Shown here: piece by piece, positions 1 to 64,000 of the stretch | Numbering within the stretch: the stretch's first letter is position 1 | Layout: every line of letters starts with the position of its first letter | Source of the DNA: a virus | Taxonomy: Duplodnaviria > Caudoviricetes | Reading direction: 5' to 3' (one strand) | Length of the DNA: 64,000 nucleotides | IMG/VR virus record: IMGVR_UViG_2767802354_000003 | Coordinates: 4,685 to 68,684 of that record | Program-made: the position numbers and the translations under genes | Notes under the pieces: generated by a model | What the model was told of the DNA's origin: nothing | Seen by the model: the letters and a program-made list of their open reading frames with translations, nothing else | The model's database searches: none

Positions 1-1
1 T

Positions 2-544
2 GCTCCCCTCAAACTGCACGCCCTCAACAAATAGCGGCAGCGGCGCCGGCACGCCTACGTACTGAAACCGTGCCTTGGGCGAGGCAATGCATGCAGCAAC
101 CCCAGCCGGCACGGCCTGAATCACATCACCACGCATGCTGGTCGTCTCAGGATCTGCAGGCGTGGTCACGATGCTCTTGATGCGCATCTCGCTGGCGTTG
201 CTGTTGTAAGCCAAGCGACCAGAAGCGTCATAGACACTAATGCCCGGGCCGACATCCAAGGTGGGCCGGCCAGCATCGAACACGAACCAGTCCACCGTCG
301 CCGGGCCATCGCTGCGCAGCGTCCACTGCGTCGTGCCGCCCTTGGCAAAGCTCATGCGGTCGATGACCACCTTGTTTCCCGTGGGGCGGATGCAAAGCAC
401 CGGCGCCAGTGAATTGGTGGTGCTGACCGTCACCCCCGCACTGCCAACTGCAGATTGCCCGCGATTGACCAGGAGATAGTTGAAGTAATCCTGGTCGATC
501 TGTAGCGTCCCGAAATCATTGACCGAAGAAAACCCAGCCGGCAT
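2..544 (-). CDS. Phage tail-tip-associated protein, partial (runs off left edge; not in ORF track)
   Basis: AAGGAGG RBS before ATG at 544; open frame MPAGFSSVNDFGTLQIDQDYFNY...VEGVQFEGS to window edge; follows the J-like gene and its small downstream gene. Confidence 0.75.
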   Translation of the reverse strand, partial: MPAGFSSVNDFGTLQIDQDYFNYLLVNRGQSAVGSAGVTVSTTNSLAPVLCIRPTGNKVVIDRMSFAKGGTTQWTLRSDGPATVDWFVFDAGRPTLDVGPGISVYDASGRLAYNSNASEMRIKSIVTTPADPETTSMRGDVIQAVPAGVAACIASPKARFQYVGVPAPLPLFVEGVQFEGS

Positions 545-632
545 GAACCCCTCCTTGTATTGATTGGTGGATGCAGCTGGCTGCTCGACCTGCGGCGCCT
601 CGCTCTCACCACCGCCACCGCACGCGGCCAAG

Positions 633-911
633 CTAATAGACGCCAATAACGAAATAGCCATCAGTCGGATACTGCGTTTGCCATTTCCACCAGTTGAACG
701 TCGCCCCTGAAAAATTGAACCGAACATGGTGTCCTCCCTGCGTCGGAATAAAGATTGCGAATGGCGTGCCGCTTAAAAGCAGCTCGCTGTAGAAAGAGCC
801 GTTGACGGCCGTGCCCACATAGACCGAGGTGATCACCCGCGACAAGCGCGCTGTGCCATCGACCTTGATGGCCGTGTTTGGATAGAAGACTTGGAAGCCG
901 CCCTGCATCAC
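633..911 (-). CDS. Small phage tail-tip accessory protein (92 aa)
   Basis: Start overlaps the J-like stop; beta-rich aromatic sequence typical of small genes after J. Confidence 0.7.
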   Translation of the reverse strand: MMQGGFQVFYPNTAIKVDGTARLSRVITSVYVGTAVNGSFYSELLLSGTPFAIFIPTQGGHHVRFNFSGATFNWWKWQTQYPTDGYFVIGVY

Positions 912-3900
912 CAGATCCCCAAGCGCACGCGCAGCACGTTGTTGGCATCGAAGACCTGAATCAGGTTGTTGGTCAGCGTCATGCGCCCGCCGCCCGAGAC
1001 AGGCGCATTGAGCTGGATCTCCCCTGTGCGGAAATTCAGTCGCAGCACCGGCACCCCGCCCGGCCCCTTCGCGTCCGACTCCAGCCAGTCCGCAAACTTG
1101 GCGCTGCCGATGGATGCCGTCTTGATGAAGGCCGAGTTGATGTAGGTCACCCCGTCCTGAATCACGAATGGCACGCTGGTGGAGCCGTTGGCCTCGTTGA
1201 GCACCGCAACCCGCTGGGCGGCCAGCAGGATCTGGCTGGTGATCACGCCCTGGTTGTTTTCCACCCCGACACCGATGCCGGCCATGTACGGCTTGCCATC
1301 CACGGTCAGCTGGGTCTTGATGGTGTACATGGCCGCGAGAGCGCTCTTGAGCGCCTCCACCTCGACCAGGGAGCCGTCATCACTCTCGATCTTGTCCAGC
1401 AGCGCCTGAGAGAGCTGGGTCTCCGTGATCTGGTCCCGGAGATAGTCCAGGATCAGCGATGCATCCGAGCTGGCCTTGCCCTGCACGCCCGATACCGTGG
1501 GATACCACGGCCCGGCCAGGCCGTTCTTGTCCACCAGCCGCGCCCAGAAGAAGAACGCGGCGCCGGCGGCCAGGCCCATCATCGTGTGCGTGTTCTGCGG
1601 GTAGGAGAAGTCGCCCAGCTTGATGGCCTGCGCCAGGTTGTTGGTCTGGCTGTACCAAAGCTCGGTGCGCTGGATGATGTTGGCGCCTTCCGGGAAGCCC
1701 CAGGACAGACCGATACCGAACACTTGGCTGACGGCCGTCAAGTTGGTGACCGCTGGCGGCGCCGACAGAATGCCGGCCAGCACCGTGGGCGCCGATTGCG
1801 TCCAGGCGCTGGGCACCTCGATGGCGTTGACGGCACGCACGCGGGCCACATAGGTGCCCGCATAAGCGCCGTCGATCTCCAGGCCCGTGGTCGTGGTACG
1901 ACCAGCGCGCACCCAGTCGCTGTCATTGCGGCGCCACTCCACCTCATAGAGCACTGCGGACTCGGCCGCCTCCCAGCGGATGGCGGCTGTCTGCGAGCTG
2001 ATGCCCTGGCGCACCACATTGAAGCTGCTGAGCGTGACGCTGCCAGGCGCGGGCTGCACCTTGGGCGGCACCACCGTGATGGGGCGCGGGTCCAGGCGGG
2101 TGCCGTGGTCGATGGCAGAAAACTTGCCTGGCTCGTGCTGCACGGCCGTCACGTCAAACGTGATGCCCTCGCCTTCGGTCACGCTCATGACCGTGTAGAC
2201 CTGGGTCTTGAGCGTGGGCGCCTCCAATGCCCAGACCGACTGCGCACGCGGCGCGGCCGAGAACTGAGTCTCTACCTCCACGGTCATGGTCGTGCCTGGC
2301 AGCGAGATCATGTCGGCCGTCAGCTCCGAGCTGTCCACGGTATAGCTCGTCATGTCACTCGTGAGCAGCACGCCGTAGGCCTTGCTGACCTTGCGCGTCT
2401 CGGCCACGCCCGAGGGCAGGATCACGGTGAGCTCGTCACCGTACTGGATGCCCAGCTCGGCATCGATCTCGATGGTCGACTTGGTGGCGGAGCGGATGCG
2501 GCCGCCGATCCGGCGACCGGCGCGCATGTTGTCGGCAATGCGAATGATCTGGCCAGGGGCGCACAAGGTGCCGTCAAGCCCGACCGAGAACGAGACCGAT
2601 TGCGTCTCGCGCTTGGCCGTGAGCAAGGCCCACTGGCCCACGCGGTAGGCCTGAGACTCGCTGGTGCAGCCAAAGGCCGAGATCTCGACCTGGCGCACGC
2701 CATAGCGGGCCACACCTTCATCGTCCTGCACATAGACCAGCTTCTGGCGCGCCATGTCGTCCATGTCGTTGTACGACACCAGGGCCACGGTGTTGCGGTC
2801 CTTGCGACGGCTGCCTGAGTAGACAAAACGGCCGTCGATCACATTGGCCTGTGTATACGTGTACACAGGATCGCGCGGCATGTCGGCCACGGGCACGGCC
2901 GTGCCGGCAGCCCAGTACACCATGCCCCGGAACACCGAGCACAGATCCTGCAGCACGCGGGTGGCATCGCCGCGCTGCTGCAGGTAGACATTGCAGGTAA
3001 AGCGCGGCTCCGTACCGCCACGGCCATCGGGCACCAGCTCATCGCAGTAGGCGGCGATCTGGTACAGCGCCCACTTGTTCAGCCAGGCTGCGGGGATGCG
3101 CTTGCCCAGGCCGTAGCGCTCGTTCAGCACCAGGTCATAAAACACCCAGGCCGGATTGTTGCTGTAGGCCGTCTTGAAAGTGCCATCCCACACGCCCGTG
3201 TAGATGCGCGTGGCGGGATCATAGTTAGCGGGCACTTTGATGATGCGACCGCGCACATGGTAGGCACGCGCCGGTACAGCATTGAACTGGCTGGCATCGA
3301 TCTGCAGACCGATCAGGGCCGACATGGGGTAACGCAACCTGGCATCAATCACCTCGGCCAGGCTGTCGATCACCGTGGTGTCGCTGATCTTGTCAGATGT
3401 GGCATTGGCCGTGAGCCGGCGCACGCGCACCACCCAGCCGCTGGCAGCCACAGGCAGATCAATACGGTGCGTGCGGCGATACTGGGCCGTGGTCTTGCCG
3501 CTGAAGGAAGTGTTGATCACCTCCACCCAGGCGCCGCCATCGGTTTGCAGGTCGATGGCGTACTGCACCGAATAGCCATTGATATCGCCCGTACTGGTGT
3601 CCACCGAGCGCAGGCCGTTGACTCCCAGAGTCACGCGCACGGCCGACAGGTTGCGGTTGTTGACCGCACGCACCCAGGGCACGCCGAACTTGAGCTCCAC
3701 ATTCACGCTGGCCGTGGACTCCGAGGCCGGAAAGCCAGGGACAGGATCCTGCCACTGCGTTCCTGCCCGGAAATCAACCTGCACCCCTTCAAAATTCATG
3801 CTGCCATCGGCGTTCTGCAGCGGCGTCTCGTTCAGGTAGATGCTTTGCAGGCCGTTGACCAGGCCGGAGATCTCGCCCTCGCTGAGCAGATCGAGCACGC

Positions 3901-4042
3901 GGGCATAGCTGGTGCTGTGCAGGCTGTCGGCCGCTTCCACGGGCTGGCGAGCGCTGCCGCCGCCCTTGCCTTTGTAGCCGCGCAGGCTCCAGCCGCCCTG
4001 CACAGGCCGAGGCCCGGAGCGCACCACATCGAGAACGGTCAT
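908..4042 (-). CDS. Tail tip/host-specificity protein J-like (1044 aa)
   Basis: KGKGGGS N-terminal motif, SNNPAWVFYDL motif, fibronectin-III-like segments; position after I-like gene. Confidence 0.95.
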   Translation of the reverse strand: MTVLDVVRSGPRPVQGGWSLRGYKGKGGGSARQPVEAADSLHSTSYARVLDLLSEGEISGLVNGLQSIYLNETPLQNADGSMNFEGVQVDFRAGTQWQDPVPGFPASESTASVNVELKFGVPWVRAVNNRNLSAVRVTLGVNGLRSVDTSTGDINGYSVQYAIDLQTDGGAWVEVINTSFSGKTTAQYRRTHRIDLPVAASGWVVRVRRLTANATSDKISDTTVIDSLAEVIDARLRYPMSALIGLQIDASQFNAVPARAYHVRGRIIKVPANYDPATRIYTGVWDGTFKTAYSNNPAWVFYDLVLNERYGLGKRIPAAWLNKWALYQIAAYCDELVPDGRGGTEPRFTCNVYLQQRGDATRVLQDLCSVFRGMVYWAAGTAVPVADMPRDPVYTYTQANVIDGRFVYSGSRRKDRNTVALVSYNDMDDMARQKLVYVQDDEGVARYGVRQVEISAFGCTSESQAYRVGQWALLTAKRETQSVSFSVGLDGTLCAPGQIIRIADNMRAGRRIGGRIRSATKSTIEIDAELGIQYGDELTVILPSGVAETRKVSKAYGVLLTSDMTSYTVDSSELTADMISLPGTTMTVEVETQFSAAPRAQSVWALEAPTLKTQVYTVMSVTEGEGITFDVTAVQHEPGKFSAIDHGTRLDPRPITVVPPKVQPAPGSVTLSSFNVVRQGISSQTAAIRWEAAESAVLYEVEWRRNDSDWVRAGRTTTTGLEIDGAYAGTYVARVRAVNAIEVPSAWTQSAPTVLAGILSAPPAVTNLTAVSQVFGIGLSWGFPEGANIIQRTELWYSQTNNLAQAIKLGDFSYPQNTHTMMGLAAGAAFFFWARLVDKNGLAGPWYPTVSGVQGKASSDASLILDYLRDQITETQLSQALLDKIESDDGSLVEVEALKSALAAMYTIKTQLTVDGKPYMAGIGVGVENNQGVITSQILLAAQRVAVLNEANGSTSVPFVIQDGVTYINSAFIKTASIGSAKFADWLESDAKGPGGVPVLRLNFRTGEIQLNAPVSGGGRMTLTNNLIQVFDANNVLRVRLGIW

Positions 4043-4656
4043 TGCTGGTCTTCCGCAAAGATGCCCGCGCTGATGGCGGCCGAGCCAATGATCAGCTCGC
4101 CATACAGCAGCGGGACGGGGTTGCCTTGGGCCGAGGTGTTGACCGGCCCGTTGAAGTTGTAAGAGGCCCCGTTGTCGGGGCCATCGGCCGTGGACAGGCC
4201 TTTTTGCTGAGGAGAGAGCAGCTGGGTGACGCCCGAGAGCATCAGCAGCTTGCCCATGCTGCCAACCCCTGCGCCGAACACCATGGCCCCGCCCTCACCC
4301 AGCAATCCCGCCGTGGCGGGGTTGACCAGATACGGCGCCGCAAAGAACAGCGCAGCCCCGAGCACCAAAGTGAACAGGCCACCACGCTTGGCGCCCTGCA
4401 CCATGGGCGCAATGCGAATGTCTTCCTGGCCGGCGAGATCAAAAAGCTGATCGTCCGCAAGATTGCGCCGCCCCAGAAAGCAGGCATAGCCCACGCCGCG
4501 ATCCTTGCTGGTCATCAGTTCCCGCTCGAAGCCCGGCAGCAGCACGCACAGCGCCTGCACGGCCTCGGCGCAGCTGGCAACAGCCAGGCGATGCACCCGG
4601 CCGAACTGAGCACCCAGGTAGCCATAGAGGCGAATGGTTCGCAGCTGGTCACTCAT
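4039..4656 (-). CDS. Tail assembly protein I-like
   Basis: LRTIRLYGYLG N-terminus and GNPVPLLYG C-terminal motif; start reassigned to MSDQ at 4656. Confidence 0.92.
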   Translation of the reverse strand: MSDQLRTIRLYGYLGAQFGRVHRLAVASCAEAVQALCVLLPGFERELMTSKDRGVGYACFLGRRNLADDQLFDLAGQEDIRIAPMVQGAKRGGLFTLVLGAALFFAAPYLVNPATAGLLGEGGAMVFGAGVGSMGKLLMLSGVTQLLSPQQKGLSTADGPDNGASYNFNGPVNTSAQGNPVPLLYGELIIGSAAISAGIFAEDQQ

Positions 4657-5431
4657 GGGAGAAATCCTTATGAGCCATGTCCTTGTGACGGACCACGGCC
4701 CGCGTGCATTCCTGCCAGTAGCCGCCATAAACCACGCGCTCAGACAAGCGCCCATAAAGGTGCTGCAGCATGGCGTTGGGAACGGGGTGCAGACCAGGGG
4801 CCTCGGCCAGCGGCCGGCTGCCCAGGTAAATGCCGGCGTGATTGGCTACCGGCGAGCGCACGGCCATCAGGATCACGTCACCAGGCTGGATCTGCGCTGC
4901 ATCGGGAATGCGAGAGAAGCCGGCCTGAGCGAACTGCTGCATATAGAGGTCTTGGCACTGGTTCCACCAGTCGTCAGCACGCTCAAAATCCGGCAGCTCG
5001 ATCCCTGCCTCCCGGCGATACCAGTCCCGCACCAGCGTGTAGCAGTCCAGAACCCCATGGAAGAACTGCCTCCCCAGCAGCGGTGCCTGCCAGCCCGTGG
5101 GCGCGAACTGGTGCAGCTCCTCGAACTGACCCTCGCGCACGCTCACAATCACCCAAGGCAGGCCCGTGGCCTCGCAGGATGCGCGGTCGGCCTCGCTGGG
5201 CTGGGCGGGCGCGTCTGGATGGCTATGCACCACGGCCAGGATGCGGCCGGCGTCCTCGGCATCAGCCCAGTCGTCGGGCGCCATGCGGAATTGCTCGGTG
5301 CCCTGCGCCAGATTGACGCAGGGGCGGTAAATCTCTTTACGACCCTGAGCGATCAGCAGGCCGCAGCACTCGCGCGGATACTCAGCCAGGGCGTGCGCCT
5401 TGATGGCGTCTACCGTCTTTTTATGCAGCAT
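4649..5431 (-). CDS. Tail assembly protein K-like (JAB + NlpC/P60)
   Basis: YPRECCGL, VVHSHPD, GVLDCYTL and NHAGIYLG motifs; TGATG coupling to the L-like gene. Confidence 0.93.
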   Translation of the reverse strand: MLHKKTVDAIKAHALAEYPRECCGLLIAQGRKEIYRPCVNLAQGTEQFRMAPDDWADAEDAGRILAVVHSHPDAPAQPSEADRASCEATGLPWVIVSVREGQFEELHQFAPTGWQAPLLGRQFFHGVLDCYTLVRDWYRREAGIELPDFERADDWWNQCQDLYMQQFAQAGFSRIPDAAQIQPGDVILMAVRSPVANHAGIYLGSRPLAEAPGLHPVPNAMLQHLYGRLSERVVYGGYWQECTRAVVRHKDMAHKDFSHE

Positions 5432-6159
5432 CAGTAGCCTCGCAAGGTATCGGCGCTGGGGAAGCCGCCGAAGTTGATGGGTTCCCACTCGCCAAAGCGC
5501 TTTTTGCACGCGCTCACTAGGCCGGGACAGCGGTCCTTGGTGGGGTCGGTGACGGGATTGCCGTCACGGTCAAACATGGCTGCGCCGGTGTAGCCGCAGT
5601 ACGGCCCGCGATAGCCGCCATTGCTCAGCCAGCCGCAGAGGTTGGCTACGATCTGGCGGCCCGGCAGTTGCTGACCATCGAAGTCCAGAGCACTGGCCAG
5701 CTCAAACTCGACCGTTTCCTTGTCCTCATGGGTCTTGCACTCCACCAGCCAGATCTCGGGAGCCAATTCCTCATTGGGGTTAGCCGATGGATTGCCCTCG
5801 GCAAAGTTGCGGGCGTCCAGGTACTGCGCAAAGGTGCGTCGGCGCACCACGCGGGCACCGACCAGGTCATCGAGTGCAATGCACAGCGCCGAGATCACGC
5901 CGGAGACCATGCCGCCCTTGCCGTCGGGGCCGATGTTGCCCACGCGTAGGGTCGGCGTGGGCTGCTGGCCAGTGCCGTTGCGGGCAAAGCCCTCGGTCTC
6001 GATGGCCCAGGGCTTGTATTCCTGGCCCTGCCACCAGATAGACCCTGCCTGCGAGTAGCCGTGACAGCGCCAGATCTCGTCGCCCAGCTCGCTCAGGTCC
6101 AGCTCAAAGAGCTGCACCAGCTTGCCCGGCTCCAGGCCTTGGATGTCTGCTGTGATCAT
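5431..6159 (-). CDS. Minor tail protein L-like
   Basis: LFELDL N-terminus and Cys cluster (C...C.YTG...D.C...SAC..RF). Confidence 0.93.
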   Translation of the reverse strand: MITADIQGLEPGKLVQLFELDLSELGDEIWRCHGYSQAGSIWWQGQEYKPWAIETEGFARNGTGQQPTPTLRVGNIGPDGKGGMVSGVISALCIALDDLVGARVVRRRTFAQYLDARNFAEGNPSANPNEELAPEIWLVECKTHEDKETVEFELASALDFDGQQLPGRQIVANLCGWLSNGGYRGPYCGYTGAAMFDRDGNPVTDPTKDRCPGLVSACKKRFGEWEPINFGGFPSADTLRGY

Positions 6160-6506
6160 GGTCGAGGGGCCTCCTTAAACGTCACCGAAAGCGTGTAGCT
6201 CTTCATCAACCGATGACCACCGTGGGGCTGCAGGCGATAACCTTCCTTCGCCACGTAGTGGCCCTGCACGCCCATGGGCGGCGTCCACAGGAAGGCCCTG
6301 GCGCCGGCATGCTTGTCGAGAAATGCCTTGATCGGCTTGATCTGCGATTCGCGGCCGCGAAACACCAATGGCCACGACTGCTGCAGGTTGTTGATGCCAT
6401 CCTCAGCAATCTGGGCATAGCCATCCCCAAACTGAGCGCTCAAGATGGCATGCGTAAAAACGCCCTCGGGCTCAGCCAGAGGGCGCCAATGGAACAACTC
6501 AGGCAT
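6156..6506 (-). CDS. Minor tail protein M-like
   Basis: FGDGYAQ and AFLWTPP motifs. Confidence 0.9.
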   Translation of the reverse strand: MPELFHWRPLAEPEGVFTHAILSAQFGDGYAQIAEDGINNLQQSWPLVFRGRESQIKPIKAFLDKHAGARAFLWTPPMGVQGHYVAKEGYRLQPHGGHRLMKSYTLSVTFKEAPRP

Positions 6507-9373
6507 TACGCCCTCCCGTTTTGTCTTGCCCAGATCAAGCCGCCAGGGCGCATTTCTTTTGCGATGGCCTCTTTGACCGCATTCCCGGCCAACTTGCCCA
6601 GCTGGGTCATAAAGCCTTCGGTGCCGGTCGCATTGACTTGCCCCGAGCCGCTTTGCTGCAAATGGACATCCACATCGACCAGCATCGAGGCCGCAGCAGG
6701 AGCGACCAGGCCAGTGCCTGCAGCCGGCCCACCCACCAGCCCGCCCTCGGCGTAACCATTGAGGCGATTGAGCAAGCCGAGGCCGACACGCTTGGTGCTT
6801 TCAGCATTGATGACGTACTCGCCACGGTGCACCACACCAGCCGGCTCATACTTGCCACCGTCGCCCGTGTAGCCACCCGTGGCAAAGCCCAGAAGGCCGC
6901 GCGCGCCCGTAGCCAGTCCCGCGAGCATCTGCCGAGCTTGAATCCGCACCAGGTCAGCAATGATCGAATTCGCCAAGGACTTGAAATCCAGCTTGCCGGT
7001 CATCACAAAGTTGACCAGCGCATCCTCCATGCCCTTGAACGCATTGGTAAATGCATCAGCCGTCTGCTGCGCCACGTTCGCAGCTTGGTCGACATAGTTC
7101 TGCAAGGCGAAGCTGGCACCCAACTCCCACCTTGTCTGCAGTTGGTCCAGTTCTGCATAGGTGGCCTCAGCGATGCGGATGCGCTCTTCCTTCTCCACCT
7201 TTAGGTCAGCTAAGCGCTGGTCAATCTGTGCCTGCTGCTCCTTGGAGAGGTTCGGTGTGTACATGCGCCGGTCCCGCAAATTGCGCTCTTCGGCAAGGTA
7301 GCTGTCCTTGATGCTCCATATGCCTTCAGCACGCTGGCGATCCTTGGTGCCCATCCATGCCGAGCTGATAGTGCGCTGCTGCTGCTCCCGCATCTGCTCC
7401 ATGGCACGCTTGTGCGACTCCGCCAAAGCCTCCATTGCCATGCGCTGGCGATCAGTTGCCAGGGTTTCCTCATGGGCCAAAGCCTTGAGCCTCTCGCCCG
7501 TCTCCAGGCGCTTGGCGGCCAGCTTGGACTCGGTATCCGCAATCTGCTTCTTGACGGCCAGGGCATCGACTCCCTTGACCTTCTCCTGTTGCAGGCGGGT
7601 GATCTGCTCCTGCAGGGCGGACTCCTCGACCTTGCTGGACTCCTCGATCAGGGATCGTCTCTGGCTGTAGTAGCCCTGGTCATCAATCAGCCCTGACTGG
7701 CGCAGGCGCTCCAGATCCTTTTGCTTGCCGTCGATGATGCGGACTTCTTCACGGGCGGCATTCTGGATCTCGGAGAGGTCAAGGCGACGGGAAGCGGGTG
7801 CCGTGCTGCCCCCCTTCTTCTCCTTCTCCTCGTACTTCTTATTGATGCCAACAATGACAGTGTCATATTGCTTCTGCGCCTCTGCGCTGGTCTTGGCCGC
7901 CTCTCCGTATTTCTTCTCGGCAGCAGCAAGCTCCAGGCGCTTCTGAGTCTGCTTGTCATAGTGCTTGCTGGCTTCAGCACTCAGATTGATCAATGCCTGC
8001 TCACGATCACGAGAGCCTTGCACATAGGTGTTGGCCGACTCGGAGAGGCCCAACATCTCGCGCGCTTTGTCGAGCCTGTTCTGCCGGGTCTTGAGGCCCT
8101 TGGCATAGCTGCCTGTACTCTCGGTCACAGAGTTGGTCGGGCCACGGTCCTGGTAGTCGTTGACCTCTTTCCGCAGCCGTTCCACCACAGCATGCATGCC
8201 CTCCTGACGGCCGAGAGACTTGATCATGTCGATCACCTCGGCGCCCACATTGCGAATGGCAATCCAGCCCTTCTCAACTAGGCCCAAGTTGGCAGTGATC
8301 GTGCTGGTAGCGCCGGCAATGGCCGAATCGTAGGCATCCTGGGCCACGCGGGCGGCATCCGTCTCGCGCCCCACTTCCTGCAGTGACTTGATCTGCTCGA
8401 AGGTTGCCGACGTCAGGAAGTCCATTTGCTTGTTCAGCTCGAGCACCGCCTTGACGGGGTCTTCGCCCAACTTCTTGAAGTCCTTGGCCACCTCCTCCAC
8501 GGATTGTCCGGTGGCACGCTCCCACTCAATCGCTGTCGTGGTGTAGCGCTGCAGGCGTTCAGCACCAACGCCAGCATTCGCTGCAAATATGACCAGGGCC
8601 TCAGCCGCTTTGGCCTGGGTAATGCCTGCCACGTCATCCATGGCAGCCGACATGTCCACCAGTTGCTGGACACTGGTGCCAGCCTGGTTGCCAGTCTTTT
8701 GCAGCACGACCAGGAATGCATGGGCCTCCTTGGCGCCTGAGTACAGGCCGTAAGCCAGTACGCCAGCTGCTGCGGCAGCAAGCGTGAACGGGTTCACCAT
8801 CCCCAGCACATAACCGCCCAGCGCCTTGGCGGCCTCCCCTGCACCACCAAACATGGACATCAGCTGAGAGCCCTGCTGCAGGAATACCGTCATGGCATTC
8901 TGCCCGCCCTGCAGCGACACGATGATGTCTTGGAACTGTGCAGGCACTCCACGCATCGCTGCAGAGTGAGCGCGGTCACTCATGACGTACTGTCCAGACT
9001 GGCTCAGGCGCTTTTGCGCTGCCTCGGCCTGACGCAACTGGTCGATATAGGGCTTGAGCACATCACCCGAGATACCGCGCTGCTTGGCCAGAATCTCGTA
9101 GTACTCCGAGCCGGCCTTGCCGCCCGACTGCAGAGCCACGGTGGCGCGCTGGATGCTGCCCACCATGTTCTTCTCGGCCCGAGACATGGCAGCAGCAGAC
9201 TGCTGCGACTGAGTCTCCAGAGGCTTGAGGCCAGACGCAGCCTTGCGTCCAGCCTCCTCCACGCCAGCAGCCATGCCCTTGGCTGCCGCCACGGCATCGG
9301 TGGCGCCTTCGCGCACGCCGGTGGCGTCCAGCGAGGCCTCAATCTGGACTTTACGGCGGTCGGTATCGCTCAT
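6506..9373 (-). CDS. Tail tape measure protein (955 aa)
   Basis: Long Ala/Gln-rich helical protein with PAQFQDIIVSLQGGQ..FLQQGSQL and C-terminal FATGGYTG..GVVHRGEYV motifs. Confidence 0.95.
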   Translation of the reverse strand: MSDTDRRKVQIEASLDATGVREGATDAVAAAKGMAAGVEEAGRKAASGLKPLETQSQQSAAAMSRAEKNMVGSIQRATVALQSGGKAGSEYYEILAKQRGISGDVLKPYIDQLRQAEAAQKRLSQSGQYVMSDRAHSAAMRGVPAQFQDIIVSLQGGQNAMTVFLQQGSQLMSMFGGAGEAAKALGGYVLGMVNPFTLAAAAAGVLAYGLYSGAKEAHAFLVVLQKTGNQAGTSVQQLVDMSAAMDDVAGITQAKAAEALVIFAANAGVGAERLQRYTTTAIEWERATGQSVEEVAKDFKKLGEDPVKAVLELNKQMDFLTSATFEQIKSLQEVGRETDAARVAQDAYDSAIAGATSTITANLGLVEKGWIAIRNVGAEVIDMIKSLGRQEGMHAVVERLRKEVNDYQDRGPTNSVTESTGSYAKGLKTRQNRLDKAREMLGLSESANTYVQGSRDREQALINLSAEASKHYDKQTQKRLELAAAEKKYGEAAKTSAEAQKQYDTVIVGINKKYEEKEKKGGSTAPASRRLDLSEIQNAAREEVRIIDGKQKDLERLRQSGLIDDQGYYSQRRSLIEESSKVEESALQEQITRLQQEKVKGVDALAVKKQIADTESKLAAKRLETGERLKALAHEETLATDRQRMAMEALAESHKRAMEQMREQQQRTISSAWMGTKDRQRAEGIWSIKDSYLAEERNLRDRRMYTPNLSKEQQAQIDQRLADLKVEKEERIRIAEATYAELDQLQTRWELGASFALQNYVDQAANVAQQTADAFTNAFKGMEDALVNFVMTGKLDFKSLANSIIADLVRIQARQMLAGLATGARGLLGFATGGYTGDGGKYEPAGVVHRGEYVINAESTKRVGLGLLNRLNGYAEGGLVGGPAAGTGLVAPAAASMLVDVDVHLQQSGSGQVNATGTEGFMTQLGKLAGNAVKEAIAKEMRPGGLIWARQNGRA

Positions 9374-9692
9374 TTTTCAGCCTCAGCATAGATTTCTTGA
9401 AGTGCGGCAGCCTCCATGACGCGAACCTCGGCGCGCAGCCGGTCGTGGTCTTCATGGGGGATTTCGCGGGCGCGAAGTTCATCGGCCAGCACGCCGTAGT
9501 CCAGCCCCACCACGCCGCCGGCGCCGACGCGCCACTGCGTCTGCAGGGCATCGAAAAGGCACCAGGCAGTCCAGTTTTCGGGCCAGACCTGGACACTGAA
9601 CATGTCGGCGTACTGGCTCACCGGCAGCCCCCATTCCTTGAGGTACTGGGCATCCGGGAGCTGCATGTATCGCGCACGCGCTGCCGCAATCA
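9370..9692 (-). CDS. Tail assembly chaperone, T-like segment (C-terminal part of G-T frameshift product)
   Basis: Frame entered by -1 shift at GGGAAAC; QWRVG..G..GLDY motif. Confidence 0.8.
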
Positions 9693-10085
9693 GTTTCCCA
9701 AGCGGCCCTCCATGCACAGCTGCTTGTAGGTGTTCATCACGGCCTGGGTCGCTGCTGGCAGTTCGCTTGCCAGCTGGATGCAGTTGTCCAGGGTGAACGG
9801 TGCATCCAGCCCCCATTCAAGTAAGCACCCATGGATGTACTGCCCGTTGATCTGCACCACGCCGCGCTGCTGCTGAGTGGACGGCTGGCCTGCGGTGGGA
9901 TCAAAAGCCGGAGGCTCCACTGAAAAGAGACCGTCAAGGAATGCACCGAATTCCACGCGGTCTCGGTATCGAAAGGTCACGGGAAGCAGACCATCGGTGC
10001 CATCCGGCATGGCGACCTTGAGGGAATGGACGATGCCCTTGGGCCGCTGGCCCAGCACGATCTGGCGTGCAATCTGCTCGCTCAT
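9690..10085 (-). CDS. Tail assembly chaperone G-like
   Basis: Position between major tail protein and tape measure; slippery site at 3' end. Confidence 0.85.
   Translation of the reverse strand: MSEQIARQIVLGQRPKGIVHSLKVAMPDGTDGLLPVTFRYRDRVEFGAFLDGLFSVEPPAFDPTAGQPSTQQQRGVVQINGQYIHGCLLEWGLDAPFTLDNCIQLASELPAATQAVMNTYKQLCMEGRLGN
9693..9699 (-). other. Programmed -1 ribosomal frameshift slippery heptamer G GGA AAC
   Basis: XXXYYYZ heptamer immediately before the G-like stop (TTG GGA AAC TGA); -1 frame continues GKLIAAARARY. Confidence 0.8.
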
Positions 10086-10087
10086 AA

Positions 10088-10741
10088 TCAAGCAGCCTTA
10101 GCCAGAGTGGTCGGAGCGCCACGCAACAGCACCGTGGACTTGGTAGTCATCTCGGCACCCTTCTCGGTGCTCGGTGTGTCGTCATAGGCCAGCTCGCCCA
10201 CGTAGTAGCTGGCGGAGCCGTCCTTGAAGTCCAGACGATGCACAGACTCCATGCCGTCAGACGCCTTCAAAGCAGCACGAGCCGCACCATCCTGTTTCCA
10301 GCTGTTGGTGTATTCCAGGCGGCGCGCCGAGCGACCCTGACTGAATTCCTGCTCGTCTTCAACATCCAGATAGCTGCTGCTGCCAGTCTTGAGTTCACCA
10401 CCGCTCAGCGCGAAACTGGGGACATAAGGCAGGCGCTGCCAATCGTTGGCAACCAGAGGGATCAGCGATACCTCTCCACCCATCGGAAATTTTGTGAGAT
10501 CGCTGGTATCAACACCGTCCAGAGTCACGCTGTCAGCCGTCGCGGCCTTGACGCGGGCCACGCGCCCCTCCAGCTCCGGGTAGTCCTCGCTGGTGATGAC
10601 GACTACAGCCTTAGCCTGCAAAGTATTGGCCACTGTCACCATCGCATGTGCTGCATTGGACATTGCACCAGCGGCCAAGGCGGTAAGAGCCGCGGTGTAA
10701 AGATTGAGTTTTGCCCCATCGGGCAGAGGAACTTTGCGCAT
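10088..10741 (-). CDS. Major tail tube protein
   Basis: VPLPDG N-terminus, synteny, preceded by a terminator-like hairpin. Confidence 0.85.
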   Translation of the reverse strand: MRKVPLPDGAKLNLYTAALTALAAGAMSNAAHAMVTVANTLQAKAVVVITSEDYPELEGRVARVKAATADSVTLDGVDTSDLTKFPMGGEVSLIPLVANDWQRLPYVPSFALSGGELKTGSSSYLDVEDEQEFSQGRSARRLEYTNSWKQDGAARAALKASDGMESVHRLDFKDGSASYYVGELAYDDTPSTEKGAEMTTKSTVLLRGAPTTLAKAA

Positions 10742-10818
10742 GGTTGTGCCCCTTTCAGGCAAAGAAAAACCCGCCTGGTTTCCCATGGCGGGTTGTTTGG
10801 CCCTTGCGGGCGTTGAAG

Positions 10819-11160
10819 TCAGTAGCTGACGCGGATGTCCTGGTCAGCTGTGTAAAGATCCATGTCGTGGTCGTAGTCGTCGCTGAAGTTGCCTATCGGC
10901 CGGACAACGAGATCTCGGTGGGCGCGCAATGCGCTGACAAGCAGCTGCATTAGCCGCTTCGGCTCCAGAATATCTGGGCTGAAAATCCGGATCTGCACAT
11001 CGGCAGCATCAACCTGAGAATCCTCGTTGTCCAGGTATTCGCTGGTATCTCCACCAAAGCGCTGCCAGATCACATAAGGCGTTTGCGCGTTAGCCGGGGC
11101 CACAGTGCCGTAGCAGCTCGGGATTACGGCCGCAATGGCTGCGTGTAGAGCTTCGTCCAT
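10819..11160 (-). CDS. Tail terminator/completion protein (DUF3168-like)
   Basis: APANAQTPYVIW motif; synteny. Confidence 0.8.
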   Translation of the reverse strand: MDEALHAAIAAVIPSCYGTVAPANAQTPYVIWQRFGGDTSEYLDNEDSQVDAADVQIRIFSPDILEPKRLMQLLVSALRAHRDLVVRPIGNFSDDYDHDMDLYTADQDIRVSY

Positions 11161-11708
11161 CACTTCACCTTTTCCAAGGCTTGCCAAAGCACATCAGCCG
11201 AGGCCAGCACAGCAGCCGGCTCCGCGCGCTGCGACCCGCGCATGAAGGCCTTGCCCGGTATGTAGACCGGCCCACCCGGGCGGGGCAGATAGTACGCATC
11301 CTTCTCGGCCTGACTGGCTCTGCGCCGCGGCTTCTTCTTGCCGGCGCTCTCCGGCCGCGCCAGCGTCACCCAGCCCTTTCGGGTCATCACCACCTGATAG
11401 CGCTGCCAATGGCCGTTCTCCAGCAGCTGACCATGCGGCGCAGTCTTGGCGTTCCAGCTGATGTGATACTCGGCAACACCCTGCCCGCTGTTCTCTGGCG
11501 AGAAAGCCTGATAGATGGCCTTGTCCAGGTTGCCCGAGAGCTTCTTGATCCTGGCGACGTTGGCCTTCGCTGTGTCGTAGAACACCTGGGCGGCGGCCTG
11601 TGCCGCCGGCCTGGCCGCCTCCTCTGCCGCGTCACCCAGATCATCAAACAGCGACTCAACCCCCGAAAGATCGATAGAGGCAATGAGTGAATTGCTCCCC
11701 CTAGCCAT
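11160..11708 (-). CDS. HK97 gp10-like neck protein
   Basis: SGNLDKAI, LLENGH and PGKAFMR motifs. Confidence 0.8.
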   Translation of the reverse strand: MARGSNSLIASIDLSGVESLFDDLGDAAEEAARPAAQAAAQVFYDTAKANVARIKKLSGNLDKAIYQAFSPENSGQGVAEYHISWNAKTAPHGQLLENGHWQRYQVVMTRKGWVTLARPESAGKKKPRRRASQAEKDAYYLPRPGGPVYIPGKAFMRGSQRAEPAAVLASADVLWQALEKVK

Positions 11709-12024
11709 TGGTCACCTCACACACCAGATCCACATACTCGCGGCGCTGCCGCTCTGGCAAAACGGCCTTGATGCTGTATTCCACGCCTGCACAGACAGCA
11801 CGCATGTCAGCCTTGATGTCCGTGCGCCATCGAATTCGGATACTGGCCTGAGCTTTGCTGGCCACCTGCCCCGCGCGCACGGTTTCGCTGCCCGAGGCAA
11901 AGCGAATGTTTGCCCAGACCTTTGCAACCTCTTCCCAGTTGTTCGATAGCTGGCCAAGCCCGCCACCAGTCAAGCGGCGCTGGATGTGTATGCGGTCTCG
12001 AAGACTTCCTGCGTCCATGGTCAA
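11701..12024 (-). CDS. Head-closure/head-tail adaptor
   Basis: AGSLRDRIHIQ, VWANIR, IRIRWR motifs. Confidence 0.88.
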   Translation of the reverse strand: MTMDAGSLRDRIHIQRRLTGGGLGQLSNNWEEVAKVWANIRFASGSETVRAGQVASKAQASIRIRWRTDIKADMRAVCAGVEYSIKAVLPERQRREYVDLVCEVTNG

Positions 12025-12530
12025 AACCCCGGTTGCACGTTGATACTGGACAAGAGAGCGGCGCTGATGTGAGGAGGAGCCTTCGCCCCTTCGCGCTGTC
12101 CCATCAGCTCACGATTGGCATACAGCCAGGCGACAACCAGCAGCATCCAGGCGCGCACGCCGGCGTGCACCGCGATGTCGATACCCGCTGTGTATGTGAT
12201 TTGCGCTGCCTTGCCGACAAATCCCGATGCCTGAACCAAGGTGCGCCGGCCACTCTGCGCAACGACAAAAGGCACAGCGTCGCCATTGACCGTGACAGCC
12301 TCCACCTCAATCACGCGGCCGCGGGCAAGCACCGAATAACCTGCATCAATGGCCTGCTCGATGTAGCGCGCCTTGCGGATGGCCGCGCCGCTGACCTCTT
12401 CTGCCAACGCGCGTGCGGCCGGGATAAGGATGCCTTCAAAGTAAGCATCCTCTTCATCACCATCCACTCGGCATTGCAGCTTCACCTCGGCAAGTGTCAA
12501 AGGCTCATCGCCAAGGTACTGGGAAATCAT
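12021..12530 (-). CDS. Head-tail connector (gp6-like)
   Basis: EPLTLAEVKLQCRVD and VAWLYANRE motifs. Confidence 0.88.
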   Translation of the reverse strand: MISQYLGDEPLTLAEVKLQCRVDGDEEDAYFEGILIPAARALAEEVSGAAIRKARYIEQAIDAGYSVLARGRVIEVEAVTVNGDAVPFVVAQSGRRTLVQASGFVGKAAQITYTAGIDIAVHAGVRAWMLLVVAWLYANRELMGQREGAKAPPHISAALLSSINVQPGF

Positions 12531-12841
12531 GCCTTGGCGCTCTTGGGTGCTTTGCCTGCTGGCTTGGACTGCGGCTCGGAAGCCAGGAGCGCTTGCTGCG
12601 CTTCCGCTGCAGGGTCCTGCTCGGGCGCCGGCTCCTGCAATTGCTGCTCAGCAGCAGCGCCAACGTGGGCAGGCTGGAGACCATCCAGCTCTTGCTCAAC
12701 TTGGTCTGCATCGGGTTCAGCATCAGGCCTGGCCACACCCAGATTCCTCAGGTGCTGGGCGGCGTCCGCATCAAAGCCCGCACGATCGCCTTTGGCGTAA
12801 GCCCCGAAGGGCTTGGTGAATAGCACGACTACTTTTTTCAT
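12527..12841 (-). CDS. Hypothetical head-region protein (104 aa)
   Basis: Directly after capsid gene; GDRAGF motif, low-complexity tail; RBS present. Confidence 0.65.
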   Translation of the reverse strand: MKKVVVLFTKPFGAYAKGDRAGFDADAAQHLRNLGVARPDAEPDADQVEQELDGLQPAHVGAAAEQQLQEPAPEQDPAAEAQQALLASEPQSKPAGKAPKSAKA

Positions 12842-12897
12842 TACACACTCCTTGAACGCCCCGGCCAGCGGCCAGAGCAGATCAACACAAGGCGGGC

Positions 12898-14217
12898 TTA
12901 GCCGAAGCTGGAGCCCCACTGAACGTCCTTGAGCACCACGATGGATTCGACGTGGCGGGGGCCAAAGTCGTGCTTGGCGATCACGCGAATCAGCGTCTGG
13001 TCGCGCTGGAAGGCGGAGATCACATTGCCCTGGCCGTCCTTGTAGGTGGCCTCCTTGGAGTAGTCGATCACCAGACCTTCGTCTTCGCCGATAAAGCAGT
13101 CACCGAAGTCGGCTAGGTACAGTTCCGAGCCGTTGGAATCCGCGCCCACGGTCAGGTTCGCCGGAATCTGCGTGGTGAACGCCACGGCATAGCCCTTGAG
13201 GAAGCCGTTATCCAGCTCCGGGTAGGCCTTGTTGCCATTGCCATCACGGATGGAAGCCAGGAAGCGGAAGGTGCGAGGGTTCATGACCCAACCGACGCTG
13301 GTCATGTTGGCATTGGCGTTTTCCAGGCGGAACAGAGCCTTGTTCAGGTCAGAATCCACCTCTGCCAATGTCGGCGTGGCCGAGGTCGGTGCAAACACAT
13401 TGGCTGGCAAGGCCCAGTGGCGCAGGCCCTTGGGCGTGTTGGAGGTGCCGTCGTCGCGCAGAAAGGCCTTGTCTTCACGGGCCGCCAGCGCGCTGGTCAG
13501 GTCGCCCACCACGATGGCGTCCACATTCGGGTTGGCCGAAGAGTTGGCCAACAGGTCATTGCTGATGGGCACCAGTGCCGCCAGCTTCTTGCCCGACAGT
13601 TTCAGGTCGTCGAATTCGCCCTGGGTTGCAGGCACGTCGGAATCAGAGCCGATATAGCCAACCACCGCACCACCCTTGAGGCGCGGGATGGTCATATTGC
13701 CGTTGTTCAGAGGCAAGGGCCGCGTCCCCATCTTGCGCACGGTGGACTTGGGACGCAAAAGCTCAATCACCTCGCTCGAGAGATTGGTGGGCACCAGCAC
13801 ACCGCCGGCGGCCGAGGTCAGCGTATTCAGCGAAGCAGCGATTTGCTCGCCGTAGCCGCGCTCAATGGCCAACTGCGCTGCAGCCTGGCGATTGCCTTGG
13901 GCTGCGGCCAAGGCAACTACCATCTTGGCCATGCCGGCGCCAGGCGCTTCAGCCTGCTTGGGTTGGGCGGGTACGGTCTTGGTTGCAGTCACATCCACAG
14001 CAGCAGAGACAGGCACTGCGGCCGCCGCATTCATGCGTTCGGCAGACTCCAGGCGTGCGATCTGACCGGACATGCTCTCGAACTGCGCCTGCAGCTCGCC
14101 AAACTCGGCCTGCTGCTCGGAGGTCAGAGAGCCGTTTTCGGCCTCCTGCTTGGCCAAGGCTTGCACGCGGTCGTTGATCTTGGCGCGCTCGCTACGGATT
14201 TCATGGATTTTGGACAT
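12898..14217 (-). CDS. Major capsid protein, HK97 fold
   Basis: N-terminal coiled-coil delta domain, AGGVLVP motif, RVIAKHDF C-terminus. Confidence 0.95.
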   Translation of the reverse strand: MSKIHEIRSERAKINDRVQALAKQEAENGSLTSEQQAEFGELQAQFESMSGQIARLESAERMNAAAAVPVSAAVDVTATKTVPAQPKQAEAPGAGMAKMVVALAAAQGNRQAAAQLAIERGYGEQIAASLNTLTSAAGGVLVPTNLSSEVIELLRPKSTVRKMGTRPLPLNNGNMTIPRLKGGAVVGYIGSDSDVPATQGEFDDLKLSGKKLAALVPISNDLLANSSANPNVDAIVVGDLTSALAAREDKAFLRDDGTSNTPKGLRHWALPANVFAPTSATPTLAEVDSDLNKALFRLENANANMTSVGWVMNPRTFRFLASIRDGNGNKAYPELDNGFLKGYAVAFTTQIPANLTVGADSNGSELYLADFGDCFIGEDEGLVIDYSKEATYKDGQGNVISAFQRDQTLIRVIAKHDFGPRHVESIVVLKDVQWGSSFG

Positions 14218-14353
14218 AACGTCTCTTTCAATAAGAAAACCCGCTCCAGGCGGGTTCAGTGATGCCCATGGCGGGCGCAAGTAAAACTGCCAGGGCAGTA
14301 AAAAGGAGGAAACGACTGCGACGTACAGCCTCTTGTGAAGCGGATGCCGAGAA

Positions 14354-15298
14354 TTAAGACTGCATCTGACAGTTCATAGCGGCCGCACGCGCGCTAAAAC
14401 TACGTACAGGCTGTGGCTTACGGCTGGAGTGAACGCTTGCAGCAATACGATTGATGGCTGCTTGCGGTGGTTCGATGTGGTCAGCAAGGCCCATCTCGAT
14501 GCCCTTGGCACCAAAGTACACACCAGCCTCGGTGCTGCGCACCGCAGCCACGCTTAGCCCACGATTACGCGCTACCAGCTCTGTGAACTCCACATAGTTC
14601 TGCTGCACCAGTTCATTGAGCCACTGCGCCGCCTCCGTACTCAGCGGGGCATCACTGGCCAGATCCGCCTTGCGCGCGCCGGCAAAGATGGTGGTGACCT
14701 TGATGCCCTGCTCTTCATAGCGCTTGCTCATGTCCACATGGCGCGCGATGACGCCGATGGAGCCCACCCCCGAGGAGTTGCTGAGCACGATCTCGTTGGC
14801 CGCGCTGGCAAGGCCGTAGGCCGCTGAGTAGCAGGAGAAGTTGACGATGGCCGTGATGGGTTTGATGGAGCGGGCCGCAAAGATCTCTTCGGCCAGGTCA
14901 GTCATGCCGGTGGCTGAGCCGCCGGGGCTGTCCACATCCAGCGCAACATGTTCCACCGCATCATCAGCCAGCGCGGCCTGCAGCTGGGTACGAATGCCTT
15001 CGTAGCTGGTCATGGTGGTGCACATGTCCATGTGCGCGGAGCGCGAGACCAGGGCGCCATGAATGGGCAGGACGTAGACACCGCTCTCTCGGGCTGCGTT
15101 GAGGCGGCGCTCTGCCGGCGAGATGGCGTTAACTGGCTCGTCATCCTCCATGGCCATGATCTGACCGCCGGGGTTGAGGTTGACGATGTTCAGGTTCATC
15201 GCCTGGTTGGCCCAGTTCACAGCCATGTCCAGCCAGTCTTCGCGCACCATCTGCGGGGTGTTGAAGATCATGCTGGCGATGCGAGGGAAGTTTTTCAT
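14354..15298 (-). CDS. Prohead protease, S49/SppA family
   Basis: LDVDSPGGSA, SAAYGLASAA and GVGSIGV motifs. Confidence 0.92.
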   Translation of the reverse strand: MKNFPRIASMIFNTPQMVREDWLDMAVNWANQAMNLNIVNLNPGGQIMAMEDDEPVNAISPAERRLNAARESGVYVLPIHGALVSRSAHMDMCTTMTSYEGIRTQLQAALADDAVEHVALDVDSPGGSATGMTDLAEEIFAARSIKPITAIVNFSCYSAAYGLASAANEIVLSNSSGVGSIGVIARHVDMSKRYEEQGIKVTTIFAGARKADLASDAPLSTEAAQWLNELVQQNYVEFTELVARNRGLSVAAVRSTEAGVYFGAKGIEMGLADHIEPPQAAINRIAASVHSSRKPQPVRSFSARAAAMNCQMQS

Positions 15299-16545
15299 GT
15301 CAGGGCCTTCTGGATATCGCGGACTTGCTCGTCCGATGCATCAGTGAATTTTTCCGGCATCTGCGTGCCGGCCCCGACCATATTCAGGGGCTGCAGGTAC
15401 ACATCGCCGCCGGTGACTGGCGGCAGGTTTTCCAGGCGGCGGATGTCGTTGACCGACAGCCAACCCCACTGGCGGGCCACGGCGTACGCCTTGAAGCGCG
15501 CTTCCTGGTTACCGCGCAGCAGGCCGCCGATGTTGAACTCGATGTAGTAGCGGCTTCGCTCGGAGGGCAGCAGCAAATCGCGCTGCAGCGCCTGCTCATG
15601 GCGGCGAAGCCATGGCATCAGGGTGTAGATCACGAACTGGATCTGGAGGTTTTCCACGTTGTTGTACGTGGCTGCCTCCATCATCCCGACCATGGGCGGC
15701 GGCATCTTGTAGATGCGGGTGATATCCACCGCGGCCAGCTTCAGCGCGCCGATCAGCTCTGCGTCCACGTTGTTCATGGACAGGGCTTTGAAGGTCATGC
15801 CCTCCTGCAGCAGGGCCACCTTGCCCGCATTGGGCGCGCCACCGAACTTGGCCTGCCAGTTGTTGGTCAGCGCATCAATGGCACTTTGCTCCTTGATGGC
15901 AGCAGCTTCCTTAGGACGCTCCAGTACCCCGGACAGCGCCGTGCCATGCAGAAAGGACTTGCTGCCGTACTCTTCCAGCGCCAGCGCATAGCCAATGCTG
16001 TTGGCGTGCAGGGCGATGGGCGACAGGCCGGTGTACTTGTCCAGCGATACCCAGCGCACGTGGTGAACAAAGCGGGCAGGCACTGGCTCCTTGCCGTCAA
16101 TGGAGTAATACGGCTTGAGGTCAGGCCCCTTGAACACCTGAACATCACCCGGGTTGAGCGGGATCAGCGCCGTGGGGTTGCCGCGGCCGTCGCGCTCAAT
16201 GAAGCTGTAGGCGTTGCCGCGCAGCCCCAACGCTGTTTGCGCGTACTCACGTGACTCGAACGGCGTCTGCCAATCATTGGGGGCGAACTTGAGCAGCGCA
16301 TAGGCCGGGTGGGCATCTGCAGGCTTGCGGGAGCCGTCCTCCAGGCGCTCAAACACCTCCAATGGCAGTTGCGCCACAGACTCAGCCAGCAGCGACACAC
16401 AGTTCTGCAGCACAGGCAAAGCCAAGGCCGTCTGCGGCGTAACCAGCTGGCCGGCGGCCGACTGCTTCGCTCCACCAATGATGGACGACAGCCAGCCAAC
16501 GCGGGTGCCCGCCTGCTCGGCGGTTTCTCGTTTGTTGAACAGCAT
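15295..16545 (-). CDS. Portal protein, HK97 family
   Basis: LGLRGNAY, GLSPI, IYKMPPPMVG and WLSVNDIRRLENLPP motifs. Confidence 0.95.
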   Translation of the reverse strand: MLFNKRETAEQAGTRVGWLSSIIGGAKQSAAGQLVTPQTALALPVLQNCVSLLAESVAQLPLEVFERLEDGSRKPADAHPAYALLKFAPNDWQTPFESREYAQTALGLRGNAYSFIERDGRGNPTALIPLNPGDVQVFKGPDLKPYYSIDGKEPVPARFVHHVRWVSLDKYTGLSPIALHANSIGYALALEEYGSKSFLHGTALSGVLERPKEAAAIKEQSAIDALTNNWQAKFGGAPNAGKVALLQEGMTFKALSMNNVDAELIGALKLAAVDITRIYKMPPPMVGMMEAATYNNVENLQIQFVIYTLMPWLRRHEQALQRDLLLPSERSRYYIEFNIGGLLRGNQEARFKAYAVARQWGWLSVNDIRRLENLPPVTGGDVYLQPLNMVGAGTQMPEKFTDASDEQVRDIQKALT

Positions 16546-16718
16546 CAGCTCATCCGATCAATGGCAATGCCGGCAGCCAGCAGCAGGCCACCGCCCACCA
16601 TGGCCGCGACCGATATAGAGAAGTGCGCTGCGATACCGCCCATCAGGCACGCAAAGCCCACCGCCATGAAGGCCAGGCCCACGTGCTCGCGGGTTATGAG
16701 GTTGAGGAGGTTTTTCAT
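16545..16718 (-). CDS. Small two-TM protein (57 aa) preceding portal; not in ORF track
   Basis: MKNLLNLITREHVGLAFMAVGFACLMGG...DRMS, hydrophobic, TGATG-coupled to portal. Confidence 0.7.
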   Translation of the reverse strand: MKNLLNLITREHVGLAFMAVGFACLMGGIAAHFSISVAAMVGGGLLLAAGIAIDRMS

Positions 16719-16765
16719 GGCGACGAGGGAGAAGCTGCCGAGGAGCTAGCGCGGGCGGCGGGAAT

Positions 16766-16787
16766 AAAAAAGCCACCCGAAGGTGGC
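16766..16787 (-). terminator. Intrinsic terminator after BRO gene
   Basis: GCCACC-TTCG-GGTGGC followed by a T run on the - strand. Confidence 0.75.
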
Positions 16788-17290
16788 TACTGGAACTGAA
16801 GCGAAGGCTGGATTCGCGACATCAGTACATCTGCCGCTCGCTGTAGCGGCGGCTTCCTAGTTTTGTGCTCGCTGAGTCCACGCCCGCACAAGCTTGCGAA
16901 TTTATCTTGGGCATCCAGGGCTGCCCTTGCCTCGTACCATTCCTGGATGAGCGATGGCGCGGCCCGCTGACCATCAAGGATATCCAGAACCCAGCGACGG
17001 AAATCTTGAGCCTTTGCAGTGCGAGCAAACATTCCGATGAGGTGGGCTCCGCGCAGACTAAAAACCCGCGTCTGGGTCAAGAGGTTACCCGACACCCCCG
17101 AAGTGGGGGTCTCGACAATTGCGGTCATTGACGCAGTGAACTCCACGCGGTGACGATCAAAAATACGCGTCACCTTGTCCGCGCGCGAATACCCGAGCGC
17201 CCGAGCTATATCGGCAGCACTTGCCCACTTCTTCCCATCCTTTTCGATGAGTCGGATCGGCTGGTTTTGGAACATCAGTTCTTTCATCAT
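16787..17290 (-). CDS. BRO-N domain antirepressor-like protein (moron)
   Basis: W.SAADIARALGY and FSLRGAHLIGMFART..A..FRRWVLD motifs of BRO-N proteins. Confidence 0.85.
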   Translation of the reverse strand: MMKELMFQNQPIRLIEKDGKKWASAADIARALGYSRADKVTRIFDRHRVEFTASMTAIVETPTSGVSGNLLTQTRVFSLRGAHLIGMFARTAKAQDFRRWVLDILDGQRAAPSLIQEWYEARAALDAQDKFASLCGRGLSEHKTRKPPLQRAADVLMSRIQPSLQFQ

Positions 17291-17498
17291 TTGCCTTTCG
17301 GAAATATAAAAACCGCCTCGGCGGGCGGTTTGATGTGAGGCTGCTGAGCAGCTCTTTGGATGCGAAAATGAAAAAGCCCGCAATGCGCGGGCTTGGGCTA
17401 CGGCCAATTGGCACCAGCTTGCCTGAAAACTACCACAAGTCTCTATGGTGTAAAACTCATTTCACCAACTTCGCCATCATGAATTTCAGCAGCATCGG

Positions 17499-19211
17499 CT
17501 AGATGCCGACTCCACTGTCATAGATGCTGGCCTCCTGCTCGGCCTGCTTGCCAGGCATTGCGCGGCCGATGGCCATGATCAGTGCTACGGCTCCGTCAAT
17601 CTTGTTGTCGTTGCCTTGCTTGATGGGGCGCACGATGTCGTCGTTGCCGACCAGGTGTTTGCCGATCACATTGCCCATGCACCAGGTCATCAGCGGGTTG
17701 CCGTCGTGATGAAAGCGCCCGGACATGATGGCCGCCTCGAGCTCCTTCATCGGGTCGCTCATGTTGGTGTAGTTCTGCACGATGGTGATCGGAAGCAAGC
17801 CTTCATCGTCGAGCTGGTGGGCCAGGTTGGTGGCGCCGTGCGGATCCATGGGCGATGCTTCAACAGGATTTAACCTTGCGGCTTCCTTGGCTTCTTCCAG
17901 AATCTCGCGGTAGTCAATCTCGGCACCGTCGGTGGTCAGCAGATGACCTGTGTTGACCCACTTCTGCAAGCGCTCGGCCATCCGCCGGTTGTCGCTGTTG
18001 TTGACCGTGTCCTCTGGCACCCAGAAGCGCGGAGCGATGCTGTAGTAGTGCCGCTTTCCATCGATGTCGCGCCAGAACAGCCGGGCCATGCTGTTCATGT
18101 CCAGCTTGCGAGCCAGGTCGAACGACAAGACCACCGACTGGCCTTCGAAATCAGCCAGATTCAGTGTGTCGTCTTCACAAGACTCCCACTGAGTCATGTT
18201 GAAGTAACCAGTTTTGGCGGTTACCCAGAGACCCAGGTGCTTGGTTTTGAAGGTATTCGTGAAGCGCGCCTGCTGGATGGCTCTTCGCTGCTGACTCTCC
18301 AAGTACTCTTGATAGACTGACACACCGATATTGGGGTTGGCCTTGGCTAGCACCTTTGGATCCGTCCAGTCATCCTCTGGATCAACCGTCCAGATCCAGC
18401 CAAACAGCTCGTCGTTAGGCACCGTACCGTCGAGCATTTCCACAACTTCGCGCCGCTTGTCGTAGCACGGACCTTCGATGTTGTAGCCAGCCGTGGTGAT
18501 GATGAACATCAGAGGCTGTTTGCGCGCGCCCATGCCAGTGAGCATGGTGGTGTAGAGCGCATCGCTGTCGTGCTCGTGGTACTCGTCAACGATGGAGCAC
18601 GAAGGACTGGCACCGTCACCGGGGTTGCCGATGATGGGCTCAAAGCGGCTGCCATCGCCTGGCTTGTTCAAATTGGAGGCATTGACCTCGATGCCGGCAG
18701 CTTCCAGCAGCATGGGAGAGCGCATCGCCATGAGACGCGCTGGCCGAAACACCTCCCATGCCTGCTTTTCTGTAGTGGCCCCGGAGTAAATCTCGGCGCC
18801 AAACTCGTTGTCGGCGGCAAACATGGCCAGACCCACGCCGGCTGCAATGACGCTCTTGCCGTTCTTGCGATTAACCTCCCAGTAGCTTTCACGAAAGCGG
18901 CGAAGACCATCCTTCTTGCGCTTCCATCCAAAGGTGCACGCCAGACCGAACTTCTGCCACGGCTCAAGGGTGATCAACTGGCGCTTGAAGCCCCATTCGC
19001 CCTTGGTGTGCGGCAGCAGCTCAATCAGAGCAATCTTCTTCTGCGCCTCCTTCGCATCAAACTCATAGGGGTACGCTTTGCTTTTGCTGGCCAGCAGATC
19101 ATCCAGATGACGCTGGCAGGCCTGCCGGACATATCGACACGCCGGAATCTTGCCGGCAACAATGGCCTTAGCGAACTTGTTGGCTGCATCCACCGCCGGA
19201 TATTTAGCCAT
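17499..19211 (-). CDS. terL: Terminase large subunit
   Basis: VNRKNGKS Walker [10 protein letters not shown] Walker [12 protein letters not shown] nuclease motif. Confidence 0.96.
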
Positions 19212-19686
19212 TGATGACCCCTGCAAACGGGTTGTCGCTCTGCTTCTGTTTACCTGTGCCCATCATTCGCTGTCGACTGGACGGGTCCAGCCCCAGCATT
19301 CCGCCATAGCTGGCCATCATGGCCGTCGCCTCTTTGAGGGCCGTCGCGGCGGGGTTCTTGATCACGCCTCCCATGGCCCCAGAGACCGTCACTCCGTTCT
19401 GGGCGATATCCGCCTGGGCCATCCGAAACTGGTCATAAGCGGAGCAGTACACCTCAAGGTTCTGAATATCTGTCGCCGCCAAAATGCGCTCTTTGCACAA
19501 CTGCGGCGCCACGGTTTCCCAGAGCATCCGGCCGTTATCCCCCATCCAATCCGGGCAATCGATATTCAGAACCAGCTCGAAGTCTGGTTCAGATTTATTG
19601 AGAGCTCGCTTGCCTGGATTACCAGCCAATAGCTTCTTTGCCGTAGGTTTGGGGCGACGGCCAGAGCGCCCAGCAGCACCTGCCAT
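19204..19686 (-). CDS. terS: Terminase small subunit, P27 family
   Basis: GRRPKPT...[14 protein letters not shown] and LGLDPSSR motifs. Confidence 0.93.
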
Positions 19687-19689
19687 CGG

Positions 19690-19830
19690 GCCTCCAGTTA
19701 AATTTCATATTTCGCGGGCGTAAAAATGTGACGAACCGGTCGGTCTAGAGCGCGAGGGCACCCTGGTTTCGACCCTCCCCCCTCCCCGCCCAGAGCCACC
19801 CAAGCTGCACGATGCGTGCCCACATGCGAA
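19690..19830 (-). other. Probable cos (packaging) region
   Basis: Intergenic G-rich GGGGAGGGGGGAGGG tract between HNH and terS, where HK97-like phages carry cos; cut site not determinable. Confidence 0.45.
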
Positions 19831-19834
19831 GCGA

Positions 19835-20233
19835 TCAGGTCAAGAGGGAGGTGAACAGACCCTGCGACTCCCGCGCCGTTTTGACGGCGTGACAAGCCTT
19901 GCAGATCGCCTGCAGATTTTCTCTTGCGTCCATCTGTTCTCGCGTCCAACCCAGCCGCTTGGCCTGGGCCTTCGGGACAATGTGATCGACCTCTTGCGCG
20001 CCCGACACCGCACCGAGCTTGAGGCATGGCTGGCACAAGCACGCATCGCGTTGCATGACCCACTCTCGAATCTTCTGCCACGCATAGTCATAGCCACGCG
20101 ACTTGGCCGAGCCTCGCCCCGGATGATTCCAGCCGCTGGCTTCGGACTGGTGTTCATCGCAAAAACCCGAGGACGAGCGCGACAGAGTATTGCAGCCTCG
20201 ATGGCGACAAGGCTTGTTAGGGCGCTGAGGCAT
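19835..20233 (-). CDS. Terminase-associated HNH endonuclease
   Basis: CLCQPC, EVDHIVP, NLQAICKACHAVKT motifs. Confidence 0.93.
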   Translation of the reverse strand: MPQRPNKPCRHRGCNTLSRSSSGFCDEHQSEASGWNHPGRGSAKSRGYDYAWQKIREWVMQRDACLCQPCLKLGAVSGAQEVDHIVPKAQAKRLGWTREQMDARENLQAICKACHAVKTARESQGLFTSLLT

Positions 20234-20699
20234 TACCAACCCGTCCCTGATGCTGCACCGCCTTTTCGATGCGCATCCCAGCAAAAACCCAAGGGTTAAC
20301 ACCTAGCAACCTCCTACACCAGAAGATCAGAATGGAATCACTCACCAGAAGCTCCATCCAGAGAGAGATCACGACTGAAGTTCATTTACACCCTCGTCTA
20401 TCGGCAAGTTTCAGTGAGTGAAGGGCCTACCTAGTAGGCCCTTTCTGTTTATGTCACAGACATAGGTGCCGCCACCGAGTGATCCGCCCCTACTGCAATG
20501 TGCGTGATCGTCGGGCGTGCTCGGTGGCAGCGAACCGTGAATAAAAAGCTGTCGAGGTGATCGAAGAAAAGTCCCTGCAGCACAGCAATAGGGAACACAA
20601 ATCGTCTTGGACGGAATGTAGGCACATCCACCTACACCAACACACTGCTAGCAAGCACCAAATCGATAGTGAGCTTTCACACACATTCAGGAGAAGTCA

Positions 20700-21032
20700 A
20701 TGAACTCAACCTATCAATACTTAGGGTGCATCGATGCTTGCAACGCCTGCATCACTGCATGTAACGCTTGTATTGCCGAGTGCCTTAAAGAGCAGGACGT
20801 AAGCCCCATGGCTGGTTGCATTGCAATGAACATGGATTGCGCGGCCGTATGCGCACTTGCTTCAGGCGCTATGGCTCGCAACAGTGAGATGGCCAAGCAC
20901 TTTTGCAAGCTGTGTGGCGAGATCTGCCTAGCATGTGCCAACGAATGTGAGCAGCACCTTCGCGAACACACTAGGAGGTGCGCAATTGATTGCCACGCTT
21001 GTGCCAAGGAATGTCATGCACTGATCAATTGA
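20700..21032 (+). CDS. Four-helix-bundle copper-binding/storage protein (Csp3/DUF326-like), moron
   Basis: 110 aa with 18 Cys in CxxxC/CxxC repeats, no signal peptide, opposite strand to late genes, own RBS. Confidence 0.85.
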   Translation: MNSTYQYLGCIDACNACITACNACIAECLKEQDVSPMAGCIAMNMDCAAVCALASGAMARNSEMAKHFCKLCGEICLACANECEQHLREHTRRCAIDCHACAKECHALIN

Positions 21033-21193
21033 CCAATGCAGATTGCAAAAAGCCCCAGCGATTAGGCTGAGGCTTTGGAAATTTTGGACGCGACTATCCA
21101 TCAATTACCTAAAGTCATAAGGCTCCACGCCTCAAGACCGTTTAGCGATGATGGCAAGGCGGTTTAATTGCGCCTGCGCTATTCCTGCGCATT

Positions 21194-21889
21194 CTAGGCC
21201 AACTTTTGGCCAGCGGCAAACTCCTTGTATCGCTTCATGCACCGCAGGTTGCTTTTTGTGAGCTGGCGGGATCGATCTACGTGCCGAGCGATGTGCTCCG
21301 AGATCTTCAGCCCGTCGGCTCCATGAGGCACATCGCGGGTACCGAAGCCGTGGCACGCCTTGCAGGTCTTCCCTCGGGCAAGGTTCGTGCCGCCGCACTC
21401 ATGGCAACGGCGATCGCACCACCAGAGCAGCACATCCGACAGCTTGGCCAGCCCTTCCTCTATGCCCTGCGCAAGAACCCATGGAGTGAAGCCAGCATGC
21501 TGGTCTGTCAGCTTGATGAAGCTGGGCAGCTTTGCCAGGATCTCGCGCCGCGTCTGCGCCTGCCATTGGGCCGCTGCCGCCTGGGCACCCGCAATGTCCA
21601 GCACCTCCGTCACCCGCTCGCCGCGCTTGTCCTTGGTCTTCTTGGCCAAGCGGGGCATGCCTTCCGCAACGCGCTCAATGTCAGCCGCAGTCAGCATGCG
21701 CGGCTTGAGGCGAGAGTCCCACTCAGCCATGAGCTGGTACACCAGCCGCCCCAGCTTGGCGGGCTGCATGCCAGAGGCAATCAGGAAATCGGCATCACCT
21801 CGAAAATCAAGGCTTACGGAGAGGTCGGAGCTGTTGCTGGCGCTGGTCATGCGTTCAATTAAGGTTGGTTTGGTGGGGTCGCTACTCAT
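21194..21889 (-). CDS. Late antitermination protein Q-like
   Basis: Last gene of pR operon; C-terminal CHECGG...CKACHGFG zinc finger. Confidence 0.7.
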   Translation of the reverse strand: MSSDPTKPTLIERMTSASNSSDLSVSLDFRGDADFLIASGMQPAKLGRLVYQLMAEWDSRLKPRMLTAADIERVAEGMPRLAKKTKDKRGERVTEVLDIAGAQAAAAQWQAQTRREILAKLPSFIKLTDQHAGFTPWVLAQGIEEGLAKLSDVLLWWCDRRCHECGGTNLARGKTCKACHGFGTRDVPHGADGLKISEHIARHVDRSRQLTKSNLRCMKRYKEFAAGQKLA

Positions 21890-21902
21890 CGTGTCCTCTT
21901 TC

Positions 21903-22163
21903 TCAATTTCCCATCAGGCGCCGCACAGTCACGTTCAGCGCGTCTAGTTCGCTCATCTTTTTGATTGCCCACATGCGGCGCTGGCCGTGCAGCCCCATCA
22001 ACGGGCCGCGGTGGCAGCTCTCGCACAAGGCAACGACCGTGTATTGCTGGCGCTGCTCGATGTGGTGAGCCTCACTGGGCCCGGACTGGTCGCAGACGCT
22101 ACAGGGCAGCTCCTTGACCGCAGCCAGGTGAGCGCGTTCTTTGTCGTTCAGTCGATTCAGCAT
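21903..22163 (-). CDS. Small HNH-like/Zn-binding phage protein (86 aa)
   Basis: LPCSVC...EAHH...ALCESCH motif. Confidence 0.7.
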   Translation of the reverse strand: MLNRLNDKERAHLAAVKELPCSVCDQSGPSEAHHIEQRQQYTVVALCESCHRGPLMGLHGQRRMWAIKKMSELDALNVTVRRLMGN

Positions 22164-22468
22164 CCAGCGCGCTCCCCAAAGTCCTGCACCTCCAGACCCA
22201 AATCCAGCGCCAGCCCATGCTCGATGCGGGCGCCACGGGATGCGCGCCAGCCAGGCAGCATGTAAAGACAGTCGCTGGCCGCGATCTGGCACAGGGACAT
22301 GCGCATGTAGCCCTGCCAGCTTCCACAGGCAGGCGGCGGGTTCTCTGCAGGGTTCTCAACGTGGTGACCCTGGGCGCGCAGCACAGCAGCTGCTGCATGA
22401 AAAGCTGGGTAGTTGAACTCGGGCAGGCCACTCATGGGGCCGGCGAGATAGATGCGCTTCACCACCAT
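22157..22468 (-). CDS. DUF4406 family protein (nucleoside deoxyribosyltransferase-like fold)
   Basis: RIYLAGPMSGLPEFNYPAF and LPGW..SRGARIE motifs. Confidence 0.85.
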   Translation of the reverse strand: MVVKRIYLAGPMSGLPEFNYPAFHAAAAVLRAQGHHVENPAENPPPACGSWQGYMRMSLCQIAASDCLYMLPGWRASRGARIEHGLALDLGLEVQDFGERAGC

Positions 22469-22716
22469 GCACGCCCCCTGTCCTCTACCGCCACCAAACT
22501 GCCGTAGTCGTCGACCACGCAAACCATGCTGCTGCCCACCTGCACCCGGTTGCAGCAGCGGTTCTCCATCCAGTGCTCGATCAGGTAGCGGCCGTCGCTC
22601 AGGCGCTTATAGGTCGGCCACACCAGCCGCGTGATGCGCGAGGTGCTCGGCGGCTTGCGCTGGCCAGCCAGCGGCACGACCTTGCCAAAGAATGCGGGGT
22701 TCAATGCCTGCGTCAC
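22459..22716 (-). CDS. Hypothetical phage protein (85 aa)
   Basis: Overlap-coupled to both neighbours in the pR operon. Confidence 0.55.
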   Translation of the reverse strand: MTQALNPAFFGKVVPLAGQRKPPSTSRITRLVWPTYKRLSDGRYLIEHWMENRCCNRVQVGSSMVCVVDDYGSLVAVEDRGRAWW

Positions 22717-23069
22717 TTGACCACCCGTACTTCCCGACCCAGCAGTGCCTTCATCAGATGGCGCTTGATCTTGAATTCAGGGGTCTCCACGCCCTTCACA
22801 TCCTCGATTACTTCGATGCCCTTCTCCAGATACACGAAGTCTGCGATGTAGCGAATGGCGGGCCGAGCGCGCGCAGCGCCAACAAACTTGACCGATGGGA
22901 CCATCTCGAACACAACCTGCCGGCGCAAATCGCTGATGTGGCCGCCACGCTGCAGCATTTGCAAGTGACCCCAGCGGTTCAACTCGGCCAAGCTGTCGAA
23001 CTTGGTGCCGTCTGCCGTGATGACCTTCCTATTGCCGTACTTGTGGCCAGATCGCTTTGCAAACATCAA
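22713..23069 (-). CDS. DUF1064 family putative endonuclease
   Basis: KYGNRK...DGTKFDSLAE, YIADFVY, IEDVKG motifs. Confidence 0.88.
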   Translation of the reverse strand: MMFAKRSGHKYGNRKVITADGTKFDSLAELNRWGHLQMLQRGGHISDLRRQVVFEMVPSVKFVGAARARPAIRYIADFVYLEKGIEVIEDVKGVETPEFKIKRHLMKALLGREVRVVK

Positions 23070-23611
23070 TGCACGCCCTCCTGCTGCCTGCGTGTGCTCA
23101 GGCCCAAGGCTTCTTTGGCATCCTTCAACGCGCGATAGCTCACGGTCTTGTCGCCAGCCTCCGAGCGGGCCAGGATCTTCCGCGCCCAGTCCTTGCCATC
23201 ACCATGGGCCACGATGCGCACCTCCAGGCGTTGAAACTTGGGCGCGGGCAGCGCCAGCAGGCCGGCCTCTTCCGCATAGGTCTTGCGGGGCGTAGCCGCT
23301 TTGCACAGGGCCTCAAACTGCGGCAGGCTGGGCGGGAACTCGGGGTGGTGGTCGGCAATGCGATCGGCTGCAGCCTCAATCACCTCCGGCGCGTATTTGC
23401 GCAGCGAAGCCCCCCAGACCTTGAGCGCAGCCAGCATGCCGATGTCCTGCCCGTCATTGTCCAAAGCTCCAGAGCCGAACTTGCTCAGGAAAGCGGTACC
23501 GTAGGAGCCCTGCATCAGCAGGAACAGCTTTGCCACGCCGGCACTCACGGCCTGAGACTCTCCGCGACGGGGCGAAGCCGCCGCATGGGCCAGTTGTCCA
23601 ATGGATTTCAT
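23066..23611 (-). CDS. Replication protein P-like (helicase loader position)
   Basis: Follows initiator; FPPSLPQFEALC motif. Confidence 0.65.
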   Translation of the reverse strand: MKSIGQLAHAAASPRRGESQAVSAGVAKLFLLMQGSYGTAFLSKFGSGALDNDGQDIGMLAALKVWGASLRKYAPEVIEAAADRIADHHPEFPPSLPQFEALCKAATPRKTYAEEAGLLALPAPKFQRLEVRIVAHGDGKDWARKILARSEAGDKTVSYRALKDAKEALGLSTRRQQEGVH

Positions 23612-24462
23612 TGCAGACCTCCGAGAATGGCAGCCATGGCGCCAGCGTGCTTGCCACCTGCTGCGGCTGCAGGTGCCATGGATGGACGGCGGGCCGCGGG
23701 CATTTCGGTGGATCGACGGATCCAGTTGCGCCAGGTCGCCCCCCAGTCGGCCTTGCGCCCGTCCTTGCCAGCCTTGGCGCGCCAGTGATCGGCAAACATC
23801 GCGGCCTGGCGGCGCACCTCTTCCTCGGTCAGGCCGGCATGTTCGGCAATGGCCCAGTCACCCCAGCTCTTGGGCAGCTTCCAGTCTTCGGGCAGGCGTG
23901 TTCCTGTCGCTGTCGCAGTCTTGCCCCTTCCCTTGCTGGCTTCTGGCTGAGCCGAAGGCGAAGTGTCACGGTCAGCATCACCTACAGCCTTTGAATAGTT
24001 AACTGTCTCTTCTTTATCTGTATCTATATCTGTATCTGTACGCGTGACATCCGTACCCGTCACGCGTGACTCGCCAGTGACCTCATCGTGACCACCCTCT
24101 TCTCCCTCTGAAACAGCGTCTTTTTTGCGCTGGCGCTGGCGGCGTTTACGCTCTGCTGCGGTGTTGTCGGTGTCGCTGCGCATCTGCAAGGTGGCCCACT
24201 TGGAAGGCTGCAGGGTGGCCTGTTCGATCAGCCCAACTTCTGCCAGGCGGCGGGCCACCTCTTCCAGGCTGCGCACATCCAGACCCAGCTTCACGGCGAC
24301 CTTGCGCATCAGCAGCGCAGGTGCATCGCCCTTGTCCAGCAGCCCCTCGCCCTTGAGGCACAGCAAGGCCACAAAGTGCCAGCGATCCTCAAAGGCCAGC
24401 AGCTTCAGCTTGTCGTCGTCGACCATCCGCGTATAGGTACGGAACCATGGGAGCTTGCTCAT
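23608..24462 (-). CDS. Replication initiator O-like
   Basis: LPWFRTY N-terminus, AERKRRQRQR, C-terminal FADHW...DWGATWRNWIRR. Confidence 0.85.
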   Translation of the reverse strand: MSKLPWFRTYTRMVDDDKLKLLAFEDRWHFVALLCLKGEGLLDKGDAPALLMRKVAVKLGLDVRSLEEVARRLAEVGLIEQATLQPSKWATLQMRSDTDNTAAERKRRQRQRKKDAVSEGEEGGHDEVTGESRVTGTDVTRTDTDIDTDKEETVNYSKAVGDADRDTSPSAQPEASKGRGKTATATGTRLPEDWKLPKSWGDWAIAEHAGLTEEEVRRQAAMFADHWRAKAGKDGRKADWGATWRNWIRRSTEMPAARRPSMAPAAAAGGKHAGAMAAILGGLQ

Positions 24463-24935
24463 CGTCCAAACCTCGCGTTATCTGCGGCGTGCTCTGCATC
24501 CAGGGATTGCTGAACAGCAAGCAACGCAGCCACGGCCTCGGCGATTTCACGCTGCACCACGCGCTTGTCGTTGTCGCTGACGTTGTTGTCTGCCTTCGCC
24601 ATCGTGGTGGCCATCAGAACGTCGGCGCATTCACGCACCGCGATGGCTGCAGACTTGGAAAGGCATTTTTCAGCGCCTGGCTGCGCTTCGGGCAGCGCCA
24701 GCATGCCGGCGTTGAATGAGAAGACCGTGCCCAAGGCATGCGCTTCTGCGCTACCAGCCTCACGGCACATAGACGCAATCTCATCAGCGTCAGCGAGACC
24801 CATCTTGTGGCTTGGGGACACGCCGCTCAGCTCCTTGCGCAGAACTTCGTCGGATTTGTTCAGGCGGGCTGCAAGAGCAGCGCGGCCGCCTGGGTAGTTG
24901 GCGACCATGCGTCGCAGTGCATCAAGAGCATTCAT
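24459..24935 (-). CDS. Phage regulatory CII-like protein
   Basis: YPGGRAALAARLNKS..VLRKEL HTH; position after cro. Confidence 0.75.
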   Translation of the reverse strand: MNALDALRRMVANYPGGRAALAARLNKSDEVLRKELSGVSPSHKMGLADADEIASMCREAGSAEAHALGTVFSFNAGMLALPEAQPGAEKCLSKSAAIAVRECADVLMATTMAKADNNVSDNDKRVVQREIAEAVAALLAVQQSLDAEHAADNARFGR

Positions 24936-25100
24936 GTCGTCCGGACTCCGAGAAAAAGGACGTTGCGGGCTTGGCCGCCGAGAAAGACACTGCCTGCATG
25001 CAAACGAAAACAGGCCAGAAGAGAAGAAAAGGTGCCCGCCGCACCCTGGGCTATGCTGGTGGCGTCCAAACCATTACCAACAGCCACAGGGAGGGCAGAC

Positions 25101-25472
25101 ATGAAGCGAGATATGGACTTGATCCGGCGTATTGCGCTTGCAGCGGAAGAGTTACCAATGGACGAGACACTGGATGGACTGGACGGTGTAGAGCAAGACG
25201 TCTTCTCTCTCCACGTCATTTGGATGAAAGAAGCTGGACTAGTCCATGCCGCAATCAATGAATACATGGACGAAAGCGCCGTAGCTTTTGTGTTCAGGCT
25301 GACTTGGAGTGGATGCGAGTTCGCAGATGCAGTGAGAAGCGATACCTTGTGGAAAAAGGCCAAGGACAACGTGATGAAGCCATCCATGTCATTCACTTTC
25401 GACGTGCTGAAAGACTGGCTCAAAACCGAAATCACGCAAGGCCTGCCGACCATCAGGGCACTGAGTCAGTAG
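25101..25472 (+). CDS. DUF2513 family protein (moron)
   Basis: MKRDMDLIRRI...LTWSGCEFADAVRSDTLWKK family signature. Confidence 0.85.
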   Translation: MKRDMDLIRRIALAAEELPMDETLDGLDGVEQDVFSLHVIWMKEAGLVHAAINEYMDESAVAFVFRLTWSGCEFADAVRSDTLWKKAKDNVMKPSMSFTFDVLKDWLKTEITQGLPTIRALSQ

Positions 25473-25682
25473 CGCGCGCAAATCCATCGCAGCGGCTAGA
25501 AGCCCGGCTTTGGCGGTTCCCTCTTCACGAGCGACGTGCGATGCATGGTGCTGAAATGAAATATGAGAATCAGCCATGCTGAACCAGCGCGCAGCAGTTG
25601 CTGTAACGGCGGTCAGCAGGGCCGAATGGTCTCCGTCTCGCACGGCAACAAAATCCACGCGGGGCAACTTCGCACTATTCAT
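25389..25682 (-). CDS. Hypothetical phage protein
   Basis: Strong AAGGAGG RBS before ATG at 25682; 3' end overlaps DUF2513 gene convergently. Confidence 0.45.
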   Translation of the reverse strand: MNSAKLPRVDFVAVRDGDHSALLTAVTATAARWFSMADSHISFQHHASHVAREEGTAKAGLLAAAMDLRALLTQCPDGRQALRDFGFEPVFQHVESE

Positions 25683-25780
25683 TGCCCACCTCCTTGGTAC
25701 AGGTGGATGGCCGCACCGCAGCCCCAAAGCCAGCGATGGCTATGGCGATGGACAAATTAATGATGTGATTCATGGAGAGC

Positions 25781-26257
25781 ATGCAAATGGACTGGACAGC
25801 AATCGGTGGCATCGCAGGATCAATCTCCGCTGCCCGCGACATCGCCAAGGGAATGAGCGCGATGCGCGACACCGCTCTCATCAACGAGAAAACCGCTGCC
25901 CTTCTGGAGCAGTTGCTCAAGGCGCAGGAGGGACTCCTCGCTCACAACACCGCTCTTTTGCAGCTCCAATCGGATCTGGCCAAGGTGCAGAAGGAAAATC
26001 TGGAACTGAAGGCAACCATCGATGAGCGCGGCAAATACACGCTGGTCACGCTCGCTAGCGGTGCGGTTGCGCTGCGCAGTAATCCCACCAACGCATTGGC
26101 CGGAGCAGACGAGCCAGGAATCGATGAGGCGCCCCACTATGTCTGCCAGCCCTGCTTCTCCATCGGCAGGTCTGTTGTGCTCCAGCGCACTTGGGTCATG
26201 GGTACCGACAACGGACTTGCCTGTCCCGCCTGTAAAGCCCAAGTCTTCGATAAGTGA
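25781..26257 (+). CDS. Coiled-coil plus CxxC...CxxC hypothetical protein (moron)
   Basis: Heptad-rich middle, CQPC and CPAC motifs; flanked by a 26-bp direct repeat. Confidence 0.7.
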   Translation: MQMDWTAIGGIAGSISAARDIAKGMSAMRDTALINEKTAALLEQLLKAQEGLLAHNTALLQLQSDLAKVQKENLELKATIDERGKYTLVTLASGAVALRSNPTNALAGADEPGIDEAPHYVCQPCFSIGRSVVLQRTWVMGTDNGLACPACKAQVFDK

Positions 26258-26259
26258 CA

Positions 26260-26511
26260 TCACTCCACCTCCTTGGTTGAGGTGGATGGCTGCGCCAGCT
26301 CAGGCCAAATCTGGGTGTACTGGTCGGGGAACAGATCCCGCCTAGTCACAGTAGTGAGCTTTTCAAGGCTTGCAGCGCAAGCAGCAGGGATCGGGCGCCG
26401 TCCGCTGATCCACTGGGATATCTCGGAAGGGGATTTGCCTAGGGCTCGCGCCAGAGCAGTCGGGCCACCTGCCTCGGTGCTGGCTCGCTTTGCGAATGCT
26501 GCATGTTTCAT
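26260..26511 (-). CDS. cro: Cro-like HTH repressor
   Basis: GGPTALARALGKSPSEISQWISGRRPIP HTH, divergent from cI. Confidence 0.88.
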   Translation of the reverse strand: MKHAAFAKRASTEAGGPTALARALGKSPSEISQWISGRRPIPAACAASLEKLTTVTRRDLFPDQYTQIWPELAQPSTSTKEVE

Positions 26512-26520
26512 TCATAAAAT

Positions 26521-26581
26521 TTAGCATAGCTAATCATAAAAATCAAGCCACGCTAAATTCATTAATTATTAGCATCGCTAA
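26521..26581. promoter_or_regulatory. OR operators and pR
   Basis: TTAGCATAGCTAA (26521-26533), CAAGCCACGCTAA (26544-26556), TTAGCATCGCTAA (26569-26581); - strand TTGATT-N17-TAAATT just upstream of cro. Confidence 0.75.
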
Positions 26582-26582
26582 C

Positions 26583-27341
26583 ATGAAAGAATGGACTACT
26601 GAGGAAGAGGCTGCAAACCTGCGTCGCCTTCTTACCGGCGTTAAGAACAAGGCTCAGTTCGCCAAGGACAATGGAGTTCCAGGCGGTGCGTCCATGCTTT
26701 CCCAACACCAAAGTGGGCATCGCCCCATCAGCTTGGATGCGGCCAAAGCGTATGCAAAAGGGCTGGGTATCGGAATCGGAGAGATTGCACCTCGCTTTGC
26801 AAAGCTGGTGTCTGACGTCTCGGAGCTTGCTCAGCCAGCGCCTTACCCAAGGGGTCACGAGATAGACATGTCAGCGTACAGTGCTGTTCCGATGTATCAC
26901 GCACCTGACGCTGTAATTGTTCCTCTGCTCTCTAACTGCGGCAGCATGGGCCCCGGTTCTGAGTTGCTGGAGTCAGATGTCATTGTGGGTGACTTGGCCC
27001 TATCCCCACACTGGATCAATCAGCAGATCAGGCCCCAGAACCCGCAAGAGCTGCGCTTCATACACGCATATGGCGACAGCATGGCCCCAACATTCACAGA
27101 TGGCGATGTCCTGCTCGTTGACACAGGGCTTAGTGCACGTGACCCCAGTTCACGCGAAGGCGTCTACGTTTTGCGGGCGAATGATCGAACTTTCATCAAG
27201 CGTGTCACCCCCACCTTTGACGGCAAGCTGCAGGTGACCAGCGACAACCCCAGCGCCAAGACTGTACAAACACTGAATGGCGATCATCAAGTGGATGTGG
27301 TTGGTCGGGTGGTGTGGGCCTGGAATGGGAAAAGGCTGTAA
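26583..27341 (+). CDS. cI: CI-like repressor (HTH + S24 peptidase)
   Basis: N-terminal HTH; GDSMAPT..DGDVLLVD, FIKRV and VVGRVV S24 motifs. Confidence 0.93.
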   Translation: MKEWTTEEEAANLRRLLTGVKNKAQFAKDNGVPGGASMLSQHQSGHRPISLDAAKAYAKGLGIGIGEIAPRFAKLVSDVSELAQPAPYPRGHEIDMSAYSAVPMYHAPDAVIVPLLSNCGSMGPGSELLESDVIVGDLALSPHWINQQIRPQNPQELRFIHAYGDSMAPTFTDGDVLLVDTGLSARDPSSREGVYVLRANDRTFIKRVTPTFDGKLQVTSDNPSAKTVQTLNGDHQVDVVGRVVWAWNGKRL

Positions 27342-27379
27342 TCGGTGCGACTGATTCAGATCTTCCTAAGAGGTGCCTC

Positions 27380-27889
27380 ATGAAAAATAACTGTGCAGCA
27401 TTGCTTCCGGTTATTTTCTACTTCTGCGCCGCCCCCGCCCTGGGCCAGCAAACATGGCAGGCCGACCTCAGCAGCTACGTGGGCCCGGTCGCAAGAGTCG
27501 GGCTTCCTTCAGAAGGCGCCACGAGTCGCTTGGTTTTGATTGCATTTGAATACGCGACACAGTGCAACCCGCTATTTACCTACGTAGAACTGCAAGGCCC
27601 AAAGTTCGGAGTAGCTGAAAAGCAGTCTTCACTGCCTCCATCAAGCATCGGCGGAGCCATCAATGACAAGCGCTACTCAGGCAACTCCGCAGCAATGACG
27701 CTTTATAGCAATGGGATTGAGGTGGGTTTTGCCATGCCTGATGAGATGGCGATGACACTTGCATCCGATCCAATCACCTCGATCTCATTTACAACACCCA
27801 CTGGCAAGGAAATACCGCTTCCAACAGCTGGTCTAAGCAACGCCGCTGCAAAGGCACTAGACGCCTGCACGAAAAAGGTTTTTTTCTAG
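27380..27889 (+). CDS. Exported hypothetical protein (169 aa) in immunity region
   Basis: Signal peptide ending APALG; GAGG RBS; directly downstream of cI. Confidence 0.7.
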   Translation: MKNNCAALLPVIFYFCAAPALGQQTWQADLSSYVGPVARVGLPSEGATSRLVLIAFEYATQCNPLFTYVELQGPKFGVAEKQSSLPPSSIGGAINDKRYSGNSAAMTLYSNGIEVGFAMPDEMAMTLASDPITSISFTTPTGKEIPLPTAGLSNAAAKALDACTKKVFF

Positions 27890-28036
27890 GACTACTGGTT
27901 CTCGCTGTTTCACGGAAGCAATGGGTGCAGGCAGACTTGCGGGCGCTGGCCTGCATTGACCATCATTCCGAGACCCGATGACCGGCCTGCTTGTACTAAT
28001 CACAGACAGCAAACGACCCAAAGCAGACAGCCAAAT

Positions 28037-28094
28037 TACTAACGAATGAGTTCAGCGGTCGCCGCAGGCGGTCCGCTTGGACGATGGGTTAGGC
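28037..28094 (-). other. Integron attC site (58 bp)
   Basis: - strand: R'' GCCTAAC, CCATC, L'' GTCCAAGC, central hairpin, L' GCTGAAC, TCATTC, R' GTTAGTA; TAA stop of upstream gene lies in R''. Confidence 0.88.
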
Positions 28095-28442
28095 ACGGAG
28101 CTGCTTCCTTGAGAGCAGCCGAACGATTGGCAGAAGTACCCAAACCAGAACTCCAACTAAAAGAAGCTGGGCGAAGCCAATCCATGTTCTACCAGCTGAG
28201 TAGCCTCCACTGAAACCGGCAAAAATGGCTAAAAGCATGAACGCAAACCACCCGATGCCACCAATGATGAGCCGCCCGAGAGCTTGAAGGACAGCATCCG
28301 GCCCCGTGATTTTGGGCTTCAAGACACTAGGTACAGACGTTGGCTTCCACCCCTCGGCGTTCGAAAAGTTTGCGCCACAGTACTCGCACTCCTGCGCCTG
28401 TGCGGCGATCTCCTTTTCACAGTGGGGGCAGTACGCACTCAT
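28089..28442 (-). CDS. Integron cassette gene: zinc-ribbon plus two-TM membrane protein (117 aa)
   Basis: CPHC...CEYC N-terminus, two hydrophobic helices; GTTAGGC core site at 28449-28455 upstream of ATG. Confidence 0.8.
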   Translation of the reverse strand: MSAYCPHCEKEIAAQAQECEYCGANFSNAEGWKPTSVPSVLKPKITGPDAVLQALGRLIIGGIGWFAFMLLAIFAGFSGGYSAGRTWIGFAQLLLVGVLVWVLLPIVRLLSRKQLRA

Positions 28443-28857
28443 GTAGTGGCCTAACTAGATTTAGGAGACATGCGATGTACATGTTTAACTCGCCTAGTAG
28501 TGTATGAGTGCACAACCCGACAGGCAAATTCGCTGTGATTGTGTTTAGAAAAGCCTAAAAATTTTGATCTCAGTCTTTGGTGGATACTGAAGATCAATGT
28601 CCGAAAGACTGCTTCTGGCCGAACTCAGTCGGTCATGAACAGCAGCCTGGTCAGCCACAGCCGGCACAGGCGGTCAGCTCGACCGGAATACGCGCAGACC
28701 TTCCGTGAGCATTCTGCACAGCGCTGCTTTGCCATCACTTGTCGAGGACACAACGTAGAAGCGCTCATTGCTATCTGTAGCCGGCCCGAACTGGCTGTCT
28801 CAAAGCCCGCATCAGCGGGCTTTTTTGCATCTTTGTGATGTGCGCGCATGATCAATA

Positions 28858-28920
28858 GTAGCAGCGCTTCATTTTATATTTAGCAAAGCTATTGCTTATT
28901 TAGTTTAGCAAAGCTACATT
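28858..28920 (+). promoter_or_regulatory. OL operators and pL promoter
   Basis: TTAGCAAAGCTA at 28880 and 28905 plus a degenerate copy at 28858; TTGCTT(28892)-N17-TACATT(28915). Confidence 0.75.
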
Positions 28921-29224
28921 ACATCCATCGCAGCAAAGCGATGGGTGCCAAGTGATCGAGCCAGCACCTCAGGTCCTTAAAAAGCCAGAGATTCAATGCA
29001 CGTCGTGAGACACGCTGCGCCCCGATGACTTACCGGAACGCGCCGCGACTCTGCCGCCCCGAAGCGGTGGATGGTGCTAACCGGCGCAGATAGTGATCTG
29101 CATAAAGCTGCCAGAGCGAAGCGCAAGCCAGTGACAGTGGGAGATATGCGCCGCCACCCGGAGCGCATCCGGGGTTCAAACGAAAGCCTTGCTAGCAGCG
29201 CGTTCGTTTGAGTACAGTGAATCC

Positions 29225-29404
29225 ATGACACGCATAAACACCACCGAAATTTGGGAGCGACACGGCTACAGAGTCGAGCGCATCGAGCAAGTCATGGGCG
29301 CTCCACAGCGCAATATCTATGGCCCTGATGGCGTGCTGCTGATCGAGGACGCTGAGTACACCCAGGAGACAGAAGCGCTGCGCGACCTCGGCTTCATCGA
29401 CTGA
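29225..29404 (+). CDS. First pL gene, hypothetical (59 aa)
   Basis: MTRINTTEIWERHG...LRDLGFID; homologous fragment at 63918-64000. Confidence 0.7.
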   Translation: MTRINTTEIWERHGYRVERIEQVMGAPQRNIYGPDGVLLIEDAEYTQETEALRDLGFID

Positions 29405-29532
29405 CTGCGGCTTCAGCTGCGACAACATGGTGGGGCGTCTATTTTTTCAAGAGCACCGTTTAAGGTCATTTAAAAGCGTACTGTGGGACAAGGCAGTCAA
29501 TCTTGACCAGCCACCTTAGACCGGAGGTCTAT

Positions 29533-29694
29533 TTGTCAGGTAACCCCATTCCCATCTCTACCCCATCTTTTTGGAACACCTTGAAGCTGATGTTTTTTAT
29601 CACTGATGGGCTACCAGCTCCACAGCAACAAGGCAAGCCTCGTGTCCCTAAAGAAAAGAATGAGGAAGAGCAGCAGCAGCAACGCAAACAGTAG
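29533..29694 (+). CDS. Microprotein A1 (53 aa, TTG start)
   Basis: Start 1 nt after the SD hairpin; ungapped similarity to A2. Confidence 0.6.
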   Translation: MSGNPIPISTPSFWNTLKLMFFITDGLPAPQQQGKPRVPKEKNEEEQQQQRKQ

Positions 29695-29749
29695 CGAAAG
29701 AGAGCTACTTTTTAACTCAGGGTTGCGCTACCGCCCTAGCAAGCACACC

Positions 29750-29770
29750 AGCCACCTCCGGGTGGCTTTT
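29750..29770 (+). terminator. GCCACC/GGTGGC-family intrinsic terminator (also 30080, 30954, 31531, 32426)
   Basis: Same 6-7 bp stem with variable loop and T tract, five times in 2.7 kb. Confidence 0.8.
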
Positions 29771-29855
29771 GCTTGCGCCGTTTAAGGTCATTTAAAAGCG
29801 TAATGTGGACGCATGCGAGTCACTTTTGCTTCGCAGCTTTAGACCGGAGGTCTAT

Positions 29856-30035
29856 ATGTTTCCACTCCTTGTGTACCAAAGATATGTCGCGTTTTGGCAT
29901 GACATGTGGTCGATCATCCTTGAGCCCATCTCTGAGCTCCCGCCAAGCCCTTCAAGCTTCGATCAAGAGCCTTCAGCAAAGCCAGAAACGCCACCATCCA
30001 CGCTCGGCCCAGATGCAGCCAACGACAAGCCCTGA
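29856..30035 (+). CDS. Microprotein B1 (59 aa)
   Basis: ATG after SD hairpin; 25/59 identical to B2. Confidence 0.7.
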   Translation: MFPLLVYQRYVAFWHDMWSIILEPISELPPSPSSFDQEPSAKPETPPSTLGPDAANDKP

Positions 30036-30242
30036 TTGACACGTTCACGCCCCAGACTAAGCAGAAAGCCATGATCCTCAGCCACCTTTTCAGGTGGCTT
30101 TTCTTTGAGGAAACTGCTGCGGTTTAAGGCCTATTCGAGCATTGCTGACATGGACTTTGAGACCGCCGTTTAAGGTCATTAAAAAGAGTACCGTGGACTC
30201 ATGTGGCCTATCTTGGACCGCTGCCATAGACCGGAGGTCTAT

Positions 30243-30461
30243 ATGTCTTTCATCGACAAAACTATCTTCAACATCCGCTCCCGGCTTCCCGCCGTGAAAC
30301 AGGAAGTCGATTCCCGGAGCGTGGCGGATGACGACCGAATCTTTCACACGCCATTTCAAACGGATGCACAGCTGCAGGAGGAATCACCTGAGCAGATGCT
30401 GCGCAAAAAAACGAACCGCCTTTTGCTGCAAGCGGTCCTCAACAAAATCTCTGCCGCTTGA
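30243..30461 (+). CDS. Microprotein C (72 aa)
   Basis: ATG after SD hairpin. Confidence 0.65.
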   Translation: MSFIDKTIFNIRSRLPAVKQEVDSRSVADDDRIFHTPFQTDAQLQEESPEQMLRKKTNRLLLQAVLNKISAA

Positions 30462-30485
30462 GCAAGCTTCTGACCGGAGGTCTAT

Positions 30486-30665
30486 ATGTTTTCACTACTT
30501 GGCTACAAACGTCAGTCCGAGTTCTGGCGTGATATGTGGGTGATGCTCCTCGAGCCGATTTCAAAGATTCAACCCATCGAACCCAGTCTCGATTCACCAC
30601 TCGCACCGACGCCAAAAGCCCCACAGCCCAGCTCCGAAACACCTGCTGTCAACGACAAGGCGTGA
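30486..30665 (+). CDS. Microprotein B2 (59 aa; not in ORF track)
   Basis: MFSLLGYKRQSEFWRDMWVMLLEPIS...NDKA; paralog of B1. Confidence 0.7.
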   Translation: MFSLLGYKRQSEFWRDMWVMLLEPISKIQPIEPSLDSPLAPTPKAPQPSSETPAVNDKA

Positions 30666-30724
30666 CAGCACCATACGGAGACGCAGCGAGCCCGTAGCTC
30701 GCGCGTGTCAGTCTGGAGGTCTAT

Positions 30725-30907
30725 ATGTCAGTAAGCCGCATCCCATCTTCATTCCTGAGGGTTTGGAGAACAGTCAGACGAGTCTTCGCCAGAGGCGAGC
30801 CACTCCCCAGTCCACCCAACATCGAACAGTGCGGACCTCCTGAAAAAGACAAGAGGAGGCAAGAGGAGAGGCAATCGCGCATGCGCCATAGCTATCGATA
30901 CTGGTAG
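30725..30907 (+). CDS. Microprotein A2 (60 aa)
   Basis: GGAGGTCTATATG start context; paralog of A1. Confidence 0.6.
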   Translation: MSVSRIPSSFLRVWRTVRRVFARGEPLPSPPNIEQCGPPEKDKRRQEERQSRMRHSYRYW

Positions 30908-31258
30908 CAAGAGTGTTCGACAGCTCCCACGATTACGTGGCTTCATTTTCAACAGCCACCTTCTAAGGTGGCTTTTTTGTGCCCGGAGATCTTGAGATGT
31001 GAGCATTCAGCCAACATGTGCCATACATGCGCCCTCTCCCGCAGGGCTATAGCGGGGCCATCAAGAAAGAGCGCGGCAATGAAAAACTGCAACGTGGGTG
31101 GAGTTGGGTAATCCGCTCTTTTTCTTGATGGTGCCGGGGGTCGGCTCCCCGGCTCTTACAAAGCAAGCCTGAAAGGGCCTGGCTGGAAAACTGCAAGAGG
31201 GTAATCGCACTGGCCACAGGTGCCCATCATGACCACCCCGGGAAAGTAGCGGGGGCTA

Positions 31259-31364
31259 TCTGGCGTGACTGCTCGAGCAAGTACGGCAACTCAGGAATGG
31301 GCCTGGGTTGGCGGCAGTCACGAGCACGGCGCATCCGCGTCGTGGCGACAGTGGTCACGCCAGA
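31259..31364 (+). ncRNA. Putative structured RNA, family X copy 1
   Basis: 15-bp closing stem with G-U pairs plus two internal hairpins; homologous to copies 2 and 3; strand inferred from G-U pairs and operon direction. Confidence 0.6.
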
Positions 31365-31570
31365 GGGTTTAACAACTTTTCTTAACGTAAATAAGCTTCA
31401 GATGTGGTTCGTCGCGGCGAGCGAATGCGACAAAAGCACTCATTGCGCAGCATCAGACGATAGGCTGTGAATTTATTTCAGTAACATCCGCCTTAGGCCC
31501 AGCTATTAGGACGTAGGTGGAGCCTCTTACGCCACCCACAAGGTGGCTTTTTTTGTCCTGAATTCAGGGC

Positions 31571-31682
31571 CATCCGGCGTTACTGCTTGAACAGGCATGC
31601 CCCCAAGAATTTGCCTGGGTCGCCGTCTATTGGGAGCGCGGCGCGGCTTCCGCGTCGTGAGCGACAGCGGTCACGCCAGATG
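31571..31682 (+). ncRNA. Putative structured RNA, family X copy 2
   Basis: CATCCGGCGTTACTGCT/AGCGGTCACGCCAGATG closing stem; 10-bp inner hairpin. Confidence 0.55.
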
Positions 31683-31763
31683 ACGTAGAGCCCGTTTATG
31701 AGCCCACACACATCTTGATTCCGTCACTCTCTTTGGGCAAAATTTGCGTCACGTACCTGTTTT

Positions 31764-31876
31764 GCCGGGCCTGGGGTCACAGACTCCTTTCACTTCCGCA
31801 ACTTGCCCAGGCATGACCAAATAGGTCGCCGGCTTTTTATTCGTGCCCGCAGCAACTGCTTGCGGGCTTTTCTTTT
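31764..31876 (+). ncRNA. Putative sRNA, family Z copy 1
   Basis: GCCGG/CCGGC, GCCTGGG/CCCAGGC, GACC/GGTC three-stem junction plus terminator. Confidence 0.6.
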
Positions 31877-32050
31877 GCCGCCGGCAGTTCAAGCTAAAAA
31901 ACAGGATACACATAGTGGAAAACAGGCCCCCTAGATGCGCACCACCACAGCCGCATGAGTAGACATGGGGCTATCCAGTTTGGTGTAAGACGAGCTCCTA
32001 TTGATCACCCAAAAAGCATCGTGCAGAATTCGACGCCATCTACCTGTTAC

Positions 32051-32163
32051 GCCGGGCCTGGGGTTAACTCCTCCCTCCCTTTCTGACCTCTTCCCCAGGC
32101 ATGGCCCGAAAGGGTCACCGGCTCTTTACTCAAGCCCGCAGCTACCGCTCGCGGGCTTTTTTT
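32051..32163 (+). ncRNA. Putative sRNA, family Z copy 2 (CU-rich anti-SD loop)
   Basis: Same junction; loop CTCCTCCCTCCCTTTCTGACCTCTT; GAAA tetraloop; terminator. Confidence 0.65.
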
Positions 32164-32179
32164 GCCCACAGGAGACCAC

Positions 32180-32236
32180 ATGCACTCAAGTCCAATCACC
32201 ACCCGCACGACAAAACTGCTACTTGCCAAGCAATAG
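32180..32236 (+). pseudogene. Truncated paralog of the 45-aa TM peptide (TGG to TAG)
   Basis: MHSSPITTRTTKLLLAKQ* then ALTGLGL, aligning to MHSTQTTAYNTKLLLAAQWALTGLGL. Confidence 0.6.
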
Positions 32237-32467
32237 GCGCTCACAGGCTTAGGCCTCGCATGTACCTTCCCCCGCAGGGCTATAGCTAGACCACATCAAA
32301 TAGTAAATATGAATTAATTCTTGAACACCAATAGAAAATGTTGACAACATCAGATGTTAGTGAAAGTATTCACCCTAAGTAAGTCTTTGAATGAGCGCTG
32401 CTCGTGTGTGAGTGAAGCCTCTTTAAGCCACCCTCCGCAGGGTGGCTTTTTTTGCACCAAAGTCAGT

Positions 32468-32580
32468 GCCATCCGGTGTGACCACTCGAGCAGGTACGGC
32501 AGTTCAGGAATAGGCCTGGGCGGGCGGCAATTAGGAACGCGGCACTTTGCGTCGTGGCGACAGTGGTCACACCAGATGGC
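32468..32580 (+). ncRNA. Putative structured RNA, family X copy 3
   Basis: 18/19-bp closing stem with compensatory changes relative to copy 1. Confidence 0.6.
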
Positions 32581-32589
32581 AAGTCAGGT

Positions 32590-32850
32590 TTACTTCTTCC
32601 CACCACCGACAAGGTAGACGTTGCCCTCGGCCACGTTATTGAGAAGCTCGCGATACGCATTCACCAAGTGATCGCGGCCAAGCCTGAACTCGGGATCCGT
32701 TCTATCAGGTCCGTCCTGATGCTTAGCATCCAGCTGTGCAGCGCGCAGCTCTCTCGCCGCTTGATGGGCAGTCTCGCGCGGTAGCGCCTTGACGACTGCC
32801 GTCAAGATCATCGACAGCGCAGCAAATGCGCCAGATTCCTCCTGGGTCAT
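32590..32850 (-). CDS. Hypothetical protein (86 aa), antisense insert
   Basis: AGACTGGAGGT RBS context; helical protein. Confidence 0.6.
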   Translation of the reverse strand: MTQEESGAFAALSMILTAVVKALPRETAHQAARELRAAQLDAKHQDGPDRTDPEFRLGRDHLVNAYRELLNNVAEGNVYLVGGGKK

Positions 32851-32887
32851 GAGGCACCTCCAGTCTGATGACCCATTCTAGTTTCCA

Positions 32888-32997
32888 GCCGGGCCTGGGG
32901 TTTATCTCCTCCCTCCCTCTCTGACCCATTCCCCAGGCAGACCCGAAAGGTCACCGGCTCTTTATTCAAGCCCGCAGCAAACGCTCGCGGGCTTTTT
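32888..32997 (+). ncRNA. Putative sRNA, family Z copy 3
   Basis: Same junction; loop ATCTCCTCCCTCCCTCTCTGACC; terminator. Confidence 0.65.
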
Positions 32998-33019
32998 CGT
33001 TACCCACACAGGAGATTCC

Positions 33020-33157
33020 ATGCATTCGACTCAAACCACCGCCTACAACACAAAGCTGCTGCTCGCGGCGCAATGGGCTCTTACCGGCCTCGGCCTGTTC
33101 TGCCTGGTCGGCGCAGCCGTGGTGATCGCACTCACGCCAGAACCCTGGCCCCTCTGA
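33020..33157 (+). CDS. Small single-TM peptide (45 aa; not in ORF track)
   Basis: CAGGAG RBS; WALTGLGLFCLVGAAVVIAL hydrophobic segment. Confidence 0.65.
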   Translation: MHSTQTTAYNTKLLLAAQWALTGLGLFCLVGAAVVIALTPEPWPL

Positions 33158-33190
33158 GCATTCAACCTTGAAAACTGACAGGAGAGACTC

Positions 33191-33388
33191 ATGCTGAAGA
33201 CGATTGTCGACTCCCTGCTGGTCATCGTTGGCGCAATGCTTCTCGCAGCCTGGCTGTCCGCGCCTGATGCCCAAGCCGATGAACCCAAAACCTTCACCCA
33301 AAGCCTGCGCGATGAGTTCGCCTGCCCGGGCATGCATGCCGAGTGGCTGGACGAGAAGACCGTGCAATGCCTGAAAGAGCAACCGTAG
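33191..33388 (+). CDS. Small membrane-anchored/exported protein (CPGM motif)
   Basis: N-terminal hydrophobic helix; CPGM..W.....V.C.KE shared with 33614-33883. Confidence 0.7.
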   Translation: MLKTIVDSLLVIVGAMLLAAWLSAPDAQADEPKTFTQSLRDEFACPGMHAEWLDEKTVQCLKEQP

Positions 33389-33613
33389 ATTGGCCATGAC
33401 ATGACCTTTTTGCAGGAAGTCTTTTCGCTCTTCTTGCACATAAGGATAGAGAATAGGCATTGCAAAATTCATTGCAATAGTTTGTCTTCAGACAGAGCTT
33501 TTGCCTTTCGCTGCGCAGACGTCCATTGGAGGTCATCAACATGCGAGCTCTAAGGCGCCAAAGGGTGCAATAGCGGCCGTTGCGTTCGCATCCATCAACA
33601 TAGACTGAAGCGT

Positions 33614-33883
33614 ATGGCAAAGCCACCAATCCAGCTTGAGTACCTACCCAAGAGGCGAAGCAGCAGGAACCACCTCCTCTGGAGGGCAGGATTCTTCTTG
33701 AGCGCCTCGGCGGTTCTGCTGACTTGCCTGGTCATGGAAGGCTGTAAGCCCGAATCGGGAAAGAAGTTTGAGGAAACAACTGCTGCATTCAAAAATTCAG
33801 CGCTTAGCGCCTGGCATTGCCCAGGAATGACAGCCATTTGGGTCAGCGAAAATATTGTGAAGTGCGTCAAAGAAGAGCGTTGA
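33614..33883 (+). CDS. Paralogous small membrane protein (CPGM motif)
   Basis: Hydrophobic segment; HCPGMTAIWVSENIVKCVKE. Confidence 0.65.
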   Translation: MAKPPIQLEYLPKRRSSRNHLLWRAGFFLSASAVLLTCLVMEGCKPESGKKFEETTAAFKNSALSAWHCPGMTAIWVSENIVKCVKEER

Positions 33884-33952
33884 GCTCGAAAATTTAAAAA
33901 TGCAAAAAGCCCACACCTTTACAGATGTGGGCTTTTTTACGCCAAGTAAAAA

Positions 33953-34204
33953 TTACTTGCGTGTGTTGGCTAGAGATACAGAGATAACTCGACCACCCAA
34001 TGACTGATCATTCAGGGAGTCGATCGCTGTCTTTGCTTGGGCAGCAGTGCCCATTTCAACAAAGCCGAAGCCGCGCGATTGACCTGTATTGCGATCCATT
34101 ATGACTTCAGAGGAAATAACATCCCCACAGCTTGAAAAATGTGATTTCAGTGTTTCGCGATCGATGCCATAGCCAAGATTGGAGACGTAGAGATTGCTTT
34201 GCAT
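33953..34204 (-). CDS. RRM (RNP-1) RNA-binding protein, copy 1
   Basis: RNP2 LYVSNL and RNP1 RGFGFVEM. Confidence 0.95.
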   Translation of the reverse strand: MQSNLYVSNLGYGIDRETLKSHFSSCGDVISSEVIMDRNTGQSRGFGFVEMGTAAQAKTAIDSLNDQSLGGRVISVSLANTRK

Positions 34205-34337
34205 ACAGTACCTTCTAAATGAATTTCGCTACTTATTTTTCAGAGCGAAAGATGATTCCCAAGAGAACCACGAGAGTGCTTTGGTGAAGATTAGTCAGTA
34301 GCCAAAGCTTCTACTGAGGGTTGAAAAATGATCCAGC

Positions 34338-34556
34338 TCAATTCAGCTGGTGGCCAAGCACCATGCTCCGGCCTTCAGCCAAAGCATATTTAGAGGCAAG
34401 CGACTCATCAGAAAAATTCGGAATGAACCGAAAAATTCGGTCATAAGTTCCGCGACGAATAGAGACAGCAGCAGTGAATTGACCACTTGCGTCAGTCTGG
34501 GTGAGAGGTGTGACCACGTAGCGGCCAATCTGCTCTGTAGTGTTTTTGTGCAGCAT
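34338..34556 (-). CDS. Conserved small hypothetical protein, copy 1
   Basis: 55/72 identical to 38869-39087. Confidence 0.8.
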   Translation of the reverse strand: MLHKNTTEQIGRYVVTPLTQTDASGQFTAAVSIRRGTYDRIFRFIPNFSDESLASKYALAEGRSMVLGHQLN

Positions 34557-34947
34557 GAAAGCGAACGATCACACGCACGATTGCGCAGACCGTCAAATGA
34601 GATAGGGAAGGCCCGTGCTAAGTGCAGGGGGCAACGCAGATCCGCGAGGATGTTCAGGATCTGGTGGAGTTCGCCTAGAGGGGTGTGACCACCGCGTGCT
34701 TTGCTAGAAGAGCGGCTACCTGCGGCCAAGGGGCGGCATTGGTGTCAGACAGGCGCTGTTGGGGCGAACGGCCTTAACAGCGAGTGAAACCAGTATAGGT
34801 GAACTGAAAGACCTTTGGTTGGAAATCTTCCGTTACCCCGACCTGACGCCCCTCACATCAAAGACTTCAAAAATAAATTGATAGACCACTAAGGATTAAC
34901 CATGTACTGTGGGCCTAGCGTTCGCATATTTATAGAGAGCCTCACCA

Positions 34948-35130
34948 ATGACCAAAACTAAAAAATCAACAGTTCACCATGTCGTGGAGGCCAAGCGATG
35001 GGAGCTCAGTCGCGAAAAAGAGCGCATCACCTACCCTCCTGAACATGCCGGCCCCGTGCAAATGGAATGGCGCAAGCGAGAAAACTACTCCGCCACCGAC
35101 CTCGACTACCGAGGCCGCAGCAAGATTTAG
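34948..35130 (+). CDS. Small basic hypothetical protein, copy 1 (60 aa)
   Basis: 49/60 identical to 39491-39673. Confidence 0.75.
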   Translation: MTKTKKSTVHHVVEAKRWELSREKERITYPPEHAGPVQMEWRKRENYSATDLDYRGRSKI

Positions 35131-35359
35131 AGAGCCTCCACAGAATTGCCTTTGCCCGCCATTGAGCGGGCTTTTTTATGAGTATCACCAGCATGACAAA
35201 CACCACCACTGACAAGCGTTGCGGAAGCTGCGGCGCCCCTCTTCCTAAAGACTTCAAAGAAGAGCAGGGTCAACCACTTCCTTGCGGCCACTAACAGCCA
35301 CAACTTCCCCAACATCAGAGCCCGCCAATCAGCGGGCTTTTTCTATTTCTGGAGTCTCA

Positions 35360-36550
35360 ATGTTCAAGAGCATGACCATTTACCGCCTTGCCAAGAGCTG
35401 GCAAAGCGATCTGCAGGCGCTGAAAAATTCCCTGCAAAAGACGGTGTTTGAAGAGTGCGGCGCGACCCAAGAGCGCTCCGTGGGCTGGGTTCCGCCGCGC
35501 GGCGAGCAGCACGGCCCGCTGGTCGAGTCCGTGGCCGGCCAGTGGGTCATGCGCTTCATGACCGAGGCCAAGGTGCTGCCGGCCAGCGTGCTCAACCGTA
35601 AGGTCAACGAAAAGGCCGAGCACATCGAAAAGACCGAAGGCCGCAAGCCCGGCAAGAAGGAAAAGCGCGAGCTCAAGGACGAGGCCAAGCTGGACCTGTT
35701 ACCCATGGCCTTCACCAAGCAGGGCAGCATGTGGGTCTGGATCGATCCGCAGGCGCGCACCCTGGTGCTCGATACCAGCGCCCAGGGCCGCGCCGACGAG
35801 ATGGTGACGCTGCTGGTCGAAGGCCTGCCCGGCTTTGCCCTGGCCCTGCTGGATACCCAGACCAGCCCACAGGCCGCCATGGCGCACTGGCTGATGACAC
35901 AAGAGCCGCCCGCAGGCTTCACTGCCGACCGCGAGACAGAGCTGAAAGCCGCCGACGAGTCCAAGGCCGTGGTGCGCTACGCACGCCACCCGCTGGATAT
36001 TGATGAAGTCCGCCAGCACATCGAGCACGGCAAGCTACCCACCAAACTGGCCATGACCTGGGACGACCGAGTGAGCTTTGTACTGACCGAAGGCCTGCAG
36101 ATCAAGAACATCACGCTGCTGGATGCTGTCATGGATGGCAACAGCAAGGACGATGGCGGCTTCGATACCGATGTGGCCATTGCCACCGGCGAGCTGTCGC
36201 GCCTGATTCCCGACCTGATCGAAGCATTGGGCGGCGAAGGCCGCACCCGCCTGGGCGACCTGCCCGCCTCGCTTCAGAACGCGCCTGCTGCGAAAACTCT
36301 GCCAGCAAGCACTGCCAGGACCGCGCCCGCCCCGCACTGCGAAGCTGCTGGCGACGGTCGGGACCCGCTCTATGCCGAGGCCGTTGAACTGGTGCGCAAG
36401 GACCAGAAGCCAAGCGTCTCCTATGTGCAGCGCAAGCTGTTGATTGGCTACAACCGGGCCGCCGCCTTGCTGGAGCGCATGCAGGCCGAGGGACTGGTGT
36501 CGCGCATGGATGGCAGCGGCAAGCGCACGCTTTTGACGCCGCCCGCCTAG
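35360..36550 (+). CDS. rdgC: RdgC recombination-associated protein with C-terminal FtsK-gamma-like winged helix
   Basis: SVGWVPPRG, KVLPASV, GKLPTKLAMTW RdgC motifs; C-terminal DPLYAEAV...SVSYVQRKLLIGYNRAAALLERMQAEGLVS. Confidence 0.9.
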   Translation: MFKSMTIYRLAKSWQSDLQALKNSLQKTVFEECGATQERSVGWVPPRGEQHGPLVESVAGQWVMRFMTEAKVLPASVLNRKVNEKAEHIEKTEGRKPGKKEKRELKDEAKLDLLPMAFTKQGSMWVWIDPQARTLVLDTSAQGRADEMVTLLVEGLPGFALALLDTQTSPQAAMAHWLMTQEPPAGFTADRETELKAADESKAVVRYARHPLDIDEVRQHIEHGKLPTKLAMTWDDRVSFVLTEGLQIKNITLLDAVMDGNSKDDGGFDTDVAIATGELSRLIPDLIEALGGEGRTRLGDLPASLQNAPAAKTLPASTARTAPAPHCEAAGDGRDPLYAEAVELVRKDQKPSVSYVQRKLLIGYNRAAALLERMQAEGLVSRMDGSGKRTLLTPPA

Positions 36551-37065
36551 GAGTCCAGCGCCAACAAATGACTAGGCTCTATCGACTCACTTAGCTGCTC
36601 AGCAGTGCAAAGAGTAGGCAGTGAAGGCTTGCTGGCCAGATCCAGGAAATCAAGAAGGTAGTCGCTTGAGCGTACGGATGATCCTGCCTATTGCTAGCTC
36701 TAAATGCCATAGTTGCACACGTATCAATGCTCAAAATTTCTATGTAAGTGTTTGCGTTAAGACGGTTTTTTCCATGAAATGGGCGTACCGTAGGGACAAG
36801 GCAATTGGTCAAATAACCTGCCTGTATAGATCCGAAACCTGCAGCTCTCAAATTGATAGAGCGGCTTGATCTCTCCAGATTTCAAGCGTGCCCGAAATCG
36901 AGCTAAATCAAAGATGGGCAAGACGTGGCGCAGTCAGTTGACCATCTAAGTGAGCGTCTGCCTCTTGTGCTTGCTCAAGCCTAGTCCCCTTTCGGAACTG
37001 CTTTCTTTTCCACTGAAGCAAAGCGAATCCTTGAGGATTGCTCAACTGACAAGACCGGAGACTTA

Positions 37066-37296
37066 ATGCAACGTGAAGATCTAGCAATCACTATTGCTAC
37101 AGCGCCACAGGCGCTGCAACCAGAAATCATCAGTCACTCGATTTCTCACGATGACCATGCACGGTCGCCGAATGTGCCTATGAAAAATAGCGATGTGGAC
37201 ATCGACAATCCGGATGCAAGGTCAGCGCAACCCTCCAATGCTATGCAGCTGGAGGCTGAGCATGGTTGGGATGTATATCCAGATCGGATGGCGTAA
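37066..37296 (+). CDS. Hypothetical protein (76 aa)
   Basis: AGACCGGAG RBS context resembling the repeated module. Confidence 0.5.
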   Translation: MQREDLAITIATAPQALQPEIISHSISHDDHARSPNVPMKNSDVDIDNPDARSAQPSNAMQLEAEHGWDVYPDRMA

Positions 37297-37305
37297 GGAG
37301 TTTTT

Positions 37306-37536
37306 ATGCATGAACTTTCTCAACGCAAAGTTCACGGCTTCTGGGAAAACCTGAAGTGCATGTGTTTCCCGTGGTCAAAAGCAGAAGCGCCGGAAACGAG
37401 CGCATCCCCAAAAACAGAAGGCAATAAGCTAGCCGGCTTTCAACCAGGAAACACTATTGCAGGAATCATGCTGACGCTTGCTATCTTTGGCATGATTGCT
37501 GCAGGCTACTTTGCTTACAGGTATGGGGCTTTCTGA
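37306..37536 (+). CDS. Small protein with C-terminal TM helix (76 aa)
   Basis: TAAGGAG RBS; FWENLKCMCF resembles microprotein A1 FWNTLKLMFF. Confidence 0.65.
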   Translation: MHELSQRKVHGFWENLKCMCFPWSKAEAPETSASPKTEGNKLAGFQPGNTIAGIMLTLAIFGMIAAGYFAYRYGAF

Positions 37537-37649
37537 AAAGCCTTCTTTCTGTTTCCAGGGATATTTGCCATAAATAAGATAGCAAATATCTCCAATCTAG
37601 AGAGGCCCGCCATCGAGCGGGCTTCTTTATTGGAGCATGGATGAGAAGC

Positions 37650-37958
37650 CTAAATTAGTGACAAGAGCAAGCGCTCAATGCCCATCCTTATTCTTTCAAG
37701 CCTGTCCCTGAAGCTCTTTCCCTCTTCCACAAGCCGCGCTAAATCGGACTGCTGCCTGGCCTCTTTAAGAGCCGCAAGATGCAGATCCAGCTTCTCCCGC
37801 TGCTTAGTCGCCTGCTCTAGCAATCGCTCTATCTCCGCCTGATCAGACGCCTTTGCGCTCGCTTTCTGTGCATGCTTCATAAGCAGGTCAATATGATTCA
37901 GGCTAGCTTCGGATTCGCGGATGTGTCTGTCAGCCATCTGCTCTATCGTTTCCATCAC
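37650..37958 (-). CDS. Helical hypothetical protein (102 aa)
   Basis: AAGGAG RBS; coiled-coil-like composition. Confidence 0.65.
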   Translation of the reverse strand: MMETIEQMADRHIRESEASLNHIDLLMKHAQKASAKASDQAEIERLLEQATKQREKLDLHLAALKEARQQSDLARLVEEGKSFRDRLERIRMGIERLLLSLI

Positions 37959-38265
37959 GAGCTCCTTGCAGTGAACCCACTGCCTTGCGAATCCAGCTGG
38001 CGTGCCTAAGAGAGCTGACTCCTTAAGAAGGAGCAGGTCAAAACTACCAGCAAACCTTTCCCATAAGGTACTACAACGGACCTACTGATGCCAAGAGATC
38101 CGTTGCCATCCTTCAAGCAGCTGCCCAGCAATGCAAAGAGCTGGCTGGAGGTTCAGCGTCAGGAAGTCAAGAAGCTTGTCTCTTGAGTTGCACTCGCTGA
38201 AAGAGCACAAGACAAAGAAAAAGCCCACGCTTTCCGCGTGGGCCCTTCTTACAGATCGAAGAAGA

Positions 38266-38517
38266 TTACTTGCGTGGACGGGCCAGGGCCACTCCCACAG
38301 CGCGACCGCCCAGCGGTTGGTCGTTCAGCGACTGGATAGCTTTCTGGGCCTGCTCAGGAGTGGCCATTTCAACAAAGCCGAAGCCGCGTGAGCGGCCGGT
38401 TTCGCGGTCGGAAATGACGTCTGCGGAGATCACTTCACCGCAACCGCTGAAATGTGCGCGCAGGGCTTCGCCGTCGATGGAATAGCCGAGATTGGTGACA
38501 TAGAGATTGTTTTGCAT
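38266..38517 (-). CDS. RRM (RNP-1) RNA-binding protein, copy 2
   Basis: LYVTNL and RGFGFVEM; 56/83 identical to copy 1. Confidence 0.95.
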   Translation of the reverse strand: MQNNLYVTNLGYSIDGEALRAHFSGCGEVISADVISDRETGRSRGFGFVEMATPEQAQKAIQSLNDQPLGGRAVGVALARPRK

Positions 38518-38576
38518 TGTGTTCTTTCAAGTGAGCTCATGCATTTCAGCGATGAGCGAATAAGAGGTAGAGCGGG

Positions 38577-38837
38577 TTAGCGACGGCGCTTGAAGGCTGG
38601 TGCCGCGCCAGTGCGAGGAGCAAGATGACGGAAGGTCACTCGCCCCTTGTTCAAATCGTAGGGAGACATTTCAACAGTCACTTTGTCGCCTGCCAGTACG
38701 CGAATACGGTGCTTGCGCATCTTTCCGCCGCTGTAAGCAATGAGCTGATGACCGTTTTCCAGAGTGACACGAAAGCGGGCATCCGGCAGTACTTCATCAA
38801 CGCGACCGGGCATCTCGATTAGTTCTTCTTTAGCCAA
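38577..38837 (-). CDS. infA: Translation initiation factor IF-1
   Basis: [29 protein letters not shown]...[35 protein letters not shown]; TTG start after AGGAG. Confidence 0.95.
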
Positions 38838-38868
38838 AGTGTCTCCTATGAGTAAAAGCAATAAGAAC

Positions 38869-39087
38869 TCAGTTCAGGCGTTGGCTCATCACCATGCTCC
38901 GGCCTTCAGCCAAGGCGTAGTTGGAGGCGAGCGACTCGTTAGAAAACTGAGGGACAAATCGAATGACGCGGTCATAAGCGCCGCGGCGAATGGAAACGGC
39001 AGCCAGGAACTTGCCGCTGGTGCTCGGCTGTGTCAGAGGTGTGACCACGTAGCGGCCAATCTGCTCTGTAATGTTTTTGTGCAGCAT
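38869..39087 (-). CDS. Conserved small hypothetical protein, copy 2
   Basis: Paralog of 34338-34556. Confidence 0.8.
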
Positions 39088-39490
39088 GAAAACGGACGGC
39101 CGCACGCACGATTGCGCAGACCATCAAGTGAGATAGGGAAGGCCCGCTGTGAATTCAGGGGCAACGCAGATCCATAAGGATGTTCAGGATCTGGGGAGTT
39201 CGCCTAGAGGGGAGTGACCACCGCGTGCTTTGCTAGCAGAGCGGCTACCTGCGGCCAAGGGGCGGCAATGGTGTCAGACAGGCACTGTTGGGGCGAACGG
39301 CCTAAACAGCGAGTGGGACCAGTATAGGTGAAGTGAAAGACCTTTGGTTTACAACACGCAGCGCCGACAAGGGAGTGGTGCTTGAGCCAGATCTCCCCCC
39401 TGCTCTTTCTAACAAGAAATCGATAGACCTGCCTGTGGTAACCCTGTACCGTGGGATCAACTGTTCTGCAATCTACTGAGAGTCTTAGCC

Positions 39491-39673
39491 ATGAGTACAA
39501 CTAAAAAACCCGCCGTTCACCATATCGTGGAGGCCAAGCGATGGGAGCTCAGCCGAGAGAAGGAACGCATCACCTATCCCGCCGACCATGCCGGCCCCGT
39601 ACAGATGGACTGGCGCAAGCGCGAGAACTACTCTGCCACCGACCTCAACTATCGAGGCCGAAACAAGGCCTAG
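39491..39673 (+). CDS. Small basic hypothetical protein, copy 2
   Basis: Paralog of 34948-35130. Confidence 0.75.
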   Translation: MSTTKKPAVHHIVEAKRWELSREKERITYPADHAGPVQMDWRKRENYSATDLNYRGRNKA

Positions 39674-39909
39674 AAGCCCTCTAACCAATTGCCATTGCCC
39701 GCCCTTGCGCGGGCTTTTTTATGAACAGCATGGACATGACAGAATCAATACCGCCAAGTGCTGCTGAAGCTGCGGCTCGCCCTTTTTGAAGCCTCAAAGA
39801 GGAGCAAGGTCACCCACCTCCTTGCCGCCACTAACAGGCACATATTTACAAGATCACAGCCCGCCACTGAGCGGGCTTTTCTCATTCTCTGGAGCTGAAA
39901 ATTGTCTCG

Positions 39910-40455
39910 CTACTGTGGGACAACCTGGACTTGGCTCAGGTCCACACCGAGCGATTGGGCCTTCTCCAGCAATCGCCTAAAGTGTTGCTCCGGGATGCTC
40001 TTGCTTCGGGAAAGCAGCCAGAAGTAGTCGAGGCTGTTGCCAATCACCAAAGACGTCTGGTACTGGTCATCCAGACTCACCACGTTGTAGCCGCCGTAGA
40101 ACGGACCGAAGAAAGACACTTTGAGCGCCGCGATGCTGGGATCGCCCAGGAATCGCGCCTTGCCGTTGGCTTGACGCCATTCCTTCTTCGATGCGTCATA
40201 GCCTCGATTGACCACGGCCACAGTGCCATCGTCGTTGAGACTGTACTGCGCAGAGACCTGAGTCAGACCTTTTTCAAAACTGTGCTCTATGCGGGCCAGT
40301 TCGTACCAAGTTCCCATGTAGCGCTTGGCATCAAAGCCAGCCACAGGCTGTATGCCCTTAGGCACAGAGACAGCGCAGCCATACAGCGCAGCAACTCCCG
40401 CTGCAACCACGGTCAACGCAGCAGTACGAATTAGAGAGCTTCTCGAAAAACGCAT
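39910..40455 (-). CDS. blc: Bacterial lipocalin lipoprotein (Blc-like), moron
   Basis: Lipobox LYGC; RYMGTWYELAR, LKVSFFGPFYGGY and WLLSR lipocalin motifs. Confidence 0.92.
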   Translation of the reverse strand: MRFSRSSLIRTAALTVVAAGVAALYGCAVSVPKGIQPVAGFDAKRYMGTWYELARIEHSFEKGLTQVSAQYSLNDDGTVAVVNRGYDASKKEWRQANGKARFLGDPSIAALKVSFFGPFYGGYNVVSLDDQYQTSLVIGNSLDYFWLLSRSKSIPEQHFRRLLEKAQSLGVDLSQVQVVPQ

Positions 40456-40541
40456 TGTTGTTTCCTGAGGTTGAAAGCCTCATTCAACCATCTACCAACC
40501 AGCCCGTCCTGAAGAGCGGGCTTTTTACTTTCTGGAGCCCT

Positions 40542-40898
40542 ATGCGACTCAACATCGACAGCGATCAGGATGCCAAGCTCGCCAAGCTGCTGGAGAAGAC
40601 CTCTCTCAGAATGCACTCGACGCCCGATATGCTCCGCCACCTGCCTGACGGAACTATTCAGCTGAGCTGCCCGCTTCCTGAAAAGTACAAGCCAGAAATG
40701 AATCCGTGGGCCAAAGAGTTACGAGCTCGCATCGATGCAGGTTGGCGGATTTTTGAAATCAGCGAATGCTCCCAAAGCGTCAGTGGCGGCTGGATGGCCT
40801 CATGCATACCGCCACCCCTCTTCCGAATTTTTTTCACTGCCTGGCTGAATCAACCCGAGCCGCTCCCCCTCGGGCAGCTTGAGCTGTTTCCCGCTTGA
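40542..40898 (+). CDS. Hypothetical phage protein (118 aa)
   Basis: GGAG RBS after terminator hairpin. Confidence 0.6.
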   Translation: MRLNIDSDQDAKLAKLLEKTSLRMHSTPDMLRHLPDGTIQLSCPLPEKYKPEMNPWAKELRARIDAGWRIFEISECSQSVSGGWMASCIPPPLFRIFFTAWLNQPEPLPLGQLELFPA

Positions 40899-40953
40899 CC
40901 ACCAACACCCCAGCCCGCAGCCGCGGGCTTTTCTCATTCTGGGAGCCACCAAG

Positions 40954-41877
40954 ATGACAGATAAGAACCCACTCGCGCACTACAGCGGCGTATTGTCAGA
41001 GGCCGTGCAAGAGATCGCGGCAGAGCCTGATCAGGCACAAATCAAAGCGCTGATGCGTAAGCATCGCATTTGGATAGAGCATTCCACGCTGTTCGAGGAT
41101 GATGAGCCGCCGCGTGAGCTTCGTGCAGTCCAAGCCGAGCAGCATCAGTTCGAAGCCTTCGTTAAGGACTTGGTCGCACTTGGTACCGCTCCAGCAGCTC
41201 AGGTGGCTGATTTTCAGCAGCGCGTGCAGCCCTGGATGATGGCCTGCTTTGGTCCTGAAATCTCCGCTGACCGCATCGAGCGCAACCACCGCTTTCTGGA
41301 AGAGTCCTTGGAGTTGGTGCAGTCGCTTGGCTGCACGGCCAGCGAGGCGCATCAACTGGTGGACTATGTATTCGGGCGGCCTGCTGGCGAACCCGTGCAG
41401 GAGGCAGGCGGCGTGATGGTCACACTCGCGGCTCTGAGCCTGGCTAGTGGCCTTGACATGCACGCATGCGGCGAAACGGAGCTGGCCCGCATCTGGACAA
41501 AGGTCGAAGCCATCCGGGCCAAACAGGCAGCAAAGCCGAAGCACTCGCCTCTGCCCATGCATACACCCCAGGCGCAGGATGTGGACGGCATTTACTACCT
41601 GCAGGACGCGCGCTGGAGCGCCATGGTTGGAAATTGCCCGAGCTTCTGGCGCTTAGGTGGCGGCTACACGACGAGCCTTGATGATGCAGAGCGCTTCACC
41701 TTGGAAGCCGCAATGAAGCAGCACAAGTGCCGCGAAACCGATTTGCCTTGGCTTTGCTCGGAGCTGGATAAGTTGCGCCGCCCAACAATTGATTGCCAGT
41801 ACATGCCGCGAAGCTGGGACGATCAGCGCGCCGCCATCGCCGCCCAGGCAGCTCAGCAGGGAGATGACAAGCAATGA
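40954..41877 (+). CDS. Multi-domain phage protein with central MazG-like NTP pyrophosphohydrolase-type domain
   Basis: RFLEESLELVQ and QEAGGVMVTL acidic helical motifs. Confidence 0.6.
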   Translation: MTDKNPLAHYSGVLSEAVQEIAAEPDQAQIKALMRKHRIWIEHSTLFEDDEPPRELRAVQAEQHQFEAFVKDLVALGTAPAAQVADFQQRVQPWMMACFGPEISADRIERNHRFLEESLELVQSLGCTASEAHQLVDYVFGRPAGEPVQEAGGVMVTLAALSLASGLDMHACGETELARIWTKVEAIRAKQAAKPKHSPLPMHTPQAQDVDGIYYLQDARWSAMVGNCPSFWRLGGGYTTSLDDAERFTLEAAMKQHKCRETDLPWLCSELDKLRRPTIDCQYMPRSWDDQRAAIAAQAAQQGDDKQ

Positions 41878-42278
41878 GCAAGGCAGAACGACTGGGACAT
41901 GCGAATGCCCTCATAAAAGTCATCAGCAGTCATGGCCGCCGCTTCTTCTACAACGCCAAGGCTGGGACCATTGGCAGCCTGGAGCTTGATACGCGCGGTC
42001 GGGTCTGGTGGATTGACGACTATCGCGGCGCTCGCATCTATACGGCGTACCAAGGGCGCTGGCGAGGTTTCAGCCATGGCGGCACGATGCGCGACCTAAT
42101 ACGCGCCCTGCGCGAATACATCCAGCACGGTAAGCCGCTTCACCCCGAATACATAGCCCCGGCCATGAGCTACGGCGATATGTGGGGGTACGGCACTGAT
42201 GCAGCGAAGGCTGTTCGCACCGAGGCACACAAGCTGCCCATGTTCGCGGCAGCCCAGCAGACACAAGGGGGCGAGTGA
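41874..42278 (+). CDS. Hypothetical phage protein (134 aa)
   Basis: ATGA-coupled; WRGFSHGGTMRDLI motif. Confidence 0.7.
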   Translation: MSKAERLGHANALIKVISSHGRRFFYNAKAGTIGSLELDTRGRVWWIDDYRGARIYTAYQGRWRGFSHGGTMRDLIRALREYIQHGKPLHPEYIAPAMSYGDMWGYGTDAAKAVRTEAHKLPMFAAAQQTQGGE

Positions 42279-42314
42279 ACGGCAGCACCAACTATTCCAG
42301 ACAGCCCGGTCGCA

Positions 42315-42506
42315 ATGCGCCGGGAATATCTCAACACCGCCCGCGAGGTGGCAACCAGGCGGCCAACAGAGGAAAACACGGCCTACCTGATTGCTCTGAC
42401 TCAGGCGCTGTTGCGCGACGTGTGCGGTGAGCCATATTTGGAGATCCGCATCGGCGTGCCACGGTCTGCAGTGAAACGCGCCCAGGCTCAGAAAGGCCAA
42501 GCATGA
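42315..42506 (+). CDS. Hypothetical phage protein (63 aa)
   Basis: Within coupled early operon. Confidence 0.45.
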   Translation: MRREYLNTAREVATRRPTEENTAYLIALTQALLRDVCGEPYLEIRIGVPRSAVKRAQAQKGQA

Positions 42507-42811
42507 GCTATCGACGTGAAGACTACTGCCCCACCTCAGGGGAGCCATGCCAGTCGATGTGCGAAACGCCTTGCGGATCGCATGAAAAAACAGTGGCCGA
42601 GCTGGCGATGCTTGTGCGCAAGCTAGTCCAGCAGCTCCGCAAAGCCGCGCCGGGTAACGATTCTGCTGAAAAGGCGCTGGACTACCTGAAGCGCAAAGGC
42701 TTGGCAGGAACATTTCTTCGTGGAAATTCCGCACCTCATTCAAGAGGCTGCCAACGCCCCGAGTGCATGTCGAACGGCTGCTTTGGCCATTGCATGAAGG
42801 ACAGCACATGA
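42503..42811 (+). CDS. Cys-rich hypothetical phage protein (102 aa)
   Basis: ATGA coupling; Cys clusters at both ends. Confidence 0.6.
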   Translation: MSYRREDYCPTSGEPCQSMCETPCGSHEKTVAELAMLVRKLVQQLRKAAPGNDSAEKALDYLKRKGLAGTFLRGNSAPHSRGCQRPECMSNGCFGHCMKDST

Positions 42812-42913
42812 GCCGCCGAGCCCGCAAACGCGGCGACAAGCGCGACAGATGGCGCGAACCAATCAACCACCCCGAGCCCCGCTGATGCGGGGTTCTGCAT
42901 TTTGGGTGACCTC

Positions 42914-43129
42914 ATGGCGACCAGCGCCAGCACTGCAGGCCTGCCAGAAGACAAGGCCTACATAACCCACCACTTCAACTGCCCTACCTGCTGCGCTGCC
43001 GGTCTATCTGGCGGCAAGCAGGCGCGCTGCGCCGATGGAGTTCAGCTCTGGGATGCATACAACCAGGCTGCAATCGCTTCGCAGTCTCAGAACAACAAGA
43101 AGACCCCAGCCGGGCTTCACTTTGAATGA
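42914..43129 (+). CDS. Small Cys/His-rich phage protein (71 aa)
   Basis: HHFNCPTCC...RC motif. Confidence 0.55.
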   Translation: MATSASTAGLPEDKAYITHHFNCPTCCAAGLSGGKQARCADGVQLWDAYNQAAIASQSQNNKKTPAGLHFE

Positions 43130-43139
43130 GGAACCTGAA

Positions 43140-43424
43140 ATGACTCAACAAGACACCGCCATAGCCATCAAAGAACTGACGTCAGTCAATGAGGACCTAA
43201 AGGCCCAGGTGGACACGCTGGTCTATGCGGTAAAGGCACTTTGCGTTCAAAACGGGGGCCGGCTCAATCGGCAGCAGTTTGCAGATCGGCTGGGGATCCA
43301 TCGCAACACCCTTGTCAAATTCTTGGCCAGAGACAGATCCATGCCTCGCCCTGGCGATGACGGGAAATGGATGCTGACAGAGATCATTGACTGGGAGCTA
43401 CGCACCCGCCGCAAGCGCATCTAA
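43140..43424 (+). CDS. Excisionase-like HTH protein
   Basis: LNRQQFADRLGIHRNTL HTH, PRPG..GKW..TEIIDWE; adjacent to integrase. Confidence 0.75.
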   Translation: MTQQDTAIAIKELTSVNEDLKAQVDTLVYAVKALCVQNGGRLNRQQFADRLGIHRNTLVKFLARDRSMPRPGDDGKWMLTEIIDWELRTRRKRI

Positions 43425-44450
43425 CTATGCAATGCCGTCCAGCCGCTCCGCAATTTGGTCGGCGGTCGGGTTGTAATAAGTCATCGCCCGCTTTGGGTCT
43501 GTCCAACCAAAGACCTTGCACAGGTCGAGCACGTGCAGCTTTTGCGCCATCCGCGTTGCGGCGGTGTGGCGAGAATCGTGAAAAGTAAAACCGTCCAGCC
43601 CGGCACGCTGGCGGTTTCTCCTAAAGATCGCATCCAGCACAGATGCATCTATATTGAACACGAATTCATCGTCGTTCCCTCGCAAGGATTCCAAGTTGCG
43701 CAATGCAGCTCTGGTCAAGGGCACATTGCGGCCCATGCCTGTTTTTGTCTGTCCTTTGTGCAGGACGCAAAAATTCTTGCGTACATCCTTCCAACGCAAC
43801 TTAGTCACCTCCCCTGCTCTCATGCCGGTTTGCAGAGCAGCAATGAAGCATCGAGCAGCAATCTGCTTTGCCTTCGTGATGCCACCTGAGCGCGACCACT
43901 CCATCTCCCTAAGCATCTTGCGAATCTCAACCCCTTCAATAATCCTCTCTCGGCTATGGGGTGTAGAGGGCCTGCTCACATCCGTCATTGGATTGCGAGT
44001 AATCCAGTGCCATTCCTTGCGTGCGTACTCCAGAACATTGTTCACCAGCGCCATTTCGCGCAGCACGGTTGAGTCCTTTACGGACTTCCTTCGTGCGTTC
44101 TTCCACTGGATAAGGTCTTGCTCGTCCAGTTCGGCAATGGTTCGCTCACCTGGCCATTTAGGGTGTTTCGTAGTGATTGCCTCAATCCGAATCTGCTCCC
44201 AGCGCCAGCCACGCTTATCAGGCGAGACCTCTTCCTTGTACTTGTTCATGGCGTCATTGAGGGTCTTCGACTCCCCGTGCAACTTGGCGCCAGCCTTGCC
44301 GCCTTTGGCTGCAGCCCTCAGCTCTATAAGCCTGATGCGTCCCCATTCCTGCGCCTCTCGCTGGGTATTGAACGTGGAACTATCTCGCGCTCCGTCAAAC
44401 TCAACCTGTTGACGCCATTTTCCAGATACAGTTTTAGTGGGTTTTCTCAT
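43425..44450 (-). CDS. int: Phage tyrosine integrase
   Basis: TGMRAGE (R), FHDSRH (HxxR) and MTYY catalytic motifs. Confidence 0.95.
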   Translation of the reverse strand: MRKPTKTVSGKWRQQVEFDGARDSSTFNTQREAQEWGRIRLIELRAAAKGGKAGAKLHGESKTLNDAMNKYKEEVSPDKRGWRWEQIRIEAITTKHPKWPGERTIAELDEQDLIQWKNARRKSVKDSTVLREMALVNNVLEYARKEWHWITRNPMTDVSRPSTPHSRERIIEGVEIRKMLREMEWSRSGGITKAKQIAARCFIAALQTGMRAGEVTKLRWKDVRKNFCVLHKGQTKTGMGRNVPLTRAALRNLESLRGNDDEFVFNIDASVLDAIFRRNRQRAGLDGFTFHDSRHTAATRMAQKLHVLDLCKVFGWTDPKRAMTYYNPTADQIAERLDGIA

Positions 44451-44541
44451 TGCTGCGGGGTGCAAAAATTGGGCGAAATTGGGCGCTGAGTGTGTGCAAA
44501 AGGTGTTTTTTGCTGCAACCCTGCGCCTACCCCGGATAGCA

Positions 44542-44554
44542 TAAGTCTTTGATT
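44542..44554 (-). promoter_or_regulatory. IHF consensus site in att arm
   Basis: AATCAA-AGAC-TTA matches WATCAANNNNTTR. Confidence 0.6.
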
Positions 44555-44595
44555 TATTTAAAAAAGTGCAGCTATTGCACAATCTTGAAACCCTG

Positions 44596-44617
44596 TCGAT
44601 TCATCTCTCCGGCACCA
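44596..44617 (+). other. attR: tRNA(Leu)-like 3' fragment
   Basis: TCGATT-CATCT-CTCCGGC-A-CCA fits T-loop/T-stem/acceptor/discriminator/CCA spacing; next to integrase; followed by terminator. Confidence 0.6.
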
Positions 44618-44625
44618 AGTCAGTA

Positions 44626-44668
44626 AAGAAAAGCCCGCTATCCAAACGATAGCGGGCTTTCTTCTTTT
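44626..44668 (+). terminator. Strong bidirectional terminator (likely the native tRNA terminator)
   Basis: AAGAAAAGCCCGCTAT / ATAGCGGGCTTTTCTT 16-bp inverted repeat. Confidence 0.8.
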
Positions 44669-44979
44669 TTGCTCCGTGTAGCCACCAGTACATAGTTTTC
44701 GCGCTTTGAGCACCGGCTGATTCTGTCCCCACCCTGCTTTCGCTTTCAGCTCCTGCTGCTTTTGGATGCCACATTCAAGAGAGTAACTTCTGACATCTAC
44801 GACCTTCGCTTTTTGTAGCAATCGGCAGACAAAAAACCCACTGGATTAGCAGTGGGCTATATGAGGTTTTATTATGTTGCGACGTGAGGTTTTGTGAAGT
44901 CGCAATATTGGGTTTTGCTGCGCAGTTCCCCTCCAGAGGGGGCGCCGGTCGTGTGCTCAAAAACCGGCGCAACTCCTCT

Positions 44980-45327
44980 TTATTTCTTCTTCAACGGAAT
45001 CACATAAAACCTCAGCCATAAATCCAGCATCAGTATCGTTGGCAGCGCGATGAACGTTGGAAAGTCAACGATCCGCGAATCGACCTTAGTCAGGCTGGTC
45101 ATGATCACAAAACCAATGGACAGCGCGGTGACCAAAGTCAACGGCAGAAACCAATACGATGCTTTGTGCTTGCGCTGGCACTGGGAGCAGCGAAAGCTCC
45201 ATGCTGGGCCAAAATGCAAAATCTTGCTGGCACTCACCCCGCATTCATGACAGTGTGGGCATTTGAGCTTGCGCTTGCGTACAAAAAATACCTGAAACAC
45301 CAGCATCCAAAAAATCAGACCACCCAC
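44980..45327 (-). CDS. Zinc-ribbon membrane protein (115 aa)
   Basis: CPHC...CSQC with hydrophobic helices; start uncertain. Confidence 0.55.
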   Translation of the reverse strand: MGGLIFWMLVFQVFFVRKRKLKCPHCHECGVSASKILHFGPAWSFRCSQCQRKHKASYWFLPLTLVTALSIGFVIMTSLTKVDSRIVDFPTFIALPTILMLDLWLRFYVIPLKKK

Positions 45328-45436
45328 TTTGACACCTCATTCTTTTGTGCATGCAGTCACGGCACCCATAAATTAGTGACATGAAGCAGCGCCAGCCAGC
45401 CAGCCAGCACTGAACTGACGCCACGAGCGAGGGTGA

Positions 45437-46111
45437 TCAAAATTCACGGACCATCAAAATACGGCTTTTGTGCATATAGCCCTGTGTGTTGGCATTCACC
45501 CGTACCTGCCACCAATCGCCCGCCTGTGGGTGGGTGTAGAAAGACTCTTCTTTATCGACGCGAGCAATGATCGCGCTCTTGCCATCGGGGGCCTTGCGCA
45601 GGTTGGTGTAGCCATCAGGGTCGTTGATCACAGCCGTCACCGAGAATGGCCTGCTGGAATACACATCCGCCACGACCTTGCCGTTGTCTGTCAGCACGCC
45701 ATCGGCAAACACATATTTGTGCTGACCTTGCCGCCCCTCCATCTCAACCACCAGCGACTTATTCAACAGCTGGATCTTGTGAGGCTCATCACAGGTACCA
45801 AATGTGGGCGATGAAACCGCCTTGCCTGCGTCCAGCGTGATGACGTTGAACAGCTCCGGGCAAGCTGTGCCACCGATATTGGTGGTAAGCACCAGAACCT
45901 TGCCGCCGACATCGTAGGCTTTCCCGATAGAGAGACTGCTATTACCCATCACCCCCGGAATGACGGGCTTGCCATTGAAATGCAGCAGCCGGTTCTCATC
46001 CACCGACAAAGTTCCAAACTTGGTTTTCAGATAAGTCTCATAGGCCTGCACCTGCGATGCGGCCAAACCCAACAACACCAGAGCGCCCAGTTTCCAATTC
46101 ATTTTTTTCAT
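45437..46111 (-). CDS. Exported protein with C-terminal SH3b-like domain
   Basis: Signal peptide (SQVQA); DPDGYTNLRKAP...GDWWQV...GYMH motif. Confidence 0.75.
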   Translation of the reverse strand: MKKMNWKLGALVLLGLAASQVQAYETYLKTKFGTLSVDENRLLHFNGKPVIPGVMGNSSLSIGKAYDVGGKVLVLTTNIGGTACPELFNVITLDAGKAVSSPTFGTCDEPHKIQLLNKSLVVEMEGRQGQHKYVFADGVLTDNGKVVADVYSSRPFSVTAVINDPDGYTNLRKAPDGKSAIIARVDKEESFYTHPQAGDWWQVRVNANTQGYMHKSRILMVREF

Positions 46112-46308
46112 CACATCCTCTCCTTCCTTATTGGTTAACCAATTCACGCAATCAATTCATCGCAAGCGAATGAGTGCCCCAAACTACTGTCGACATACCA
46201 GACAGTCTCATTGAACCGAAGTCAAACCAGGCCTTGATTTGGGGCATCAGCCGACTCAGCGCAGCCACGCGCCCCTAGCAGTCTCGCAATGAATCAACCG
46301 CCAAAAAC

Positions 46309-47271
46309 TCAGGCCGCCAGTCGCTCAATCGCGATATTGGCGGGCTGCCTGAACAGCAGCAGCTGATTGACGGGAGACTGCATCAGCTCCAGCAGCTTGG
46401 GCTTGTACTCGGCAAAGACGCGCTCACCCTGCTGGCCCAGCTTGCCTGCCACCACTTCACGGTTGAGTTGGTTCATCAGCCCCCGATAACTGCCCAGCAC
46501 CTGCTCATACTTGCGCGAACCGCTCCACAAAATGGACTGCGCCAGTGAAGGCTTGCCAATACGCGCTGCCAGCAAATGCTCGGCATGCAATGCACCCGGC
46601 AAGATATCCACCAATAGATGGATAAAGTCCAGCATCAGCTTGAAGTGCTTGCTCTCGCTACGCTCTGCAGCGCTGGCCTTGACATAACCAGCGATGTTGT
46701 CCACCAGCGATGTGATGTGATTGCGCTTGCTGCCCAGTTGCGCCAGCAAGGGGGCAGCAACATCGTGAATCTCGGCAGCCAAGGCGCGCTCTTGCAGCAA
46801 GTCGCGGGTGTACTCCACACTGCCCATGTAGTCGCTAATCTTGTCCATATAAAAGACCAGATTTTGCTCATGCTGAGTTAGTGCAATTTCATCGACCGTG
46901 TCTTGAATCGCATCCAGCTTGCGGCCCAGGTACTGCGTCTGCACCACGATGGCACCCACAATCACCACACTGCTGAGCACCTGCGTCGCCATCAGCACGT
47001 TTTGCATGCTTTGCACGGCTTGCGCAACATTCTGGGTCGCCGTGGCCACCGATTGCAGTTGCTCGATCACTTCCTTCACCGACTCTACCGAGCGCTCCGT
47101 GAACTTCAGGTGCTGGATGATGCCCGTTTTACCGCTACCTTTTGCCCAGTAAGCGACGCCATCGACCACGACCGCATGGCCTTTTTGCAGAGCCTCCAGC
47201 AGCACAGGGCGAATCTCGCTCTCGTCAAGTACCCAAATCTTGCTGGCCAAATCACCAAAGGTATTGATCAA
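46309..47271 (-). CDS. Hypothetical helical protein with central hydrophobic segment (320 aa)
   Basis: ATGA-type coupling to upstream YaaW-like gene; VLSSVVIVGAIVV segment. Confidence 0.8.
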   Translation of the reverse strand: MINTFGDLASKIWVLDESEIRPVLLEALQKGHAVVVDGVAYWAKGSGKTGIIQHLKFTERSVESVKEVIEQLQSVATATQNVAQAVQSMQNVLMATQVLSSVVIVGAIVVQTQYLGRKLDAIQDTVDEIALTQHEQNLVFYMDKISDYMGSVEYTRDLLQERALAAEIHDVAAPLLAQLGSKRNHITSLVDNIAGYVKASAAERSESKHFKLMLDFIHLLVDILPGALHAEHLLAARIGKPSLAQSILWSGSRKYEQVLGSYRGLMNQLNREVVAGKLGQQGERVFAEYKPKLLELMQSPVNQLLLFRQPANIAIERLAA

Positions 47272-48032
47272 AACACATCCCTCTCTAAATACTTCTTGCG
47301 CATATAAGCAATCTGAATCACCGCCGGCATGGTCACGCGATAGGCCGTGCCAGAGAGCATGGGCACAGTCAGCGCCACACCCAGCACCACGGCAAATGGC
47401 CCTGCAAAAGCCGCAGCACCCAAACGCGTACCAATGAACTGCGCAGCCATGGGGCCTGCAAAACGCGCAGCCAGCCCGGCCCCCAGCGAAGCCAGCATGG
47501 CACCCGCCACATATTCATAGAGAAGCATGGCTGCCGCACCACCCGTCGCGAGCGCCAGGCGCACGGGCGACAGACCCGCTGCATCCTTGAAGCGATCCAG
47601 CAGGTTGATCTTCTGCAAGAAGTCTGTGCGCTGCGCCTCGTCCATCTTCTCCCAGGCCTTGTCCGCCAGAAACTCGATCAGCTTGGCCTCTTTCTGAACA
47701 ATCTCCTTGTCCTCTGCCCCCAGCTTCACGCCGACGCGCTCGCACACATCGGACAAAATTTCCTCGTACAGCACGCCCGTACCCCGGAACAGATTGACCA
47801 CCGAGTCACCGCCATACAGCTGCAACTCGCCCGCCACCACCTGCCAGCTCTTGAGCCATTTCTGGGGCAGATCCAGATGCGCGGTAAAGCCCGGGTCCGT
47901 CAAGATGCTGCTGGTGCGGCGCTTCTCGCCATCAGTGTCGTAAATCAGAATCTGCGCCAAGTTGGACACATCGTCGTTGTCACACATGGACAAAAACTTC
48001 AGGCCCGGGTCTTCACGGTACTTAATTGCCAT
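47268..48032 (-). CDS. DUF3944/YaaW-family protein (254 aa)
   Basis: MAIKYREDPGLKFL, ELQLYGGDSVVNLFRG.GVLYEEIL.DVC and AYRVTMPAVIQIAYMR motifs. Confidence 0.8.
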   Translation of the reverse strand: MAIKYREDPGLKFLSMCDNDDVSNLAQILIYDTDGEKRRTSSILTDPGFTAHLDLPQKWLKSWQVVAGELQLYGGDSVVNLFRGTGVLYEEILSDVCERVGVKLGAEDKEIVQKEAKLIEFLADKAWEKMDEAQRTDFLQKINLLDRFKDAAGLSPVRLALATGGAAAMLLYEYVAGAMLASLGAGLAARFAGPMAAQFIGTRLGAAAFAGPFAVVLGVALTVPMLSGTAYRVTMPAVIQIAYMRKKYLERDVF

Positions 48033-48147
48033 AACGGCTCGCCTCTCTCTCTTAAAAATTTTTCATTCATGGCCGCCCGCACTGAGTGCTTTTCCGGTGC
48101 GGGATCCGGTGCACCAGGTGCTAGCGGCAGGTATTGCTTGGCAAACG

Positions 48148-49524
48148 TCAGGCTGTCGCCGCCTTGCGGCCACGCGTTTTTTTGACCGGGGCTTCGGCTG
48201 CACGCGCCTCGCGCAAGCGGCGCAGCAGCTCGGTGGCCGGTTCGTCGTTCGGGTCTTGCGGCACCAGCTCGCCGCGAAAGGCCTTGGCCAGCAGAGCGGG
48301 CGTGAGGCGGTCGGCGGCGGAGCGGGCGGTTTGCAGCCGGGCTTCAAGCCGGTCGGCATAGGCGAAGAGGATTTCTACGCGGCGGACGATTTCGGTTTGT
48401 TCTCCAGCTGAAGCAACTGGCACAGGGATTTTTCCCAATTCCTTAGTGTTTATCTTTGGCAGAACTGTTCGACTTTCTGCATTAGAAGCCCAACTTGTGA
48501 AACGCTCGCCCAACATCCATAACAGCAAATAATCATCGTTAAGCTTCGTTGATATTGGATACATATCAGCACTGCATAAACCTGAAAAATCAGGTATTGC
48601 AACCTTGCATAAATTCGGACGAATTTTTGAGTAAACAATTTGCCCGGCATTAAACCAATTCTTAGGGCTCTTTACAGCATCATCCGCGATTGTTTGACAG
48701 CCAGATATTCTCCCAGACCAAGGTTCAATGTGATTAGGCGCAAGGTGGACTTCGTTTTGATATTTACTTGGATCACGCAAATCACTTTTTACACCCGCAA
48801 TTTCAGAGAACTCTACCCATTTCCAAGAATTGGGTAGATCAAGCAGTGTTTGCTCTCTAAACTCTGTTATCGATTTCCAAGACAAAGCAGGTAGATCATT
48901 TTCTTGACGCCAATCCTCCGTCAGTCGCCCCGAAGTGGCGGCGGCCAAGACCGACTGGCGAAAGCGTTTGAGCAAGGGGGTGATGCGGGCGAGACGGTCG
49001 TTCAGGGCATCGACACGGGTCAGGACGGTGTCGAGTTTGTCGGCGATGCGGCGTTGTTCCTCGTATGGAGCTACAGGAATTTCTGCCGCTCTAATCTGCT
49101 TCAGGACAAGCCTTTTAATCGCTGTCCCAGTCATGCCATTAGTCATAGTCTTTTTCGTGAGAGGACTATTCAACCAATGCTTTAGATACGCTGAATTTAA
49201 ATAATTCTTTTCAGGCTTAAGCAATGCCACACTTGAAAGCAGAGAAAATTCTTCTCTCAATGTATTTATTGCTGCGATTCCCGTTGTGACGCCATCTTTA
49301 ATGTATAAAACATCCCCATATTCAACAGGACATCTTGTATATATTTCTCTATGAACACTCTCGTTAACATAATAAATATCACTTAAATCCAATCCCCAAG
49401 GCCTGATATTTTTTGCAGTTACATAACGAAAATCGCCTGTTGGGGTATTGACTGGAGAGTGGTGTGTTCCATCTGTGACCAGTGAGCAGATTTCATCCAA
49501 GCGAATCGAAGCCCAATTACTCAT
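48148..49524 (-). CDS. hsdS: Type I R-M specificity subunit
   Basis: Two AT-rich TRDs alternating with conserved EQRRIADKLD / EQTEIVRRVE helices; LLAKAFRGEL; start overlaps hsdM stop. Confidence 0.93.
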   Translation of the reverse strand: MSNWASIRLDEICSLVTDGTHHSPVNTPTGDFRYVTAKNIRPWGLDLSDIYYVNESVHREIYTRCPVEYGDVLYIKDGVTTGIAAINTLREEFSLLSSVALLKPEKNYLNSAYLKHWLNSPLTKKTMTNGMTGTAIKRLVLKQIRAAEIPVAPYEEQRRIADKLDTVLTRVDALNDRLARITPLLKRFRQSVLAAATSGRLTEDWRQENDLPALSWKSITEFREQTLLDLPNSWKWVEFSEIAGVKSDLRDPSKYQNEVHLAPNHIEPWSGRISGCQTIADDAVKSPKNWFNAGQIVYSKIRPNLCKVAIPDFSGLCSADMYPISTKLNDDYLLLWMLGERFTSWASNAESRTVLPKINTKELGKIPVPVASAGEQTEIVRRVEILFAYADRLEARLQTARSAADRLTPALLAKAFRGELVPQDPNDEPATELLRRLREARAAEAPVKKTRGRKAATA

Positions 49525-50974
49525 CAATTTCCCCCAATTCCGCCAATATCCCCTCCAACTCCTCCAGCGCCGCATCCAACTCGCCCTTAATCTCCCGCGC
49601 CAGCGCCGCAGGTTCGGGCAAGTCCGCTGCGTCTTCCACGCTGTCGTCCTTGAGCCAGGCAATGTCCAGGCTATCTTGCTTCTCCGTGCGAATCCATTCG
49701 CGCGAAAAGCAGCGCCAGCGGCTTTGGTCACCGCCGTCGGTGCGCGGACTGTTGCCGTTCACGTCTTCGCCATAGGCCGCGATGAATTCGGCAAAGTGCG
49801 CGTCGGTCAGCGGCGTGCGCTTGCCAAACTTGGGGGCGTTGGCGCGCATGTCGTACACCCACACATCCTTGGTGCTGCCCGTGGCGGCTTCGCCCACTTT
49901 TTCAAAGAACAGCACATTGGTCTTCACGCCCTGCGCATAGAAGATGCCGGTGGGCAGGCGCAGCACGGTGTGCAGGCGGCATTTGTCCATCAACGCGCGG
50001 CGAATGTCGGCGCCTACGCCTGCTTCAAACAGCACGTTATCGGGCAGCACCACGGCGGCACGGCCACCGTCTTTGAGGTGCTTGATGATGTGCTGCACAA
50101 AGGCCAGCTGCTTGTTGCTGGTGGCGTAGGTCAGGTCATCGCGCGTGGCACCGCCGCCGCCTTTGGCCGTGCCAAAGGGCGGGTTGCTCAAGATGATGTC
50201 GCTCTTGGGCAGGCGCTGGCCGGCGGTGCCCAGCGTGTTGCCCAGGTGAATGGCGCCTTCGGCATCGCCTTCAATGCCGTGCAGCAGGCAGTTCATCAGC
50301 GCCAGGCGGCGCGTGTTGGGCACCAGCTCCATGCCGGTGTAGGCCTTGCGAATCTGAAAGGCGCGCTGGGGCTCGGTCAAATCCAGCAGGTCATCGGTTT
50401 GGGCGCGAATGGCGCGGTCGGCGGCAATCAAGAAGCCAGCGGTGCCGGCGGCCGGGTCTTGAATGGTTTCGCCCACCTGCGGACGCATGACGGCGATCAT
50501 GGCGTCGATCAGCGGGCGTGGAGTGAAGTACTGGCCGGCGCCGCTTTTGGTCTCGCTGGCATTCTTTTCCAGCAGGCCTTCGTACAAGTCGCCCAGGCCG
50601 TCTTTGTCGGTGTCGAACCAGTCGATGCGGTCGAGGTCATTGATGAGCTGCTCCAGGTGGCGCGGCTCGCTCAGGCTGGTTTGGGCATTGGCGTAGATGG
50701 CGGCAATGCGGGGGTTGGTGGACTCGGACAGCTGCTGCAGCGTGCGGCGATAGGTGTTGAGCAGGTTGATGCCCGAGAGGTCGCGCAGCTGGTTCCAGCG
50801 GGCGTAATCAGGCAGCAGCGGCTGCTGGAGGACGCCGGATTCGAGGTTTTCGTGCTCCATCTTGATAAAGAGCAGCAGCACCAGCTCGGTGACGTAGTCG
50901 CTGTAGTTGATGCCATCGTCGCGCAGGACGTCGCAAAGGTTCCAGAGTTTCTGGACGATGTCAGAGGTGGTCAT
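49517..50974 (-). CDS. hsdM: Type I R-M N6-adenine methyltransferase
   Basis: GQYFTPR, DPAAGTAGFL (motif I), SNPPF (motif IV). Confidence 0.96.
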   Translation of the reverse strand: MTTSDIVQKLWNLCDVLRDDGINYSDYVTELVLLLFIKMEHENLESGVLQQPLLPDYARWNQLRDLSGINLLNTYRRTLQQLSESTNPRIAAIYANAQTSLSEPRHLEQLINDLDRIDWFDTDKDGLGDLYEGLLEKNASETKSGAGQYFTPRPLIDAMIAVMRPQVGETIQDPAAGTAGFLIAADRAIRAQTDDLLDLTEPQRAFQIRKAYTGMELVPNTRRLALMNCLLHGIEGDAEGAIHLGNTLGTAGQRLPKSDIILSNPPFGTAKGGGGATRDDLTYATSNKQLAFVQHIIKHLKDGGRAAVVLPDNVLFEAGVGADIRRALMDKCRLHTVLRLPTGIFYAQGVKTNVLFFEKVGEAATGSTKDVWVYDMRANAPKFGKRTPLTDAHFAEFIAAYGEDVNGNSPRTDGGDQSRWRCFSREWIRTEKQDSLDIAWLKDDSVEDAADLPEPAALAREIKGELDAALEELEGILAELGEIDE

Positions 50975-50999
50975 ACCGAAATAAAGGTTCCGTTATTTT

Positions 51000-51081
51000 G
51001 ATAGCTTCTTGCGCTTTCTATTCATGCGTTTCAGCATGTTTTATGCATGAAATCTAATGAATACAAGCGCAGCAAGCTATT
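51000..51081. repeat. Imperfect palindromic intergenic element
   Basis: GATAGCTTCTTGCGCTTTCTATTCAT ... ATGAATACAAGCGCAGCAAGCTATT. Confidence 0.65.
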
Positions 51082-51231
51082 GTTTTAGATAGCTGCGCTG
51101 CAGCTGGCAGCGGTGATGGAATGAGATTGATGCATTGCATGCGATGGGGCGTGAGCATAGTCGCTGCCAGAGGGCTTGCGCCGTAAGTCTGGCCGCGCAA
51201 GCCGCTGGTGGTGGCGGTGGGCATGGGTCGT

Positions 51232-54200
51232 TCAGGCCACTTTTTGCCATAGCGCTTCGGCCAGTTGGGTGACAACGGTATCGAGCTCACCGCCCAGCAC
51301 CTTGTCCACCTGCTTGGTGCCGCCTTGCTGGCGGAAGGCTTCGTTGAGAAAACGGCTGTCCACCACGGTCTCATGCTTGAGTTGCTTGGCAATGCGGTCC
51401 AGCCAGCTGCGCTGTGCGGTGCTCCAGCTGCGCAGGCTGTAGATGCGCTGCATGGCGCGGTTGACGCGGTCTTCAAAAGGCAGCAAGGCCTCTCCCAGCG
51501 CGGCTTTGCGGATATGGGCCACGATGCCGGCGGCAATGTCCTGGTTGCTCTGGTTGCGCCAGGCGGCCTTGAGGGCCGCTTCTGAAAAACCTGCACCGTC
51601 GAGCAGCAGGCGCACTTCGCGCAGCAGCTCACGCGTGAGGTCTTTGGGGCGGTTGACCACTACCGACAACGCCACCGACTGGTTGAGCTGCTCTTTGATG
51701 AAGTGGGCAAAGCCGTCCAGATAGTCCTCGGGCATGGCGTAGCTGCCCCAACTTTGCTCGCGGGCGACAAGCTCGTCATGGTGGTCAGACAGCACGGGGC
51801 GGTAAGCCGTGCCCATGAGTTCTTGCACCTCACCCAGTTGCTGCAGCAGGCGCGTGTGATTACGCAGAAAGTGGGCGACGGCCTGGGTGCCCTGCTTTTT
51901 GGCCATGTCGTGCAGGTGCTTGTGCAATTGGGCCGGGGGTATGCCCCAGCTTTGCTCCAGCTCTTGGAGGCGTTCTTTGAGGGCCGGCTTTTTCTCGGCC
52001 TTGTGCGTGGCCTTGCGCAGCACGCGCATGAGCTTTTGGTTGAGCTGATCGAGCACATCATCGGCATGTTTGCGCTCAGCCGTGCTGCCGGGGGCTGTGT
52101 AAGAGGCCGGGTTGTGCAGCTCGTCGATCAACTGATCGATGGTGACGTTGGGGTCTTTGACCAGCGGCTGCATGGTGTTGACGCCCTGCAGCGTGGCGTA
52201 CAAATCCACCGGGTCGTAGATGCGAAACACGGTTTTGCCAATGTCATCGCAGCGGCGGGTGGCGCGGCCAATCATCTGCTCGTACAAGATGCGCGAGCGC
52301 ACGCGGCGCATGAAGACGAGGTTGCAAATGCGCGGCACATCAATGCCGGTGGTGAGCAAGTCCACCGTGACCGCCACTTTGGGGTATGTCTCGTTTTTAT
52401 AGTTGCGAATCATCTGGCTGACCTTGTCGGTCTTGCCGGTGATTTTGGCAACGATGGCCTGGTTGTAGGCGTCGCCATGCAGCTCCTTGAAGGCCTCGCC
52501 CAACATGCGCACCACGGTGTCGGCATGGGTGTCGGTGGCGCAGAAGATCATGGTCTTATCGTCGCTGAACGGGTCCAGCTCCTGCGCCAGCTGGTTGCAG
52601 ATGACTCGGTTGAAGTTGTCGTTGAGCACGGTTTTGTTGAAGCTGGCCACATCAAAGTGCAGCTCGTCCTCCAGCTCGGCCGTGTCGATTTCGCCGGTTT
52701 GCAGGTGGATGCTTTCAACGGCATCGCCTTTTTCAAAGTGAATGCCGTTTTGCGTGAGCAGCGTGGTGTAGCGAATGGGCGGCTCGTGGTCGATCAGCCA
52801 GTCATCGGCCACAGCTTCGCGATAGCTGTAGGTGTAGATGGGGTGGCCAAAGATGTCGCTGGTGTGCTTGGCCGGCGTGGCGGTGAGGCCTACCTTGAAG
52901 GCATCAAAGTAATCGAGCACACGGCGGTAGGTGGAGAGGTACTGGCTGGCGTCGCGCAGTTCCTGCTCACCTTCGGTCATTTCCTGGTCTAGCGTGTAGC
53001 CGCGGTGGGCCTCATCGACGATGACGCAATCGAACCTGTCCACGGGCGGCGGGCTGTCACTGTCAAAGATACGCTTGACCATGGCCTGCACGGTAGCGAC
53101 CTGCACGCGGTCTTCGGCCTCGGCCGCCATGTCGCCCAAATCTGCAATGTTGTAGAGCTTGGACAGGGGCATGTTCTGCTCGAGCAGCATGTCGTCAAAG
53201 GCCTCCAGCGCCTGGTCGCCCAGCGCGGTGCGGTCTACCAGAAACAGAATACGTTTGAAACGTTCGGCCTTTAGAAAACGGTAGATCAGGCCAATGATGG
53301 TACGGGTTTTGCCCGTGCCGGTGGCCATGGCCAGCAGGCTGCTGCGCTGACCTTGGGCCAGACATTGCTCCACCGCGCTGATGGCGTTGAGCTGGTAGCT
53401 ACGCAGGCCCAGATAGGCGGCGGTCTCTGTCTCTAGCTTGCCCTGCGCCTTGGCAATATCGCGCCGCAGCACATCAAGCAACCCCTCTGGCGAATGAAAG
53501 CTAGGCAAAGGTCTGGCCAGATTGGCCGTGTGGCGCAGGTCACGAAACCAGGTGCCGCTGGATTGCTCGTGCTGCCGGACAAATGGTCGGCCGTTGCAGG
53601 AGTAGGCAAACGGAATCTGGAACAGAGCGCCCTGCCCGTCTTGCCAGGGCTGGGGCGGCTGCTCATGCTTCCAGGCCGCCTCACAGTCAACAGAGAGCAA
53701 AAAACTGCGCGCATAGCGCTCAGCCTGACCGATCTTGCCGGCCACGTTCTGATTAAGGCGCTTTGCCTCCACCACAGCTACAGGCGTGAGGCCAGCAAAC
53801 AAAACGTAGTCTGCGCTCTGTTGCCCCTTCATCGGCCACTCGGCAATCGCCATGTTCTGGCCCCGCGCCGGTCGTGCGCCCTTGGCATAAGTCTGGGCTA
53901 CGGTGTCTGCACTCCAGCCTGCGTCGCGCAGCATCTGGTCGATGATGAGGCGCGTGGCTGGCTCATCCATTTGCACCAGACTGGCAGCTTTGCGGGAGCG
54001 GCTGCTCCAACTGCGCACGGTTTCTGGGCTGGGGGCTTTCTCAACGGCATCGCTCTTGGCAAGCTCGGCCTTGAGCTGCTCGATAGTGGCGCTTGCCTCC
54101 ATGGCCAACTGCTCATAAATATCGCGTTCTTGCAGGGCTTTGGCCGCCAGCGCTTTTTCCTGGTCAGCCTGTTGCTGCAGCAATTGCTGCATGGCCTCCT

Positions 54201-54705
54201 GGTCTGAGCTCAGGGCCTGCGCACTGCTCAGGCGCGCATGCAGTGCCTCCATCTGCTTTTGCAGGTCATAGAGCTTCTGGCTGGGATCATCCGGCAGCAA
54301 AAACGGGCCGGCCTTGTAATCTGCATTGCTGCCAAAAGTGCGGTGAAACCAGAGAGCTACTTCGCGGGCGACCTTGAGAGATTCAAGTGCCTCCCGATAG
54401 CCAATCGCAGCTCCAACCTCATGCACCGCTTCATTGCCTCGCATGCGCAGCAGGTGAAACATCTGCCGCAACTGCGGGTCCAGCCCCAACTTGGAATCAA
54501 TGCTGCGAATGAGGTCCGACTGTGTGGATGGCTGCAACTGCGGCTGCAAGCCAATGCGGCCGGCGACCTCTTTGGCAATGGCTTCGGCCAGTAACCTCAG
54601 TTTGGCAACACAGCTGGGCGGGTCGTGGGGAAAAATTTTCTCTGCGGCTAAGCCCAACGCTGCCAATGATTTGGAATAAGCGCCCAGAAAAGCGAAATTA
54701 CTCAC
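51232..54705 (-). CDS. hsdR: Type I restriction endonuclease subunit R (EcoKI-like architecture)
   Basis: ADYVLF..VVEAK nuclease motif, MATGTGKT Walker A, DEAHR, LTATP, QMIGRATR. Confidence 0.96.
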   Translation of the reverse strand: MSNFAFLGAYSKSLAALGLAAEKIFPHDPPSCVAKLRLLAEAIAKEVAGRIGLQPQLQPSTQSDLIRSIDSKLGLDPQLRQMFHLLRMRGNEAVHEVGAAIGYREALESLKVAREVALWFHRTFGSNADYKAGPFLLPDDPSQKLYDLQKQMEALHARLSSAQALSSDQEAMQQLLQQQADQEKALAAKALQERDIYEQLAMEASATIEQLKAELAKSDAVEKAPSPETVRSWSSRSRKAASLVQMDEPATRLIIDQMLRDAGWSADTVAQTYAKGARPARGQNMAIAEWPMKGQQSADYVLFAGLTPVAVVEAKRLNQNVAGKIGQAERYARSFLLSVDCEAAWKHEQPPQPWQDGQGALFQIPFAYSCNGRPFVRQHEQSSGTWFRDLRHTANLARPLPSFHSPEGLLDVLRRDIAKAQGKLETETAAYLGLRSYQLNAISAVEQCLAQGQRSSLLAMATGTGKTRTIIGLIYRFLKAERFKRILFLVDRTALGDQALEAFDDMLLEQNMPLSKLYNIADLGDMAAEAEDRVQVATVQAMVKRIFDSDSPPPVDRFDCVIVDEAHRGYTLDQEMTEGEQELRDASQYLSTYRRVLDYFDAFKVGLTATPAKHTSDIFGHPIYTYSYREAVADDWLIDHEPPIRYTTLLTQNGIHFEKGDAVESIHLQTGEIDTAELEDELHFDVASFNKTVLNDNFNRVICNQLAQELDPFSDDKTMIFCATDTHADTVVRMLGEAFKELHGDAYNQAIVAKITGKTDKVSQMIRNYKNETYPKVAVTVDLLTTGIDVPRICNLVFMRRVRSRILYEQMIGRATRRCDDIGKTVFRIYDPVDLYATLQGVNTMQPLVKDPNVTIDQLIDELHNPASYTAPGSTAERKHADDVLDQLNQKLMRVLRKATHKAEKKPALKERLQELEQSWGIPPAQLHKHLHDMAKKQGTQAVAHFLRNHTRLLQQLGEVQELMGTAYRPVLSDHHDELVAREQSWGSYAMPEDYLDGFAHFIKEQLNQSVALSVVVNRPKDLTRELLREVRLLLDGAGFSEAALKAAWRNQSNQDIAAGIVAHIRKAALGEALLPFEDRVNRAMQRIYSLRSWSTAQRSWLDRIAKQLKHETVVDSRFLNEAFRQQGGTKQVDKVLGGELDTVVTQLAEALWQKVA

Positions 54706-55005
54706 CCGCTGCCTCGATTGATATTGGTATAGCGCATATTATGTAACCATGCGTTGCAATATCAAAAATTAATCCCGGCCGGGACAGGAATTAAATTGGA
54801 ACGTCCTCGGCAGCTGGTCAACGATATTTTTGGATCAAGGAAATAGCGGGGCAGACGAAGGCCTGCCCCCTTACGCGCCACCAAATTGACAGTTTGAAAT
54901 TGGCTCCATCGACAGTGCAGGCCCATGGACTAAATACCCCGCGCATGTCTAAGACATTGCGGCACAGCACCCCAATAGACATGGCACATGCTTTTGCTTT
55001 TCACT

Positions 55006-56025
55006 GGCGTTGTTGCATAAATCGTTCTCTACCGTCGGGTAGCCTCGAGCGATGAGTCAGTCTCTGCATTCCAAGTCCCGCTATCGCACAAACAACTGGA
55101 AGCAGTACCACGCTGCGCTCAAAGCGCGAGGCGCCTTGACTTTCTGGTTGGACAAGGGTATGTCATGGTTTGCCGCTAGCAGCGGCAAACGCGGGCGTAG
55201 CCCGCAGTTCTCGGATGCAACTATCCAGTTCTGCCTGACCATCAAGAACCTGTTTGGCTTGGCCTTGCGACAGACACCGGCTTTGTGCAATTGCTGTTGG
55301 CTTTGTCTGGACTGCCATGGCCTGTTCCAGACTTCAGTACGCTATGTCGCAGACAACGCAGTCTGGATGTGCAAGTGGCAATCGCCCCAGTTCGTGTGGA
55401 CTGAATTTGCTGCACGCCTGCACGGGCATAAAGTTCCTGGGCGAAGGCGAATGGAAGTGCAAAAGCATGGCGCGGAACGTCGACGTCAACGGCGCAATCT
55501 GCACATCGGCATTGATGCCCAGACGCTGCAGGTGCGAGCCATCTGCGTGACCTCCAACAACGTCGGCGATGCGGTGGTAGTGCCACACTTGTTGGAACAA
55601 CTGCCGGCAGATGAGTCATTGCTGAGCGTTACCGGTTATGGTACCTATGACACACAGCCTGTGTATGCCGCAGTGATGAAGCGCAATGCCATGCCCATCA
55701 TCCCTCCGCGAAAGAATGCCCGGATGCGCAAAGGCGCTGCCTTTGCGCACCGCAATGCGGCGATTGCCGCATGCAGGCGCTTTGGGCGCAAGCTATGGAA
55801 GAGTTGGAGTGGGTATCACCAGCCCAGCCTAGTGGAGACCAAGATGCACTGCATTAAACGCTTGGGCGAGCGGGTCATGTCTAGAACCTTCGAGCGCCAG
55901 GTCAACGAACTACACATCCGAGCCGCCATTCTCAATCGGTTCACTGAACTGGGTTGTCCGCAAACAGTGGTTGTGGCATAGCCACGTGGGAAGCTTGACT
56001 TGGCATTGATTTGTGCAACAGCACC
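55006..56025 (+). mobile_element. IS5-family (IS903-like) element, degenerate
   Basis: Terminal IRs GGCGTTGTTGCATAAATC (55006) and GATTTGTGCAACAGCACC (56008); transposase with internal frameshifts. Confidence 0.85.
55052..55981 (+). pseudogene. IS5-family transposase with compensating frameshifts
   Basis: YRTNNWKQYHAALKARG N-terminus and ETKMHCIKRLG C-terminus; PDFSTLCRRQ and GIKFLGEGEWK motifs are in other frames. Confidence 0.8.
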
Positions 56026-56055
56026 TCTCTGAAGGGGTGTTGTAGCGGTTGCACA

Positions 56056-56646
56056 TCAACCGCCCTCTGCATCCCTGAACTCCGCATCGAGCTCGCGCCA
56101 ATACTTGGCCATGGTCAATCGTGCCTCCTCCATCGACTCTGGTTGCATTGCACGATGAATGCACTCGCTCGGGGACTCATCGACCGGCAGCGCTAGTCGC
56201 GCATACCAGGCACAGCGTTTGATAATCGCGCCCGCATATCGGCGCATCTCTTCCGTGATCCACTCACCTTGCTCTATGAGGCCAGCCTCCGCCGCGAGCG
56301 CATTCAGCACTGCAACCCTGGATCTCGAGCGGCTGCAGCTATCGGCCTGTCTGAACTCCTCCAAGGGCTCAGGCAACATCGCACGCTCGACGTATTCCCT
56401 CGGAGATTCCTCAAGCTCAACAGCCTTGTAGGCATTTCGACAGCAGCGATCAACGATCGCGCCGGCAAACTCGCGCATCTGCTCGGTGATCCACTCGCCT
56501 CGAGGGATGAGGCCGAACTCCGCGGCGAGTGCATTCAGCACCGCCACATTGGATTTCGGCTGCGGCATCAGCGAGGTGTAGAACTCTCGCTCCACATTTC
56601 CAAACTCCCCGTCGTCATCCTTGAAATCATCTTCAGAATCGGTCAT
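56056..56646 (-). CDS. Hypothetical protein with internal tandem domain duplication (196 aa)
   Basis: Two copies of VAVLNALAAE.GLI..GEWITE.MR..AGAI..RC. Confidence 0.7.
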   Translation of the reverse strand: MTDSEDDFKDDDGEFGNVEREFYTSLMPQPKSNVAVLNALAAEFGLIPRGEWITEQMREFAGAIVDRCCRNAYKAVELEESPREYVERAMLPEPLEEFRQADSCSRSRSRVAVLNALAAEAGLIEQGEWITEEMRRYAGAIIKRCAWYARLALPVDESPSECIHRAMQPESMEEARLTMAKYWRELDAEFRDAEGG

Positions 56647-56746
56647 GGGGGACCTCCTTTAACCTGGCCCTCTATTGGACTCCAGATCAGCCTCGCCTTC
56701 AAATTTACTGTGCGAATAAACAGTATTTTTGAAAAAAGGGCTCGAA

Positions 56747-57008
56747 ATGTCATCGACCAACGGATGCCTCCTGCATGTGACCGGACTGGAGCTGGGGGCG
56801 GCGCTTAAGACTCTGCCCATGGCTGGCCGTGAGTCGCCTGCATCGATCACCACCGACATTGACACAATGATGCCGGGGCGCGTGCGCCTGACCTACGCAC
56901 TACACAAATCCAATATGCACCGGTGGGCCACCCAGTACTTCTGGGGGACTGTCCACGCCGAAGTGCTCTCAACGCTCAGCCCTGACGAAGTGAAAGATGA
57001 AATGCTGG
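56747..57008 (+). pseudogene. Hypothetical gene truncated at an IS30 remnant
   Basis: Frame runs into IS30-derived sequence after ...DEMLAG. Confidence 0.4.
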
Positions 57009-57729
57009 CTGGGCGCTCGTTAATGGGCACTGCATCGACGATCCGGCCATGGATCGGCATCTTCTGGGTGTAATGGCGTGAGCGACGCATTCCTCTGGTG
57101 CGCCGCAAGTGCTCCAGAAGCTCCTTCTTCAAGGCCCCGCGTGTTTGGACGAAGAGCGTGCTGTAGATGGCTTCGTGAGACACCTGCATATCCTTTGCGC
57201 CCGGGTAAGTTCGTTTGAGCCATCCTGCTATTTGCTCAGGTGACCATTGACTCTGCAATTTACCCGCCACGATCTGCGCCAACGCAGGATTGCAGGCCAA
57301 CTTGCACGTCTTTGGGCGGTGCGCTCGCTGCCAGGCTGCCTCATCTGCTTTTGTAGCTCGGTAGCAGGTGTTGCCGCCATTGCGCATGAGTTCTCGACTG
57401 ATGGTGGATGCTGCTCGCTTCAAGCGCCTGGCAACGCAGCGGATGGATTCACCTGCGGCCAAGCTGCGCGATATTTCCTCGCGCTCAGCCAGAGCGGCCG
57501 ATGCCTTGCTGGCGGGCGGATGCCCCCTGTCGCACTCAGGGTGTTGTGAATCGAGGTGCGCGGTCGCTCAAACAGCTTGCCGATCTCGTGCAAGCTATCG
57601 CCGGCTTTCAAACGATCCCACATCAGGGCCTTCTGAGCTTCGGTGTAGTAAATCCGCGGTCTTTGCTTCATGCCAGCACTCCATCCGCCAGAGGCAGTCA
57701 TTGTGTTGCATTGACCAGTTGAATCCACA
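57008..57729 (-). mobile_element. IS30-family element remnant (frameshifted, truncated)
   Basis: KQRPRIYY...HTH, STISREL.RN, WSPEQIAG, SHEAIY motifs; ends at INERPA before the DDE core. Confidence 0.85.
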
Positions 57730-58198
57730 GTCGTGAGCAGCCCTCGGTGGCTGGCTGCTATCCGCCAACCTAGGACTGTCGCTGACCGCCACTAAGGCGA
57801 CCTTGCCTGTTTAAATCCAGCGCTTTGCTGCTACCTCTGATGGGCATCCATTGGGCACGCGAGCGCCAATGAGGTTGGCCGATACATAGCTTCCGATTAC
57901 AGCAATCACGAGCTGTACTGCTTGTCCTGCGTACGGAACAAAATGCCATGAAAGATTAAACAGAATAAGCGTAGCCAAGCCAGTAAAAATGCCAAGGACG
58001 AAGCCCTGCTTGTACAAGAAAAGTGTTTGCCCAAGGCAAGGCACTTTCTGCAAAACTTCACCTCGAAGACGTTGCAATAGAGACACGGTCACTCCAGTGA
58101 TATTTGGCATTCATTGTGAAATTCATCCGCAACCGAAGTCAACAACCCAATGACCGCTCATGGCTGGCAGCAGCCAGCCACCGAGGGCTGCTCACGAC
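57730..58198. repeat. Perfect 30-bp inverted repeat flanking one gene
   Basis: GTCGTGAGCAGCCCTCGGTGGCTGGCTGCT at 57730-57759 and its reverse complement at 58169-58198. Confidence 0.9.
57811..58110 (-). CDS. Small two-TM membrane protein (99 aa)
   Basis: Two hydrophobic helices, lower GC. Confidence 0.5.
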   Translation of the reverse strand: MPNITGVTVSLLQRLRGEVLQKVPCLGQTLFLYKQGFVLGIFTGLATLILFNLSWHFVPYAGQAVQLVIAVIGSYVSANLIGARVPNGCPSEVAAKRWI

Positions 58199-58233
58199 CC
58201 TAAGCAGGCAAAAGCAGCCCACTTCGTTAATAG

Positions 58234-58578
58234 TCAATCCAGTGGTCGAAGCATCGCTGCAACGGGAAGCACTCTAGGGGCGTCACCTTCAAATCCACAA
58301 ACCTCTATCCCGCTAAGCAGGCCTCCGCTTTCATATATGAATGCGCCAGCCAATTGATCTTGATCGTTAAAAAGAAAGTCTCCCAAGATATGCACGCCTG
58401 GAGGAGCCGGATTGTGGCCATCCAGCTGAAAGTCAATGCTGGCGCAACCGCATACACAACGCCAAGGCGTAACTTGCAAAGATTCAAGTTGCCCAAGAAA
58501 TGCCTTTGCTTCGGGGACTCCGTTCTCTAGCATCCAGCGAGCCAGCGACATTTCTGCAACCGTTAGAGAGCGATTCAT
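58234..58578 (-). CDS. Hypothetical protein, cassette-like
   Basis: CVCGCASIDF and GIEV motifs; GTTAGAC at 58611-58617 upstream. Confidence 0.65.
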   Translation of the reverse strand: MNRSLTVAEMSLARWMLENGVPEAKAFLGQLESLQVTPWRCVCGCASIDFQLDGHNPAPPGVHILGDFLFNDQDQLAGAFIYESGGLLSGIEVCGFEGDAPRVLPVAAMLRPLD

Positions 58579-58799
58579 TTCTAAGCCATATGGAGAGATC
58601 AACGCATCCAGTCTAACGTTCCCTCGGAACCGTTGTGAGGGAGCAGAGCGACTGCTACTGGCCGAAAGGAGCCTGCCAGGGAGTGACCTCGGTAGCCAGG
58701 GATGATTATCTTCTCAGTCAATCCTTGATCGGAGCTGTTGCCGCTCTGATAGCGCGCATTTGGCACAGATGATCAATGTTGCCGGCACATCCATTTCAA

Positions 58800-59000
58800 C
58801 CGCACCTACAAAAACGGAGGTGCTCGACTGCTATGTCTTTGAATCGTTGCAGAAAGAGCGCTCAATGACCGAGGGCTGGCTGCATCGCTACAACCACCAT
58901 CGCCCACATGAATCGCTAGACCGGACTCCTCCGGTCCCGTATCGTGTCAAACGTTTCCCCAACCTCGGCTTGCAGGTGGCGCGGGGAAACGAGGAGGCTT
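58800..59000 (+). pseudogene. IS3-family transposase C-terminal fragment
   Basis: EVLDCYVFESL...W...YNHHRPHESL integrase-core tail. Confidence 0.7.
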
Positions 59001-59007
59001 CACTGAC

Positions 59008-59874
59008 CTACCGGGGCGCCGCCTTGATCGCAGCATTCAGGGTAGTCCACAGCTCCTTGGTGACGGGCACCATGTCCTGCCTGAAGTACCACCAGAAGTG
59101 ACCGCCCACGTAATTCGGGGTGGTGATCTTCATCGTGTAATAACGGGTCAGGTACTCGGCCTTCTTGGTTTTGCGTGAGGTACCCACCTCCCCAAACCCG
59201 ATCTTGGAATTGGGGAACATCACGCGCAGCTTATCGAACACCTGCTGCCAGTTGGGCTTGAGTCCATTGCAGTCATCCTCGTAGTAGGAAATCCAGACGT
59301 AATCCAGACCCTGCTTCATGTAGGCAGGGACATTGGCCTCGGCCCACTTGAACATTTCATTGGCAGGTTTCGACCAGCAATCTTGGTTGTAGTAGAGCGT
59401 GACCGCAGCCGCCTTGTTCTGTGACTTCACGATGTTGTAGGCGTTGGTCATCTTCGCCACCACATCGGCATTGGCCCCCAGCCACTCGCCGTTGACCTCG
59501 TTGGCTACTTCCCAAATATCCACGACATCCGACAACGCATTGAGGTATTGATTAGTCCGTTGGATGTACGCATCCACGCTGTACTGCTTGACGTAGTACG
59601 AGTCCAATATCTCACCCATCACATAGGAAACTTTGGAGATTTCCACTGCTGGCTTGCGGTAATAGTCCGGGTTGACGAACTCATCGAAGACGATGCGCGT
59701 GGTGGGCCGGTAGGCCAGCGACGATAGGCTGCGCGTGATGTCATTAAGCCTGCTCACATCGTCCACGGTGACGCCGTAGATAGGGGTTGGGACTATGCGG
59801 CCCGAGGGCACGCTGGTCTGAGCAGATACGACGGAGCACAGCGAGGCAATGCACAATGGGATAAACGCTTTCAT
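59008..59874 (-). CDS. Secreted TIM-barrel glycoside-hydrolase-like protein
   Basis: Signal peptide; WEVANEVNGEW (clan GH-A-type NE acid/base) and FGEVGT nucleophile-like motif. Confidence 0.6.
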   Translation of the reverse strand: MKAFIPLCIASLCSVVSAQTSVPSGRIVPTPIYGVTVDDVSRLNDITRSLSSLAYRPTTRIVFDEFVNPDYYRKPAVEISKVSYVMGEILDSYYVKQYSVDAYIQRTNQYLNALSDVVDIWEVANEVNGEWLGANADVVAKMTNAYNIVKSQNKAAAVTLYYNQDCWSKPANEMFKWAEANVPAYMKQGLDYVWISYYEDDCNGLKPNWQQVFDKLRVMFPNSKIGFGEVGTSRKTKKAEYLTRYYTMKITTPNYVGGHFWWYFRQDMVPVTKELWTTLNAAIKAAPR

Positions 59875-60609
59875 GCGGTATCCCCCAATGAAGGGTTCAA
59901 TGAGTTTTTTCACTTGGATCAATATGAATCGAGGCATGACGAGGGTAGGATGTGACTGCTTCTAGCTGGCAGCACCGGCTTAGACCGCCCCTCAGTTGGC
60001 GCTCGATAATTAGCTAAACGGGCGACTTTAGTCCGTGAAGTTTGGCTAACAGTAGCCAAATGAAACGAACACGCTCCATGAGCCTGCACACATATCGAGC
60101 TCGCAGCTACTCGGCCCTTGTTGACGCGCTCAATGCTATGCGGCAGCTACCGGTCAATGAGTTGATTGCCAGAGTTGACTTGATGTTTGGGTAATGTGGG
60201 TGAGCCCTAAACATGAAGCGTTACGTTTGTTGCCTGCGGTATGAGCCGTTTTCAAAATGAGCGCATCGAGGAAAGCGTCATCGCGCGGTCGCCAGGCGCA
60301 TGAGATGAAAGGTGCTTTACGTGGCCGCTTGTCCTTCACTTCTCAGTCCGCTTTGGGCGTTTTCAGCCAAAGGCGTCAAGGTGCACGTGCCACTGGATTA
60401 CGCAGTCCGCTGCGGCCACTCAAGGCTCAATATCTAGCCTGCAGAGAAAAACCTGGATCTGGAGCACCCCAATTGAAATCGCCCTCAACGCCACGGGCGT
60501 GATGATTGCGGTCGATGAGACGGAAATGCCTCTGGTGGAAGGCCACTGACAGGGTGTCAAGCCGTAGCCGCTCCTCTGCTACATTCCCTTTCACAGGAGG
60601 AATGAGAGG

Positions 60610-60966
60610 ATGAAAGCTATTCAGGGCACTGCCGCGCTGCTGGTCGCATTACTCTGTGGACCACATTTGCACGCGCAGCAGATCACCGGGAATGAGCTGC
60701 ATCAATGGCTCTCTGAAACACAAAAATCTCAAGCGGGTATCGCGCTGGACCACCAACAGGTCAGTATTGCGCGCGGGTATGTATTGGGAGTTGCCGAAAC
60801 ACTGGTGTCGTCCAAAGCCATTTGCATACCAGACGGCATCACACGCGACCAAATCTTGGACATCATTCCTATGATGCTTTACGCCAAGCCGCAGCTTAGG
60901 CACATGAATGCCAACTCACTGGTCTCAAGGGCGTTGCAAGATGTCTTCCCTTGCAAGCCAAGATAG
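60610..60966 (+). CDS. Rap1a/Tai-family T6SS amidase immunity protein (orphan)
   Basis: Signal peptide; TGNEL, GYVLGV, ICIPDGIT..Q and ALQDVFPC motifs. Confidence 0.8.
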   Translation: MKAIQGTAALLVALLCGPHLHAQQITGNELHQWLSETQKSQAGIALDHQQVSIARGYVLGVAETLVSSKAICIPDGITRDQILDIIPMMLYAKPQLRHMNANSLVSRALQDVFPCKPR

Positions 60967-61124
60967 ATGGCAACTGCTCTGCTGCATTCCTTGACCAGTT
61001 TGCGTTCGACTGCGTCACGTACTGTAGCTAGATCGCTGCGATCTGGTTGCGGGTATTCGCGGCCCCGGCCAACCCAGCCTGGAGCGCCCGCGTCTCCCGA
61101 ACTCATACCTCCCTCAACACAAGC

Positions 61125-61412
61125 TTAGAAACGGGCGATACGCTTGCCCAGGATCACGGACAGCTCGCACATCACATCGAGTTGGCGACGCATGCGAGAC
61201 TGCTCTTCGGGGTCCAACTGGCGGAACAAGGCATTGCGCAGCATGAACTCATCCAGCTTGGTGATACGAATGTCCGTTTCCTGCTTTTCATCCAGCATGC
61301 GCTGCTGGTGGGGTGACGGCCCACTGGCTCTGGCAGTGCTGCCATTGATGCAGTGCTCCAGCATCGCCTTGGCCTGGCCGAAGTACAGCAGATTCGTGCC
61401 CGTGGGGCTCAT
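61125..61412 (-). CDS. Small helical phage-type protein
   Basis: PHQQRMLDEKQE...KLDEF...EQSRMRRQLDVM..LSVIL..RIARF, resembling crAss001_48-like phage proteins. Confidence 0.55.
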   Translation of the reverse strand: MSPTGTNLLYFGQAKAMLEHCINGSTARASGPSPHQQRMLDEKQETDIRITKLDEFMLRNALFRQLDPEEQSRMRRQLDVMCELSVILGKRIARF

Positions 61413-61966
61413 GCAAGCGTGTAGCGAGCGGGTGAATGTGATGCCACAGTCAGGCGCAAGTCAGCCGGCAGCGGCCAGGACAATAAGCGGCCGACCAATT
61501 GCTCCGTGATCGCAATTTTGCTCATCGGGTTTCCTTGGTTTGGGGGATCACTGGCCAGGCTGCGCGGCACCTTGCTGCATCAACTGCGTGGCCATCAGTT
61601 CGGATTGCCATCTCCGTGTACCGCTGGCAGCACTGTCCGAATATTTTTCCGAGGGCTCGGGCGTACTCGATGAGAGCGGCGGGGGGGGGGAGGCGTCAGC
61701 AAGTCGCTGCTCGGCACTCAGGTGCTGGTGAATGCCCAGCAGCGCCAGCATTGATACGAGAGCTTTTTTCATGCCCAGGAGTTTTCCGGAGCAGAGCTCA
61801 ACGATCGAACCCTGGCGGGGTGCAACGAATATCGATCTATGGCCAGAAGCAATCCTTATCGTTTCTAGACATACCGCAACAATGCGCGGCAAATCAGTTG
61901 GGAATGTAGAACGTCTATCAAGCACCGTGCTAGCCTTGCCTCGATAAGTCTTGAACAAGCCCGAAT

Positions 61967-63382
61967 GTGCTGGAGCCGCCTGCGGTGAACGAACCAGAGC
62001 TATTGCGTGCATCTGTTTCTGCACTCTGCTCTGGTTCTGCCGGCCATCGAGCCAACCGGAGTGCTGTCTTGCGCCGTTCCATTCTTCTTGTCCTTGCTTC
62101 TTTCTTTGTGATTTGGGCAGTGGAGGCTTTTTGGCTCTCACCGTCGCCACCTGGTGACCTGCTGTGGGTGATGCGGCAAGAAGGCATGCTGCTTACCGGC
62201 ATTCTGGCTTTGGGGGCCATGACGGCCATCATGGTTTTAGCCTTACGCCCTCGCTGGGTGGAGTCGCCTTTGGGCGGCATGGATAAGGCATACCGGTTGC
62301 ACAAATGGCTGGGCATCATTGCCATTACGTTGAGCTTGGCGCATTGGCTGGCCAAGCAGTCCAAGCCCCTCATCGCGACGGCTATTGGCAGCACTGGCAG
62401 GCTGGCCAAAGTACCCGTGCCCGAGTGGGTCAGCCTCCTAAAGCCCTATGCCAAAACCTTGGGCGAATGGACCTTTTATGCATTGATCCTGATGCTGGTC
62501 ATTACGCTTGCTCGTCGCTCAGTGCCATACAAGCGCTGGTACTGGTTTCATCGATTCATGCCTCTGGCGTATCTGATATTGGTGTTCCATGGCATTGTGC
62601 TGACTCCTCCTGGCTACTGGAGTGGTGTGGGCGGCTGGCTGCTGGCGTTGACAATGGCCCTCGGCGTCGTCGCCGCCGTGATGCAACTGGTGCGTGACCT
62701 GCGCTCGCGCTATCCCCATGCGGGCACCGTACTGTCATTCACGCAGCTTGGCGATGTGCTGGAGCTGCAGTGCCGTATGGATGATTCCTGGCCGGGCCAT
62801 GCTGCGGGGCAATTCGCCTTTTTGCGCTTGGCAGGGGAGCAAGAGGCGCACCCGTTCACGCTGTCCGATGCCGACCAGCAAGATCATGTCGTGCGCTTTC
62901 ACATCAAACAACTGGGCGACTGGACTCGCAGCCTGCCCAAGCGCCTGCAGCCCGGTATCGTTGTGGAGCTGGACGGTCCTTATGGTCGCTTTGTGCCTCC
63001 GGATCACGACGATGGTGCCGTGCACGTATGGGTTGGCGCCGGCGTTGGCGCGACTCCTTTTCTATCGTGGCTAGGCCAACTACACCATGACGGCCATGCT
63101 CCCCAGGCCTGGCTGCAATACGCATGCCAGCATGCGGTCGACCCCCTTGCTCAAGCGCTGAAAGAGGCTGCTGCGCTTCATCCGGATGTGCATCTGGATA
63201 TCTTTGCCGACGGCCATCGCTGGACGCCCAAAGAGGTGCTTCAACGTTATGGTGCCGACAAGCCACTACGGGTGTGGTTCTGTGGTCCTGCAGCCATGGG
63301 CGAGCAATTAGAGCTGACCCTCAAGCAATCGCTGCCAGCGGATTCCTGGCAACTTCACAGAGAACACTTTGAATTTCGGTGA
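61967..63382 (+). CDS. Ferric-reductase-like transmembrane oxidoreductase with FAD/NAD(P)-binding domains (start uncertain)
   Basis: Heme His motifs LHKWLG and FHRFM..FHG; HPFTL, GDWT, DGPYG, GVGATPF, FCGP, EHFEFR. Confidence 0.88.
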   Translation: MLEPPAVNEPELLRASVSALCSGSAGHRANRSAVLRRSILLVLASFFVIWAVEAFWLSPSPPGDLLWVMRQEGMLLTGILALGAMTAIMVLALRPRWVESPLGGMDKAYRLHKWLGIIAITLSLAHWLAKQSKPLIATAIGSTGRLAKVPVPEWVSLLKPYAKTLGEWTFYALILMLVITLARRSVPYKRWYWFHRFMPLAYLILVFHGIVLTPPGYWSGVGGWLLALTMALGVVAAVMQLVRDLRSRYPHAGTVLSFTQLGDVLELQCRMDDSWPGHAAGQFAFLRLAGEQEAHPFTLSDADQQDHVVRFHIKQLGDWTRSLPKRLQPGIVVELDGPYGRFVPPDHDDGAVHVWVGAGVGATPFLSWLGQLHHDGHAPQAWLQYACQHAVDPLAQALKEAAALHPDVHLDIFADGHRWTPKEVLQRYGADKPLRVWFCGPAAMGEQLELTLKQSLPADSWQLHREHFEFR

Positions 63383-63462
63383 GCACGGTATAAAACTATC
63401 GCGGAAGAAATTCACCAGACCTGCCAGAGCTTTGGCCTGGATTGAATCGTCACCATACGCTC

Positions 63463-63718
63463 CTCACTGATCAAGCGATCCGCTATAGCTCCAGCCAACT
63501 CCGCCAGTGATACCTGCCGAAGCGGACACCTTGCCCCAGGCGCTGGCCACGCACTGCGCCGATGTCGTGAGGCCAATCTTGGCTGCATCCAGGCGCACGG
63601 CATTGCTCTGGATCGCCACATCCGCATTGAGCTTGGCTGTCTGCAGGGCGTAGTTGCATAACTCCAGCTTCGCAGTGCAGCAGGCTTGCCAGATGAGTGA
63701 GTCGAGCTGGGGGCGCAA
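63463..63718 (-). pseudogene. Fragment resembling a phage structural protein C-terminus
   Basis: LQTAKLNADVAIQSNAVRLDAAKIG...ASAWGKVSASAG; no plausible start. Confidence 0.35.
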
Positions 63719-63749
63719 GCGTTAGCGCACCACAAACTGGAAGGTGTAC

Positions 63750-63912
63750 AACGCAGCATTGAAGGCCGAGGCGTGAAGGCCCGAGGCGACTTGACCATCT
63801 GGCTGGACCAGGGCATGCCGTGGTTCGCCCCTCCAAGCGACAAGCGTGGTCGCAATCGCACTTTCTCAGATGCTGCCATCCAGTTTTGTCTGACCATCAA
63901 ATGTCTGTTCGG
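63750..63912 (+). pseudogene. IS5-family transposase N-terminal fragment
   Basis: YNAALKARGDLTIWLD...FSDAAIQFCLTIKCLFG, matching the N-terminus of 55052. Confidence 0.8.
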
Positions 63913-63917
63913 CTATG

Positions 63918-64000
63918 AGCCCGATGACGCGCTCCTGATCGAGGACGCCGAGGACACCCAGGAAACAGAGGCGCTGCGTGACCTCGGTTTCATTGAGTGA
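63918..64000 (+). pseudogene. 3' fragment homologous to the first pL gene (29225-29404)
   Basis: PDDALLIEDAEDTQETEALRDLGFIE vs PDGVLLIEDAEYTQETEALRDLGFID. Confidence 0.8.

Follow-up and report, generated by a model that had tools for sequence, protein, structure and literature searches.

A probable integrase-less integron platform with a single cassette in the immunity region of a lambda-like Comamonas prophage

The window, a 64,000-nucleotide stretch of the IMG/VR virus record IMGVR_UViG_2767802354_000003, is part of a Comamonas provirus with a lambda-like gene order. The minus strand at 28013-28620 is probably an integron platform that lacks the integrase gene (intI), holds one gene cassette, and serves as an accessory module of this prophage. 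The platform would be composed of three parts, namely a docking site of the attI type that includes a promoter-like element, the single cassette, and the original right flank of attI. According to the scheme that we favor, a single loss of intI would have given rise to the orphan platform. Its cassettes would since have been swapped by attI x attC recombination, with the integron integrase (IntI) supplied in trans by IntI-positive hosts. In the lysogen, the cassette gene would be transcribed from the attI-borne promoter. The features are listed in Table 1, where a slash in a sequence marks the recombination point, as it does throughout the text.

Table 1. Features of the putative platform and its surroundings (window positions unless another locus is named)
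Feature	Position	Strand	Description
Putative intI-less platform	28013-28620	-	docking site, one cassette and right flank
Left arm of orphan platform	28560-28620	-	replaces the intI start; begins with GGCCAGAAGCAGTC at 28607-28620
attI homologue (assigned from boxes and spacing)	28451-28559	-	box 1 TTTAGG-N5-CTAAA at 28544-28559; core CTAAATCTAG/TTAG at 28451-28464
Possible sigma-70-type promoter	28499-28527	-	TTGCCT, 17 nt, TACACT; reads into the cassette; in conserved alignment blocks
Integron gene cassette proper, 412 bp	28043-28454	-	from TT of G/TTAGGC to G of G/TTAGTA
Cassette ORF, 117 aa	28089-28442	-	N-terminal CxxC...CxxC zinc ribbon and two predicted TM helices
attC, 58 bp	28037-28094	-	R'' 28088-28094; L'' GTCCAAGC; L' GCTGAAC; R' 28037-28043
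Right flank D (TTAGTAATTTGGCTGTCTGCTTTGGGTCGT)	28013-28042	-	original right side of attI; ends in GCTTTGGGTCG
Boundary motifs, window	28607-28620 and 28014-28024
Boundary motifs, L031	5132 and 5756
Boundary motifs, L069	1920 and 1275
Boundary motifs, L035	4408 and 5016
Boundary motifs, L036	1620 and 2073
Cro/YdaS-like gene	26260-26511	-	Pfam
CI-like repressor gene	26490-27341	+	HTH and S24-peptidase (Pfam)
191-aa ORF	27314-27889	+	lies past cI, in convergent orientation to the cassette; no family match

The cassette and its attC site

On the minus strand, the 5' end of the cassette reads ...CTCCTAAATCTAG/TTAGGCCACTAC, and the ATG of its gene follows at 28440-28442. The GTTAGGC at 28449-28455 is complementary to the R'' box (GCCTAAC), and the stop codon TAA (28089-28091) falls inside R''. 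An earlier note on this DNA had located GTTAGGC, ATG, ORF, R'', and R' in this arrangement, and all of them are present. Two hydrophobic helices occupy the C-terminal half of the 117-aa product, and Pfam zinc-ribbon matches at residues 4-25 are weak and lie under the curated cut-offs. With that qualification on the zinc ribbon, the earlier description of a Zn-ribbon gene with two transmembrane helices, ending in R'', is upheld.

The order 3' of R'' on the minus strand is CCATC, GTCCAAGC, an 18-nt centre, GCTGAAC, TCATTC, and G/TTAGTA. The bottom strand of the cassette is the plus strand, whose fold is a stem of attC-like shape that carries additional bases on its L'' side. One pair of the L''/L' stem is broken by an A, where the Comamonas testosteroni copy has a C, and R' pairs with R'' over five of the seven positions. 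The window attC may therefore recombine poorly. The fold energy of the 71-nt attC stretch was not better than that of shuffled sequences (z about -0.9 on either strand). Rfam, which contains no attC model, gave nothing relevant for the site in either the gathering or the E-value mode.

Relatives of the site were searched for at the DNA level in 401 genomes of the family of C. testosteroni. The 58-nt attC was matched at 77-91% identity in dozens of these genomes, often in several copies with 0.4-2 kb between them or at contig ends. Conservation in the aligned copies spans exactly R'' to R', with none outside. For a covariance model (R1), we used 23 attC sites, all from other Comamonadaceae genomes; the window site and its near-identical counterpart in C. 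testosteroni ATCC 11996 were excluded. In the R1 structure, 91% of the cells were paired, compared with at most 41% in slid-partner controls. Covariation is present in the family and is strong at two pairs, both at pair 15-47 (AU in 11, GC in 11) and at pair 23-40 (GC in 18, CG in 5). R1 matched the window once, at 28034-28096 on the minus strand (64.8 bits, E 2e-16, also with the filters off), and the next-best match had an E-value of 1.9. The same model found 14 co-oriented sites in L032 (genome G341), the first lying about 400 bp from intI, and six sites adjoining a frameshifted intI in L033 (genome G180). Both of these intI genes score above the TIGR02249 cut-off. Because R1 matches the window site as well as the arrays beside intI in G341 and G180, the window attC is, judged by its sequence, a member of the Comamonadaceae chromosomal integron attC family. 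The earlier note had claimed a textbook 58-bp attC and proposed a model search as a check; the family covariation and the single R1 match at that site bear the claim out.

The 117-aa protein is rare. It has two close clusters among 5.8 billion proteins and about 15-20 full-length relatives at 30-52% identity. The protein atlas returned only unnamed zinc-ribbon clusters for it, and in IMG/VR neither the protein nor the attI region has a second copy. The JGI metagenome contig L056 carries a complete integron whose first cassette encodes a 73%-identical relative. At the beginning of this contig is the N-terminal part of an integron integrase (TIGR02249, 72.7 bits over 84 aa), followed by attI, the homologous cassette, an attC (R1, 48 bits), a second cassette, and another attC. 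The attI region reads ...CCAAATCTAG/TTAGGCTCCCCTACATG ahead of the homologous ORF, which is broken by a stop. The window and L056 are about 80% identical in DNA from the AAATCTAG/TTAGG attI core to a point inside R'', so that the homology comprises the cassette only. A 41%-identical relative is also encoded by a cassette between attC sites, in the array of L058. Because both relatives sit in arrays, the cassette reading is confirmed with its boundaries, and window 28043-28454 (minus strand) is a true integron gene cassette as far as its sequence can tell. The complete cassette with G/TT boundaries that had been proposed thus has the limits of the L056 homology.

The attI-type docking site and its recurrence with other cassettes

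The 110 bp upstream of the cassette carry the two-box signature of intI-adjacent attI sites. They belong to a conserved non-coding element (U), the upstream part of the block shared with C. testosteroni ATCC 11996 that is described below. In G341, the strand opposite to intI reads AAATTTTAGGTTTGCCTAAAC by the intI start and, 95 nt further on, GTCGTCTAAATCTAG/TTAGCC. Both boxes also occur in G180, G211, and five further intI-adjacent regions. Their spacing by the intI start is about 95 nt in L032, L033, L061-L063, and L068, and wider in L065 and L013; in the window it is 95 nt. The junction AAATCTAG/TTAG is the conserved attI core beside intI in related chromosomal integrons, and it places the crossover point in the window between 28455 and 28454. 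The two-box pattern matched the window once and 100 shuffles not at all, and the core pattern alone matched once versus 0.01 expected. An nhmmer profile of eight true attI sites had its best window match here, with a weak score (E 0.13) because the centre of attI is variable. Since both boxes and their spacing agree with the intI-adjacent sites, U is, on these two short boxes and their spacing, an attI homologue.

This assignment changes the interpretation of the insertion point. The earlier note held that the window has no attI, which is wrong in view of the two-box homologue, and it explained the cassette by IntI-mediated insertion at a secondary GWT (attG) site. That explanation is not supported, as the junction is the attI core and is reused by other cassettes. 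The target that it reconstructed, AATCTAG/TTAGTAATT, has the right sequence, as seen from the C. halotolerans flanks, but it represents an attI and not a chance phage site.

U also contains a TTGCCT-17-TAYAST block that is conserved across platform copies. The candidate promoter scores 8/12 in the window, which is under the scan threshold, and 9/12 in the C. halotolerans copy.

No intI was detected by TIGR02249 in the window, as had been noted before, or in the whole 68.7-kb provirus record, and tblastn found no intI remnant in the DNA upstream of the cassette. The left arm of about 60 nt is present in every platform copy and missing beside true intI genes. Flank D follows a different cassette in L035, and variants of it follow the cassettes of L036, L037, and L058. 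C. testosteroni ATCC 11996 has the same cassette at 98% identity within a 608-bp shared block (window 28013-28620). This block extends beyond the cassette by 165 bp upstream and 24-30 bp downstream, and its surroundings are unrelated in the two genomes. The cassette ORF of the ATCC 11996 copy (L001) is four codons shorter.

A search with an IUPAC pattern derived from U located the element in three metagenome contigs and five species-representative genomes. The C. halotolerans copy (L035) of U ends with TCTAAATCAAG/TTAG; behind it come a different cassette (116-aa membrane protein, attC 40.6 bits) and then the downstream flank that the window also has, TTAGTAATTTGGCTGTCTGCTCAGGGTCG. The junction in Paenacidovorax caeni (L036) is GTCTAAATCTAG/TTAG, and the cassette there encodes a 65-aa membrane protein and has an attC of 43 bits. 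Yet another gene is present at the platform junction of the metagenome contig L055, and L037 has two attC sites at the platform. All copies share one left arm in place of intI; therefore, a single origin of the platform is suggested. Variants of U and D co-vary (the window type in L035, the P. caeni type in L037) while the cassettes differ, which argues for cassette exchange at the junction after the platform had originated. Such exchange would require IntI in trans from a host, by way of insertion or precise loss.

Among the platform hosts, C. testosteroni NFYY023 and P. caeni possess intI, and C. testosteroni ATCC 11996, C. halotolerans, and Comamonas sp. B-9 (G001, G402, and G403) are free of it. 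The ATCC 11996 copy lies after tail-fibre and endolysin genes, 36 kb from the position that corresponds to the window platform in a sister prophage of the window provirus. In C. halotolerans, a P2-like prophage harbors the copy, with portal/terminase genes on one side and an AriA/OLD-like gene on the other. The latter adjoins the platform (L035, 2335-4194, minus strand) and encodes a 619-aa ATPase (PADLOC AriA 230 bits, Pfam AAA_15). The copy of Comamonas sp. B-9 is surrounded by ordinary chromosomal genes, and the platform is therefore not phage-specific.

Two loci of intI-positive hosts have features of their own. On the P. caeni R-24608 contig (L036, 2594 bp), cassette DNA flanks one intI on both sides. 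An opposite-strand attC lies upstream of the intI 5' end, which is the usual arrangement, the ordinary array is on that side, and the orphan-type attI platform with one cassette begins about 70 bp past the intI stop codon. In C. testosteroni NFYY023 (L034), the attI region at 3435-3560 has a degraded core, TTTATTTAGG; an IS30-family transposase gene directly follows the attI region, and a phage-type integrase gene is located about 700 bp upstream.

Empty-site alleles, which the earlier note had suggested looking for, were not found. The pattern that joins U to D, CTAAATCWAGTTAGYRAAT, identified no empty platform in 185,579 species-representative genomes, where it had 14 chance matches in unrelated phyla and none in Comamonadaceae.

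Prophage setting, cargo, and boundary motifs

The window provirus shares long stretches, at 92-99% identity, with a C. testosteroni ATCC 11996 prophage. The map of the window provirus is lambda-like, with tail J, tape measure, major head protein, TerL, and replication genes, followed by the immunity genes. On the far side of the platform are a terminator, operator-like repeats, small early genes, an exonuclease gene, and an integrase gene (43425-44582). The platform thus has the repressor gene on one side and the early-left operon on the other, which is the position of morons in prophage immunity regions. The rexAB genes of lambda lie on the same side of the repressor gene. The immunity-region, rexAB-side location given by the earlier note is accordingly correct, with the cassette about 750 bp beyond the cI-like gene. 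In the phage GenBank collection, only the cI region was matched, in Acidovorax phage AP1.

Several repeats were observed in this part of the provirus. The 13-nt sequence TAGCTTTGCTAAA occurs as two direct repeats whose starts are separated by 25 nt; they resemble repressor operators (28879-28916, minus strand), and a bidirectional-looking terminator hairpin (28802-28827) is situated between them and the platform. The same 25-nt stretch was considered as a tRNA or att piece and rejected, as it is a generic terminator hairpin recurring in many genomes. Five tandem small-ORF units, 239-387 bp apart, occupy 29441-30731 on the plus strand. Each begins at the hairpin TAGACC-GGA-GGTCTA, which overlaps the ribosome-binding site and ATG, and three share a leader of about 100 nt (repeat families D2, D3, D5, and D6). 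The region 31300-33150 has few long ORFs and contains direct repeats (D1, D4, D7, D10, and D12) of 24-90 nt that are dispersed and accompanied by terminator-like hairpins; this region is also present in the sister prophage (L031) at 92-95% identity.

PADLOC and Pfam assigned no function to the platform cassette proteins, and PADLOC gave only a match to a TM region (E 4e-4). Small membrane proteins are encoded by three of the four fully read platform cassettes, and two copies occupy accessory or defence positions of prophages. A protective role in the lysogen is ranked first for the cargo, with low confidence. We would guess that this small membrane protein is advantageous to the lysogen, perhaps through exclusion of other phages.

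The platform copies are bracketed by GGCCAGWAGCAGTC on the 5' side and GCTYWGGGTCG on the 3' side, 450-820 nt apart. The same motifs bracket unrelated modules. The place of window 28031-28606 is taken in the ATCC 11996 sister prophage by a GNAT gene, which lies on the other strand, and a third prophage has an ORF of about 200 aa at the same backbone position (L069). Three related prophages accordingly carry different single-gene modules between the boundary motifs at one backbone position. Another module with these motifs contains a 122-aa ORF. The relaxed 5' motif, GGCCAGWAGCAGWC, occurs nine times in the ATCC 11996 genome, compared with a calculated chance expectation of about 0.16. The boundary motifs may constitute a separate module-exchange site, and the unrelated modules between them are hints of a second, undescribed layer of module exchange.

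The module with the 122-aa ORF (58234-58602) is located in the window at 58195-58663 on the minus strand. It is limited by GGCCAGTAGCAGTC (58650-58663) and GCTTAGGGTCG (58195-58205), and an identical module is found in L072 (G001:C55). The ORF has no family match; GTTAGAC stands just ahead of it, and R1 finds no attC there. We also considered the boundary motifs as a high-copy REP element. This was rejected, as the composite motif is rare and there was no empty hairpin slot in five genomes.

Alternative origins and relation to known systems

The alternative that deserves the most weight, although we regard it as unlikely, is that the element is an inert relic. In this case, ordinary or illegitimate recombination would have brought part of a chromosomal integron, namely attI, the first cassette, and the array end, into the phage, where it would now be inactive, and the different cassettes of the other copies would be independent captures or the result of differential loss from a longer ancestral array. 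The lack of an integrase in the window and in three host genomes fits this explanation, as do the failure to find an empty site, the slight degradation of the window attC, and the state of the cassette ORF, shortened in L001 and broken in L056. Replacement of the whole unit by the GNAT gene in the sister prophage also looks like ordinary mosaic exchange. However, the left arm that is common to all orphan copies and absent from true integrons points to one origin, and the precise attI/cassette junctions with varied cassettes require IntI-type recombination even under loss. Furthermore, true arrays have 6-14 or more cassettes, versus one or two in the orphan copies.

It is very improbable that IntI placed a free cassette at a secondary GWT site of the phage, yielding a SALIN, a single attC without integron-integrase. 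This pathway is experimentally established in E. coli (bioRxiv 10.1101/2022.09.11.507474), and it would account for the G/TT junctions, the single attC, and the absence of a nearby intI. Nevertheless, the target is homologous to attI and has the two boxes with the correct spacing, and other cassettes use it in other species and contexts. In addition, the unit shared with ATCC 11996 at 98% identity is the 608-bp block and not the 412-bp cassette. As attI is present, the attG route is not needed for the window element. We give practically no credence to a non-integron origin, in which a small moron gene is followed by a terminator-like palindrome that resembles attC by chance. The unremarkable fold energy and the Rfam result would agree with it, but the covariance-model E-value, the occurrence of the attC family in arrays beside intI, and the homologous cassette in the complete integron of L056 oppose it.

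The reading as an integrase-less platform with exchanged cassettes can be extended further. Possibly, although we hold this only tentatively, the orphan attI platform moves as a discrete unit, bounded by the motifs described above, from one Comamonas prophage or island to another and serves there as a docking site. Phages without integron integrase would then sample the cassettes of IntI-positive hosts and carry this cargo to IntI-negative strains. If IntI acting in trans can use the platforms, chromosomal integron cargo would have a route into integron-free strains by way of temperate phages. Integron cassettes are reported to include anti-phage genes (bioRxiv 10.1101/2024.07.02.601686; 10.1101/2024.07.02.601719). 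More generally, a lone cassette in a phage need not mean insertion at a secondary site, because an integrase-less attI can travel with the phage.

Single attC sites and attC clusters without integron-integrase are known as SALINs and CALINs, respectively (Cury et al. 2016, PMC4889954; bioRxiv 10.1101/2022.09.11.507474), and Loot et al. defined SALINs together with the attG route (bioRxiv 10.1101/2022.09.11.507474). The platform resembles a SALIN in having one attC-bearing cassette and no intI within reach, and IntegronFinder at calin-threshold 1 would class it as such. It differs in that its cassette is headed by an attI homologue and in that other copies of the site hold other cassettes. A software class such as SALIN therefore pools elements of differing origin.

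Integron parts have been described in phages. Qi et al. 2023 reported integrons, In0, and CALINs in phage genomes, demonstrated that IntI1 recombines phage attC sites (PMC9892861), and described a Shewanella prophage CALIN headed by its own attI (PMC9892861, section 3.3). The Shewanella prophage M16-3 and the window provirus are alike in that an attI-headed, integrase-less cassette unit lies within a prophage (PMC9892861). However, M16-3 encodes IntI and its CALIN has at least two attC sites, whereas the window prophage has no IntI and one cassette. The window-type orphan platform is also found in several species with different cargo, and several of the hosts are IntI-free. Because phage-borne integron parts are already published, the window element is a well-documented new example and not a new kind of element. 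We found no published description of one orphan platform that recurs with changing cargo in IntI-less hosts.

Close counterparts are also the chromosomal integrons of Comamonadaceae (for example L032 and L033, with attC sites of 60-65 nt), which have the same attC family, the same attI boxes, and the core CTAAWTCTAG/TTAG. Unlike these integrons, the window element has an unrelated 60-nt arm in place of intI, a single cassette, and a prophage location. With respect to that location, it is comparable to the rexAB-type morons of lambda and to prophage defence hotspots, in which an accessory gene stands beside the repressor gene. However, the window cassette is convergent with the cI operon and is not co-transcribed with it.

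Follow-up and report, generated by a model that had tools for sequence, protein, structure and literature searches.

A lineage-specific family of moron-like microprotein units with a shared, conserved 5′ head in a Comamonas provirus

The 64-kb window, by which the whole stretch of DNA analysed is meant, is a lambdoid Comamonas provirus (an IMG/VR provirus record) encoding TerL, CII (CP76), a CI-type S24 repressor, RdgC and an integrase. Its early-left arm, 3′ of the CI gene, carries an array of five microprotein genes, m1–m5, all on the plus strand and arranged in three units. Unit 1 opens with a promoter-like box, CCGTTTAAGGTCATTTAAAAGCG-TACTGT-GGGA (29456–29488), which includes a −10-like hexamer (29479–29484) and gives no −35 match. 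The box is followed by two stem-loops, SL1 (GGC-AGUCA-loop-UGAC-GCC; 29492–29512) and the SD hairpin SL2 (UAGACC-GGA-GGUCUA; 29517–29531, folding at −6 kcal/mol), by m1 (29533–29694; 53 amino acids, TTG start) and by an intrinsic terminator (29750–29771). Unit 2 comprises a box (29778–29810) with the −10-like hexamer TAATGT (29801–29806), SL1 (29814–29835), SL2 (29840–29854), m2 (29856–30035; 59 amino acids) and a terminator (30080–30103). In unit 3 the box (30166–30198; −10-like hexamer TACCGT, 30189–30194) contains an imperfect dyad, and SL1 (30203–30221) and a 7 bp SL2 (30226–30242) precede m3 (30243–30461; 72 amino acids), m4 (30486–30665; 59 amino acids, a paralogue of m2) and m5 (30725–30907; 60 amino acids), the unit being closed by a third terminator (30954–30978). 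In all three units SL1 is supported by folding and covariation, and SL2 by folding.

All the elements listed in a preliminary description of this DNA were recovered at the positions given there. The 21-mer CCGTTTAAGGTCATTWAAAAG occurs three times on the plus strand, at 29456, 29778 and 30166, against a chance expectation of 0, and the window holds no further copy even at three mismatches. Each −10-like hexamer lies 2 nt past this 21-mer, and the perfect hairpin TAGACC-GGA-GGTCTA lies 40, 41 and 40 nt past it (29517–29531, 29840–29854 and 30227–30241), ending 1 nt before the start codons TTG (29533), ATG (29856) and ATG (30243). The GCCACC/GGTGGC terminators were confirmed as AGCCACC-N4–6-GGTGGCT followed by a T-run (29750–29767, 30080–30099 and 30954–30973). 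A shorter element that includes the start codon, GGAGGTCTATWTG, is present in exactly five copies at zero mismatches, and at up to two mismatches gives eight matches where 1.28 are expected. The two genes said to carry the hairpin alone, at 30471 and 30711, instead carry this SD/start box: that of m4 (30476–30488) retains a weak 4 bp stem (30472–30482; −3.7 kcal/mol, 5′ arm at 30471), while that of m5 (30715–30727) lacks the 5′ arm and the hairpin (0 kcal/mol), compared with −6 kcal/mol for the full hairpin. The partial copy reported upstream of 37066 is weak, having only GACCGGAG, inside GACCGGAGACTTAATG, in common with the hairpin.

The five small open reading frames are real genes, as they remain open across species and display dN/dS ratios in the purifying range; the Nei–Gojobori values are mostly 0.03–0.5 where dS exceeds 0.1 (0.03–0.24 for m1 and 0.20–0.46 for m2). 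Alignment places m1, m2, m4 and m5 in one family, characterized by a Pro-x-Pro motif and a nearly invariant Trp14, which is invariant within a 15-member alignment (A2). These proteins combine an N-terminal helix around Trp14 with the Pro-x-Pro motif and a tail that is charged or rich in proline. Of 77 Comamonas species genomes, 25 contain the Trp14 family, as do two of 201 genomes sampled across the wider taxonomic family; it corresponds to 47 clusters in 5.8 billion proteins, the named ones all being annotated as hypothetical and none of the clusters having a Pfam domain. No match, and no HTH domain, was obtained for m1–m5 in Pfam and PHROGs; in the ESM Atlas m5 matched unnamed clusters only (scores of 0.82–0.84). 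As sampled here, the Trp14 family is Comamonas-restricted and previously unnamed. The m3 protein represents a second family, unrelated to the first (hhalign probability of 0.2%), and heads the three-gene unit m3–m4–m5; a search of IMG/VR with m3 returned near-identical relatives only. The AF2 model of m3 contains helices at residues 3–12 and 49–71 only, with a mean pLDDT of 67 and no HTH. A resemblance of m3 to sigma-70 region 4-like proteins, suggested by an ESM Atlas lead (0.85, sub-threshold), is not borne out by the AF2 model, which shows two isolated helices and no HTH. The AF2 models obtained are of low confidence and not globular. The array region gave no blastn match in the phage collection searched, and our literature search found no paper on Comamonas prophage small proteins and no transcription-start map of C. 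testosteroni.

The motif search in relatives and in the host chromosome that had been proposed was run, and it located family loci, including a chromosomal copy of the gene. This copy, whose neighbours are SDR, EamA and GGDEF genes, keeps its synteny between species (flank identity of 74–93%), lies outside any recognisable prophage and has the same module at its head; the m5 subtype of the family also has the chromosomal copy. The box was seen in Comamonas genomes only. An exact 18-mer search of IMG/VR gave 17 matches, about half of them chance matches in AT-rich contigs. Every extra genomic match to the box leads into the same leader and then a family member, and across three complete genomes the core box marks family loci only, besides one or two weak two-mismatch matches. 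In all genomes searched, box and leader precede only the Trp14 family or its operon partner m3, a confinement which indicates that the repeats are the regulatory region of that family, spread by duplication, and that the module is shared through common descent of the gene family. Of the co-regulated regulon proposed previously, units that look co-regulated and self-contained, with a conserved promoter-like box, are upheld, but a regulon of unrelated genes is not. The suggested cassette-like shuffling is supported in that array content varies among related prophages as repeat recombination would produce: two relatives show unit 1 only (L018 and L030), one shows only the m3–m4–m5 unit, on a short contig (L029), one has an m1-like gene and m2 fused into a single unit (L027) and another has m2-like and m5-like genes (L040).

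Tandem small genes, each with a promoter-like box, an SD-occluding leader and a terminator, might also be expected of type I toxin–antitoxin loci, in which toxic peptides are paired with antisense RNAs; the E. coli ldr/rdl and ibs/sib systems, tandem small-ORF units each with a promoter, an SD-sequestering leader and a terminator, would serve as the model. A minus-strand terminator-like hairpin inside m3 (30413–30438) could be fitted to this scheme, but the m3 residues that encode it are not conserved in three relatives (L028, L068 and L071), and no antisense promoter, conserved antisense element or evident antisense RNA gene was found. Unlike the hydrophobic membrane peptides of those systems, the array products have no membrane-spanning hydrophobic stretch: their helices, predicted at residues 8–22 and 40–58, contain charged residues, the N-terminal one being interrupted by charge, and the tails are rich in proline or charge. 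Furthermore, the single chromosomal copy keeps its synteny and evolves under purifying selection, as an ordinary gene would. A toxin–antitoxin function is thus very improbable.

Among the 36 leaders compared, all those rated promoter-proximal have the hexamer TAnnnT 47–50 nt (usually 48 nt) upstream of the start codon. Its positions T1, A2 and T6 are invariant, as in a −10 hexamer, at a fixed distance from the 5′ stem-loop, and an A-rich box is conserved along with it. Conservation of the 20 nt upstream of the hexamer far exceeds that of synonymous sites. Between the window and one relative (L029), dS reaches ~1.0 for m3 and m4, whereas the 29-nt box differs at three positions and SL2 with the start box at none; such comparisons indicate that the module is kept by selection. 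No −35 element is recognisable and a sigma-70 consensus scan gave no match at the boxes. Compared by eye, the box is unlike the consensuses of sigma-54 (the −12 GC is not conserved, being C/A), ECF-type, sigma-28 and sigma-32 factors. The unit 2 box begins 11 nt past the stem of the unit 1 terminator, too close for another promoter to fit between them, and from its sequence we infer that the box has promoter activity. Since the conservation upstream of the hexamer is combined with a missing −35 element, a sequence-specific reader is plausible: the box is conserved beyond the need of a minimal promoter and is probably read by an activator, a repressor or an alternative sigma factor.

The identity of such a reader bears on a second proposal, namely that a dimeric regulator (CI, CII or a host factor) binds the TTTAA-N6-TTAAA dyad as its operator, and that this operator, together with an SD-repeat translation signal, defines a regulon resembling the SAS/ESAS system of mycobacteriophages. 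The conservation of the 20 nt upstream of the hexamer beyond synonymous sites, with no −35 element, is compatible with an operator, and the 5+5 dyad is indeed perfect in units 1 and 2. Its arms, however, comprise just 5 bp, all A/T, and the right arm is broken in many relatives and in unit 3, which reads TTTAA-N6-TAAAA, so that the dyad described earlier stands for two of the three units. In place of TTTAA, diverged copies have CTTCAAGG, ATTTAGGG, TGGAAGG, CCTAGGAG or ATTGAGGA; they thus have no left arm and yet retain AGG...TTAAAAAG-N-GTAnnnT, that is, the right A-rich part and G-N-GTAnnnT. Neither the dyad nor control by phage factors, both put forward in the preliminary description, is therefore upheld: the same module heads the chromosomal copy, which is syntenic and not part of a recognisable prophage, and its presence before a non-prophage chromosomal gene makes phage CI and CII unlikely readers. 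As the defining features of SAS/ESAS are also missing (see below), an operator-based regulon appears unlikely.

It might alternatively be argued that the array contains no independent units and is read by antiterminated transcription from the pL-like promoter, the box acting as a signal for RNA processing, antitermination or stability. In favour of such read-through, the pL-like promoter and its operator repeats lie at ~28.9 kb, ~550 nt upstream of the array, and the early-left arm contains 40 terminator-like sites compared with 20 in shuffled sequence, an approximately twofold excess typical of antitermination-controlled operons. In addition, contigs assembled from RNA libraries of a related lysogen (Logan, three studies) span the array (29335–31364) and cross unit borders, although they define no starts, strand or level, allow no usable ranking by depth and may stem from DNA carry-over. 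A contig start shared by two studies (29335–29339) falls at a second homologous element of that genome and was for this reason taken as an assembly break, not as a 5′ end. On the other hand, in solitary or chromosomal copies (L041, L043, L059 and others) the box persists although no phage operon lies upstream, and the invariant T1, A2 and T6 form a −10 pattern at a fixed distance before a 5′-terminal stem-loop. The region is also without an Rfam match: none reached the gathering threshold over the whole window, and over 28.8–33.7 kb all matches at E < 1 were at chance level. Dependence of the array on pL alone is accordingly rated as quite unlikely.

The two leader stem-loops are conserved in different ways. 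In SL1 all seven pairs vary among the 36 leaders, six of the seven with compensatory changes on both sides; 86% of its cells are paired, compared with 26–44% when the partners are slid, and its covariation score exceeds those of all 500 shuffles. SL1 is thus conserved as a predicted structure and not as a sequence. In SL2, 97.8% of the cells are paired and 13 of the variant cells are G·U-compatible, as opposed to four or five that are unpaired. This mainly G·U-compatible variation points to pairing in RNA and sustains the earlier suggestion of a translation-start hairpin acting as an RNA element, which may gate translation. The 15-nt hairpin with its GGA triloop varies less than the proteins encoded downstream, even in distant species. 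In m5 the SD/start box is invariant even in copies that have lost the 5′ arm of the hairpin, so that hairpin pairing is not the sole constraint on the start box. Mean hairpin energies are −5.5 kcal/mol for first genes and −4.2 kcal/mol for downstream genes; given that SL2 is broken at two pairs in one locus (L064) and that some downstream genes in other species retain the full hairpin, this division is a tendency and not a rule.

The degree of SL2 conservation, which exceeds that of the downstream proteins, and its RNA-compatible variation could also be accounted for if a trans-acting RNA-binding protein used the hairpin as its operator and so gated translation across the family. Two RRM_1 proteins encoded by the prophage are candidates, and RRM homologues lie 1–3 kb from family genes at three further loci, one pair being only ~50% identical to that of the window. 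However, no RRM gene was found in the sequence examined around the chromosomal copy or around L019, L027, L040, L043 and L080; at L073 another open reading frame lies between the two genes, and the linkage may reflect inherited prophage synteny. Single-domain RRMs, moreover, usually bind single-stranded RNA. CsrA (CsrA/RsmA), the classic reader of hairpins with a GGA loop, was considered and rejected, since neither the provirus nor any of three Comamonas genomes yielded PF02599; positive controls were detected. A trans-acting protein gating the family through SL2 is hence doubtful, and the more specific version, in which UAGACC-GGA-GGUCUA is the translational operator of a dedicated RNA-binding protein, with the array-adjacent RRM proteins of Comamonas mobile elements as candidates, is just as doubtful. 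Were it true, a prophage factor would control a microprotein family post-transcriptionally, the host chromosomal paralogue included.

The reading that we favour, and consider reasonably probable, is that the array consists of three self-contained moron-like units encoding five microproteins, the module being the family's own 5′ regulatory region, duplicated along with the genes. Each unit would be transcribed from a promoter without a −35 element, composed of TAnnnT, the upstream A-rich box TTWAAARG-N-G and AGG at about −27, with transcription starting ~7 nt past the hexamer. The 5′ end of the transcript would then fall at the foot of SL1, placing this stem-loop as a 5′-terminal hairpin; hairpins of this type protect mRNAs from 5′-end-dependent decay. 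After a linker of 5–6 nt, the predicted SL2 would present in its loop the GGA of a strong SD (GGAGGU), the 3′ arm holding the remainder of the SD and the spacer. At −6 kcal/mol SL2 would be expected to dampen ribosome loading at the first gene of the unit or make it conditional, not to block it. In this prophage group the downstream genes m4 and m5 keep the SD/start box with a weak or absent hairpin. A strong terminator at the end of each unit would insulate it from pL read-through and from neighbouring units. We infer where transcription starts, that SL1 stabilises the mRNA, that SL2 damps translation and that the units are expressed from the prophage.

The Trp14 family has been amplified in prophage early regions and retains a conserved chromosomal member, and its regulatory head, made up of promoter box, 5′ stem-loop and SD hairpin, is conserved far above its coding sequences. 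This makes the array a convenient system for studying the expression and insulation of small accessory genes of temperate phages, and it is also suited to asking whether the phage paralogues act against a host microprotein or imitate it. Since the sharing of motifs is explained by the duplication of one gene family, no new regulatory principle needs to be invoked.

Several known systems resemble parts of this arrangement. The ompA leader and RNA thermometers are examples of the 5′ stabiliser stem-loops and SD-occluding leader hairpins of bacterial and phage mRNAs. SL1 is comparable to such stem-loops in lying within about 0–2 nt of the predicted 5′ end, and SL2 to such hairpins in that its loop and 3′ arm contain the SD, with a modest −6 kcal/mol; the SL2 sequence is, however, unlike the ROSE and fourU patterns of thermometers. 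An anti-CRISPR-type operon with an Aca autorepressor was also considered and set aside, m1–m5 having no HTH domain, m3 consisting of two isolated helices and the dyad not being conserved.

The start-associated sequence (SAS) of cluster K mycobacteriophages, to which the array had been likened, is GGGATAGGAGCCC, a 13-bp asymmetric repeat 3–7 bp before start codons, with 11–19 copies scattered across the non-structural genome half, where it precedes members of many unrelated gene families, and essentially absent from the host (PMC3203893). The associated ESAS are 17-bp imperfect inverted repeats with a 4–13 bp spacer directly 5′ of SAS, in which the variation lends no support to RNA pairing (PMC3203893). 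Both systems have a conserved SD repeat just before start codons of non-structural genes and a partly symmetric upstream element. In contrast to SAS, the Comamonas repeat GGAGGTCTATWTG includes the start codon, the SD core alone being common to both, and its five copies are contiguous within 1.2 kb, four before paralogues and one before their operon partner. In several Comamonas species a syntenic locus on the chromosome also carries the box, leader and family gene. Unlike ESAS, the Comamonas upstream box is not a conserved dyad, and the 6-bp SD hairpin, with its G·U-compatible variation, is the only inverted repeat that is robust. The analogy consequently does not hold in any of its four defining respects, namely the repeat, its dispersal, its absence from the host and the type of inverted repeat.

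The closest likeness is to morons, which are independent transcription units in prophages (PMC3594210). As in morons, small accessory genes lie between their own promoter-like element and an intrinsic terminator, amid the early genes of a temperate phage, and are present in RNA-library contigs of lysogens, contigs being proof of neither transcription, strand nor level. Each unit has its own strong terminator (29750, 30080 and 30954), and the presence, number and content of units vary among related Comamonas prophages. As to a putative promoter of their own, TAnnnT is conserved at a fixed distance and solitary copies keep the box; no −35 element is recognisable. The array differs from morons in being formed of tandem paralogues with one highly conserved regulatory head, as opposed to a single foreign insert, and in that the Trp14 family has a syntenic chromosomal member. 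The array is thus a lineage-specific family of moron-like units and not a new type of phage regulon.

The array at 29456-30978 (plus strand) holds five microprotein genes, m1-m5, in three units (m1, m2 and m3-m4-m5), and what the preliminary description reported of it is real and carefully described, although the interpretation overreaches. A mismatch search of the whole window returned three copies of CCGTTTAAGGTCATTWAAAAG, at 29456, 29778 and 30166, and no further copy at up to three mismatches, where chance would give none; GGAGGTCTATWTG occurs five times without mismatch, and both repeats lie at the sites first noted. The hexamers TACTGT, TAATGT and TACCGT are present, as are the 40-41 nt that separate the palindrome repeat from TAGACC-GGA-GGTCTA and the 1-nt gap between the latter and the start codon, and the units are closed by three intrinsic terminators (AGCCACC...GGTGGCT plus a T-run). 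The repeat described as a dyad is present, although unit 3 has an imperfect copy; the two genes said to carry the hairpin alone, at 30486 and 30725, retain the SD/start box but not the full hairpin (a 4-bp stem of -3.7 kcal/mol and no stem, 0, respectively, against -6 kcal/mol), and the supposed partial copy by 37066 has a single stretch, GACCGGAG, in common.

Judged by frames that are open and of similar length in orthologues from other Comamonas prophages, and by dN/dS values of 0.03-0.5 in all comparisons with dS above 0.1, m1-m5 are genes. The products of m1, m2, m4 and m5 form one alignable family with a shared Pro-x-Pro motif and a nearly invariant Trp14 (fully invariant in the initial alignment of 15 members), to which m3, their operon partner, is by profile comparison unrelated (hhalign probability 0.2%). 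Neither family had a match in Pfam or PHROG. Of 77 Comamonas species genomes, 25 contain the Trp14 family, versus 2 in a sample of 201 genomes from the wider taxonomic family; it makes up 47 clusters in a collection of 5.8 billion proteins, every named one being 'hypothetical'. AlphaFold models contain isolated helices only (8-22 and 40-58 in m5; 3-12 and 49-71 in m3). On comparative sequence grounds, the array is a lineage-specific microprotein family, tandemly amplified in the prophage and headed by a strongly conserved, putative promoter plus leader; it is ordinary in kind and moderately interesting as a system.

When the promoter-like conserved element with its TAnnnT hexamer (the box) was sought in five Comamonas genomes, allowing three mismatches, sites turned up outside the array as well, and at every one of them the same leader and a family gene come next. 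Within three complete genomes the core box is confined to family loci, save for one or two weak two-mismatch matches. A degenerate box pattern matched Comamonas genomes only (C. testosteroni, C. thiooxydans, C. aquatilis and C. guangdongensis), and the host is therefore a Comamonas. One family locus is chromosomal, adjoining SDR, EamA-transporter and GGDEF genes in interspecies synteny with 74-93% flank identity. Its single m5-type gene (MPDSRIPPPIQKFWETTKELFS...RMRHNYRYW), with the same box and leader, was seen at seven loci in a conserved position upstream of the SDR dehydrogenase gene; the EamA and GGDEF genes beyond the latter were seen in one of them, the sole 18-kb locus examined. The opposite flank of the m5-type gene carries IS elements and a DNA methylase in one genome. 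Across these genomes, the module is a property of the Trp14 family and not of the phage. Since it precedes family loci only, the shared motifs, once attributed to a regulon, are explained by duplication of one gene family together with its regulatory region; that the module also occurs outside prophages speaks against its being read by phage CI or CII.

A comparison of the window with the C. aquatilis element gives a synonymous divergence of about one substitution per site in m3 and m4, against three differences in the 29-nt box and none in the SD hairpin and start box. In a set of 36 different leaders drawn from many species, TAnnnT is 47-50 nt (most often 48) upstream of the start codon and comes after an A-rich element, TTWAAARG-N-G, with AGG farther upstream. 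The dyad proposed as an operator is not kept in diverged copies, in which its left arm is replaced by CTTCAAGG, ATTTAGGG, TGGAAGG, CCTAGGAG or ATTGAGGA. The most important letters of -10 elements are T1, A2 and T6, the same letters that are invariant in the hexamer; no -35 match was found at the boxes, and in unit 2 the box starts 11 nt after the preceding terminator stem. For these reasons the box is read as a putative promoter, probably one for which an additional factor is needed. At five loci of more distant Comamonas, another box, AAGTAAGTCTTTG(TG), stands about 20 nt upstream of the family-gene promoter box; its single copy in the window (32377-32389) falls not at the array but within a small-RNA-like unit (~32340-32455) with a TTGACA-type promoter-like site and a strong terminator. 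The ORF-poor region 31000-33500, with repeated plus-strand terminators (a 52-nt repeat in three copies) and four copies of a 24-nt box, CGTGGCGACAGTGGTCACGCCAGA, resembles a series of units that are non-coding or very small.

Two hairpins are predicted in the leader by RNAalifold. The 5' stem-loop, SL1, starts at the predicted 5' end, ~7 nt past the hexamer; each of its seven pairs varies, six with compensatory double changes, pairing holds in 86% of cells (slid controls: 26-44%), and none of 500 shuffles reaches the covariation score. This is good comparative evidence for transcription of the region and for selection on the structure. The SD hairpin, SL2, is more conserved than the proteins and 97.8% paired, with 13 G·U-compatible cells against 4-5 unpaired ones; in one copy the stem is shifted to 5 bp with a 4-nt loop. 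Because variants such as UGGACC, AGGACU and UAGGCC...GGUCUG destroy the DNA palindrome yet keep the RNA stem, a role of SL2 at the RNA level is favoured, and the start box, which stays invariant even in copies that have lost the 5' arm (for example m5 in the C. testosteroni group), is constrained in its own right. Two minus-strand genes encode 83-aa RRM_1 paralogues (33953-34204 and 38266-38517; E 1e-21 to 2e-24) within a duplicated segment of ~1.3 kb and ~80% identity (33949-35300 and 38262-39842), and RRM homologues, one pair ~50% identical to those of the window, lie 1-3 kb from Trp14-family genes at three other loci. An RRM-operator circuit acting on SL2 would accord with this recurrence near family genes in several elements and with the conservation of the hairpin, but many arrays and the chromosomal copy have no RRM neighbour in the sequence examined, which leaves such a circuit quite improbable.

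Each unit is probably an autonomous, moron-like transcription unit of five parts, in which the box would act as promoter, the 5'-terminal SL1 as stabiliser and SL2 as a moderate occlusion of the first gene's strong SD (GGAGGU, 5-nt spacer), followed by one to three microprotein genes and a terminator that would insulate the unit from pL read-through. The source provirus (IMG/VR, 68.7 kb) has a lambdoid arrangement, with TerL and CII-type (CP76) genes on the minus strand and a CI-type S24 repressor gene (26490-27341, plus strand), after which a run of small plus-strand genes includes an RdgC-FtsK-gamma gene (35282-36550) and ends at the integrase gene (43425-44582). A likely pL-type early-left promoter with repressor operators is predicted at ~28880-28921 (TTGCTT-17 nt-TACATT), just after a terminator (~28800-28825) and overlapped by two direct copies of TTAGCAAAGCTA (28880-28891 and 28905-28916), each with an internal operator-like TAGC-N3-GCTA dyad; from there to 41 kb the plus strand holds 40 terminators versus 20 in shuffles. 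Between the CI gene and this promoter lie genes for a 169-aa protein with a signal-like N-terminus (27380-27889, plus strand) and for a 117-aa zinc-ribbon protein read as membrane-associated (28089-28442, minus strand), both candidate lysogen-expressed accessory (exclusion-type) genes.

The whole array is covered by RNA-library contigs from three independent studies of a related lysogen, a coverage that fits, but does not prove, expression from the prophage. In one library, contig word depth is 41,000-88,000 at ~28985-29134 versus ~1,100 over the array, and a sequencing adapter directly follows 29134, which points to a highly abundant short RNA made from the early-left operon leader in a related lysogen; this stretch has no Rfam match and folds no better than shuffles (z = -0.3). 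The arrays of relatives have one, two or three units in differing gene orders, as would be expected from unequal recombination among the repeated heads and terminators. Cassette-like shuffling through the repeats is the sole part of the original inference directly supported by comparative data on array content.

With regard to known systems, the analogy drawn with the SAS/ESAS of cluster K mycobacteriophages fails in four defining features, namely the repeat sequence, copies scattered in front of unrelated families, their absence from the host and inverted repeats of a non-RNA kind. A search of three host genomes did not find the CsrA gene, and CsrA control was excluded on that ground; an acr-aca-like autoregulated operon is unsupported because no HTH is present. 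Type I toxin-antitoxin repeats have their architecture in common with the array, but the array lacks their hydrophobic toxin, and no antisense RNA is evident in it. Within the coding region of m3, the minus strand carries a hairpin that resembles a terminator, with a T7 run (30413-30438); it is probably coincidental, since the residues encoding it are not conserved in distant m3 orthologues. The best fit to the array, with its putative promoter and putative expression from the prophage, is the moron concept (PMC3594210).

What the first reader, a model, noticed from the sequence alone, without database searches (positions are those of the whole stretch)
30960..33020. Two-kilobase non-coding RNA array with interlocking repeat families
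Seen: apart from one inserted gene, the tract lacks convincing ORFs. It alternates family X (3 copies), family Z (3 copies), a further CCATC...GATGG long hairpin (31058-31131), a duplicated CATG..CCCGCAGGGCTATAGC segment (about 31030 and 32260) and terminators, separated by unrelated AT-richer spacers. The heptamer GCCTGGG occurs in all six X and Z copies (31301, 31613, 32514 and the Z 5' stems), so Z's CCCAGGC strand could alternatively pair with X. Known: P1/P7 C4 and P4 CI RNAs are processed small RNAs that pair with repeated target sites on their own transcript to control termination and translation. Inference: a multi-copy antisense/attenuation switchboard processed from the pL transcript; I recognise no described family with this arrangement.
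Basis: partly seen in the sequence, partly recalled or inferred. Interest (0 to 1): 0.8.

Follow-up and report, generated by a model that had tools for sequence, protein, structure and literature searches.

The report
Repeated structured-RNA modules in prophage early operon
The tract is a triplicated, partly decayed array of two undescribed structured RNA elements of Comamonas prophages: a small RNA with a ribosome-binding-site-like decoy loop (Z) and a three-way-junction RNA of unknown role (X) that normally sit together in front of two small membrane-protein genes.

Summary
The window is a lambdoid Comamonas provirus; 30960-33020 lies in its leftward early (pL) operon and holds exactly three X and three Z copies, all on the + strand. 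Both are genuine RNA structures with covariation: X 94.9% paired, 11 pairs with double changes; Z 97.2% paired, 13 of 18. Neither matches any Rfam family. In about 25 related proviruses and many Comamonas genomes the canonical single-copy module is: small hairpin P0, X, spacer, Z (ending in an intrinsic terminator), then a conserved 45-aa membrane protein gene and a 65-aa secreted protein gene. The window is an amplified, decayed version of it: one truncated copy of the 45-aa gene, one inserted opposite-strand gene, one X-slot variant hairpin. Z occurs in 57 of 77 Comamonas species genomes (up to 11 copies), some stand-alone with their own promoter-like boxes. Its most conserved part is a C/U-rich anti-Shine-Dalgarno loop. 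Best reading: Z is a terminator-ended base-pairing sRNA of the anti-SD kind. X is a cis-acting upstream element (processing/insulation, or possibly antitermination) whose role is unresolved.

The parts
30954..30978 (+). Intrinsic terminator of the 'AGCCACC' type that closes the preceding small-ORF cassette; one of five of this type at 29750-32450
   Evidence: direct-repeat family D10
30985..31002 (+). Leader with a Shine-Dalgarno box (30985-30988) and a start codon directly followed by a stop (30997-31002)
   Evidence: Read. The same box recurs upstream of X in other loci with TGA, TAA or TAG as the stop, or as a 2-4 codon mini-ORF
31038..31136 (+). P0-type small hairpin (31038-31057) followed by the long CCATC...GATGG hairpin 'X0'. 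It occupies the slot that X occupies after the same leader in L146, L160, L186 and L250
31230..31375 (+). X1: P0 hairpin (31236-31254) plus a three-way-junction RNA closed by an 18-19 bp stem
   Evidence: 143.6 bits with model R2; fold z-score -5.9
31531..31554 (+). Intrinsic terminator 12 nt upstream of X2
31544..31691 (+). X2, with its P0 hairpin at 31557-31568
   Evidence: 110.8 bits with R2
31715..31743 (+). Promoter-like boxes in front of Z1: TTGATT, 17 nt, CAAAAT
   Evidence: The boxes are conserved while the 17-nt spacer varies, in two otherwise unrelated spacer families
31740..31877 (+). Z1, the beta loop variant (CUCCU and CUUCC motifs); terminator 31845-31871
   Evidence: 132 bits with R1
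32001..32029 (+). Promoter-like boxes in front of Z2: TTGATC, 17 nt, CAGAAT
32027..32166 (+). Z2, with the C/U-rich anti-SD loop; terminator 32134-32163
   Evidence: 147 bits with R1
32180..32236 (+). Truncated copy of the 45-aa gene: 18 codons, then a stop
   Evidence: Repeat family D2; tblastn 68% identity over 28 aa
32259..32293 (+). Remnant of the leader/P0 segment, with no X behind it
   Evidence: Repeat family D8; no significant fold
32341..32454 (+). Candidate independent small RNA unit: TTGACA (32341-32346), 17 nt, extended -10 (32361-32369), about 80 nt of RNA, terminator 32425-32454
   Evidence: Alignment of 7 loci: the boxes are conserved and the spacer varies
32443..32587 (+). X3, with its P0 hairpin at 32454-32469
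   Evidence: 147.3 bits with R2; 95% complementary arms (pair I2)
32590..32850 (-). Inserted 86-aa gene between X3 and Z3; no Pfam or PHROG family
   Evidence: The same X / gene / Z arrangement occurs in 8 provirus loci and several genomes
32864..33002 (+). Z3; terminator 32970-32997, 22 nt before the start codon of the 45-aa gene
   Evidence: 144.6 bits with R1
33020..33388 (+). Cargo of the module: the 45-aa single-pass membrane protein gene (33020-33157) and the 65-aa signal-peptide protein gene with two Cys (33191-33388)
   Evidence: Conserved as proteins with synonymous variation; they follow Z in most loci

Best explanation
The tract is an amplified and partly decayed array of a bipartite RNA module native to Comamonas prophages. 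In its simple form the module reads: P0 hairpin, X, spacer, Z, then the 45-aa and 65-aa genes. Z is a roughly 125-140 nt RNA. It has a short 5' tail and an outer helix that encloses two hairpins: one with a ~30-nt C/U-rich loop (core CUCCUCCCUCCC) and one small. An A/U-rich linker and an intrinsic terminator follow. I read Z as a terminator-ended, base-pairing small RNA of the anti-Shine-Dalgarno kind. It is made from its own weak sigma-70-type promoter where one is present, and otherwise from read-through transcripts coming from pL. Its loop would occlude ribosome-binding sites. The downstream membrane-protein genes have no promoter of their own, so they would be expressed only by read-through of the Z terminator, for example under early-operon antitermination. 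X is a cis-acting RNA element on the same transcript. It is a small variable hairpin stacked on a long, sequence-conserved stem that closes a three-way junction. My preferred guess is that the ~20-bp stem is a double-strand processing and insulation site (RNase III type). Cleavage there would separate Z from whatever is transcribed upstream, leaving the upstream RNA ending in the P0 hairpin. Shown here: the structures, their covariation, strand, copy number, synteny and taxonomic spread. Inferred only: the promoters, the anti-SD action, and above all the role of X.
For: Structure: Z is 97.2% paired, and 13 of 18 pairs show compensatory double changes; 0 of 500 shuffles reach this, and slid controls give 26-50% paired. 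X is 94.9% paired, 11 of 37 pairs have double changes, 0 of 500 shuffles reach this, and slid controls give 29-41%. Strand and RNA level: X has 154 G.U against 35 C.A cells, and all terminators face +. Functional core of Z: the C/U-rich loop is the most conserved stretch across 35 divergent copies, while the stems around it vary freely. sRNA rather than pure leader: chromosomal copies stand alone, without X, behind a TTTACA / 17 nt / TAAGAA(T) box. Spacer families a and b keep TTGATY / 17 nt / CA(A/G)AAT while the spacer between the boxes varies. Z copies also occur in tandem. Spread: Z is in 57 of 77 Comamonas genomes with up to 11 copies, and X is in 17 of 77, almost always 7-90 nt upstream of a Z. 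Cotranscription of X and Z: four loci have only 7-9 nt between them. Kind: the nearest, still insignificant, Rfam models are ar14 and the Betaproteobacteria toxic sRNA. Both are C/U-rich-loop sRNAs that target ribosome-binding sites (PMC4615179, PMC5688073). Role of X: the lower stem sequence and the P0 hairpin are what survive in the divergent chromosomal copy and in the X0 variant, while the interior is replaceable.
Against: There are no expression data, so no transcript ends, processing sites or targets are known. Complementarity of the Z loop to the ribosome-binding site of the 45-aa gene is only the generic 5-7 nt and does not covary. A scan of the window gave no convincing specific target. 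The tight synteny of Z with the two genes fits a cis leader equally well. Nothing tested here speaks specifically for RNase III at X. X is often preceded by a terminator only 12 nt upstream, so it would be transcribed only on read-through. The promoter boxes are weak (4 of 6 in each hexamer), and the consensus scanner did not call them.
Confidence: 0.5

Rival explanations
1. X-Z is purely a cis-acting leader of the two membrane-protein genes. The Z terminator is the control point, and X is a processive antiterminator RNA, working like put of HK022 or EAR. X would modify RNA polymerase so that it reads through the Z terminator and later terminators of the early operon.
For: X is nearly always followed within 100-250 nt by an intrinsic terminator and then by same-strand genes, even in loci without a canonical Z. 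It consists of two adjacent stem-loops (P0 plus the long stem), and the lower stem is conserved in sequence, as expected for a protein or polymerase contact. The operon is full of terminators, and no N-like protein was recognised. The variable 7-90 nt spacing to the terminator argues against simple alternative pairing, and so for a processive mode if X affects termination at all.
Against: There is no X in the pR operon, whereas put acts in both early operons (PMC9378689). X itself lies behind terminators it could not overcome. X is about 140 nt with a three-way junction, against about 70 nt and two stems for put. Z exists widely without X and with its own promoter-like boxes. A chromosomal copy lies outside any evident prophage.
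Confidence: 0.2
2. One reading: X and Z are processed antisense partners, like C4 of P1/P7 or CI of P4. They pair through the shared GCCUGGG / CCCAGGC strands and so switch termination or translation along the pL transcript.
For: The heptamer is in all six copies, and 9 of the 27 window matches lie in the tract. X and Z are neighbours on one strand.
Against: Substitutions in these helices are compensated within X (L136, L160, L011) and within Z (at least ten stem variants), not across them. Z occurs without X in most genomes that have it. Loop-loop complementarity is inconsistent. There is no Rfam match to C4-type families.
Confidence: 0.06
3. A type I toxin-antitoxin-like cassette: the 45-aa hydrophobic peptide is a membrane toxin, and Z is the RNA that keeps its translation off by covering its ribosome-binding site.
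For: A small single-pass hydrophobic protein sits directly behind an RNA whose loop is complementary to its Shine-Dalgarno box. Copy number is high in prophages. One copy is truncated.
Against: Complementarity is only 5-7 nt and generic, whereas type I antitoxins have long specific duplexes. The peptide is always paired with a secreted 65-aa protein. Z and the gene lie on the same strand in series. Many Z copies have no such gene within 1.5 kb.
Confidence: 0.1
4. The repeats matter only as DNA. They would be module-boundary 'linker' sequences that promote recombination between prophages, or protein-binding inverted repeats, with no RNA function.
For: Modules are clearly shuffled at shared boundaries such as the CCATC junction: X0 against X after the same leader, several spacer families, and gene insertions.
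Against: The excess of G.U over C.A pairs is strand-specific. Compensatory changes preserve the helices. An unpaired loop is the best-conserved part of Z. Orientation relative to the terminators is uniform.
Confidence: 0.05

Closest known systems
Cuckoo / alpha-r14 / CcsR family sRNAs of Alphaproteobacteria (Rfam RF02344 and relatives; PMC4615179)
   Same: Multi-copy sRNAs, often clustered. Their only strongly conserved sequence is a C/U-rich anti-Shine-Dalgarno motif displayed in a hairpin loop, the stems covary freely, and the RNA ends in an intrinsic terminator. The ar14 model is the best Rfam match to Z.
   Different: That match is only 18.5 bits against a gathering score of 58.8. Z has one large loop inside an outer helix plus a second small hairpin, not 2-4 equal hairpins. 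Its motif is CUCCUCCCUCCC rather than exactly CCUCCUCCC. Z is betaproteobacterial, largely prophage-borne, and coupled to X and to two small genes.
Betaproteobacteria toxic small RNA / Burkholderia double-hairpin sRNAs (RF02278; PMC5688073)
   Same: A betaproteobacterial sRNA family with 3-5 copies per genome and C/U-rich unpaired stretches complementary to ribosome-binding sites. Overexpression slows growth.
   Different: The match is 18.1 bits against a gathering score of 50 and covers only the terminator half of Z. Those RNAs are 57-92 nt long, are not reported from prophages, and have no X-like partner.
HK022 put RNAs (PMC9378689)
   Same: A cis-acting structured RNA of two adjacent stem-loops in a lambdoid early operon, upstream of terminators; this is the comparison for X.
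   Different: put is about 70 nt, lies just downstream of both pL and pR, and occurs once per operon. X is about 140 nt with a three-way junction, is absent from pR, occurs three times here, and lies behind terminators. No sequence similarity was tested, because no put model is at hand.
P1/P7 C4 and P4 CI immunity RNAs
   Same: Phage-encoded small structured RNAs in an immunity/early region, with repeated related sequences on one transcript.
   Different: No Rfam match. No conserved complementarity between the repeats. Immunity here is by a CI-type S24 repressor.
RNase III processing hairpins between early genes of T7 and in the lambda N leader / sib
   Same: Repeated long imperfect hairpins placed between units of a phage early polycistronic transcript. 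The stems are about two helical turns, as in the closing stem of X. This comparison rests on my own knowledge.
   Different: Those sites are simple hairpins with an internal loop. X carries a three-way junction and a flanking hairpin. Cleavage of X is untested.

Membership tests
C4 antisense RNA (P1/P7) and related Rfam families | Match to the curated covariance model at its gathering score | tested here: not met
   No family reached its gathering score in the whole window. No C4-type hit appeared even at E up to 10 in 30000-34000.
C4 antisense RNA (P1/P7) and related Rfam families | The small RNA pairs with repeated complementary target sites on its own transcript | tested here: not met
   The only shared X/Z complementarity (GCCUGGG) is compensated within each hairpin, not between X and Z. 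Loop-loop pairing does not covary.
Betaproteobacteria toxic small RNA (RF02278) | Match to the covariance model (gathering score 50 bits) | tested here: not met
   18.1 bits, E 0.11 on a 151-nt search; only the terminator half aligns.
Betaproteobacteria toxic small RNA (RF02278) | C/U-rich unpaired stretch complementary to ribosome-binding sites | tested here: met
   The Z loop core is conserved across 35 divergent copies. This shows resemblance in kind, not membership.
Cuckoo / alpha-r14 (RF02344) | Two to four adjacent hairpins, each with CCUCCUCCC in the loop (PMC4615179) | tested here: not met
   Z has a single motif-bearing loop, and its motif matches 8 of the 9 letters. The model scores 18.5 bits against a gathering score of 58.8.
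HK022 put antiterminator RNA | About 70 nt, two stem-loops, present downstream of both pL and pR (PMC9378689) | tested here: not met
   X is about 140 nt, made of P0 plus a three-way junction. None is on the pR side.
HK022 put antiterminator RNA | Promotes terminator read-through without protein factors | not testable with these tools
   Needs a transcription assay.
Terminator-ended (Hfq-type) base-pairing sRNA | Own promoter, intrinsic terminator with a U tail preceded by an A/U-rich stretch, conserved single-stranded seed | tested here: inconclusive
   The terminator, the A/U-rich linker and the conserved loop are present in all copies. Promoter-like boxes are conserved in several contexts but are weak and absent from others. 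Hfq binding and transcript ends are untested.
Type I toxin-antitoxin | Extended specific complementarity between the antitoxin RNA and the toxin mRNA | tested here: not met
   Only 5-7 nt of generic anti-SD pairing. The apparent match between the X arm and the 3' end of the 45-aa gene is not conserved at synonymous sites.

The most novel reading that the evidence does not exclude
X is a new class of processive antitermination RNA. It would be a put-like, polymerase-modifying element of Comamonas lambdoid phages that lets early transcription pass the Z terminator and later terminators. Re-loading copies along the operon would explain why it is repeated.
Probability: 0.15. Interest if true: 0.85.

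Novelty: new variant of a known kind. Interest (0 to 1): 0.55.

Why it matters
Two well-supported RNA structures that are absent from Rfam turn out to be common in a whole genus. Z is in about three quarters of the sampled Comamonas species, with up to 11 copies per genome, mostly carried by prophages. If Z acts as an anti-Shine-Dalgarno sRNA, prophages are adding many copies of a global translation regulator to their hosts. Z also has chromosomal relatives, which gives a clean system for asking how phage sRNAs enter host regulons. X is a conserved three-way-junction RNA with no known relative. It always sits ahead of a terminator in an early operon, which makes it a direct candidate for either a processing signal or a new RNA antiterminator. 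Both ideas can be tested with simple reporter and Northern experiments.

Tried and rejected
1. Rfam, whole window at gathering scores and the tract at E up to 10: only chance-level hits.

2. blastn of the tract against isolated phages and plasmids: nothing.

3. A genome contigs pattern scan with a Z stem pattern was too unspecific.

4. X 5' arm pairing with the 3' end of the 45-aa gene. The match is 13 of 14 nt in the window, about 0.001 expected by chance. It was rejected because that codon stretch varies freely at synonymous sites in 41 homologues.

5. Kissing interaction between the X P2 loop and the 3' part of the Z loop. It reaches 7-8 bp in some pairs but is absent in others, with no covariation.

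6. Specific pairing of the Z loop with the ribosome-binding site of the 45-aa gene: generic only.

7. Duplex scan of the Z loops against the whole window: apart from the self-antisense hits, the best sites are G-rich stretches, and the one I examined (near 19756, - strand) is not at a start codon; no usable target came out.

8. X as an invertible or protein-bound DNA repeat: rejected on the G.U against C.A asymmetry and the constant internal orientation.

9. X as the 3' structure of the opposite-strand 86-aa gene: the - strand scores far lower (28.9 against 147 bits), and X usually occurs without that gene.

10. Pfam and PHROG searches gave no function for the 45-aa, 65-aa and 86-aa proteins.

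11. The earlier-findings index had nothing on this genome or sequence.
Full report
**Context.** The window is an IMG/VR provirus record. It has a lambdoid layout. The large terminase is at 17499-19226, a replication protein at 23608-24462 and a CII-like activator at 24459-24935, all on the - strand. A CI-type S24 repressor is at 26490-27341 on the + strand, and an RdgC-FtsK-gamma fusion is at 35282-36550 on the + strand. Two operator-like 12-mers sit at 28880 and 28905. The region to their right is therefore the leftward early (pL) operon, transcribed on the + strand. Between 28.4 and 35.3 kb there is no ORF over 100 aa that looks real. Terminator-like sites are over-represented, 23 against 9.7 +/- 3.4 expected. 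Protein cluster names place the host in Comamonas (C. testosteroni, C. thiooxydans).

**Observation.** Covariance models built here find exactly three X and three Z in the 64 kb, all on the + strand and all inside the tract.

**What the units are.** Pattern scans of viral contigs gave about 45 related loci. Mapping X, Z and the neighbouring small proteins on them shows a recurrent module. It reads: a small variable hairpin (P0), X, a 7-90 nt spacer, Z ending in an intrinsic terminator, about 20 nt holding a Shine-Dalgarno box, a 45-aa single-pass membrane protein gene, and a 65-aa signal-peptide protein gene. An 86-aa gene on the opposite strand lies between X and Z in eight loci.

The window is an expanded version of this module:
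- X0 variant, then X1.
- X2, then Z1.
- Z2, then a truncated copy of the 45-aa gene.
- A P0 remnant.
- A promoter-plus-terminator unit.
- X3, the 86-aa gene, Z3, and then the intact 45-aa and 65-aa genes.

**Z.** Its fold is an outer helix enclosing two hairpins. One carries a ~30-nt C/U-rich loop and the other is small. An A/U-rich linker and a terminator follow. Model R1 finds Z in 57 of 77 genomes of the host genus, with up to 11 copies, and in 4 of 150 other genomes of the family. On 35 divergent copies the structure is 97.2% paired. Thirteen of its 18 pairs show compensatory double changes, no shuffle of 500 reaches this, and slid controls give 26-50% paired. At least ten different stem sequences occur, yet the loop core CUCCUCCCUCCC is the best-conserved stretch.

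Three observations suggest that Z has its own promoters:
- Two unrelated spacer families upstream of Z keep TTGATY, 17 nt, CA(A/G)AAT, while the 17-nt spacer varies.
- Stand-alone chromosomal copies have TTTACA, 17 nt, TAAGAA(T).
- The predicted start falls about 14 nt before the outer helix, in a conserved CCAUC tail.

In four loci X abuts Z with only 7-9 nt between them, so there the two must be cotranscribed. Rfam has no match. The nearest models are ar14 (18.5 bits) and the Betaproteobacteria toxic sRNA (18.1 bits). Both are families whose C/U-rich loops pair with ribosome-binding sites (PMC4615179, PMC5688073).

**X.** It folds as an 18-19 bp closing stem, a 2-bp extension, and a three-way junction with P2 (6-9 bp, loop usually AAUGGG) and a variable P3. 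P3 is missing in three copies and enlarged in two. On 35 copies the structure is 94.9% paired, and 11 pairs have double changes. No shuffle of 500 reaches this, and slid controls give 29-41%. There are 154 G.U against 35 C.A cells, which points to RNA on the + strand.

A small hairpin, P0, lies directly 5' of the closing stem in nearly all copies, with quite different sequences. X is in 17 of 77 Comamonas genomes and in none of 150 other family genomes sampled. It is almost always just upstream of a Z.

Where no canonical Z follows, X is followed by a structured spacer, a shorter element made of a C/U-rich stretch plus a terminator, and then ORFs. A chromosomal locus conserved at 84-92% identity in four species carries P0, a divergent X that keeps only the lower stem sequence, Z, and the two small genes. 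The 31058-31131 hairpin occupies the X slot behind the same leader. That leader carries a Shine-Dalgarno box and a start codon directly followed by a stop. The pattern is kept with TGA, TAA or TAG in different loci.

**Interpretation.** Z has the anatomy of a terminator-ended base-pairing sRNA with an anti-Shine-Dalgarno seed. Its independent promoters, stand-alone copies and loop conservation favour a trans-acting role. The tight synteny with the two small genes means it also acts as their transcriptional gate, since they have no promoter of their own.

The role of X is unresolved. Its conserved lower stem with a replaceable interior, the flanking P0, and its position between transcription units make a double-strand processing and insulation site my first guess. 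A put-like processive antiterminator is the more exciting alternative. X always precedes a terminator and then genes. Against this reading, no copy lies in pR and X sits behind terminators itself.

Other pairings I considered were also rejected.

**Limits.** There are no expression data. E-values from the models are rough. Genome samples are one per species and partly incomplete. The genome-contig scan was wasted on too loose a pattern. A literature search found no description of these RNAs in Comamonas, but the library is not exhaustive.

Noticed in passing
window 29450-30700: Upstream of the tract the pL operon carries three to four repeated mini-cassettes. Each has a 24-nt box (29457, 29779, 30167) and a hairpin that buries the Shine-Dalgarno box right before the start codon (29518, 29841, 30228, 30471; none expected by chance). 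Each then has a small ORF and an AGCCACC-type terminator. The ORFs at 29856-30035 and 30486-30665 are 43% identical paralogues. This looks like a translational-control hairpin repeated in front of each small early gene.
   Followed up: partly
window 33953-34204 (-) and 38269-38517 (-): Two copies of an 83-aa RRM-domain RNA-binding protein (RRM_1, E 1e-20) lie on the strand opposite to pL. Each sits in a duplicated ~1.4-kb block together with paralogues of a 72-aa and a 60-aa ORF. An RNA-binding protein encoded next to an sRNA array could be its partner; this was not tested.
   Followed up: partly
window 32341-32454: A conserved unit with an AT-rich upstream stretch, TTGACA, a variable 17-nt spacer, an extended -10, about 80 nt of RNA and a strong terminator. 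It is probably a further independent small RNA gene and is present in at least 7 related loci.
   Followed up: partly
window 30985-31002; also L210-L213, L146, L160, L245, L246: A Shine-Dalgarno box followed by a start codon and an immediate stop codon. The pattern is kept with all three stop codons across phage and chromosomal copies of the leader upstream of P0/X. It could be a ribosome-loading 'start-stop' element.
   Followed up: partly
L199:2100-2370, L200:2100-2341, L196:556-800: In some Comamonas chromosomes a degenerate Z-like element directly follows a 32-aa hydrophobic ORF. This is a second association of the Z scaffold with a small membrane peptide.
   Followed up: no
window 33614-33883: An 89-aa predicted lipoprotein whose C-terminal ~30 residues (two Cys) are 43% identical to the C-terminus of the 65-aa protein. 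The module's cargo has been duplicated and diversified; a role in surface or exclusion functions is only a guess.
   Followed up: no
window 33904-33937: A 15-bp perfect-stem bidirectional terminator between the convergent lipoprotein and RRM genes. It produced the only sub-threshold Rfam hits of any size (Thr_leader, ohsC), which are chance matches to a terminator.
   Followed up: no

Follow-up and report, generated by a model that had tools for sequence, protein, structure and literature searches.

What is a structured element of ~110 nt doing, three times over, between the small genes of a prophage early region, and does it act as RNA or as DNA? The window, the whole 64-kb stretch of DNA that was analysed, comprises bases 4685-68684 of a 68.7-kb IMG/VR provirus. 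In it, the element that we call family X occurs in three + strand copies, between small genes of a Comamonas prophage early region. The copies were borne out at the places given in the original prediction, with ends that proved slightly wider, and they are listed here together with the helices (P1 to P3) of the first:

31256-31367, + strand: copy X1, scoring 133 bits with the covariance model and included as a row in alignment A5.
31256-31273 / 31350-31367 (P1), 31284-31313 (P2) and 31325-31344 (P3), + strand: helices of X1.
31570-31683, + strand: copy X2, the most divergent, with P2 shortened and P3 lengthened to ~10 bp; 99 bits.
32467-32581, + strand: copy X3, with arms 32467-32486 / 32562-32581; 132 bits.
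~31950-31975, + strand: a decayed fourth X site, consisting of a degenerate P0 (the small hairpin that precedes X) and GCTATCCAG, followed by the post-X spacer of other phages.

The inverted-repeat arms of X measure 18-20 nt, those of X3 constituting the inverted repeat I3 (20 nt, 95% complementary), and a convergent 86-aa ORF has its stop codon 9 nt from the 3' end of X3. Minimum free energies relative to dinucleotide shuffles were -60.7 kcal/mol for X1 (z -5.4), -53.3 kcal/mol for X2 (z -2.3) and -58.0 kcal/mol for X3 (z -5.4). With filters off, the covariance model added no full copy to these three anywhere in the 64 kb; its next-best matches were palindromic reverse reads at no more than 26 bits. 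The decayed site appears, from its sequence, to retain only the first ~9 nt of the element. Another candidate fourth copy, at 33118-33141 in the 33020-33160 region, matches the 3' arm over just 24 nt (75%), within a 45-aa ORF; it was rejected, as the covariance model does not see it and the synonymous sites of the ORF vary among phages, so that no RNA constraint is seen there. A small ORF running across X (e.g. 31297-31470) was likewise discarded, since the frame is broken by the differing lengths of the copies and the P2 loop has no conserved AUG.

The family extends well beyond this provirus. An exact 20-nt pattern from the 3' arm returned 27 stretches in viral contigs, mostly isolate-genome proviruses, and the same arm with two free positions led, among chance matches, to genomes of Comamonas testosteroni, C. 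thiooxydans and Comamonas sp. A covariance model was trained on 30 copies. Of 41 Comamonas species genomes, 12 proved to contain between one and seven copies, and 150 genomes drawn from elsewhere in the bacterial family, outside Comamonas, gave no match under strict filters, which is to be read as not found there and not as proven absence. The cultured-phage and plasmid records searched gave no match. No Rfam 15 family matches anywhere in the window at gathering scores, and at E-values up to 5 across 29500-35300 the only match overlapping an X copy is a 15.6-bit chance match to a snoRNA; ARAGORN reported no tRNA or tmRNA gene in the window, and literature searches on Comamonas prophages or small RNAs yielded nothing relevant. 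The copies range from 107 to 135 nt and, since their length differences are not multiples of three, X is taken to be non-coding. The evidence supports a conserved, structured, non-coding family; X is a new family of structured elements, of a known general kind and so far restricted to Comamonas prophages.

Alignment A5 contains 53 distinct copies, aligned with MAFFT without fitting to structure, and the helices were named by hand. The anatomy that emerges is a closing helix, P1, of 18-20 bp, with a 2-bp extension inside it across a 3x3 internal loop, enclosing the two inner hairpins P2 and P3; the loop of P2 carries a conserved AAUNNG, and the ends of the element read GCCATCYGG ... CCAGATGGC. 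Standard pairs make up 89.3% of the 2058 pair cells, against 29-39% when the 3' partners are slid by 1-3 columns. Covariation is present in this larger alignment, where the score of 0.160 exceeds that of every one of 500 shuffles (0.125 ± 0.004), and the signal is carried by P2. Pairs changed on both sides number 17, compared with 11.2 in the shuffles (reached in 3 of 500), while further pair types number 56, compared with 48.2 (reached in none of 500).

Both-side changes are found at 9 of the 11 pairs of P2, one of which occurs as all four Watson-Crick types (AU 39, UA 5, GC 2, CG 1), and in the divergent subtypes L005 and L134 the P2 stem is rewritten with the AAUNNG loop kept. The pairing of P3 is kept through a change in length from 5 to ~10 bp, and the hairpin is absent from six 107-nt variants. 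These compensatory changes and pairing-preserving indels across the 53 copies confirm the earlier reading that the inner hairpins are kept despite divergence.

The closing stem, from which compensatory change had also been proposed, gives a more divided result. Its quoted variants, GGCGTGAC/GTCACGCC versus GGTGTGAC/GTCACACC and TGC versus CAC opposite GTG, exist as described, but covariation there is weak, the pair read as compensatory giving counts over the 53 copies of C-G 25, U-A 8, U-G 3 and C·A mismatch 17. P1 is paired in 89% of its cells and is conserved in sequence; its variation consists mostly of one-sided transitions, and a genuine transversion swap (G-C to C-G) occurs once, in L144. 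When 5807 column pairs were ranked by a naive APC-corrected G-test, only 2 of the 30 highest were helix pairs (0.2 expected), the small number of helix pairs at the top being attributable to an alignment that is phylogenetically shallow and dominated by a few subfamilies.

The surroundings of X follow a lambdoid layout, as revealed by PHROG matches:

23608-24462, - strand: replication gene (PHROG).
24459-24935, - strand: CII-like gene (PHROG).
26260-26511, - strand: Cro-like gene, assigned by eye from its translation.
26490-27341, + strand: CI-like repressor gene (PHROG).
~28880-28925: operator-like repeats TTTAGCAAAGCTA, present twice.
35282-36550, + strand: gene for an RdgC-type recombination-associated protein (RdgC-like, exonuclease-associated; PHROG).
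43425-44582, - strand: integrase gene.

Within this layout, X is intergenic. It lies in the PL-type early operon of lambdoid prophages, which extends here from the CI-like to the RdgC-like gene. The stretch from 27.9 to 35.3 kb contains no real-looking ORF longer than 120 aa and at least 10 + strand terminator-like hairpins; counted on both strands, its terminator-like sites amount to 24, against 9.5 expected. The first X lies ~2.3 kb past the operator-like repeats, after at least four terminators, and the covariance model found no copy on the PR (-) side in the window. All 53 copies sit in prophage-type early-region contexts, and in L005, too, the neighbours of the element are small genes, with an exonuclease and a methylase downstream. 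Together with the neighbouring units named Y, B, C and Z, X belongs to one of the most non-coding-rich prophage early regions known to us. A nut-like sequence, boxA plus hairpin, was noticed at 31152-31190, and GCTCTTTA is present in both Y2 and Y3; the host rrn boxA, GCTCTTTAACAA, had no match in the draft assembly of genome G001.

At the local level the order is a recurrent one. It opens with the stop of a same-strand gene or with an sRNA-like unit's terminator, continues with P0 or a linker of 15 nt and X itself, and passes through a spacer to Y, which is followed by its terminator, an RBS and a gene. A terminator just before an RBS comes within ~80-200 nt after nearly every X. In five loci the 3' end of the convergent 86-aa ORF stands in place of the spacer and Y. 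P0 is a small GC-rich hairpin situated 0-2 nt before P1 in ~30 of 42 distinct contexts; it is built from at least 10 unrelated stem sequences and has modest statistical support (mean z -0.96; RNAfold on the 30 nt before P1). The units concerned in the window are as follows:

31037-31136, + strand: Z element, a P0-like hairpin and a long hairpin, with inverted repeat I1 (24 nt, 83% complementary).
31236-31254, + strand: P0 of X1, with a CCCCG / CGGGG stem (RNAfold).
31556-31569, + strand: P0 of X2, CCTGA / TCAGG, 15 nt past the T-run of the upstream terminator.
31747-31872, + strand: Y1, an sRNA-like unit downstream of X2, with a CU-rich loop, a terminator and repeat families D1, D6 and D12.
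32034-32161, + strand: Y2, downstream of the decayed X site, with repeats and a terminator.
32888-32997, + strand: Y3, followed by a 45-aa membrane-peptide ORF at 33020-33157.

The Z element shares its ends with X (GCCATC...GATGGTGCC) and has a different interior, giving a weak model match of 13.4 bits; it occupies the slot after 'module D' that X occupies in seven other loci. Promoter-like sequences of the form TTGATY-N17-CARAAT were recognised by eye in two spacers (31715-31743 and 32001-32029), and inspection by eye of the 23 upstream flank kinds revealed no promoter inside or just upstream of X that is common to its contexts. In three loci Y begins only 10 nt past X, which indicates that the two are co-transcribed there. 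Pairing of X with the loop or the 5' leader of Y was considered and rejected, the candidate matches GGAAUGGG/CCCAUUCC and AGCAGGUA/UACCUGUU being short and showing no covariation across phages; RNAduplex runs of whole X against downstream RNA returned meaningless full-length duplexes.

The flanks of X are mosaic, with 23 upstream and 17 downstream types joined in 35 combinations, and identity reaches up to 96% between copies whose flanks are unrelated on both sides. L150-L152, L154 and L155 retain no more of X than its final ~26 nt, the 3' arm, directly past a stop codon, from which it follows that X is dispensable at that slot. X is, in short, conserved amid shuffled surroundings, with exchange points at or inside the element. 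Since identical X sequences stand between unrelated flanks, the element marks the module-exchange points of these prophages.

Is it then the RNA on which selection acts? The original prediction took G-U tolerance as a sign of selection on RNA, and this argument divides along the structure. It does not hold for the closing stem, in which 78 G·U cells are matched by 75 C·A cells (C·A being a G·U on the other strand); it does hold for the inner hairpins, where P2 (59 G·U versus 25 A·C cells) and P3 (60 versus 18), 119 versus 43 when combined, favour the + strand. X is largely palindromic, so that the reverse strands fold about as well (z on the - strand of -3.8 for X1, -2.6 for X2 and -6.7 for X3) and folding energy picks no strand. 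Stronger strand evidence than the G·U counts is provided by the orientation of X. Among 51 copies, 38 have Y downstream on the same strand within 400 nt, and never is Y found on the opposite strand or upstream; the intrinsic terminators upstream of X are on the same strand in 27 of these copies and on the opposite strand in 3. This orientation holds across 23 upstream and 17 downstream kinds of flank, which renders a single inherited arrangement unlikely. The simplest reading is that the acting form is single-stranded and co-directionally transcribed, i.e. RNA, with single-stranded DNA as a possible acting form. We consider it probable that X acts as RNA by one mechanism or another.

Action at the DNA level, with X serving as a module boundary or recombination hotspot, or as a MITE-like or single-stranded DNA element whose terminal inverted repeats of 18-20 nt are recognised by a recombinase or transposase, is an unlikely alternative, yet one with real points in its favour. 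It would account for P1 arms that are conserved in sequence, vary by one-sided transitions and show no strand bias, and equally for the position of X at mosaic junctions, for the breakpoints inside it that leave the 3' arm only, and for the existence of internal-deletion variants. Double-stranded DNA, however, has no need of the compensatory changes in P2 or of the one-strand G·U preference of P2 and P3. Furthermore, the copies have no target-site duplication in common, no transposase or integron-type integrase was seen adjoining them, and integron attC cores (RYYYAAC ... GTTRRRY) were not found at the ends of X, which lack the GTTRRRY core. Finally, they are confined to prophage early regions and share one orientation towards Y and the terminators, unlike MITEs, which are scattered in both orientations.

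If X works as RNA, our preferred reading, which we advance tentatively, is that it constitutes a read-through-dependent, RNase III-type processing and insulating module in early transcripts. X follows an intrinsic terminator in at least 27 of 51 copies, and this position, together with the lack of a common promoter, implies that it would be transcribed mainly by polymerase read-through. A polymerase that reads through the terminator of the upstream unit would bring X into a read-through or polycistronic early transcript, in which the element would fold into a long duplex and act as an RNase III-type processing and insulating signal. Cleavage there would part the upstream gene or sRNA from the downstream cassette of Y sRNA and gene, and would leave defined RNA ends protected by hairpins. 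An RNase III site is expected to present a near-perfect duplex of ~20 bp, and P1 has 18-20 bp; RNase III processing of X, which had been proposed at the outset on account of its long paired ends, may by analogy be called plausible. RNase P, named in the same proposal, finds no support, as there is no tRNA-like match and the CCA lies inside a stem.

X copies are covered by RNA-library contigs (four runs, three or more studies) that match the window at 88-95% identity and span both the terminator-X and the X-spacer-Y junctions. These assemblies cover nearly whole genomes, may include DNA and give no strand, ends or level, so that they point only weakly to transcription of X, and stretches without contig cover are uninformative.

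Several observations count against the RNase III model. P1, being without covariation, fits a DNA inverted repeat equally well; a plain RNase III site could do without a three-way junction and without conserved nucleotides at the junction and in the loop; few helix pairs rank high in the APC-corrected test; folding energy is equal on the - strand; and X is dispensable at single slots.

The conserved nucleotides bring in another reading, namely that X is excised as a stable, trans-acting RNA that binds or titrates a phage RRM protein, a host RNA-binding protein or a nuclease through its conserved junction and AAUNNG loop. The window itself encodes two RRM proteins, for which the original prediction had suggested X as a decoy:

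33953-34204: RRM gene 1 (RRM_1, E = 1e-20).
38266-38517: RRM gene 2.

A trans-acting role would explain why conservation at the junction and in the loop goes far beyond the needs of a simple duplex, and why the AAUNNG loop persists in copies whose P2 stem has been rewritten, the L005 type among them. Host RRM genes, at 44-51% identity, are present in every Comamonas genome, while the phage type (at least 58% identity) is found in 9 of 12 X-positive genomes versus 2 of 29 X-negative ones, with the gene 1-5 kb from X in six genomes. This association can be explained by shared prophage ancestry, however, and it is incomplete in both collections: 3 of the 12 X-positive genomes have no phage-type RRM, which is present in 5 of 15 X-bearing provirus records. 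Of the 8 such records with a completeness of 90% or more, 3 have the gene and 5 do not. X is independent of the RRM proteins, the link between them is not obligatory, and the decoy idea is weakened accordingly. Moreover, X lacks a promoter and a terminator of its own, and in the RNA-library contigs it was not seen to accumulate beyond the summed depth of its flanks. Taken together, we regard a trans-acting RNA as a doubtful explanation with a small chance of being right.

Antisense targets of the P2 loop were also sought. Across 18 copies, the best complements of P2 within ±3 kb measured 8-11 nt, and the sense-strand control, in which the P2 of other X copies may also be matched, had a similar mean (9.3 against 8.9); a reversed-sequence control gave a mean of 5.5, with the absence of a match of at least 8 nt counted as 0. 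The candidate targets, 10-nt perfect complements at 30739-30759 (for X1) and 30127-30145 (for X3), gained no support, since the sites are unconserved across phages and the sense-strand control yields equally long matches.

It is improbable that X is a cis-acting signal for processive antitermination, comparable to the put sites of phage HK022 or to the protein-loading part of a nut-like site, by which early transcription would get past the region's many intrinsic terminators. Such a signal would find its use among the + strand terminator-like hairpins, at least 10 in number between ~28.9 and 35.3 kb, that lie ahead of the recombination genes, and at the terminators that precede an RBS after nearly every X; the nut-like sequence at 31152-31190 and the motif shared by Y2 and Y3 would also be in keeping with it. 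Like put, X is a two-hairpin element of a phage early operon, located ahead of terminators. However, put is ~70 nt long, consists of two stem-loops with no closing helix, and is found near promoters, close behind PL and ~270 nt after the PR start (PMC9378689). X, at 107-135 nt, differs in possessing a closing helix of 18-20 bp, and its three copies in the window span 2.3-3.6 kb beyond the PL-like operators with none in the PR operon (- strand). The first of them comes only after at least four terminators and, since X often lies directly behind a terminator, a polymerase that stops there never makes it.

Still less credible is a new class of RNA that is catalytic or acts on the polymerase: a self-cleaving ribozyme that cuts early transcripts at each cassette boundary, or else a polymerase-reprogramming RNA with no relation to put. 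The conserved junction and the AAUNNG loop would form its active fold. A self-cleaving ribozyme of a new class is the least credible of all: X has a three-way junction with conserved junction nucleotides and is repeated within a prophage intergenic region, the kind of setting in which known small ribozymes cluster, yet it matches no known ribozyme model, bears no mark of a cleavage site and can lose P3 entirely.

Should X prove to be an RNA signal, it would add a structured-RNA family absent from Rfam to the few phage elements that organise early transcripts, and would show how a temperate phage separates or processes a string of small-RNA and small-toxin-like cassettes. The sequenced strains of C. 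testosteroni and C. thiooxydans, with one to seven copies (two in the lysogen C. testosteroni ATCC 11996, L100), P3-less variants and half-deleted copies, offer a ready test system.

Known elements resemble X to different degrees. ERIC, REP and MITE repeats are intergenic or located in 3' UTRs, measure ~110-130 nt and have conserved inverted ends and short and long indel variants; when transcribed, they may affect mRNA stability. X is like them in size, in its conserved inverted ends, with terminal inverted repeats of 18-20 nt, and in its short and long variants, and unlike them in being restricted to the prophage early regions of one genus, in its fixed orientation and in an interior held by compensatory changes. 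The c4 RNAs of P1 and P7 and the CI RNA of P4 are small, structured prophage immunity or early RNAs that are cut from longer transcripts and have paired 5' and 3' ends with inner hairpins. X shares with these the prophage immunity/early region, the paired ends and the inner hairpins; it is larger, however, and occurs in several copies, and the Rfam C4 model (RF01695) gives no match to it at E-values up to 5.

The early transcripts of T7 are cut at RNase III signals between genes, and the sib RNA of lambda is made only when a terminator is read through. Several homologous copies of X stand in one orientation between the genes of an early operon, as do the R0.3-R1.3 sites of T7; X would form a long transcript duplex of about two helical turns, as do the T7 and sib sites; and, like sib, its signal would be made only on terminator read-through. 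X differs from these sites in that its helices, two inner hairpins among them, meet at a three-way junction with conserved nucleotides instead of forming a simple interrupted hairpin; it is unrelated to them in sequence, and the RNase III site here is a predicted one. Nevertheless, given the long duplex, the conserved nucleotides, the orientation, the post-terminator place, the multiple copies and the dispensability of X, the processing signals of T7 and lambda sib offer the best precedent for this element.

The ~115-nt structured element X stands among a number of recurrent sRNA-like units, hairpins and small ORFs, which are listed here together with the two phage RRM_1 proteins.

Features of the window (coordinates, strand, description)
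About 25685-25715 and 26265-26295, minus strand: repeated RBS hairpin GCCATCCACCT(N)ACCAAGGAGGTGG
28870-28950, plus strand: operator-like direct repeats TTTAGCAAAGCTA, two copies
29500-30910, plus strand: small ORFs of 59-72 aa
31037-31136, plus strand: Z element, a hairpin with 24-bp arms
31152-31190, plus strand: nut-like sequence, GGCTCTTAC, then 4-7 nt, then a hairpin
31369-31555 and 32341-32455, plus strand: units C and B, further sRNA-like units
31747-31872, 32034-32161 and 32888-32997, plus strand: sRNA-like Y units
32180-32236: 18-aa truncated copy of the 45-aa peptide, 3' of Y2
33020-33157, plus strand: conserved 45-aa peptide ORF with one hydrophobic helix (MHS..KLLLAAQWALTGFGLFCLVGAAVVIALTPEAWPL)
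33953-34204 and 38266-38517, minus strand: phage RRM_1 proteins, 83 aa each

Units C and B are both recurrent 5' of X in many phages, and in the window a copy of X lies 15 nt 3' of each. They share a terminator ending (GCCTCTT..GCCACCC...GGGTGGCTTTTTTT), and promoter-like hexamers were recognised in them by eye (TTAACA-17-TAAGCT and TTGACA-17-AAGTAT). Members of family Y, for their part, have two stems, the outer one GCCGG/CCGGC and the inner one GCCUGGGG/CCCCAGGC, the latter enclosing a loop that is CU-rich and anti-Shine-Dalgarno-like. They also contain a GAAA hairpin, an unpaired stretch resembling boxA (GCUCUUUA(UU)CAA), and an intrinsic terminator located ~15 nt upstream of an RBS. The sole relation of this family in Rfam was to RF02278, the Betaproteobacteria toxic sRNA, at 18 bits (E = 4.4) and in the terminator part.

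In many phages, Y and its terminator are followed by the 45-aa peptide ORF, relatives of which were found in eight of the compared loci (L026, L113, L116, L128, L129, L130, L135 and L137). A Pfam search with the peptide returned no match; in appearance it resembles either a type I toxin or a small effector of the membrane.

Z has the same frame as X, with the small hairpin P0 followed by GCCATC...GATGGTGCC, and an interior unrelated to that of X; the version in locus L012 is longer by ~37 nt. Five further loci (L150, L151, L152, L154 and L155) carry half-X relics on the reverse strand, at ~1462-1500 of each locus, which keep only the 3' arm (GCGACAGCGGTCACGCCAGGTGGC) and begin 2 nt past the end of an unrelated gene, counted from its stop codon. 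That gene has replaced the remainder of X and the upstream sRNA unit.

Upstream, the operator-like repeats are followed 3' by a hairpin (CCATCGC-AGCAAA-GCGATGG), and a PL-type promoter with its operators is likely located here. Among the small ORFs, for which a Pfam search gave no match, two or more are paralogous; 5' of them lies an RBS-holding hairpin (GACCGGAGGTCTATATG) in 3-4 repeats at ~240 nt spacing, and the motif CCGTTTAAGGTCATTTAAAAGCGTA upstream of them is likewise recurrent. Downstream of the cro-like gene, the minus-strand RBS hairpins are situated immediately 5' of start codons.

The two phage RRM_1 proteins, 67% identical to each other, are distinct from the host RRM proteins (44-51% identical), which each of the 41 Comamonas genomes covered by the search was found to encode.

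Finally, the hairpin of the nut-like sequence, degenerate in its window copy, reads CCAGGCC-UGCAA-GGCCUGG in other phages, with covarying variants; the GGCTCTTAC that precedes it is close to the lambda boxA, CGCTCTTA.
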